This document shows, piece after piece, positions 1 through 24,524 of a stretch of DNA of 24,524 nt. A program made the position numbers and the translations under genes. Each line of letters begins with the position of its first letter. Positions within the stretch are counted from its first letter, which is position 1. This DNA comes from a virus. Taxonomy: Duplodnaviria > Caudoviricetes. The notes below the pieces were generated by a model. The model was not told the DNA's origin, did not search any database, and saw nothing but the letters and a program-made list of their open reading frames with translations. Where the stretch lies: the IMG/VR virus record IMGVR_UViG_3300017784_001085, positions 1 to 24,524 of that record; one strand, 5' to 3'.

Positions 1-2
1 CC

Positions 3-1253
3 AAGGGTTGGACACCGCAGCCCGATCCCGTCCATCAAAAGATGGCCGAGCAAGTGCCAGCCCAAAGCTTTGACGCGCCCGCACCAGCGACACAGGCCGA
101 CCAGGCAACTTGGCCAACCCCAATCGAAGAGTTCAACCCGCTCACCCTGCCGCGCAGACAGTGGATCTATGGTCGAACATACATCAGAGGATACGTCAGC
201 CTTACAGCATCAGCCGGCGGCATCGGAAAAACCAGTCTTACAATGGTCGAAGCCGTTGCCATAGCCACAGGCCGTAAGCTGCTTAATCAAGACGTTCACG
301 AGCGCACAAAGGTTTGGATGGTCAACCTCGAAGACCCGCGCAGCGAAAGCCTCCTGCGCCTGGCAGCTGTCATGCAGCACTACAACATCGCGCACCAGGA
401 TCTTGCAGGCTGGCTTTTCCTCGACGGGGAAGATGACATCCGCATCACCCTGGCCGCCGAAACAAGAGACGGCGTGACAGAGAACGAGGCGCTGCTGAAC
501 TACATGATCAACAAAGTCAAGGCCTTGGGCATAGGGGTCATCCTGATAGACCCTTTGATCTCGGCTCACATGGTCAATGAGAACAGCAACATGGCCGTGC
601 AAGTGGTGGTCGCCATGCTGCGCAGGCTGGCCAGAGAGACAGGCGCATCCGTCCACCCAGTCCACCACATCCGCAAAGGCAACGGAGATGATGCAACAGT
701 GGACAGCGTGCGCGGCGCCAACGCCCTCATCGGCGCAGCCCGAGCAGCACGAGTACTCAACAAGGTCAGCGAAGAAGCCGCCGAAAAGCTCGGCCTCGAA
801 GGCGATGCAGCCAAAGGCCTGTTTCGCATAGACGATGCCAAGGCCAACCTCGCAGCGCCCTCAGACAAGGCCACATACATGCAAACCATCGGCGTGCAGA
901 TCGCCAACGGCGAGTATATCGCAGTCGTTGTGCCGGTCACGCTGCCCGACGCATTCGAAGGCGTGACAGCAGAGGCCGCAATGAAGTGCCAGCGTGCCAT
1001 TGGAAAGGCAGCCGAGACAGATGCGCTCAGAGAAAGCAGTCAAGCCAAGGCGTGGGTCGGGCATCTGGTTGGCGAAATGCTCGGCATCGACACCACAGAG
1101 AAGGCAGGCAAGGGCCGCGTGGCGCTGATCATCAAGCAGTGGATCAAGACGGACGTGCTGCGGGTCGATAAGATAACAGACCCCCGGCAAGGACGAGAAA
1201 TCTCAGTAGTGGTCGTAGGCACATGGATCAATCGCGATGAGGTAGGTTTGTGA
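3..1253 (+). CDS. RepA/AAA_25-family (RecA-fold) replicative helicase, probably the C-terminal part of a primase-helicase; 5' truncated
   Basis: Walker A SAGGIGKT, MVNLEDP, Walker B VILIDP, HHIRK and VRGANALIGAAR motifs. The frame is open from base 3 (KGWTPQPDPVHQK-M42), so the true start probably lies upstream of the window. Confidence 0.85.
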   Translation, partial: KGWTPQPDPVHQKMAEQVPAQSFDAPAPATQADQATWPTPIEEFNPLTLPRRQWIYGRTYIRGYVSLTASAGGIGKTSLTMVEAVAIATGRKLLNQDVHERTKVWMVNLEDPRSESLLRLAAVMQHYNIAHQDLAGWLFLDGEDDIRITLAAETRDGVTENEALLNYMINKVKALGIGVILIDPLISAHMVNENSNMAVQVVVAMLRRLARETGASVHPVHHIRKGNGDDATVDSVRGANALIGAARAARVLNKVSEEAAEKLGLEGDAAKGLFRIDDAKANLAAPSDKATYMQTIGVQIANGEYIAVVVPVTLPDAFEGVTAEAAMKCQRAIGKAAETDALRESSQAKAWVGHLVGEMLGIDTTEKAGKGRVALIIKQWIKTDVLRVDKITDPRQGREISVVVVGTWINRDEVGL

Positions 1254-1278
1254 GACGGGAAAGCGTGACAAATATGCA

Positions 1279-1420
1279 TCCTCACCTGTTGTTTTTAGGT
1301 GAGGAAAAGGTGAGGAAAGGTGAGGAAGAATACCACCTGAACCTTACCTCCTCACCCCCCCTATATAGGGGTGAGGAAGGTGAGGAGGTGAGGAAGGTGA
1401 GTGAGGTGGTGAGGTGAGGA
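1279..1420. repeat. Cluster of GGTGAGG iteron-like repeats with two inverted-repeat hairpins; candidate replication origin
   Basis: GGTGAGG starts at 1298, 1309, 1319, 1370, 1379, 1387, 1408 and 1413; inverted CCTCACC at 1280 and 1350. Palindrome CCCCTATATAGGGG at 1358-1371. Intergenic, immediately after the helicase. Confidence 0.8.
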
Positions 1421-1439
1421 AGTCCAGAGGAGAGACATC

Positions 1440-2021
1440 GTGACATACAGAAGGCCGCAGAAGCCAAGGCGTGAGAGAAAATCGGATCGGATCATTCATC
1501 CAGGCGCATCAGCAACCCAAATCAAATGTGACTACGCACTCGCACCGTTTGATAAGATCGCCCGTGACATGGATCACAAATGGGGCATCGATCGGCTCGT
1601 CGAGCTGGTGCCAACAGATGTCGCGGCAAAGTATGGGTCAGCAATGGCCAAGCTTAACGCAGCCATCGACGCACAAGATTCAGATGAGGTGAGCATCAGA
1701 GCATCGGTCTGCATTAGAGGGATGCAGGCTATGGATCAGATTGCCTCGCAGACTCACGGAGAGCCGCCCACAGCGCAGGTGTGGGTCGTTGAGGCAGATG
1801 GGGGTAGCTTCGGCTTGATGCGCGATTCTAGGGCTTGGCAGAGGGCGCAGGAGGCGTATCCAAAATTGGAGCTGATCACCGAGCGCGAGATGGTCTTGGC
1901 CCTCACAATGTACAGATGCAGCCTCTCCAAAGAAATGATAGATGCAGCCAAAGCTGCATTCCCAGGTGCAGAAGTTATAGAAATCAGAAATAAGGAGCTG
2001 GAAAATGAAGTACCTTTCTAA
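1440..2021 (+). CDS. Hypothetical phage protein (193 aa)
   Basis: GTG start preceded by GAGGAG; basic N-terminus, helical body and acidic ENEVPF C-terminus; overlaps the next gene. Confidence 0.8.
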   Translation: MTYRRPQKPRRERKSDRIIHPGASATQIKCDYALAPFDKIARDMDHKWGIDRLVELVPTDVAAKYGSAMAKLNAAIDAQDSDEVSIRASVCIRGMQAMDQIASQTHGEPPTAQVWVVEADGGSFGLMRDSRAWQRAQEAYPKLELITEREMVLALTMYRCSLSKEMIDAAKAAFPGAEVIEIRNKELENEVPF

Positions 2022-2283
2022 AGCGCAAGCCGCGCTAGAGCAGGCGTCAATCCTCATCAATGGCCCAAGGCAAGAATCCTATGGATCGCCGCACACTAAC
2101 TTCGAGCGCTTCGCACAGCGCATCAGCCAAATCGTCAAAGCTCCAATCACCAAACAGCAGGCAGCGCAAATCATGGTCGAACTGAAGCTTGCACGCCTCG
2201 CAAAATCACACCACAAAGATAGCATCATCGATGCCATCGCGTACCTCGCACTCATGATGGAGCTGGAAGATGAACAAACTTGA
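2005..2283 (+). CDS. DUF6378-like small alpha-helical protein (nucleotide-metabolism-associated)
   Basis: SD AAGGAG. Pattern R-x-x-x-YGxPxxNFxxxA ... MVELKLARL ... DSIIDAIAY matches this common phage family as I recall it. Confidence 0.7.
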   Translation: MKYLSKAQAALEQASILINGPRQESYGSPHTNFERFAQRISQIVKAPITKQQAAQIMVELKLARLAKSHHKDSIIDAIAYLALMMELEDEQT

Positions 2284-2533
2284 AGCATGGCGAATAGCCA
2301 AAGACCTCACATACGCCGACATGGCTCAAAAACTAGGCCATCCAACCACCGGCCTGGTCACTAGATGGTGCCTACATCCAGAGCATCAGTCATACCTGAA
2401 CCCAAACCCTGAGCATCAAGTACACATCCAAATGATGACATTGGGTGAAGTTACACCAAACACTTGGGTTGCTGGGCAGAATGATGTAGTATCGAATAAG
2501 CACCAAGGAGGACGCAATGGGCGGAAACAATAA
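2270..2533 (+). CDS. Cro/XRE-like helix-turn-helix regulator
   Basis: LEAWRIAKDLTYADMAQKLG...VTRW HTH pattern and C-terminal IQMMTLGEVTPN typical of phage Cro-like proteins; SD GGAG. Confidence 0.7.
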   Translation: MNKLEAWRIAKDLTYADMAQKLGHPTTGLVTRWCLHPEHQSYLNPNPEHQVHIQMMTLGEVTPNTWVAGQNDVVSNKHQGGRNGRKQ

Positions 2534-2978
2534 AGGCCATCAGGTCAAAGTCACCAAGGCCATCATGACCGAAGTCGCTGAGCGCATGGCAATGGGCGAA
2601 AACCTACTGCAGATCGTAGAAGATCCGCACATGCCATCCTATCGCGCCATCACATCAGCCGTCGCACGCGACGAAAACATGTTTGAGATCTACCGCCAAG
2701 GCAGGATCATGCAGGCCGAGTGGCACAGCGACCGCATCAACAAGCTCGCAATGGCCGAGCTGCCAAAGACACACGAAGACGGAACGCCATGCGATGGGCG
2801 CTGGTTAGGTGCCGAGATCCAACGCCGCAAGCTGGAGATCGAAACGCTGCGCTGGACCCTGGCACGCAGCCAACCGCATGGCATCAGAGATCGCAAAGAG
2901 GATGCACCTGCGCAGCAGTCGATCACTATTAGCTGGGCGAAGGGAGACCAAGCGGTTGATGCGAAGGCAGGTGAATGA
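2517..2978 (+). CDS. terS: Terminase small subunit (Sf6 gp1-like)
   Basis: SD AAGGAGG. VAERMAMGENLLQIVEDPHMPS HTH, FEIYRQGR and IQRRKLEIETLRWTLARSQP motifs; lies upstream of terL. Confidence 0.85.
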   Translation: MGGNNKGHQVKVTKAIMTEVAERMAMGENLLQIVEDPHMPSYRAITSAVARDENMFEIYRQGRIMQAEWHSDRINKLAMAELPKTHEDGTPCDGRWLGAEIQRRKLEIETLRWTLARSQPHGIRDRKEDAPAQQSITISWAKGDQAVDAKAGE

Positions 2979-3032
2979 CCGGTCCGATAAGCACAGCGTC
3001 TGCCGAACCACGCGCGGGAACTGTGCTGCCAT

Positions 3033-3060
3033 ACATTACATAATGGGGATTATCGGATAA
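3033..3060 (-). other. dif-like (XerC/XerD) recombination site
   Basis: The minus strand reads TTATCCGATAA-TCCCCA-TTATGTAATGT: 11-6-11 layout with inner ATAA/TTAT. The XerD arm resembles TTATGTTAAAT (E. coli) and TTATGTAAAGT (Caulobacter). Confidence 0.7.
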
Positions 3061-3073
3061 TGATTTGGTGCAA

Positions 3074-3086
3074 TATCAATGGCTTG
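3074..3086 (+). promoter_or_regulatory. IHF consensus binding site
   Basis: TATCAATGGCTTG is a perfect WATCAANNNNTTR match, 13 bp from the dif-like site. Confidence 0.6.
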
Positions 3087-3206
3087 CAATGGGGCGCAGT
3101 TCGCGTCCGTCGTGACCGTCGCGCCAGCTCAACGGCAAGGCGGCCTGGATGGCTAGGCTACTTGGTGGCTTGCTGCTTGGCGCCATGCTTCCGATTCGCT
3201 TTGTAT

Positions 3207-3219
3207 TATCAGTGCCTTG
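3207..3219 (+). promoter_or_regulatory. Second IHF consensus binding site
   Basis: TATCAGTGCCTTG matches WATCARNNNNTTR; same orientation as the first site, 133 bp downstream. Confidence 0.5.
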
Positions 3220-3334
3220 GCCGCCGCGATGGTCGCAAATTCAAAGGCCGGCACCCCCCACCCCCCGCCAGATCGCCCGCCGCCCGCTCCTGCTATACAA
3301 CGGGTCTACGAAACATCCACGCACTGAGGTTGCC

Positions 3335-4624
3335 ATGTCTTCCAAGAACCAAAACATTGTAATTCCGTACTCTCCTCGTCCACTGCAGCGTGAGTTGCAC
3401 GCGCAAATGGATTCCAAGCGGTGGGGTGTGGTTGTGTGTCATCGCCGATTCGGCAAGACGGTTTGGGCAATCAATCACATTCTGCGAGATGCGATCATGT
3501 CGCAGAAGCCGAATCCCCGGTATGCGTATATGGCACCAACGTATCGGCAGGCGAAGAACGTGGCGTGGGATTATTTGAAGCAGTTTGCTGGTGCGATACC
3601 TGGTGTGAAGTTTCACGAGACGGAATTGCGGTGTGACTTGCCGACTGGCGGGCGGATTAGTTTGCTCGGCGCTGAAAACCCTGACAGCTTGCGTGGTATT
3701 TACTTGGACGGCTGCGTGATGGACGAGGTTGCGCAGATGCCTGAGAATGTTTTCCCCGAGGTTATCCGCCCAGCGCTATCGGATCGGAGGGGTTGGGCTG
3801 TGTTTGTTGGCACGCCGAAGGGTCACAATGCTTTTTATGATTTGTATGAGCAGGCGAGTGGCAATGAGGATTGGCTGTGCGTTGTAAACAGGGCGAGCGA
3901 GACGGGCATTTTGGACGATGAGGAATTGTCGGCGGCTCAGCAGACGATGACGGACGACCAGTATCAGCAGGAGTTTGAGTGCAGTTGGAATGCGAACATT
4001 CCTGGTTCGATTTACGGGAAGGAGTTGGAGGCTGCGCAGGCTGGTGGTCGGATTTGCAAGGTTCCGTATGACCCGGCCCACAGGGTTGATACGTGGTGGG
4101 ATTTGGGGGTTGGGGATAGCACGGCGATTTGGTTTACGCAGACGGTTGGTCGGGCTGTGCATGTGGTTGATTTTTATGAGGCTCGGAATGAGGGTCTGCC
4201 GCATTATTGTGAGGTGTTGAACAAGCGTGGATATTTGTATGGGACACATAATGCGCCGCATGATATAGAGGTTAGGGAATTGGGAAGTGGGAAGAGTAGG
4301 CGTGAGGTTGCCTGGGACTTGGGGCTGAACTTTCGGGTTGTTCCGAGGTTGCCGATTGAGGATGGCATTCATGCGGCTCAGATGTTGATCCCACGGTTGT
4401 GGTTTGACAGAGATCGGTGTAATGTTGGTTTGGAGGCATTGCGGTCGTATCATCGGGCTTACAATGAGCGGACGCGGAGTTTTCGGGCGAGTCCTGTGCA
4501 TGATTGGACGAGTCATGCGTCTGATGCGTTTCGGTACTTTGCGGTTGGGTATAGAGAGGCTGGGCCTATGTTGAAGGCCCCACAACGGCAGGCGGAGATG
4601 GATTACGATCCGTTTGCGACATGA
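3335..4624 (+). CDS. terL: Terminase large subunit
   Basis: Walker A CHRRFGKT, APTYRQAK, LRGIYLDGCVMDE (Walker B), GTPKG, nuclease WDLGVGD and HDWTSHASDAFRY. Start reassigned to ATG 3335 with SD GAGGT at 3326-3330. Confidence 0.95.
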   Translation: MSSKNQNIVIPYSPRPLQRELHAQMDSKRWGVVVCHRRFGKTVWAINHILRDAIMSQKPNPRYAYMAPTYRQAKNVAWDYLKQFAGAIPGVKFHETELRCDLPTGGRISLLGAENPDSLRGIYLDGCVMDEVAQMPENVFPEVIRPALSDRRGWAVFVGTPKGHNAFYDLYEQASGNEDWLCVVNRASETGILDDEELSAAQQTMTDDQYQQEFECSWNANIPGSIYGKELEAAQAGGRICKVPYDPAHRVDTWWDLGVGDSTAIWFTQTVGRAVHVVDFYEARNEGLPHYCEVLNKRGYLYGTHNAPHDIEVRELGSGKSRREVAWDLGLNFRVVPRLPIEDGIHAAQMLIPRLWFDRDRCNVGLEALRSYHRAYNERTRSFRASPVHDWTSHASDAFRYFAVGYREAGPMLKAPQRQAEMDYDPFAT

Positions 4625-4633
4625 GGTGATGGG

Positions 4634-5131
4634 ATGGCTATAGGTTTTGGTGACGTTCTGCGCAACATTGTGCGAGATCTCAAGATGGGATCTTCTGCGG
4701 GGCTTGGCTCAAGTAAGAGGCAGTCTTCAAACCTTTCACGCGCAGGATATACTAAGTCTGAGATTAAGGACTATGAAGATCGCACTGCAGCGACGCGGGA
4801 AAAGAGAAAGCAACGTGAGGAGCAGGAGCGCATTGAAAGCAGTAAGAACAATCGCAAACGGAGTAATCGCGATAATCCTCCGGCGGCGGATTCGCGGAAA
4901 CCTGTGCCTATGCCTGTAAAGCGGCGGCCTCTGGCCCCGCCGGCCCCGCCGGCGTTGGTTGATTTGGCTACTCCGCCAACCAGTGAGGTTGAGACTGCTG
5001 CGATTGAGAGTACGCGGGGTGGCCGTGCGTCTACGATTTTGACGGGTCCGCAGGGTTTGTTGGCTGAGCAAGAGCCTGAAGGTCAGTTGCGTCGTCGTCG
5101 TTCGTTGATGGGCGGGGGTTTGATCCAATGA
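4634..5131 (+). CDS. Small basic/Pro-rich virion-associated protein (pre-portal; T7 gp7.3-like position)
   Basis: SD GAGGTG. C-terminal GRASTILTGPQGL motif is common in pre-portal proteins of such podophages. Confidence 0.7.
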   Translation: MAIGFGDVLRNIVRDLKMGSSAGLGSSKRQSSNLSRAGYTKSEIKDYEDRTAATREKRKQREEQERIESSKNNRKRSNRDNPPAADSRKPVPMPVKRRPLAPPAPPALVDLATPPTSEVETAAIESTRGGRASTILTGPQGLLAEQEPEGQLRRRRSLMGGGLIQ

Positions 5132-5331
5132 TGGACGGCAAGATGATTGCTGGCTTGATGGGAAAGAAATCGAACCAGGTTGCCAAGGGGATGTCGGCTT
5201 CTGTTGACGTAGATCCGCTGGAGCGTTTGAACCAGCGGATGGCTGGCCGGACGGAGGGCGGTGCGGTTAAGAAGAAGACTAAGGAAGACCGTGCGCGTCA
5301 ATCTTTGATGTCTAGCTATAGGAGTATGTGA
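5128..5331 (+). CDS. Hypothetical protein (67 aa)
   Basis: Overlaps both neighbouring genes (translational coupling) and fills the gap before the portal. Confidence 0.65.
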   Translation: MMDGKMIAGLMGKKSNQVAKGMSASVDVDPLERLNQRMAGRTEGGAVKKKTKEDRARQSLMSSYRSM

Positions 5332-6941
5332 TGCAGGTTGATCCGCTGGTTGCTAAGCTTGATCGTCGTTATCAAGACTTGTCGAATGCCCGGTCTAACT
5401 GGGAGAAGCACTGGCAAGAGCTGGCGGATTACATGTTGCCGCGCAAGGCTGACATCACGAAGAAGCGTACTCAGGGTGATAAGCGCACTGAGTTGATTTT
5501 TGACGGCACGGCCATTCACGCGGTTGAGCTGTTGGCGGCTTCGTTGCATGGGATGATGACAAGTCCGAGCGCGCCGTGGTTTTCCTTGCGGTATCGTAAC
5601 CCTAGTTTGCAGGGCAATGACGCTGCGAATGAGTGGTTGGAAATCTGCATTGACCAGATGTACCAGGCGTTTCATCGTTCGAATTTCCAACAAGAAGTGC
5701 ATGAGCTGTATTATGACTTGGTGGTGTTTGGCACGGGTGCCATTTACTTGGACATTGACGGCACTAATCTACGGTTTGGCACTCGACACATTGCCGAGAT
5801 TTGCATTTCTGAGGATTCGAAGGGTTTTGTTGATACGGTGTATCGCAAGTTTAAGATGACGGCTCGGGCTATGGAGCAGCAGTTTGGGGCTAATTTGCCC
5901 ACTGGCGTGCTGAATGACGTTAAGAACGAGCCGTACAAGGAGCATGATATTGTCCATGTGGCTTACCCGCGTGGTGAGGTCAATGGCAGGGGCAGGGTTG
6001 CTAAGAACAAGCCGATTGCGTCGGTTTATTACCACAAAGCAACCAAGGCGCTGTTATCTGAGAGCGGGTTTGACGAATTCCCGTTTATGGTGCCTCGGTT
6101 TGTGAAGGACAGTGTCTCAACGTATGGCCGATCGCCCGCAATGACGGCGCTTCCTGACGTGAAAATGCTAAACAAGATGTCAGAGACCACGATCCGCGCG
6201 GCCCAAAAACAAGTAGATCCGCCTTTGATGGCGCCGGATGATGGGTTCATGCTGCCAATCCGCACAACGCCTGGGTCGCTGAACTTCTACCGGGCTGGCA
6301 CGCGCGATCGGATTGAGCCTTTGCAGATTGGCGCGAACAATCCGCTGGGTTTGAACATGGAAGAACAGCGCCGGATGGCTATTCGCCAGGCGTTTTATGT
6401 GGATCAGTTGCTGTTGGCGCAGGGTTCGGCAATGACGGCAACCGAAGTGTTGCAACGGAACGAAGAGAAGATGCGGTTGCTTGGTCCGGTTTTGGGCCGA
6501 TTGCAATCGGAGCTGCTGCAGCCTCTGATCTCTCGTGCCTTTGCACTGCTCCTCAGGGCGGGTCTTCTCCCCCCGGCTCCTGAGGAGCTACAAGGTCAGG
6601 ACATTGATATTGAGTATGTGTCGCCGTTGGCGAAGGCTCAGAGACTGACGGATCTGCAGTCGATGCTGCGCGGGTTTGAGGTGATGATGCAGGTGGCTGA
6701 GATTGCGCCTGTGATGGATTACCTGGACGCCGACAAGCTGGTGCAGTATCTGGTTGAGGTCACTGGCATCCCTGCGCGGGTTATCCGATCAAATGAAGAG
6801 GTCGCCCGTATTCGCCGGCAGGCTCAGCAGGAGCAGCAACAGCAAGCGCAGATGCAGCAAGACATGATGGAGAGCGAGCAGGCCAAGAACGTGGCACCGC
6901 TCGTTAAGGCTGTTGGTGGTCTTCCTGGGGGTATGGCATGA
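5331..6941 (+). CDS. Portal / head-tail connector protein (T7 gp8/Bbp21 family)
   Basis: WQELADYMLP, FDGTAIHAVELLAASL, YGRSPAMTALPD and MTATEVLQRNEE motifs, Q-rich C-terminus. SD AGGAG 5320-5324; alternative GTG start at 5328. Confidence 0.95.
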   Translation: MQVDPLVAKLDRRYQDLSNARSNWEKHWQELADYMLPRKADITKKRTQGDKRTELIFDGTAIHAVELLAASLHGMMTSPSAPWFSLRYRNPSLQGNDAANEWLEICIDQMYQAFHRSNFQQEVHELYYDLVVFGTGAIYLDIDGTNLRFGTRHIAEICISEDSKGFVDTVYRKFKMTARAMEQQFGANLPTGVLNDVKNEPYKEHDIVHVAYPRGEVNGRGRVAKNKPIASVYYHKATKALLSESGFDEFPFMVPRFVKDSVSTYGRSPAMTALPDVKMLNKMSETTIRAAQKQVDPPLMAPDDGFMLPIRTTPGSLNFYRAGTRDRIEPLQIGANNPLGLNMEEQRRMAIRQAFYVDQLLLAQGSAMTATEVLQRNEEKMRLLGPVLGRLQSELLQPLISRAFALLLRAGLLPPAPEELQGQDIDIEYVSPLAKAQRLTDLQSMLRGFEVMMQVAEIAPVMDYLDADKLVQYLVEVTGIPARVIRSNEEVARIRRQAQQEQQQQAQMQQDMMESEQAKNVAPLVKAVGGLPGGMA

Positions 6942-7156
6942 AGCAGATTGAAGATCTAAAGCTGGCATATCGTCGGACGTTTAACACCGAAGACGGCCAA
7001 AAGGTATTGGCTGACCTTAAATCGCGGTTTGCGTTTGAGGCCAGCACGTTTGTTCCTGGCGACCCTCACTATTCCGCCTTCAAGGAGGGGCAGCGTGATG
7101 CTGTGCTTTTGGTCGCTAGGATGCTCTCCGAAGGTGGGATTAGGGAAAACACATGA
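6938..7156 (+). CDS. Bbp19-like small protein between portal and scaffold
   Basis: YRRTFNTEDGQKVLADL...AFKEGQRDAV pattern; ATGA coupling to the portal. Confidence 0.8.
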   Translation: MKQIEDLKLAYRRTFNTEDGQKVLADLKSRFAFEASTFVPGDPHYSAFKEGQRDAVLLVARMLSEGGIRENT

Positions 7157-7959
7157 GCGAAGAGACAACCCAAGACGCTGGATCTCAAGAAGTCGCGACC
7201 GCAGCTCCGGCTGCACCTGTCGGGTTTTTTGACAGCCTGCCAGATGATTTGCGGGCTGAGCCGAGCCTGCGCAATTTTACTGACCCTGTTTCGCTGGCCA
7301 AGAGCTATGTCCATGCGCAGCGGATGATTGGCGCGGACAAGATCCCGCTGCCCGGCAAGTCTGCCACGGATGATGAGTGGCGCCAGGTTTACAAGCGGTT
7401 GGGCGCTCCGGACAATCCCAAGGGCTACGAGTTAAAAATTGGCTCTGATGTCATGCGTGATGCTGAGCTTGAGGCGTTTCGTGCTGCGGCCTTTGAGGCT
7501 GGGCTAAACGGAAGGCAGGCCAGCCGAATTGCTGATTTCTTGGAGGGCACTGTGACGCAGTCGCGTGCATCTATGGAAGAGAGCCTGGAGTCATCTCGGT
7601 TTGAGGGCGAGCAGGAGTTGCGCCGCGAGTGGGGCCAGGCGTTTGAACAGCAGGTTCAGCTTGCGCACAAAGCGGCTGTGACATTTTTGGGAAACACCGA
7701 GCTGCTTGATACGGTCGAGCTGGCCGATGGTCGGCTTCTGGGCGACCACCCGGCGATCGTGAGGATGTTCGCAAGCCTTGCGCGCGAGATCGGCGAAGAC
7801 AAATTGTTGGGCGAAGCAAGCGAGCTTGTGATGACCCCGACAGAAGCTCAGAGCAAAATTTCTGAGATCACTAGACAAGGCACCCCATATTGGGATAAAT
7901 TTCACCCTGAGCATAGTGCGTATGTCGATGAGGCTCTTCGCCTTAGAGGTTATATGTGA
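7153..7959 (+). CDS. Capsid assembly scaffolding protein
   Basis: Position before the capsid gene; LAKSYVHAQRMIG, YKRLGAP, LRREWG, LGDHPAIVR and YWDKFHPEH motifs. Confidence 0.85.
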   Translation: MSEETTQDAGSQEVATAAPAAPVGFFDSLPDDLRAEPSLRNFTDPVSLAKSYVHAQRMIGADKIPLPGKSATDDEWRQVYKRLGAPDNPKGYELKIGSDVMRDAELEAFRAAAFEAGLNGRQASRIADFLEGTVTQSRASMEESLESSRFEGEQELRREWGQAFEQQVQLAHKAAVTFLGNTELLDTVELADGRLLGDHPAIVRMFASLAREIGEDKLLGEASELVMTPTEAQSKISEITRQGTPYWDKFHPEHSAYVDEALRLRGYM

Positions 7960-7960
7960 T

Positions 7961-8052
7961 GCAGCGGACAATCTTCGGACCCGCGCGCCAAGCTTGTGAG
8001 ACAGGCGGATTGACTGCCCAAGCAGTAAGCCCGACCCCGCATGGGACAATCG
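7961..8052 (+). ncRNA. Candidate structured cis-regulatory RNA in the capsid 5' leader
   Basis: Four adjacent hairpins, one with a C(UUCG)G tetraloop. Two hairpins share the same GG-ACAA-UC/GA-C-CC internal loop. Confidence 0.55.
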
Positions 8053-8090
8053 AGTGTAGCACCCTGAAACCTTTGTTGGAGTGAAGACAA

Positions 8091-8954
8091 ATGTCTACTC
8101 AAATCACTACGGCATTCGTCAGTCAGTTTTCCTCGAACGTCCAGATGCTCTCGCAGCAGATGGGTTCGCTGCTGCGCAATGCGGTAGACGTGGAAACCGT
8201 GAACGGCGAAAAAGCCTTCTTCGATCAGGTCGGTAGCGCTGCTGCTGTCCTGCGCACCTCGCGTCATGCGGACACCCCACTGATTGATACGCCGCATTCG
8301 CGTCGTATGGTCACCATGTCGGACTTCGAATATGCCGACCTGATTGACGATCAGGACAAGGTTCGTCTGCTTGTCGATCCGACATCGACCTACTCGCGTG
8401 CTGCTGCTGCAGCTATGGGTCGTGCAATGGACGATGTGGTCATCTCGGCTGCCCTTGGCACCGCGTTGACCGGCAAAGACGGCGGCACCTCAACCTCATT
8501 TGCCACTGCAACCAACCAGATCGCTGCTGGCGCTACTGGCTTGACGTTGGCAAAACTGATCCAGGCCAAGGAGATCCTTGACGCTGGTGACGTTGATCCG
8601 TCGATCCCGCGTTACATCGCGGTCTCGCCTAAGCAGATCTCAAACCTGCTAAACAGCACCACGGTTACCTCGTCGGACTTCAACACCGTCAAGGCTCTGG
8701 CGATGGGCGAAATCAACAGCTTTGTTGGTTTCAACTTTATCGTCACCAACCGCCTTGGTGTTGATGGTTCGTCTGCTCGCCGTGTCATCGCTTTTGCGAT
8801 GGACGGCATCAAGCTGGCTGTTGGCCGTGAGCCGACCGCACGTATTGATGAGCGTGCCGACAAGTCGTATGCGACCCAGATCTACTATGCGATGACGCTT
8901 GGCGCCACCCGCATGGAAGAGAAGAAGGTCGTTGAAATCCTCTGCACTGAATAA
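8091..8954 (+). CDS. Major capsid protein (BPP-1 Bbp17-like HK97 fold)
   Basis: MSTQITTAFVSQFSSNVQMLSQQMGS start, DTPHSRR, ADLIDDQDKVR, SSDFNTVKALAMG and GATRMEEKKVV; SD GGAG. Confidence 0.95.
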   Translation: MSTQITTAFVSQFSSNVQMLSQQMGSLLRNAVDVETVNGEKAFFDQVGSAAAVLRTSRHADTPLIDTPHSRRMVTMSDFEYADLIDDQDKVRLLVDPTSTYSRAAAAAMGRAMDDVVISAALGTALTGKDGGTSTSFATATNQIAAGATGLTLAKLIQAKEILDAGDVDPSIPRYIAVSPKQISNLLNSTTVTSSDFNTVKALAMGEINSFVGFNFIVTNRLGVDGSSARRVIAFAMDGIKLAVGREPTARIDERADKSYATQIYYAMTLGATRMEEKKVVEILCTE

Positions 8955-8965
8955 GGAGAAAAGCA

Positions 8966-9427
8966 ATGGCTACTGTTTTTTCTGCGCAACGCACGAACAC
9001 TCGTGCAAACCCGACCGTTAAGAACAAGGCCAACGAGCTTGGTGGCCGTGTTCGTGTTGCTCACGCAACGTACACTGCAGCCGCCTTGCCGAGTGCCGAC
9101 GTGATCGAACTTTTTGTGTTGCCTAACGGCGCGCGCTTGATCACCGGCTCTATGGCAAACGCCGCTTTGGGCGCATCGACCACCGTGTCGATCGGCTACG
9201 CAGCGTATAAAAGCTCCGCCAATGCCACAGTGGCCTTGTCTGCAGCCGCCTACCTGGCTGCTACCTCGACCTCGTCTGCGGCAAAAACCGACATCCTTGC
9301 CACCTTGGCGCTGGGTTCGGGTTCGGTGCTTGATGCTGACGCCAATGGCGTGACCATCACTGCAACGATCGGCGGCGCTGCCGCCACTGGCGCGCTTGAA
9401 GTCACGATCCTGTACGTTGTGGACTGA
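8966..9427 (+). CDS. Capsid cement/decoration protein (Bbp16-like position)
   Basis: SD TAAGGAG; small beta-rich Ala/Thr protein directly after the capsid gene and before the terminator. Confidence 0.75.
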   Translation: MATVFSAQRTNTRANPTVKNKANELGGRVRVAHATYTAAALPSADVIELFVLPNGARLITGSMANAALGASTTVSIGYAAYKSSANATVALSAAAYLAATSTSSAAKTDILATLALGSGSVLDADANGVTITATIGGAAATGALEVTILYVVD

Positions 9428-9434
9428 TAAACTG

Positions 9435-9464
9435 AGGGGGCAGGCAACTGCCCCCTTAACTCTT
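9435..9464 (+). terminator. Intrinsic terminator-like hairpin after the capsid/cement genes
   Basis: AGGGGGCAG-GCAA-CTGCCCCCT (GNRA loop) followed by a weak U tract (TAACTCTT), so probably leaky. Confidence 0.7.
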
Positions 9465-9477
9465 AAAGGGGCTACCG

Positions 9478-10083
9478 ATGACCAGCACAGTTGATATTGC
9501 GAACTACGCGCTCAACATGATCGGTGGTTCAAACATCTCTAGCCTTGATGAGAACAGCAAGGCAGGGCGCTTGGTCAACCAGCGCTATGAATCTGCCCGC
9601 GATGCTGTCTTTCGCTCACATCCTTGGAATTGCCTAATCCGCCGCGCTGAGCTGGCTCAAGAGACGCAAGCTCCTACGTTTGGATATTCCTACCAGTACG
9701 CGCTGCCGACTGACCCGTACTGCTTGCGGGTTCTTGAGTTTAGCAATGGCTCGCTGTCCTACCCGCAAGATAACATGTTCTCCAATCGCGGAGGCCCGGT
9801 GTTTGTCATTGAGGGTCGTAAGCTTCTGACAGACGAAGGCACGGCTCGGATCAAATATGTTGCGCGGGTAATTGACCCGCAGGAATACGATGCCAGCTTG
9901 GTTGAGGCTTTGGCTGCGCGTCTGGCGATGGAGATTGCTTATGCTGTCACTGGATCTACCACGGTTGTGCAGCTTGTGACCGCGATTTACGATGAGAAGT
10001 TGCGCGAGGCCCGGTTTGTTGACGCGACCGAAGGTGCGCCGCAAAAGCTTGAGGCAAGTGACTTTATCGAATCGAGGTTCTGA
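9478..10083 (+). CDS. Tail tubular protein A / adaptor (T7 gp11-like)
   Basis: VDIANYALNMIG, HPWNC, YQYALPTD and ALAARLA motifs; synteny. Confidence 0.9.
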   Translation: MTSTVDIANYALNMIGGSNISSLDENSKAGRLVNQRYESARDAVFRSHPWNCLIRRAELAQETQAPTFGYSYQYALPTDPYCLRVLEFSNGSLSYPQDNMFSNRGGPVFVIEGRKLLTDEGTARIKYVARVIDPQEYDASLVEALAARLAMEIAYAVTGSTTVVQLVTAIYDEKLREARFVDATEGAPQKLEASDFIESRF

Positions 10084-12086
10084 TGTCTCGTTCAGCACCG
10101 TCTTTTAGTTCATTCACTGCAGGCGAGATCTCGCCACGGCTTGAGGGCCAGATCTCTCTTGAGAAATACCGTCAGGGCTTGTCAGAGCTGACGAACATGG
10201 TGGTCATGCCGCATGGTGGCGTGACCCGCCGACCAGGCACTGAGTTCCTTGGAGAGGTCAAGAACAGCGCAGCCAAGGCTCGCCTGATCCCGTTTCAGTT
10301 CAAGACCAGTGACACCTACATCTTGGAGTTTGGGCCACAAACCATGCGGGTTTACCGCAATGGACTGCAGGTTCTGACCGGCTCGGCCAGGACGATCACT
10401 GCTGTGACGAATGCCAACCCTGGTGTGATCACTTCCAACTCTCACGGATTCAGCAATGGCGATGAAATCTACATTACTGGCGTTGGTGGCATGACGCAGT
10501 TGAATGACCGCAATTACATTGTGGCCAATGCGACAACCAACACCTTTACGCTGACCGATCTGTTCGGCGCGGCGATCGACACGACATCGTTCACCACGTT
10601 TACCTCGGGCGGAACGGCTGACAAAATTTACCAGATTTCAACCCCGTATGTTGAGGCCGATCTTTTCCAACTGCGGTATGCGCAATCGGCTGACACGATG
10701 TACATCGTGCATCCCAGCTATGACATCCGCGTACTGTCGCGCACTGGATCTGCGGCATGGACGCTATCCACTGCAACGATTATTGGCTCACCTACTCCTG
10801 CACTTAGTGGCTCAGACAACCGCCCTAGTGTGGTGACCTTTTTTGAGCAACGCTTGGTGTTCGGAAACACCAACAACAACCCGCAGACGCTGTGGTTCTC
10901 AAAGAGTAGCAACTATCTGAACTTCACGGTTGGCACGGCTGCTGATGACGCGCTTATCTACACAATCGCCTCCAACCAGGTGAACGCGATCCGCTATCTA
11001 TCGGCCACCAGAGTTTTGACCCTTGGCACCTCTGGCGGAGAATATGTCGTGACGGCCACCAGCGATGGGCCTGTGACACCGACCACGACACTGATCCGTA
11101 AATACTCAAACTACGGCACGGCACCGATCGAACCTGTGCAGGTTGCCGACGTGACGCTATTTCTGCAACGCGGCAGCCGCAAGATCAGAGAATTCAAATA
11201 CGTTGGTGACGTCAACGCGGATGCCTATCAGGCGCCCGACATGTCGATCTTGGCCGAGCATATCACTGGGGCTGGCATCACGCAGTTTGCCTACCAGCAA
11301 GAGCCTGACAGCATCATTTGGATGGTGCGGAGTGAAGGCACGCTCGTCGGTATGACATACCGCCGCGAGGAGGAGGTGGTTGCGTTTCACAAACATGTGA
11401 TCGGCGGCACCTTCAGCGGTGGCCAAGCGGTTGTTGAAAGCGTTGCCACGCTGCCGACCGATTCTGGCGAAGACGAGCTGTACATGGTCGTCAAGCGCAC
11501 GATCAATGGTGTGACCAAGCGTTACATTGAGCTGATGAAGCCTTTCAGCTTTGGCGGCGTGACCACCGGCGCTTTCTTTGTGGACAGTGGCCTGGCCTAC
11601 AGTGGCACTTCTGTGACAAGCCTGTCTGGTCTGCATCACCTGCAGGGCGAAACGGTGTCAATTCTGGCCAACGGCGCAAGCCACCAGGACAAGACGGTGG
11701 CTAATGGCGCTGTCAGCCTGAATGTTTCCACCACGGTTGCCGCTATCGGCTATGGCTACACCAGCGTGATGGAGACCTTGCGCTTAGAGGCCGGATCTTC
11801 TGACGGCACGAGCCAAGGCAAGCCCAAGCGCATCCACGCCATTACGGTCCGGCTGCATCAGACGGTCGGCGCTGAGATCGGAAGCGGCTCGGACAAACTT
11901 AATCGTATCTACTTCCGCGACAGCTCCATGCCAATGGACCAGGCTGTGCCGCTGTTCACTGGCGACAAGGATATTGAGTTCGAAGGCGGCTTTGACGATG
12001 ACGATCGCATCTATGCACGGCAAACTCAGCCGCTTCCACTAACGGTTCTTGCGCTATTCCCGCGCCTGAACACCTTCGACAAATGA
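10083..12086 (+). CDS. Tail tubular protein B / nozzle (T7 gp12-like) with inserted FCCH-like beta domain
   Basis: SFTAGEISPRL, GGVTRRPGT, YAQSADTMY, FFEQRLVFG and DMSILAEHIT; insertion ITAVTNANPGVIT...HGFSNGD...GMTQLN. Confidence 0.92.
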   Translation: MSRSAPSFSSFTAGEISPRLEGQISLEKYRQGLSELTNMVVMPHGGVTRRPGTEFLGEVKNSAAKARLIPFQFKTSDTYILEFGPQTMRVYRNGLQVLTGSARTITAVTNANPGVITSNSHGFSNGDEIYITGVGGMTQLNDRNYIVANATTNTFTLTDLFGAAIDTTSFTTFTSGGTADKIYQISTPYVEADLFQLRYAQSADTMYIVHPSYDIRVLSRTGSAAWTLSTATIIGSPTPALSGSDNRPSVVTFFEQRLVFGNTNNNPQTLWFSKSSNYLNFTVGTAADDALIYTIASNQVNAIRYLSATRVLTLGTSGGEYVVTATSDGPVTPTTTLIRKYSNYGTAPIEPVQVADVTLFLQRGSRKIREFKYVGDVNADAYQAPDMSILAEHITGAGITQFAYQQEPDSIIWMVRSEGTLVGMTYRREEEVVAFHKHVIGGTFSGGQAVVESVATLPTDSGEDELYMVVKRTINGVTKRYIELMKPFSFGGVTTGAFFVDSGLAYSGTSVTSLSGLHHLQGETVSILANGASHQDKTVANGAVSLNVSTTVAAIGYGYTSVMETLRLEAGSSDGTSQGKPKRIHAITVRLHQTVGAEIGSGSDKLNRIYFRDSSMPMDQAVPLFTGDKDIEFEGGFDDDDRIYARQTQPLPLTVLALFPRLNTFDK

Positions 12087-12094
12087 GGTGAGTG

Positions 12095-12622
12095 ATGTCT
12101 TTGTTCGGGCTAATCTCTCTAGGGGCATCGCTTCTCGGCGGCGCATCGCAAAAACGTGCCTCTGACCGTGCTGCCGCTGAGGCGAAAAAAATTGGTGAGT
12201 TCAACGCTAAAATCATTGAACGCGACATCGATCTGCTTGAACGCCAGCGCCAGATCTTTAATGCAAACTTCGTAACCCAAACTGAGCGCAGCAAGAGATC
12301 ATTTGAGCGGGATGTGCAAGGCTCCGTGCGTGCCGGTTTCGGCTCTGCCGGCATCGACATCTCGCAAGGCTCTCCGATGCAAATACTTCGTGAGAATGCT
12401 CGCGAATTCCAGTATGAACAGGATGTGGCCGAGTTCAATAGCAAGATCGTTAATATGCAGATTACCGACCAGCAGGAAAATGCGCGACTTAATGCGAAGA
12501 TGTCTCGCATGGAAGGCAGTGCGCAGGCTGCAGGCCTACGCGCACAGGGGACTGCCAGCTTGATCAGTTCCATTGGTCAAGCCGCCCAAATTGGCTATGA
12601 ATACAAGTTTTTTGGGGGCTAA
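12095..12622 (+). CDS. Internal virion (ejection) protein, T7 gp14-like
   Basis: Hydrophobic Gly-rich N-terminus, Q/A-rich helices, GSAGIDISQGSP motif. SD GAGGT; alternative GTG start at 12092. Confidence 0.75.
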   Translation: MSLFGLISLGASLLGGASQKRASDRAAAEAKKIGEFNAKIIERDIDLLERQRQIFNANFVTQTERSKRSFERDVQGSVRAGFGSAGIDISQGSPMQILRENAREFQYEQDVAEFNSKIVNMQITDQQENARLNAKMSRMEGSAQAAGLRAQGTASLISSIGQAAQIGYEYKFFGG

Positions 12623-12625
12623 TCC

Positions 12626-14842
12626 ATGCGCATTCCAGTCTTCCGTTCTGAAGCTCAAGCTACTAGCGAGGCGCCAGGGTCACGCATTACGGCGCGAATG
12701 AACGCAGCGCCTTTTATCCAGGCTGCTTTGAGCAAGGGCGATGTTTTAACTGAGGCCGTCAATCAGGTTGGTGAGTATGCGCTGATGCGTGCCAAGGCTG
12801 ATGCTGAAGTCCAGTACAGCGAGGCCATGCTTGCAGCCGACGAAGAGATGCGCGTTCTTGCGGAAGACTTCAGCAAGACCGGTCGGCTTGAAGATGTCAT
12901 TAATGAAAATGGTGCATGGCGCACCAGAACCAAAGACATCCGCGATCGCCTGGCTGACAATCTGTCCAGCCGATCAATGACAGATGCCTTTAACTCACGC
13001 TTTAGTCAGCAAGAGTTGACGCTGCGTTTCCAACTGCGCGACTCAATTCAGTCGCGGATGGAGCGCCAAATTGGCGAGGCTCGTGCGCAAAGGATAAAGA
13101 GCGCTGAAGACAGCATTGCTAATGGAACAGACATTGGCATGTTGAACATGGTGCTGACTGGCGTAGGAGTTGACACAAATCGGCTTGAGCAATTCGGCCT
13201 TGGCAATCCAGAAGCCCTCAAGGCTCAAGAGTATAGCCTCCTTAAAGACGGCACGACCCGTGCCGCGATCAAATATATTGAAGAGCAAGATCTGTCGATC
13301 GCTGCGGCGAGCCGGCTTCACGAGGCTTTGAAGACAGACGACCCGTCAAAGATCCCTGACGCTCGTGGCCTCTATGTTTACAGCCTGATGCAGAAACTAG
13401 ACCCGGTTGATCGGGTGTCTATTCTGAAGACTGTCAACGGCCTTTCGGAATATGTGAACGGCCCGACCCTAGAACAAGAGCAGTTTCAGCTTCGTACACA
13501 GGGTGCGTTCAAAGAAACCAAACAATCAATCTCCTCGGCTGTCTCTACCCTTAAAAGTGGTGGGACTATTCCAGATGCTGAATGGGCGCAAGTCGGCTCT
13601 GTCATCAGTTCCGCTAGGGATGCGGGAATAGATCCTGGCTTGGTGGCTGCAGTCGAAACTCAGTATCAGGACGCCTCGTTCCTTCGCGACCTGTCCAACG
13701 AAGTGAAAATTGCTACGCCGCTTCAGGTACAGAATATCCTGACCGATCTGGAAAGCGGCACAACATTTGGCGCGGCAGGTCTTGATACAAACCGCGAGCA
13801 AATCGCAACTGATTTCTTGAGATCCTTCAAGGACAATATGCAAAAGGCCATCACTCAGGATGGAGGCTTGTCATGGGGCAACCAAAATGGTCAGGTCAGA
13901 TTGCAGCCGATTGACACCTCGTTTGCTCAGCCTATGCCAGAGTTGGCCCAGGCACGGATCAATGATGCAATGAAGGTTCGCGATCTATACCGCCCAACGC
14001 CGATCGGAATCCCATCCGCAACACCTGTTTTCTTGCTGCAGGCTGAGCGTGATCAGGTCGCAGCAAACTTTAATGCGGCTTCCCCAGTGCAAAAGCTTCA
14101 GATGATCTCAAACATCAATCAGAGCTTTGGTGGATATGCTCCTTCTGTCATTGCTGAGATCGCGCCAAAGGTTCCGGCGATGGGGCATGTCGCCGGTCTT
14201 TTGAGCGACGGCCAGGGGGCTACGGCTGAGATGGTTGTCACCGGCCTTACGTTGCTTGCGGCTGGCAACAAACCAGGTGGCGCCACTCCGGAGATGACTG
14301 AGCCTTTCGTGCGCGAAATCGTTTCGTCGTCTCTGTCGTTTTTGCCTGAAAGTGTGAACGCGCAACTCACCGCCGCATTGAATGAATCGGCTATGGCGCA
14401 CTACACAGGAGAAGCCAGTCGGCGCGGTGTAGTCGATTTTGATCCTGACCTCTGGCAGAAATCGGTCTTGGCTGTGACGGGCTACAACAACGCAACTGGA
14501 CGCGGTGGCATTCAAGAGGTTCGCGGCATTCAGACCATGTTGCCGCCGACGATGACTGCAGATGACGCAGAAAACCTACTGTCTAGGCTTGACACCAAAG
14601 GAGCCTATCGTCCTGTCCCCTGGAACAAAGACTTGCTCATCGACACAGATACATCTGAAATGCTTGCAGAGGCATCTGATGATGATGAGTACAAGGCAAT
14701 GGTCTTTGGCAAAGACGAGCAAGGGCGTCAGGTTTACGCTCTCACCTACGGCCAGTATGGCGATAATTCGTTTGCTGTTATGATTGACGGAAGAGGCGAT
14801 ACGATCACGTTCACCTTCGAAGATCTGATGGAGCTTGAATAA
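12626..14842 (+). CDS. Internal virion (ejection) protein, T7 gp15-like position
   Basis: MRIPVF start, long alpha-helical 738-aa ORF, synteny. Confidence 0.75.
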   Translation: MRIPVFRSEAQATSEAPGSRITARMNAAPFIQAALSKGDVLTEAVNQVGEYALMRAKADAEVQYSEAMLAADEEMRVLAEDFSKTGRLEDVINENGAWRTRTKDIRDRLADNLSSRSMTDAFNSRFSQQELTLRFQLRDSIQSRMERQIGEARAQRIKSAEDSIANGTDIGMLNMVLTGVGVDTNRLEQFGLGNPEALKAQEYSLLKDGTTRAAIKYIEEQDLSIAAASRLHEALKTDDPSKIPDARGLYVYSLMQKLDPVDRVSILKTVNGLSEYVNGPTLEQEQFQLRTQGAFKETKQSISSAVSTLKSGGTIPDAEWAQVGSVISSARDAGIDPGLVAAVETQYQDASFLRDLSNEVKIATPLQVQNILTDLESGTTFGAAGLDTNREQIATDFLRSFKDNMQKAITQDGGLSWGNQNGQVRLQPIDTSFAQPMPELAQARINDAMKVRDLYRPTPIGIPSATPVFLLQAERDQVAANFNAASPVQKLQMISNINQSFGGYAPSVIAEIAPKVPAMGHVAGLLSDGQGATAEMVVTGLTLLAAGNKPGGATPEMTEPFVREIVSSSLSFLPESVNAQLTAALNESAMAHYTGEASRRGVVDFDPDLWQKSVLAVTGYNNATGRGGIQEVRGIQTMLPPTMTADDAENLLSRLDTKGAYRPVPWNKDLLIDTDTSEMLAEASDDDEYKAMVFGKDEQGRQVYALTYGQYGDNSFAVMIDGRGDTITFTFEDLMELE

Positions 14843-17800
14843 TGGGGATCATTCCGTCCCAGCCAGATCCACTAGCAATTGGTTCGTTCCCAACCAGGGG
14901 CAAGCCGATCGGTGAGCTGTCTGAAAATTTATCTATGGCTTTTAAGTCTGGTGTGGCAACTGGGCGCCAAGGCTTGATCTCGGGCCTTCGCAGCTCATTA
15001 GATCCAGTGGTCGAGCAAATCCGATCGGTAACGGGTGAGGACTTCTACAACCCTGCGATCTATATGGACACCGGCATATTATCTGCGCCTCATAGTTCCG
15101 ATACGCGAGAAGATAGATATAAATTTGAGCTTAGAAAAATTCAGAAATACGTTTCTGATAACAAGGACAAGTTTGATGCAGATTTTGTAACGCGCATCAC
15201 CGATCCGAAGTTTGACTTCAATTTGCGGAAAGGTGTCATTGAAGACGCGATAAGTACGATGGAAGAGGCCGATGAGCTTTTTGGTCGGTCTCCTGGAGCC
15301 GGCAACTACATGGCGCAGTTTGTCGGTGGAGCGGGGGCTGCGATCGTAGATCCCGTCAATCTCGAATCTATGTTGATTGGCGGCGCTGCCAAAAACCTGT
15401 GGAGCCTTGCGACGCAAGAGGCTCTAATTGGGGCAACCATCGAAGGCATCCAGCAGCCTGAGATTGCTGAATGGTATGCAACTCTGGGCCTTGAATACAC
15501 GTCTGAAGACTTTTTCACCAATGTTGGTCTTGCAGCGGTTGGAGGCGCGGCAATCCCGGTTGCTATCGCCGGCGCTAATCGTGGGGTATCCTTCACTATT
15601 AACCAAGCAAAATCTGGCATTGCAGCCCTGCGCAAGTCTGGTGTCAAGCTGTCGCCGGAAGCTGAGACGCTATTGCTCAAAGCGCAAAACGCGGAAGATC
15701 TTGCAGCGGCAAATCCGCTGACCTCTTCGGCAAAAGGTCAAGCCGAGCATAAGGCACGCGTGTCTGATGCAATTGCTGCTGTTGAGGCCAACCAGCCGCC
15801 AGCGATCTCGAACCAGCCTCAGACGCCACCAGCCCCAGCCAAATCGATTGACGCATACGACAACCTTGATGGCGTCATCTTCAAGTTTAACCCAGACGAG
15901 ATCGAAATCGATGCTGAGACGTTCCAGTTCAAGGCTGGTGGCGATGCTTTCGGCGTGACCGAACGTCTGCAGGGGGTCACCACTTGGGACCCAATCAAAG
16001 CGGGAAACGTCACCATCTACGAATACGCTGATGGTAGTAAGTTTATCGCAGACGGCCACCAGCGCGTTGGTCTGGCAAAGCGCATCAAGGCTTCTGACCC
16101 AAGCCAAAATGTTGTGATGTACGGCATGAAACTGAGAGAGGTTGATGGCGTCAGCCCTCAAGAGGCAATGGTGATTGCCGCACTCAAGAACATCTCTGAA
16201 GGCACCGGAACGGCAATCGATGCTGCCAAGGTCTTGCGCACGGCGCCTGGTCGCGTCACCGAGCTGCCGCCGCGCTCGCCGTTTGTACGGCAGGCCCGTG
16301 AGCTGACCAACCTAAGCGATGAGGCCTGGGGCATGGTGCGCAATGAGGTCGTCCCGTCAAACTATGCCGCCATTGTTGGAAGGCTGGCATCAAGCGACCC
16401 TGACATGCAGACAGCAGCGATGGGTGTTCTGGCGAAAGCAGATCCTGCCAATGAGTTTCAGGCCGAGGCGATCGTGCGCCAGGTCATGGCGACACCGATC
16501 TCTCGTGAGATGCAGGAAAACTTGTTTGGCGAAGAGATGGTGGTTGAAAGTCTGTTTGCAGAACGGGCTAAGATCCTAGATCGCGCACAGAAGCAGCTCC
16601 GCAAAGATCTTTCTACGTTCAAAAACCTAGTAGAGAACCAGTCTCGGATCGAAGGCGAGGGCAACCAGCTTGCCACCGAGTCAAACCAGAAAAGGATTAA
16701 TGAAGATGGCACCGCAATTGCCTTCCTCCAAAGCCAAGCCAACCGAAAAGGTGCAATCGCAGATGCGCTCAACGCCGCCGCTCGAGGCGCAAAATCCACT
16801 GGGAATATCGCCTCGGCTACTCGAAATTTCGTCGAGTCTGTCAGACGAGCAATTGACTCGGGCGACTATGACAGCGCAGCGATTAGTGATGCAGGAAGCA
16901 ATATCAATGTTGCAGCGCCGGAACGCTCAGTACGAAATAGCATTGAGCAAGAACAGTTAGACTCTTTTGACGATCCAGGTGGATCTGGCGCTGAAGACCA
17001 GGCGCGTGTCTTCGAGCAGGACTTCTTCCAAGAGATGCAAGCGCTCTTGCCGCCTCAGTTCGATGTTGCTGCCACTATCAGCTCTATGGTGGCTGGGGTC
17101 GATCGTGTCCTCATCAGCGGCCCGTCTCTCAGCAAGATCCAGCTTGATGAGCTGGCATCTAATCTGAAGGCCACACAGCCATACGACACTCTTGACACTC
17201 TAATGGTGGCGGCGGCTCGCAACCATGCGGAGTTGAACGATGCGGCGCAAACAGCCGCACGCGACCTTGGCATGGAGTTTGAGTCGGCACCTCTCAAGAA
17301 GGCCAAGCGGACGCAAGAAAAAGTCGAAGACAAGTACGCCGGCAACTATCGCAAGATTGCCGATGTCGCCCGTACCGGCATCACAGCCCGCACGTTTGAT
17401 GAGGCTGAAAACTTTGTTGCAGCTCTGGCGGCCAAGTTTCACCTAGTTGATGAGGGATGGTCGGTCACGCCTGTTGGCTACTTCGACCGCAAGATCATGG
17501 TGCGCTTTGATGACGGGCAGCTAGGCGAGATCCAAATCTGGCCGCCTGGTATGCGTGACGCCAAGAGCGACGAAGGCGGCGGCGGCCACAAGCTATATGA
17601 AATCTCGCGCGATCCGCTGCAGTCGATCGAAGATCGCCTGGCCGCTGAAGCCAAGATGATTGAGCTGTATGGCAACGTGCAAGCTACGCTTGATCCGTCG
17701 TTCGCTCAGAAGATTGGGGTCGGTGCGCCGCGTGATGCTAAAGCATCTGCAGCCTCTGTGGCTGAAAGCTCTACAGCTCTTTCGTCAGCCAATATCTCAA

Positions 17801-18159
17801 GGGCCATTGCTCTGGAAGGGTCGCTCGGCAGCCAATCTGACCCGACGAGCAACTTGGCAAGGCCATTGTCTGAGACGGCTCCGATCTCGGAAACGTCAAA
17901 CCTGAACAGTCGCATAGGGGATACCTCCAACCAAGATATAGGCAGAGAGACGGTCGGCGTCAAGTCATCAGTTGCGGAAGAAGATATTGACATCCCGACA
18001 GTTGGTGAGTCTTTGCTGGACATGGAGTTTCCTACTGCTGAGAGGATCGATCCAGACACCGGCGAGATTGTCAGTGAAACGATCACTCCGCGCATGTTGC
18101 TAGATGAGCTGAACGCTGACAATATGATGATCGATAGATTGAGCAGGTGTCCAATATGA
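14842..18159 (+). CDS. Large multidomain internal virion protein with ParB-like and RelA/SpoT-like nucleotidyltransferase domains
   Basis: Gly/Ala-rich membrane-active N-terminal part; IADGHQR (aa ~402-408); LKKAKRTQEK, IADVAR, GYFD, EIQI and GHKLYE (aa 818-920). Coupled to both neighbours within the ejection-protein cluster. Confidence 0.85.
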   Translation: MGIIPSQPDPLAIGSFPTRGKPIGELSENLSMAFKSGVATGRQGLISGLRSSLDPVVEQIRSVTGEDFYNPAIYMDTGILSAPHSSDTREDRYKFELRKIQKYVSDNKDKFDADFVTRITDPKFDFNLRKGVIEDAISTMEEADELFGRSPGAGNYMAQFVGGAGAAIVDPVNLESMLIGGAAKNLWSLATQEALIGATIEGIQQPEIAEWYATLGLEYTSEDFFTNVGLAAVGGAAIPVAIAGANRGVSFTINQAKSGIAALRKSGVKLSPEAETLLLKAQNAEDLAAANPLTSSAKGQAEHKARVSDAIAAVEANQPPAISNQPQTPPAPAKSIDAYDNLDGVIFKFNPDEIEIDAETFQFKAGGDAFGVTERLQGVTTWDPIKAGNVTIYEYADGSKFIADGHQRVGLAKRIKASDPSQNVVMYGMKLREVDGVSPQEAMVIAALKNISEGTGTAIDAAKVLRTAPGRVTELPPRSPFVRQARELTNLSDEAWGMVRNEVVPSNYAAIVGRLASSDPDMQTAAMGVLAKADPANEFQAEAIVRQVMATPISREMQENLFGEEMVVESLFAERAKILDRAQKQLRKDLSTFKNLVENQSRIEGEGNQLATESNQKRINEDGTAIAFLQSQANRKGAIADALNAAARGAKSTGNIASATRNFVESVRRAIDSGDYDSAAISDAGSNINVAAPERSVRNSIEQEQLDSFDDPGGSGAEDQARVFEQDFFQEMQALLPPQFDVAATISSMVAGVDRVLISGPSLSKIQLDELASNLKATQPYDTLDTLMVAAARNHAELNDAAQTAARDLGMEFESAPLKKAKRTQEKVEDKYAGNYRKIADVARTGITARTFDEAENFVAALAAKFHLVDEGWSVTPVGYFDRKIMVRFDDGQLGEIQIWPPGMRDAKSDEGGGGHKLYEISRDPLQSIEDRLAAEAKMIELYGNVQATLDPSFAQKIGVGAPRDAKASAASVAESSTALSSANISRAIALEGSLGSQSDPTSNLARPLSETAPISETSNLNSRIGDTSNQDIGRETVGVKSSVAEEDIDIPTVGESLLDMEFPTAERIDPDTGEIVSETITPRMLLDELNADNMMIDRLSRCPI
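17706..17915 (-). CDS. Nested antisense 69-aa protein; putative immunity/antitoxin for the RelA/SpoT-like domain
   Basis: MRLFRFDVSEIGAVSDNGLAKLLVGSDWLPSDPSRAMALEILADERAVELSATEAADALASRGAPTPIF*. SD GGAGGT (17928-17923) lies 7 nt before the ATG, with a promoter just upstream. The + frame here is a Ser-rich linker. Confidence 0.75.
   Translation of the reverse strand: MRLFRFDVSEIGAVSDNGLAKLLVGSDWLPSDPSRAMALEILADERAVELSATEAADALASRGAPTPIF
17935..17963 (-). promoter_or_regulatory. Sigma70-type promoter for the nested antisense gene
   Basis: The minus strand reads TTGACG (17963-17958), 17 nt, TATATC (17940-17935). TTGACGC...GCCTATATC is close to the Caulobacter housekeeping consensus TTGaCgS...GCtANAWC. 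Confidence 0.7.
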
Positions 18160-20624
18160 GCTTTAGAAACTGCATAGACAATGCCGAGCTTTCGGGCGAG
18201 ATTACGCCAGAGCAAGCAACAACGGCGCGAGATCTGTTTGACGAGCTGGACGCCGAATACCAGGGCAAGATGAACAAAGCTTCGGCGCAAGCCAAAGCCG
18301 GTCAGGATACGTTTGACACGTTGCGCAGGCAGGCTATCCGCCGCAAGCGCAATAAGGTTGCGCAATTGCGGTCCTGGCAACAAATCACCAAAAACATGGA
18401 CGGCTACACCGATCGGTTTGGCCGTAAAGATCCATTCAGTGGCGCTCTTGCAATCTTTGAGCAAGACACCTTGTCCACATTCTCAAGCGTTACTCAGCGC
18501 ATTGAGGAAGTTAAGAGCGAAGCTTTCTCAGGCATGTCGTCGTTCTTGGCAGAATTCCGCCGCAATCTAATCGGTGAGGTGCGCCAGAAGGCAAAGCTCA
18601 AGAATGTTGCGCGTGAGATCTTTGGCGAATCGACCGGCGATGCTTCCGCAAGTGAGCTGGCCCAAGCTTGGAACAAAACGGCAGAAATAATGAGGAAGCG
18701 TTTCAACATGGCCGGCGGCGCCATTCCCAAGCGCAGCGACTGGGGCTTGCCGCAAGTCCACGATCAGCTTGCAGTGATGAAGGCAGGCTACACGCAATGG
18801 CGCGATTACATCGCTCCTAGGCTAAACGCCAACAAGATGGTTGACGAAACCACTGGGCTTCCGTTCTCACCGCAAAAGCTAGAACTTGCCCTGCGTGATG
18901 TGTATGAAAGCATAAGCACGGATGGCATGAACAAACTGAAGCCTGGCGGCCAGTCGTCTGGAAAATCAATTGCCAACCGTCGCCAAGATCATCGCTTCTT
19001 GGTATTCAATGACGCAAACACATGGCTGCAGTACCAGGAAAAATTTGGCAACTCCAATGTCTTTGACACGATGATTGCTCACATCGACATGATGGCGCGT
19101 GATATCGGCATGATGGAAATCATGGGGCCAAACCCTAAAGCAACTGCGACATTCATCAAGCAGACGCTGACCAAGAAAGCCGGCGGTGATCCGGCAATGG
19201 CCAATCGTGCGCGCGGCACATCGAAGACGATCGATGAGCTGTACATGGCAATCACCGGCAACGTAAACGCACCGATCAACTCGTTCTTTGCGGCCACGTT
19301 TGCAGGAACCCGCCAGGTTCTGCAATCTGCGCAGCTTGGATCTGCGGCAATCGCTGCAATCACCGACATCAACTTTCAACGCATGGCGCGAAACTTTGCC
19401 GGCCTGCCGCAAACCAGGATGCTCGGGCAATATCTCAAATTACTAAATCCGCTGGATGCAAAAGAGAAAGGTGAGTTGGCAATTCGCCTTGGCCTGATCG
19501 CTGAAGGTTGGACCAGCATTGCATCTGCGCAGATGCGCTATGTTGGCGACATCTCCGGCCCTGAGGTGACGCGCCGAGTGGCTGACTTCGTGATGCGTGC
19601 GTCTTTGCTTTCGCCAATGACGCAAGCAGGGCGCTGGTCTTTCGGCATGGAATTTATGGGAACGCTTGCCGACAGCGTAAGCAAGACGTTTGATGATCTT
19701 CCGCCAATGCTCAAAAAGACATTGGAGCGGTATGACATCGGATCTGATCGGTGGGACATGATCCGCGCAACTGATCTGTACAACGAGCAAGGCGCCAAGT
19801 TCCTGCGCCCGCTTGATGTGAAGTCTCGCACAGATTTAACGCCACAGATGGCCAACCAGCTCGGCATTCGTCTAATGGAGATGATCAACACAGAAACCAA
19901 CTTTGCCGTGCCATCTACGTCGGTTCGTGGTCGGGTTGCTTTAACTGGTGACACCAGACCAGGCACGATTGCCGGCGAGCTGACCAGATCTTTTGCAATG
20001 TACAAAGGGTTCGGCATTACCCTGCTAAACACGCACCTGATGCGCGGCATGAACCAAGCCGGCGTTAAGGGAAAGGGCGTGTACTTCGCGGATCTGTTGA
20101 TCTCTGCTACGGTCATGGGTGCCCTAGCAATGCAGCTCAAAGAGATGTCAAAGGGGCGTGACCCTCGGCCTATGGATTCACCTGAGTTTTGGGGCGCTGC
20201 ATTCTTGCAGGGTGGTGGACTAGGGATCTACGGCGATTTCTTGTTCTCGGACGTAAACAGATTTGGCGGTGGCTTGGCTCAAACGATCGCTGGCCCGGTC
20301 GTTGGGTTTGCAAACGATGTGCGCAATCTGACCCTTGGCAACTTGATGGAGGTTGCATCGGGCAAAGACACCAACGCAGCATCTGAGATGGTAAAGTTTG
20401 TTCAGCGCTACACTCCTGGCGCATCTCTGTGGTACATGCGTCTTGGGCTTGAGCGTATGCTGTTCGATCGGCTTCAGCTGTATGCAGATCCAAAAGCCTC
20501 GCAAAAGTTCCGTTCTGTGCAGAACAAATACAAGAGAGAATATGATCAGGATTATTGGTGGGCGCCAGGAAACCCAACGCCGTCTCGCGCTCCAAATATC
20601 AGTTCCGCCTTACCAGGTGGATGA
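18156..20624 (+). CDS. Large internal virion (ejection) protein
   Basis: ATGA overlap with the upstream stop; MSFRNCI start; WGLPQVHD, HRFLVF, TRPGTIAGELTRSFAMYKGF and AFLQGGGLGIYGDFLF, typical of BPP-1-like core proteins. Confidence 0.85.
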   Translation: MSFRNCIDNAELSGEITPEQATTARDLFDELDAEYQGKMNKASAQAKAGQDTFDTLRRQAIRRKRNKVAQLRSWQQITKNMDGYTDRFGRKDPFSGALAIFEQDTLSTFSSVTQRIEEVKSEAFSGMSSFLAEFRRNLIGEVRQKAKLKNVAREIFGESTGDASASELAQAWNKTAEIMRKRFNMAGGAIPKRSDWGLPQVHDQLAVMKAGYTQWRDYIAPRLNANKMVDETTGLPFSPQKLELALRDVYESISTDGMNKLKPGGQSSGKSIANRRQDHRFLVFNDANTWLQYQEKFGNSNVFDTMIAHIDMMARDIGMMEIMGPNPKATATFIKQTLTKKAGGDPAMANRARGTSKTIDELYMAITGNVNAPINSFFAATFAGTRQVLQSAQLGSAAIAAITDINFQRMARNFAGLPQTRMLGQYLKLLNPLDAKEKGELAIRLGLIAEGWTSIASAQMRYVGDISGPEVTRRVADFVMRASLLSPMTQAGRWSFGMEFMGTLADSVSKTFDDLPPMLKKTLERYDIGSDRWDMIRATDLYNEQGAKFLRPLDVKSRTDLTPQMANQLGIRLMEMINTETNFAVPSTSVRGRVALTGDTRPGTIAGELTRSFAMYKGFGITLLNTHLMRGMNQAGVKGKGVYFADLLISATVMGALAMQLKEMSKGRDPRPMDSPEFWGAAFLQGGGLGIYGDFLFSDVNRFGGGLAQTIAGPVVGFANDVRNLTLGNLMEVASGKDTNAASEMVKFVQRYTPGASLWYMRLGLERMLFDRLQLYADPKASQKFRSVQNKYKREYDQDYWWAPGNPTPSRAPNISSALPGG

Positions 20625-20649
20625 CTAGCCTAATAAACCATGCTAATAT
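20621..20649 (+). promoter_or_regulatory. Possible sigma70 promoter for the tail fibre module
   Basis: ATGACT-N17-TAATAT with a TGn extended -10, upstream of SD AGGAG. Confidence 0.35.
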
Positions 20650-20670
20650 GCCGGCAAATAGGAGTGTGCG

Positions 20671-21903
20671 ATGACCGTTAGTAGCAGCACCAGTAGAGTA
20701 CAGTTTAACGGCAATGGCTCGACCACTGTCTTTGCTTACTCGTTCAAGATCTTTGACCAAGATGACCTGACCGTCATCGTGCGCTCGGCCACTGGCGTTG
20801 AGACAGTCAAGACGATCACCACCCACTACACTGTGAGTGGTGTCGGCAACGCAGGCGGCGGCAACGTCACCATGCTGACGGCTCCGGCATCTGGTGAGAC
20901 GCTGACCATTCTGCGTGAGCAGGATCTAGTGCAGGAGCTGGATCTGGTTGAGAACGATCCGTTTCCGGCTCAGTCGCTGGAAGACGCCCTGGACAAGCTG
21001 ACGTTCATTGTCCAGCAGCATGACGAAGAGCTGGGCCGAGCAATCAAGGCTTCGCGCACAAACACAATCAGCTCGACCGAATTTACTGTGTTGGCTGCTG
21101 ACCGTGCCAACAAGGTGTTTGCTTTCAACAGCGCCGGCGAGTTGTCGGTTGCCCAGGAGCTTGGCACCTATCGCGGCAACTGGGCAACCAGCACGGCCTT
21201 TGCTCAGCGCGACATTGTCAAGGACACGTCAAACTACAACATCTACATCTGCGTGACGGCTCATACCTCCACTGGATCTCAGCCGATCAGCAGCAACGCT
21301 GATGTGGCCAAGTGGGCGTTGATTGTTGACGCAGCTTCGGCGGCCACGTCAGAATCTAACGCTGCATCGTCTGCGTCTGCGGCGGCAACCTCGGCCACCA
21401 ACGCAGCCAACTCTGCCACGGCTGCGGCTGGCTCGGCCAGCTCGGCTTCCTCTTCGGCCTCGACCGCTACGACCCAAGCCAGCAATGCCTCATCGTCTGC
21501 ATCGGCTGCTGCTACGTCGGCGGCCAACGCGGCCAGCTCTGCCACGGCTGCGGCTGCATCGGCTGCATCTGCTGAAAACCGGGTTGCAAAAACTTCTAAC
21601 ACTGGATCTGCCGTCATTCCGACCGGCACGCAGGCTCAGCGCGATGGCAGCCCGTCTGCGGGCTTCTTCCGCTTCAACTCCGACGCTGCCAAATTTGAGG
21701 GCTACAACGGATCGGCGTGGGGTTCTGTTGGCGGCGGGGCCACTGGCGGCGGGGCTGATGAGGTTTTTGTTCAGAACGGACAAACCGTTACGACGAACTA
21801 CACAATCCCAGCGACCAAGAACGCTATGTCAACTGGCCCAATTATAATTAACTCTGGTGTGACCGTAACGGTTAGCACTGGCGCAAGATATGTGGTGATA
21901 TAA
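20671..21903 (+). CDS. Tail fibre protein (T7 gp17-like N-terminal anchor)
   Basis: FNGNGSTTVFAYSFKIF N-terminus, LEDALDKLT, Ala/Ser-rich stalk, IPTGTQAQRDGSP...FRFNSD...FEGYNGSAW module and C-terminal NAMSTGPI. Confidence 0.9.
   Translation: MTVSSSTSRVQFNGNGSTTVFAYSFKIFDQDDLTVIVRSATGVETVKTITTHYTVSGVGNAGGGNVTMLTAPASGETLTILREQDLVQELDLVENDPFPAQSLEDALDKLTFIVQQHDEELGRAIKASRTNTISSTEFTVLAADRANKVFAFNSAGELSVAQELGTYRGNWATSTAFAQRDIVKDTSNYNIYICVTAHTSTGSQPISSNADVAKWALIVDAASAATSESNAASSASAAATSATNAANSATAAAGSASSASSSASTATTQASNASSSASAAATSAANAASSATAAAASAASAENRVAKTSNTGSAVIPTGTQAQRDGSPSAGFFRFNSDAAKFEGYNGSAWGSVGGGATGGGADEVFVQNGQTVTTNYTIPATKNAMSTGPIIINSGVTVTVSTGARYVVI
21330..21575 (+). repeat. Ala/Ser/Thr-rich coding repeats in the tail fibre stalk
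   Basis: SSASAAATSAxNAAxSATAAA occurs twice with a 126-bp offset (starts 21365 and 21491). Confidence 0.8.
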
Positions 21904-21904
21904 A

Positions 21905-22339
21905 ATGGCAATTACACTCGACGGAACAACTGGCATTACAGCATCTGATGGACTTGTTTATACAAGAGGCAATATCCTCGGAACAGTTACGCAGTCTGCT
22001 GGTGTCCCTACTGGTGCTATTATTGAGAGTGGATCAAATGCCAATGGCGAGTATGTGAAATATGCTGACGGGACAATGATTTGCTGGAATTACGCTCTGA
22101 CAACACAAGCCTCCTCAACAGCTACTGGAAACATGTTTAGAACTGCTACCGTCTCTACATGGACTTTCCCTGTAACTTTTTTGGTGGACCCCGTAGTAAG
22201 TGGTCAAGCAGACGCGACTGGAAGGATTCTGACAATAGATCCCGCATCTACCACAACTGTTGACTTTAGACAGCATTCCGCAAGTAGTTCAGGAACCCTC
22301 GTTGGAAACAAACTAACAGCTACTGGACAGTGGTTCTAA
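21905..22339 (+). CDS. Tail fibre-associated protein, copy 1 (gp53-like C-terminal domain)
   Basis: NANGEYVKYADGTMICW and TWTFPVTF motifs of phage fibre tip domains. Confidence 0.75.
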   Translation: MAITLDGTTGITASDGLVYTRGNILGTVTQSAGVPTGAIIESGSNANGEYVKYADGTMICWNYALTTQASSTATGNMFRTATVSTWTFPVTFLVDPVVSGQADATGRILTIDPASTTTVDFRQHSASSSGTLVGNKLTATGQWF

Positions 22340-22852
22340 AGGAAAAACAAAATGAGCAACATCGCACTTACGCCCAATGCAAGTGGTACGGGAACTTTTA
22401 CTCTCGCAGCACCAAACAGCAACACCAACCGCACCCTGACGCTGCCTGATGCCGCTGGTGAGATTTACAACCAAGGTAATATCCTTGGCACTGTCAGTCA
22501 GTCTGCTGGTGTACCCACTGGGGCTATCATTGATAGCGACTCAAATGTTAATGGCGAGTATGTGAAATATGCTGATGGGACAATGATTTGCTGGAATTAC
22601 GCTCTGACAACCCAAAGCTCCACAACAGCTACTGGAAGCATGTTTAGAACTACTGCCGTCTCTACATGGACTTTCCCTGTAGCTTTTTTGGTGGCCCCTG
22701 TAGTAAGTGGTCAAGCAGAATCAAATATAAGGATTTTGACATTCGATACCCCAACCACCACAACCGTTGACTTTAGACATCATTCCGCAACTACTTCGGC
22801 AACCCTAGTTGCAAACAGACTAACAGCTATTGGACAATGGTTCTAAAGGAGA
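21968..22852 (+). repeat. Imperfect direct repeat of about 375 bp (21968-22345 vs 22475-22852)
   Basis: Gapless alignment at a constant 507-bp offset up to and including both stop codons, with long identical blocks. Confidence 0.9.
22352..22846 (+). CDS. Tail fibre-associated protein, copy 2 (paralogue of 21905-22339)
   Basis: SD AAGGA; APNSNTNRTLTLPDA N-terminus followed by the same domain as copy 1. Confidence 0.75.
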   Translation: MSNIALTPNASGTGTFTLAAPNSNTNRTLTLPDAAGEIYNQGNILGTVSQSAGVPTGAIIDSDSNVNGEYVKYADGTMICWNYALTTQSSTTATGSMFRTTAVSTWTFPVAFLVAPVVSGQAESNIRILTFDTPTTTTVDFRHHSATTSATLVANRLTAIGQWF

Positions 22853-22857
22853 ACAAA

Positions 22858-23148
22858 ATGAAAATTACCCTATCCCCACAACGCCGTGATGATACTCTGG
22901 AAGTCATTAAGTCTGGTGACATACTAACTATCAATGGCACAGCTTACGACTTCTCTGTAGTCCCTGATGGTGCTACCTTACCAAGAGATGCAGTTGACTG
23001 CGCATGGCTTTCCTCAGACGTAGAGCGCATTGATGGTGTCCTACACTTGACCCTGATCCTCCCACATGGCGCAGGTGCATCTTACGCTACTCGTTTCCCA
23101 CCCCCCCTGCTTGACCCTGCAGATGGCCTTCTGGAGTTGCCCCAATGA
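22858..23148 (+). CDS. Tail fibre assembly-associated protein
   Basis: SD AGGAG 22847-22851. MKITLSPQRRDD...LTINGTAYDFS...LTLILPHG is a common post-fibre family in proteobacterial phages. Confidence 0.75.
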   Translation: MKITLSPQRRDDTLEVIKSGDILTINGTAYDFSVVPDGATLPRDAVDCAWLSSDVERIDGVLHLTLILPHGAGASYATRFPPPLLDPADGLLELPQ

Positions 23149-23348
23149 TTGACCTGTCCAAACTAAAGACCGCCGAACAGAAAGCCGCTGAGGCAGCACA
23201 AACCACTAAGGATGCACGTATTGCTGAACTCAAGCAGCTACTGCGGGATACTGACTATGTGGCCCTGTCTGACTATGATAAACATAAGCCAGAGGTGGTT
23301 GCCCAGCGTCAAGTATGGCGTGAGGAAGTTCGAGGGTTGGAAGCATGA
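23145..23348 (+). CDS. Short tail assembly chaperone-like protein
   Basis: ATGA coupling; MIDLSKLKT...LLRDTDY...RQVWREEVR. Confidence 0.65.
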   Translation: MIDLSKLKTAEQKAAEAAQTTKDARIAELKQLLRDTDYVALSDYDKHKPEVVAQRQVWREEVRGLEA

Positions 23349-24034
23349 GCCAGATTAAAGTAGACACGATCACTGATGGTGCAGGTACTGGTGCGCCTGA
23401 GTTTCCTAATGGAATACTGGCTGCTGCTGGTGTTCCCTCATACCAATTCGTCAGCGCTGTCCAATTCACAGCAAGTGGGACGTTCAGCAAAGCAACATAC
23501 CCGTGGTTAAACGCTGTTCGTGTTCGTGTTCAGGCTGGTGGTGGTGGTGGTCGAGGCCCATCTTCAACTACCAATGCTACTGCTGCGGGCGGTGGGGGTG
23601 CTGGTGGCTACTCAGAGGAGTTTATCCTAGTGGGCAGCCTTTCTGCATCAGAGACAGTGACTGTTGGCGCTGGTGGCGCTGGTGGTGCTGCTGGCGGTAA
23701 CAATGGTGCTAATGGTAGTTCATCTTCTTTTGGATCGTTCTGCTCTGCAACTGGCGGAAATGGTGGCGCTAATAACGGTGGGACTGGTGGAGTAGGTTCT
23801 GGTGGTGACATAAACGCATCGGGTGGTCACGGTGGGCATAGGCTGAAAGCTGAAAGTGACGTTGCATATTCTGGTCACGGAGGCTCTAGTCTTCTTTCTG
23901 GTGGCGGTGTTGGACGCTTCTCTGCTGTGGCGGGCGGCGTTGGTCTTTTAGGTTCTGGTGGTGGTGCTGGCTTTAACAATACCGCAGGCGGGGATGGCGG
24001 AACAGGTATCGTAATCTTGGAGTTATTTGCATGA
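23345..24034 (+). CDS. Glycine-rich tail-associated protein
   Basis: FTASGTF, VRVQAGGGGG, GGGGAGGY, VTVGAGGAGG, SSFG and GGDGGTGIVILE pattern of phage glycine-rich domains. Confidence 0.8.
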   Translation: MSQIKVDTITDGAGTGAPEFPNGILAAAGVPSYQFVSAVQFTASGTFSKATYPWLNAVRVRVQAGGGGGRGPSSTTNATAAGGGGAGGYSEEFILVGSLSASETVTVGAGGAGGAAGGNNGANGSSSSFGSFCSATGGNGGANNGGTGGVGSGGDINASGGHGGHRLKAESDVAYSGHGGSSLLSGGGVGRFSAVAGGVGLLGSGGGAGFNNTAGGDGGTGIVILELFA

Positions 24035-24348
24035 AAAGCGCAATCATAACAGACGGAATTGTCACAAACGTCATTATGGGGGCATTGCCTGAAAGTGTCG
24101 CCTGCGAAAACGGGGTGGGCATTGGCTGGTCGTATGATGGTGTAAATTTTATCCCGCCAGCACCAGAGCCGCCCACAGCTCAAGACATCCGGGCAGAACG
24201 TGACTATCTACTTGCAGCCTCTGATTGGACACAAGTCGCAGACGCGCCCGTCGATCGATCGGCGTGGGCAACGTATCGGCAAGCTCTGCGGGAAGTTCCG
24301 GAGCAGGCGGGTTTTCCTGAAAATGTGGCTTGGCCGCAAACCCCATAG
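24031..24348 (+). CDS. Tail fibre assembly chaperone
   Basis: IRAERDYLLAASDWTQVADAP...WATYRQALREVPEQAGFP...WP motif. Confidence 0.85.
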   Translation: MKSAIITDGIVTNVIMGALPESVACENGVGIGWSYDGVNFIPPAPEPPTAQDIRAERDYLLAASDWTQVADAPVDRSAWATYRQALREVPEQAGFPENVAWPQTP

Positions 24349-24360
24349 ACTGAGGAGACG

Positions 24361-24524
24361 ATGACGATGCAGAACCTTCTCCCCTATTGGCCGATCGCCG
24401 CCAGCTTTGTTGCTGTGGTGGTGTGGCTTATCCGCCTTGAGGCTGGCAGCGTTGAGAACGGCAGAGAGATCAAGCGCTTGTGGAACCAGCGCAAAGAAGA
24501 CATGGAAGCTACCCAGCGCTCGCG
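24361..24524 (+). CDS. Membrane-anchored coiled-coil protein, holin-like; 3' truncated (not in the ORF track)
   Basis: SD GAGGAG; MTMQNLLPYWPIAASFVAVVVWLIRLEAGSVENGREIKRLWNQRKEDMEATQRS..., one transmembrane segment then a charged helix; start of the expected lysis module. Confidence 0.6.
   Translation, partial: MTMQNLLPYWPIAASFVAVVVWLIRLEAGSVENGREIKRLWNQRKEDMEATQRS

Follow-up and report, generated by a model that had tools for sequence, protein, structure and literature searches.

A small gene nested antisense within a phage carrier gene, and its likely role as immunity partner of an alarmone synthetase domain

Introduction

Why should a large phage gene carry, entirely within its own coding sequence and on the opposite strand, a small gene with start signals of its own, and how is that gene related to the enzyme domain beside which it ends? 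The question arises in a 24,524-nucleotide stretch of Caudoviricetes DNA (IMG/VR record IMGVR_UViG_3300017784_001085), here called the window, for which a reading made from the sequence alone had proposed a RelA/SpoT-like effector with an antisense partner. In prokaryotes, protein genes that lie wholly antisense within another gene and are clearly under selection are few and contested, and a literature search found no paper on a nested toxin-immunity layout. The reading preferred here, at a probability of about 0.6, is a two-gene cassette that uses both strands, an Apk/Tis1-like toxin-immunity pair housed in a likely internal virion protein.

Results

Architecture of the locus

The features of the locus are as follows.

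14842..18159, plus strand: carrier gene, likely an internal virion protein of 1105 aa, with a swappable cargo slot and then a conserved C-terminal tail
15871..16860, plus strand: conserved core of the carrier, with a DGHQR motif
17209..17721, plus strand: small alarmone synthetase (RelA/SpoT-like) domain, carrier aa ~790-960, closest to Tas1/Apk1
17706..17915, minus strand: nested antisense gene of 69 aa, likely encoding a Tis1-like immunity protein
17706..17964, plus strand: Ser/Ala/Pro/Thr-rich linker in the plus frame, aa 955-1041, formed where the plus frame reads across the antisense gene and promoter
17923..17928, minus strand: Shine-Dalgarno (SD) sequence GGAGGT, 7 nt upstream of the small-gene ATG
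17935..17940, minus strand: -10 hexamer TATATC of the small-gene promoter
17958..17963, minus strand: -35 hexamer TTGACG, 17 nt from the -10
17990..18159 (boundary approximate), plus strand: conserved acidic carrier tail with a Cys motif at its end
12092..12622, plus strand: T7 gp14-like internal virion protein (context)
18147..20624, plus strand: virion structural protein phrog_684 (context)

The small gene runs from an ATG at 17915 to a TGA ending at 17706, inside the carrier ORF (aa 955-1025), and its stop falls in the last five codons of the enzyme domain. The sequence-only reading had described the 69-aa ORF, its GGAGGT and the TTGACG-17-TATATC promoter, the Ser-rich, linker-like turn of the plus frame after the enzyme domain and the stop near the end of that domain, and each lies where it was placed. 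It had also called this the sole well-signalled minus-strand gene, which holds for the window, where one of the six SD-bearing minus ORFs of at least 40 aa has a full promoter. Standard gene callers had been expected to miss the gene, and in keeping with this the small protein is known in databases mostly from short contigs, 15 of 19 matches lying on contigs under 3 kb.

The minus frame shares its wobble positions with the plus frame and is open for 258 codons at this locus. With stops as frequent as they are opposite the enzyme domain, a stop-free stretch of 60 codons would arise with p~0.13, and the open minus frame by itself is not significant. The small-gene promoter went unlisted in a generic scan for E. 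coli-type promoters, owing to the C at the end of its -10 hexamer; the last base of this hexamer in related promoters is C in 19/37 and T in 17/37. A putative Sinorhizobium promoter consensus, for which a literature search gave no confirmation, fits the promoter when shifted by one base and is given no weight here. Alphaproteobacterial promoters are described in PMC8407463 as mostly lacking the last T of the -10. The consensus scan listed no terminator where an antisense transcript would run into the enzyme coding region. Small shares of two RNA runs, searched as contigs, gave one 197-nt contig at 17610-17806, uninformative on strand or expression, and no sign of an antisense transcript or of its peptide came to light.

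The carrier protein

Gene order and cargo mosaicism characterize the carrier as a large mosaic multidomain protein in a virion gene module, its neighbours being the T7 gp14-like internal virion gene and the phrog_992 and phrog_684 virion genes. It is likely an internal virion protein, a location read from gene order only, and there is a good chance that it is packaged and injected into the host. The core (15871..16860) has no Pfam match, and its DGHQR motif is presumably ParB/Srx-like. Pfam searches of the carrier found no PAAR domain, and Pfam and PHROGs found no MuF domain; 145 aa lie C-terminal to the enzyme domain. Homologous carriers bear LPD38, ART-PolyVal and ddrB-ParB, and relatives of the enzyme domain are also found on portals. 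A tblastn search of GenBank phages gave no matches. One carrier belongs to a prophage of Palleronia pelagia, with integrases and a repressor present.

The enzyme domain

Sequence and model comparisons identify the enzyme as a small alarmone synthetase with the SYNTH nucleotidyltransferase fold, closest to Tas1/Apk1. Residues K819, K827, D841, R844, Y880, E896 and Q898 of the carrier are conserved, and across the 53 sequences of the enzyme family K30, D52, R55, E107 and Q109 are invariant and K38, G90 and Y91 nearly so. The catalytic residues align to the same residues of Tas1, with identical motif order. Pfam RelA_SpoT (PF04607) misses the domain of the window and finds 5 of the 53 family members (best E 3.9e-6), so the assignment rests on profile and structure matches. 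Tas1 is the best solved relative by profile (E 2.8e-16), and the AF2 model of the domain (pLDDT 93) matched Tas1 both in Foldseek (6ox6_A, E 1.7e-8) and in VIA (Z 14.8, rmsd 2.9, 158 aligned). SaEAS and the (p)ppGpp makers RelP/RelQ, at Z 13.7-14.2, are tied with Tas1, whereas CapRel and FaRel2 match less well (Z 11.2 and 7.1). The product is probably (p)ppApp, and the domain is predicted to be a toxin.

Conservation of and selection on the small gene

The small gene is nested in the same frame in 71/71 distinct loci with an internal enzyme domain, at enzyme-domain identities down to about 30%, as found with a small-protein profile of 48 nested sequences; a 10-sequence profile gives 59/71. From the locus set, 21 of 112 loci had been removed as duplicates, and L054, identical in sequence to the window and taken as the window's own record, was left out. 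The nested proteins are 65-84 aa long and stop at or near the enzyme-domain end. Substitution rates by plus-codon position were 0.037/0.058/0.206 over the small ORF as compared with 0.092/0.050/0.243 over the enzyme. Codon-position conservation thus flips to the minus frame over the small ORF (Fisher p 3.6e-15), where replacements are also more conservative in that frame; this analysis leaves out L026, L031, L036, L085, L094, L097 and duplicates.

The family also exists free of the plus frame. It occurs as separate convergent genes in L031, L094 and L223 (in a survey that took in 21 of 62 loci), is fused in frame behind the enzyme in P0223 (E 4e-7), and forms tandem copies of the small domain in a separate ORF in L261, L263 and L265. 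A plus-frame trace of the hidden gene was found in 54/104 representative proteins with an internal domain. The small protein had no match in Pfam, PHROGs or NCBIfam and no usable match in the Atlas. Taken together, the beyond-chance promoter, the conservation in relatives and the minus-frame selection argue that the gene is real and under its own selection, and it is almost certainly protein-coding.

A promoter module exchanged with its cargo

Carriers were collected with the conserved core as anchor, whatever their cargo (a search with one query had given five close relatives only), and 59 of 80 loci were kept, 21 being truncated or identical. Their slot has four states: cargo A (the window cassette), cargo B, a zeta-like kinase, or empty. 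The acidic C-terminal tail is kept in all of them. Cargo B is another RelA/SpoT-like cassette, in which the same promoter precedes a different nested antisense gene; its domain is divergent and missed by the enzyme profile, and the small genes of the two cargoes gave no profile alignment (probability 1.8%).

A training-free detector of promoter, SD and ORF found the module with cargo A in 19/22 carriers, with cargo B in 4/6, with zeta-like cargo in 0/27, with the empty slot in 0/4 and in 0/59 control stretches, and hence in 23/28 RelA/SpoT carriers versus 0/31 others. The SD is conserved in 28/28 RelA/SpoT carriers, and TTGnnn-17-TAnnnn precedes the small gene in 37/46 non-redundant loci. On a quick tree of the 59 carriers, 10 independent pairs gave 8.4 the same way and 0 opposite (p 0.008), and cargo changes at least 20 times. 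The antisense start codon is where swaps break off: across the 457 nt that begin at this codon and take in the SD and promoter, L207 (cargo B) and L110 (cargo A) share 98% identity. By these comparisons the small gene is tied to RelA/SpoT-like cargo, and cargo and small gene are exchanged together, as one unit, between otherwise near-identical phages. The sequence-level tests proposed in the sequence-only reading, namely co-occurrence with the domain, selection on the minus frame and a portable in-frame cassette, all came out in its favour.

Fold of the small protein

A compact β-sheet with two helices was predicted for the small protein (pLDDT 94). Its top structural match among 48,161 chains is Tis1 (6OX6 chain B), the immunity protein of Tas1, in a weak match (Z 4.1, rmsd 3.6, 61 aligned) tied with unrelated chains (Z 4.0 and 4.0); Foldseek gave TM 0.46 and E 6.1 for the same comparison. 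The family is short and divergent, and its profile searched against PDB sequences returned only repeat-propeller noise, with Tis1 (6ox6_B) unlisted at E up to 10. Foldseek against viral models gave nothing at E 0.001. Chains of ATfaRel2/pZFD were not among the fold matches listed, and the YXXY motif of these antitoxins was not found in the nested small proteins (3 Tyr in 3097 residues), a weak test because the overlap itself appears to suppress Tyr. Predictions of the complex with the enzyme domain scored 0.49, 0.00 and 0.01 against a mark of 0.32, in runs without folded controls, and are given no weight either way.

Tis1-like proteins inhibit (pp)pApp synthetases, according to excerpts from PMC11782079. 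The small protein is likely a Tis1-like immunity protein, and probably inhibits the enzyme. The toxSAS pairing put forward in the sequence-only reading stands as to an alarmone synthetase with a small partner; the nearest systems are Tas1/Apk-Tis1, not the antitoxins of tRNA-targeting toxSAS.

Partnerless relatives and lysogeny

Where the enzyme domain sits at the C terminus of a different carrier of ~465-490 aa, no partner lies nearby in 16/17 distinct loci, and none was found in 5/5 whole records of this clade, which shares the invariant residues of the enzyme family. A candidate in L047, antisense to the next gene, was rejected, as it has no SD, promoter or profile match and is interrupted in L037. 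Zeta-like cargo has no nested partner, which suggests that the carrier alone may suffice to keep its cargo silent. A tyrosine integrase, the only type counted, was absent in 10/10 searchable virus records with the nested form, nine further loci lying outside the count. Lysogeny, which the sequence-only reading had offered as a setting for the inhibitor, is thus disfavoured as a general explanation, although one of the carriers belongs to a prophage.

Discussion

Proposed mechanism

From these comparisons we infer enzyme inhibition, toxicity, expression and virion delivery for the window pair. Host sigma-70 polymerase would transcribe the small gene once the DNA enters the cell, and early transcription from a host-type promoter would place the inhibitor in the cell before the late operon makes the carrier. 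The inhibitor would plug the acceptor-nucleotide site of the enzyme, as Tis1 does, so that the cell keeps its ATP while virions are built. The carrier would be packed into virions and reach the next cell on ejection, unaccompanied by the inhibitor. There the enzyme may make a short (p)ppApp pulse and weaken ATP-dependent host responses, to be silenced once fresh inhibitor has been made. That this weakening is the purpose of the pulse is offered tentatively. The nesting would answer a problem of layout, since an immunity gene cannot simply follow an enzyme that sits in the middle of a protein. Probably translation of the toxin gene came to run on in frame through a convergent immunity gene, which thereby turned into the linker. 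More broadly, the balance leans modestly toward dual-coding toxin-immunity cassettes that are unannotated and widespread, with injected alarmone toxins in the middle of virion proteins and antidotes antisense in the linker, swapped behind a shared promoter as a kin-recognition or host-stunning weapon.

Alternative explanations

The small ORF could be a shadow, namely a minus frame with few stops across from a Ser-rich linker, where SD and promoter match by chance. The shared wobble positions, the 258 open codons, the p~0.13 for 60 open codons and the silence of the generic promoter scan are what such an artefact would give; the free-standing homologues and the reversal of the codon-position pattern nevertheless refute it in effect, together with a promoter module that is tied to RelA/SpoT cargo and exchanged with it and the nesting of the small gene in 71/71 loci, and its probability is negligible. 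It is also very improbable that the antisense unit acts as RNA, by antisense or transcriptional interference on leaky late-operon expression of the toxin, with the ORF incidental. A conserved convergent promoter would indeed transcribe into the enzyme coding region, with no terminator listed there, but the codon-position selection on the minus frame, the SD kept in 28/28 RelA/SpoT carriers and the sense-fused and free-standing homologues are the marks of a protein.

The small protein may be real and yet have another task, as a packaging or ejection chaperone or an activator, or the enzyme may be a non-toxic (p)ppGpp maker that needs no antidote. The partnerless clade that keeps its catalytic residues, the weak fold match to Tis1, the tie of the enzyme between Tas1, SaEAS and RelP/RelQ, and SaEAS itself, which appears without an immunity gene in excerpts from PMC12691689, are consistent with this. 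A late assembly helper, however, needs no separate early-type promoter, and the strict co-exchange of small gene and enzyme, the cognate immunity protein Tis1 as top fold match and the tandem orphan copies all fit immunity better; a role other than inhibition is accordingly considered improbable. Somewhat less so, though still unlikely, is that the same pair serves mainly in competition between phages, a resident phage or prophage making the inhibitor constitutively and tolerating its kin, while particles with a different cargo poison cells that non-kin occupy. The slot would then act as a kin-recognition locus, an idea compatible with the preferred reading. It draws on the repeated cargo changes (at least 20 among 59 carriers), the two cargo types with different small genes behind one promoter, the tandem orphan copies in three loci, the prophage carrier with integrases and repressor, and the mostly partner-specific IapK proteins reported in excerpts from PMC12226406; against it stands the tyrosine integrase found in 0/10 virus records.

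Significance

The toxin-immunity reading extends Apk/Tis1-like pairs to new carriers, podovirus-type internal virion proteins and giant polyvalent proteins. A large family with free-standing, fused and nested forms makes the route to overlap traceable, and the role of phage-carried alarmone toxins during infection is testable in the cultured and harmless lysogen Palleronia pelagia DSM 26893. The small gene is likely the missing antidote needed to clone and study such enzymes and, if the broader reading is true, further hidden immunity genes could be sought in the Ser-rich linkers that follow other effector domains in polyvalent proteins.

Comparison with known systems

The Pseudomonas aeruginosa T6SS effector and immunity pair Tas1/Apk1-Tis1 (PDB 6OX6) offers the closest solved enzyme, with the same catalytic motif order, and a similar-sized partner (Tis1 chain, 76 residues) at the 3' end of the synthetase that is also the best structural match. 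Tas1 is a PAAR effector, whereas the window domain is internal to a protein of a phage structural module, and the window partner is nested antisense in the carrier gene, has a separate promoter and shows no sequence match to Tis1. The Apk2-IapK/BcTis1(-Aph1) MuF toxins of temperate phages (PMC10083569, PMC12226406) resemble the window pair in having a phage head-associated carrier with an Apk-like domain, variable cargo on a conserved carrier and a small linked partner. They differ in that the window carrier has no MuF domain and its slot lies inside the protein, followed by a conserved tail, in that their immunity gene follows in the operon and is not nested antisense, and in that most tested carriers of the nested form have no tyrosine integrase.

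FaRel-AT2faRel and FaRel2-ATfaRel2/CapRel toxSAS, as presented in excerpts from PMC11782079, likewise pair a small alarmone synthetase with a small structured antitoxin, but are stand-alone toxin-antitoxin operons, and the window protein has no YXXY. In colicin operons with oppositely transcribed immunity genes, as outlined in parts of PMC6668396, the immunity gene is similarly downstream of the toxin in opposite polarity; it is adjacent there, not inside a coding frame, and the proteins are unrelated. The phage polyvalent proteins with RelA/SpoT domains (PMC5512222) are, like the carrier, large mosaic virion-associated proteins. The parts of that paper seen here describe no immunity partner and do not contain the word antisense, whereas in the window what would pass for a linker after the domain is itself another gene.

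Signals of the nested gene in the window

The window spans a podovirus-type late module, with terminase, portal, capsid, tail-tube, and tail-fiber genes, three large genes (738, 1105, and 825 aa), and a T7 gp14-like internal virion gene; the record is 24.5 kb, with an estimated completeness of 68%. The nested gene lies inside the 1105-aa carrier gene, and re-reading of the sequence found the ORF and both signals at the positions claimed by the sequence-only reading:

17915-17706, minus strand: small ORF, with GGAGGT 7 nt upstream and a TTGACG-17-TATATC promoter

Of the six SD-bearing minus-strand ORFs of the window, it alone has a complete module by a fixed detector that requires a promoter, an SD, a start, and an ORF. 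A scan of the window with an E. coli-type consensus did not list the promoter. By themselves, the ORF, SD, and promoter are weak evidence. The minus and plus frames have their third codon positions in common, the minus frame is stop-free for 258 codons at this site, and a run of 60 open codons has p ∼0.13. The plus frame over the small ORF is 21% Ser.

Two other features of the window were observed. A 61-aa minus-strand ORF at 13228, within the 738-aa virion gene, has a 7-base SD match and no promoter, and two neighboring paralogous short tail-fiber-like genes (21905-22339 and 22352-22846; both phrog_2712) have repeated flanks.

Conservation and selection

A total of 112 related loci were examined, 91 of them distinct. 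A profile made from 48 nested sequences found the small ORF, nested and in the same frame, in all 71 distinct loci with an internal enzyme domain from which those sequences came, and a 10-sequence small-protein profile recovered 59 of the 71 at E < 0.01. Substitutions were counted over 53 spanning-tree pairs from 65 distinct loci. Rates at plus-codon positions 1, 2, and 3 were 0.037, 0.058, and 0.206 over the small ORF and 0.092, 0.050, and 0.243 over the enzyme (Fisher p 3.6e-15 for the difference in pattern), the best-protected base over the ORF being position 2 of the minus codon. Replacements over the small ORF were milder in the minus frame (mean BLOSUM 0.00 versus -0.47 in the plus frame), and over the enzyme in the plus frame (0.36 versus -0.86 in the minus frame). 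The selection on the minus frame that had been proposed as a check is thus favored by both measures. In the nested copies, only 7 of 3097 residues are Tyr, His, or Gln; a free-standing homologue (L031) has three Tyr and two Gln. Judged from these sequence patterns, the small gene is real.

Upstream, TTGnnn-17-TAnnnn is kept in 37 of 46 non-redundant loci, with diverging spacer sequence. The nine loci lacking standard spacing include free-standing L031, two that match a shifted spacing, and several in which an insertion has displaced a promoter-like site 136–169 nt upstream (seen in 5 of 10 such loci). In L022, L059, L074, L169, and L196, an insertion of ∼50 codons puts 136–169 nt between this site and the SD and leaves the hidden gene with a long leader. 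Of the 37 promoters, 19 end the -10 hexamer in C and 17 in T; PMC8407463 describes the final T as absent from most alphaproteobacterial sigma-70 promoters.

A swappable cargo slot

Carriers were surveyed by anchoring on their conserved core; among the best 80 of 268 relatives, 59 complete, non-identical proteins were classified. Cargo A is the enzyme and nested gene of the window; the others are as follows.

L171, L178, L202, L206, L207, L216, about 5250-6130, nested gene antisense: cargo B, same promoter position as A
L145:4988-6304, with 26 further carriers: slot occupied by a P-loop kinase of zeta-toxin type (zeta-like)

Slot contents and antisense modules in 59 carriers
Cargo; carriers; SD + antisense ORF; promoter + SD + ORF
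A; 22; 22/22; 19/22
B; 6; 6/6; 4/6
Zeta-like kinase; 27; 3/27; 0/27
Empty; 4; 0/4; 0/4
Control stretches; 59; –; 0/59

Cargo B has a second, divergent RelA/SpoT-like domain (profile comparison with A: 91%, E 1.2e-6) with no match in Pfam or the PDB, and its nested antisense ORF (70–82 aa) is in the same frame. The A and B small proteins fail to align as profiles, although they are similar by eye. Both zeta-like cargoes tested match PF06414 (E 1e-19). The full module was absent from all 31 carriers with other slot states, in keeping with the expected tie to RelA/SpoT cargo. On a quick carrier tree there were at least 20 cargo changes; across 10 independent tree pairs, 8.4 agree with the cargo-module link and none oppose it (p 0.008).

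The breakpoints of these swaps are sharp. The B/A pairs L207/L110, L202/L061, and L206/L195 are 89–98% identical from the antisense start codon through the SD and promoter, and in the zeta/A pair L190/L198 identity returns only at the -35 box. Enzyme and small gene are exchanged together, as the idea of a portable cassette had anticipated, with breakpoints at the antisense start codon in the B/A pairs. In one protein (P0176), the end of the synthetase domain appears to be followed directly by a zeta-like kinase, possibly a recombinant.

Structures of the enzyme and small protein

The closest solved relative of the enzyme-family profile is Tas1 (E 2.8e-16), followed by SaSAS (7e-4), and the K, K, D..R, GY, and E.Q residues are conserved and aligned with Tas1. 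The enzyme model (pLDDT 93) has Tas1 (6ox6_A) as its top match in both Foldseek and VIA (Z 14.8); in VIA, SaEAS and RelP/RelQ lie within 1 Z unit of Tas1, with CapRel at 11.2 and FaRel2 at 7.1. The small-protein model (pLDDT 94.2) consists of four strands and two helices. The immunity protein Tis1 (6ox6_B) ranks first among 48,161 chains (Z 4.1, rmsd 3.6, 61 aligned), level in score with chains unrelated to it; Foldseek places it 34th, yet with the best TM-score among the matches listed. The small-protein profile had no sequence match to Tis1 among PDB sequences. That separate searches with the two models lead to the two partners of a single complex is suggestive but falls short of proof. Tis1-like inhibitors are associated with (pp)pApp makers in published work (PMC11782079).

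Other forms, spread, and hosts

The small-protein family also occurs free of plus-frame constraint, in separate, fused, and tandem forms. Separate convergent genes lie behind C-terminal enzyme domains in L031, L094, and L223, the last with a tail overlap in the same frame. In P0223 the enzyme is followed in frame by a small-protein domain (aa 553-787; small domain aa 731-787, E 4.3e-7), either a natural fusion or a lost stop in this singleton from one contig. Two to three tandem copies form a separate ORF downstream of the carrier:

L261:4408-5421, L263:4329-5534, L265:4454-5095, minus strand: tandem small-domain ORF, resembling an orphan-immunity array

The nested copy of L261 has a different start and may be damaged.

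At the level of 50%-identity representatives, there are 870 relatives of the enzyme domain. Among the best 150, it is internal in 104 and C-terminal in 46, with a plus-frame trace of the hidden gene in 54/104 versus 0/46. Its carriers (19 proteins scanned) include LPD38, ART-PolyVal, and ddrB-ParB polyvalent proteins, portals, and one MuF protein. A tyrosine integrase was found in 1 of 11 records searched, the one with a free-standing small gene. Palleronia pelagia DSM 26893 carries an apparently whole prophage in which the cassette occurs together with a repressor and two integrase-like genes; it offers a ready test system.

G001:C5:1-45000 (L138-L140): Palleronia prophage
L037-L052, L120-L125, L268, L275, L276: partnerless clade, domain ending a ∼465–490-aa protein of the virion module

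By profile, the small partner is absent from 16 of 17 distinct C-terminal-domain loci, and a second detector agrees; none was found in five of five whole records of the partnerless clade, three of them ≥99% complete.

Interpretation and relation to known systems

The sequence comparisons establish, at their own level, the gene, its linkage to the enzyme cargo, and their co-exchange, and they support a toxin-immunity interpretation whose function we infer. The partnerless clade and the zeta-like cargo lacking a partner count against it. The main rival is kin discrimination between phages, which may coexist with self-protection. Under self-protection, early sigma-70 transcription of the small gene would supply an inhibitor shielding the virion-building cell, and the injected enzyme would be active briefly in the next cell. 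Tas1/Apk2 are described as depleting ATP, blocked by Tis1/IapK (PMC10083569, PMC12226406). The nesting could have arisen by in-frame read-through of a convergent gene pair.

Parts of the cassette are similar to the Apk-Tis1/IapK systems; however, the carrier lacks the PAAR domain of Apk1 and the MuF domain of Apk2, and belongs to neither by these tests. Section 9 of PMC12691689 gives five export domains for Apk1 homologues, this carrier not among them. RelA/SpoT domains have been described in polyvalent proteins (PMC5512222). In searches of the open-access literature, we found no immunity or antitoxin gene described as nested in antisense orientation. Colicin immunity genes are described as transcribed opposite to the toxin gene (PMC6668396), but they adjoin it, whereas the small gene lies inside the carrier gene. 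The gene layout is unusual and widespread.
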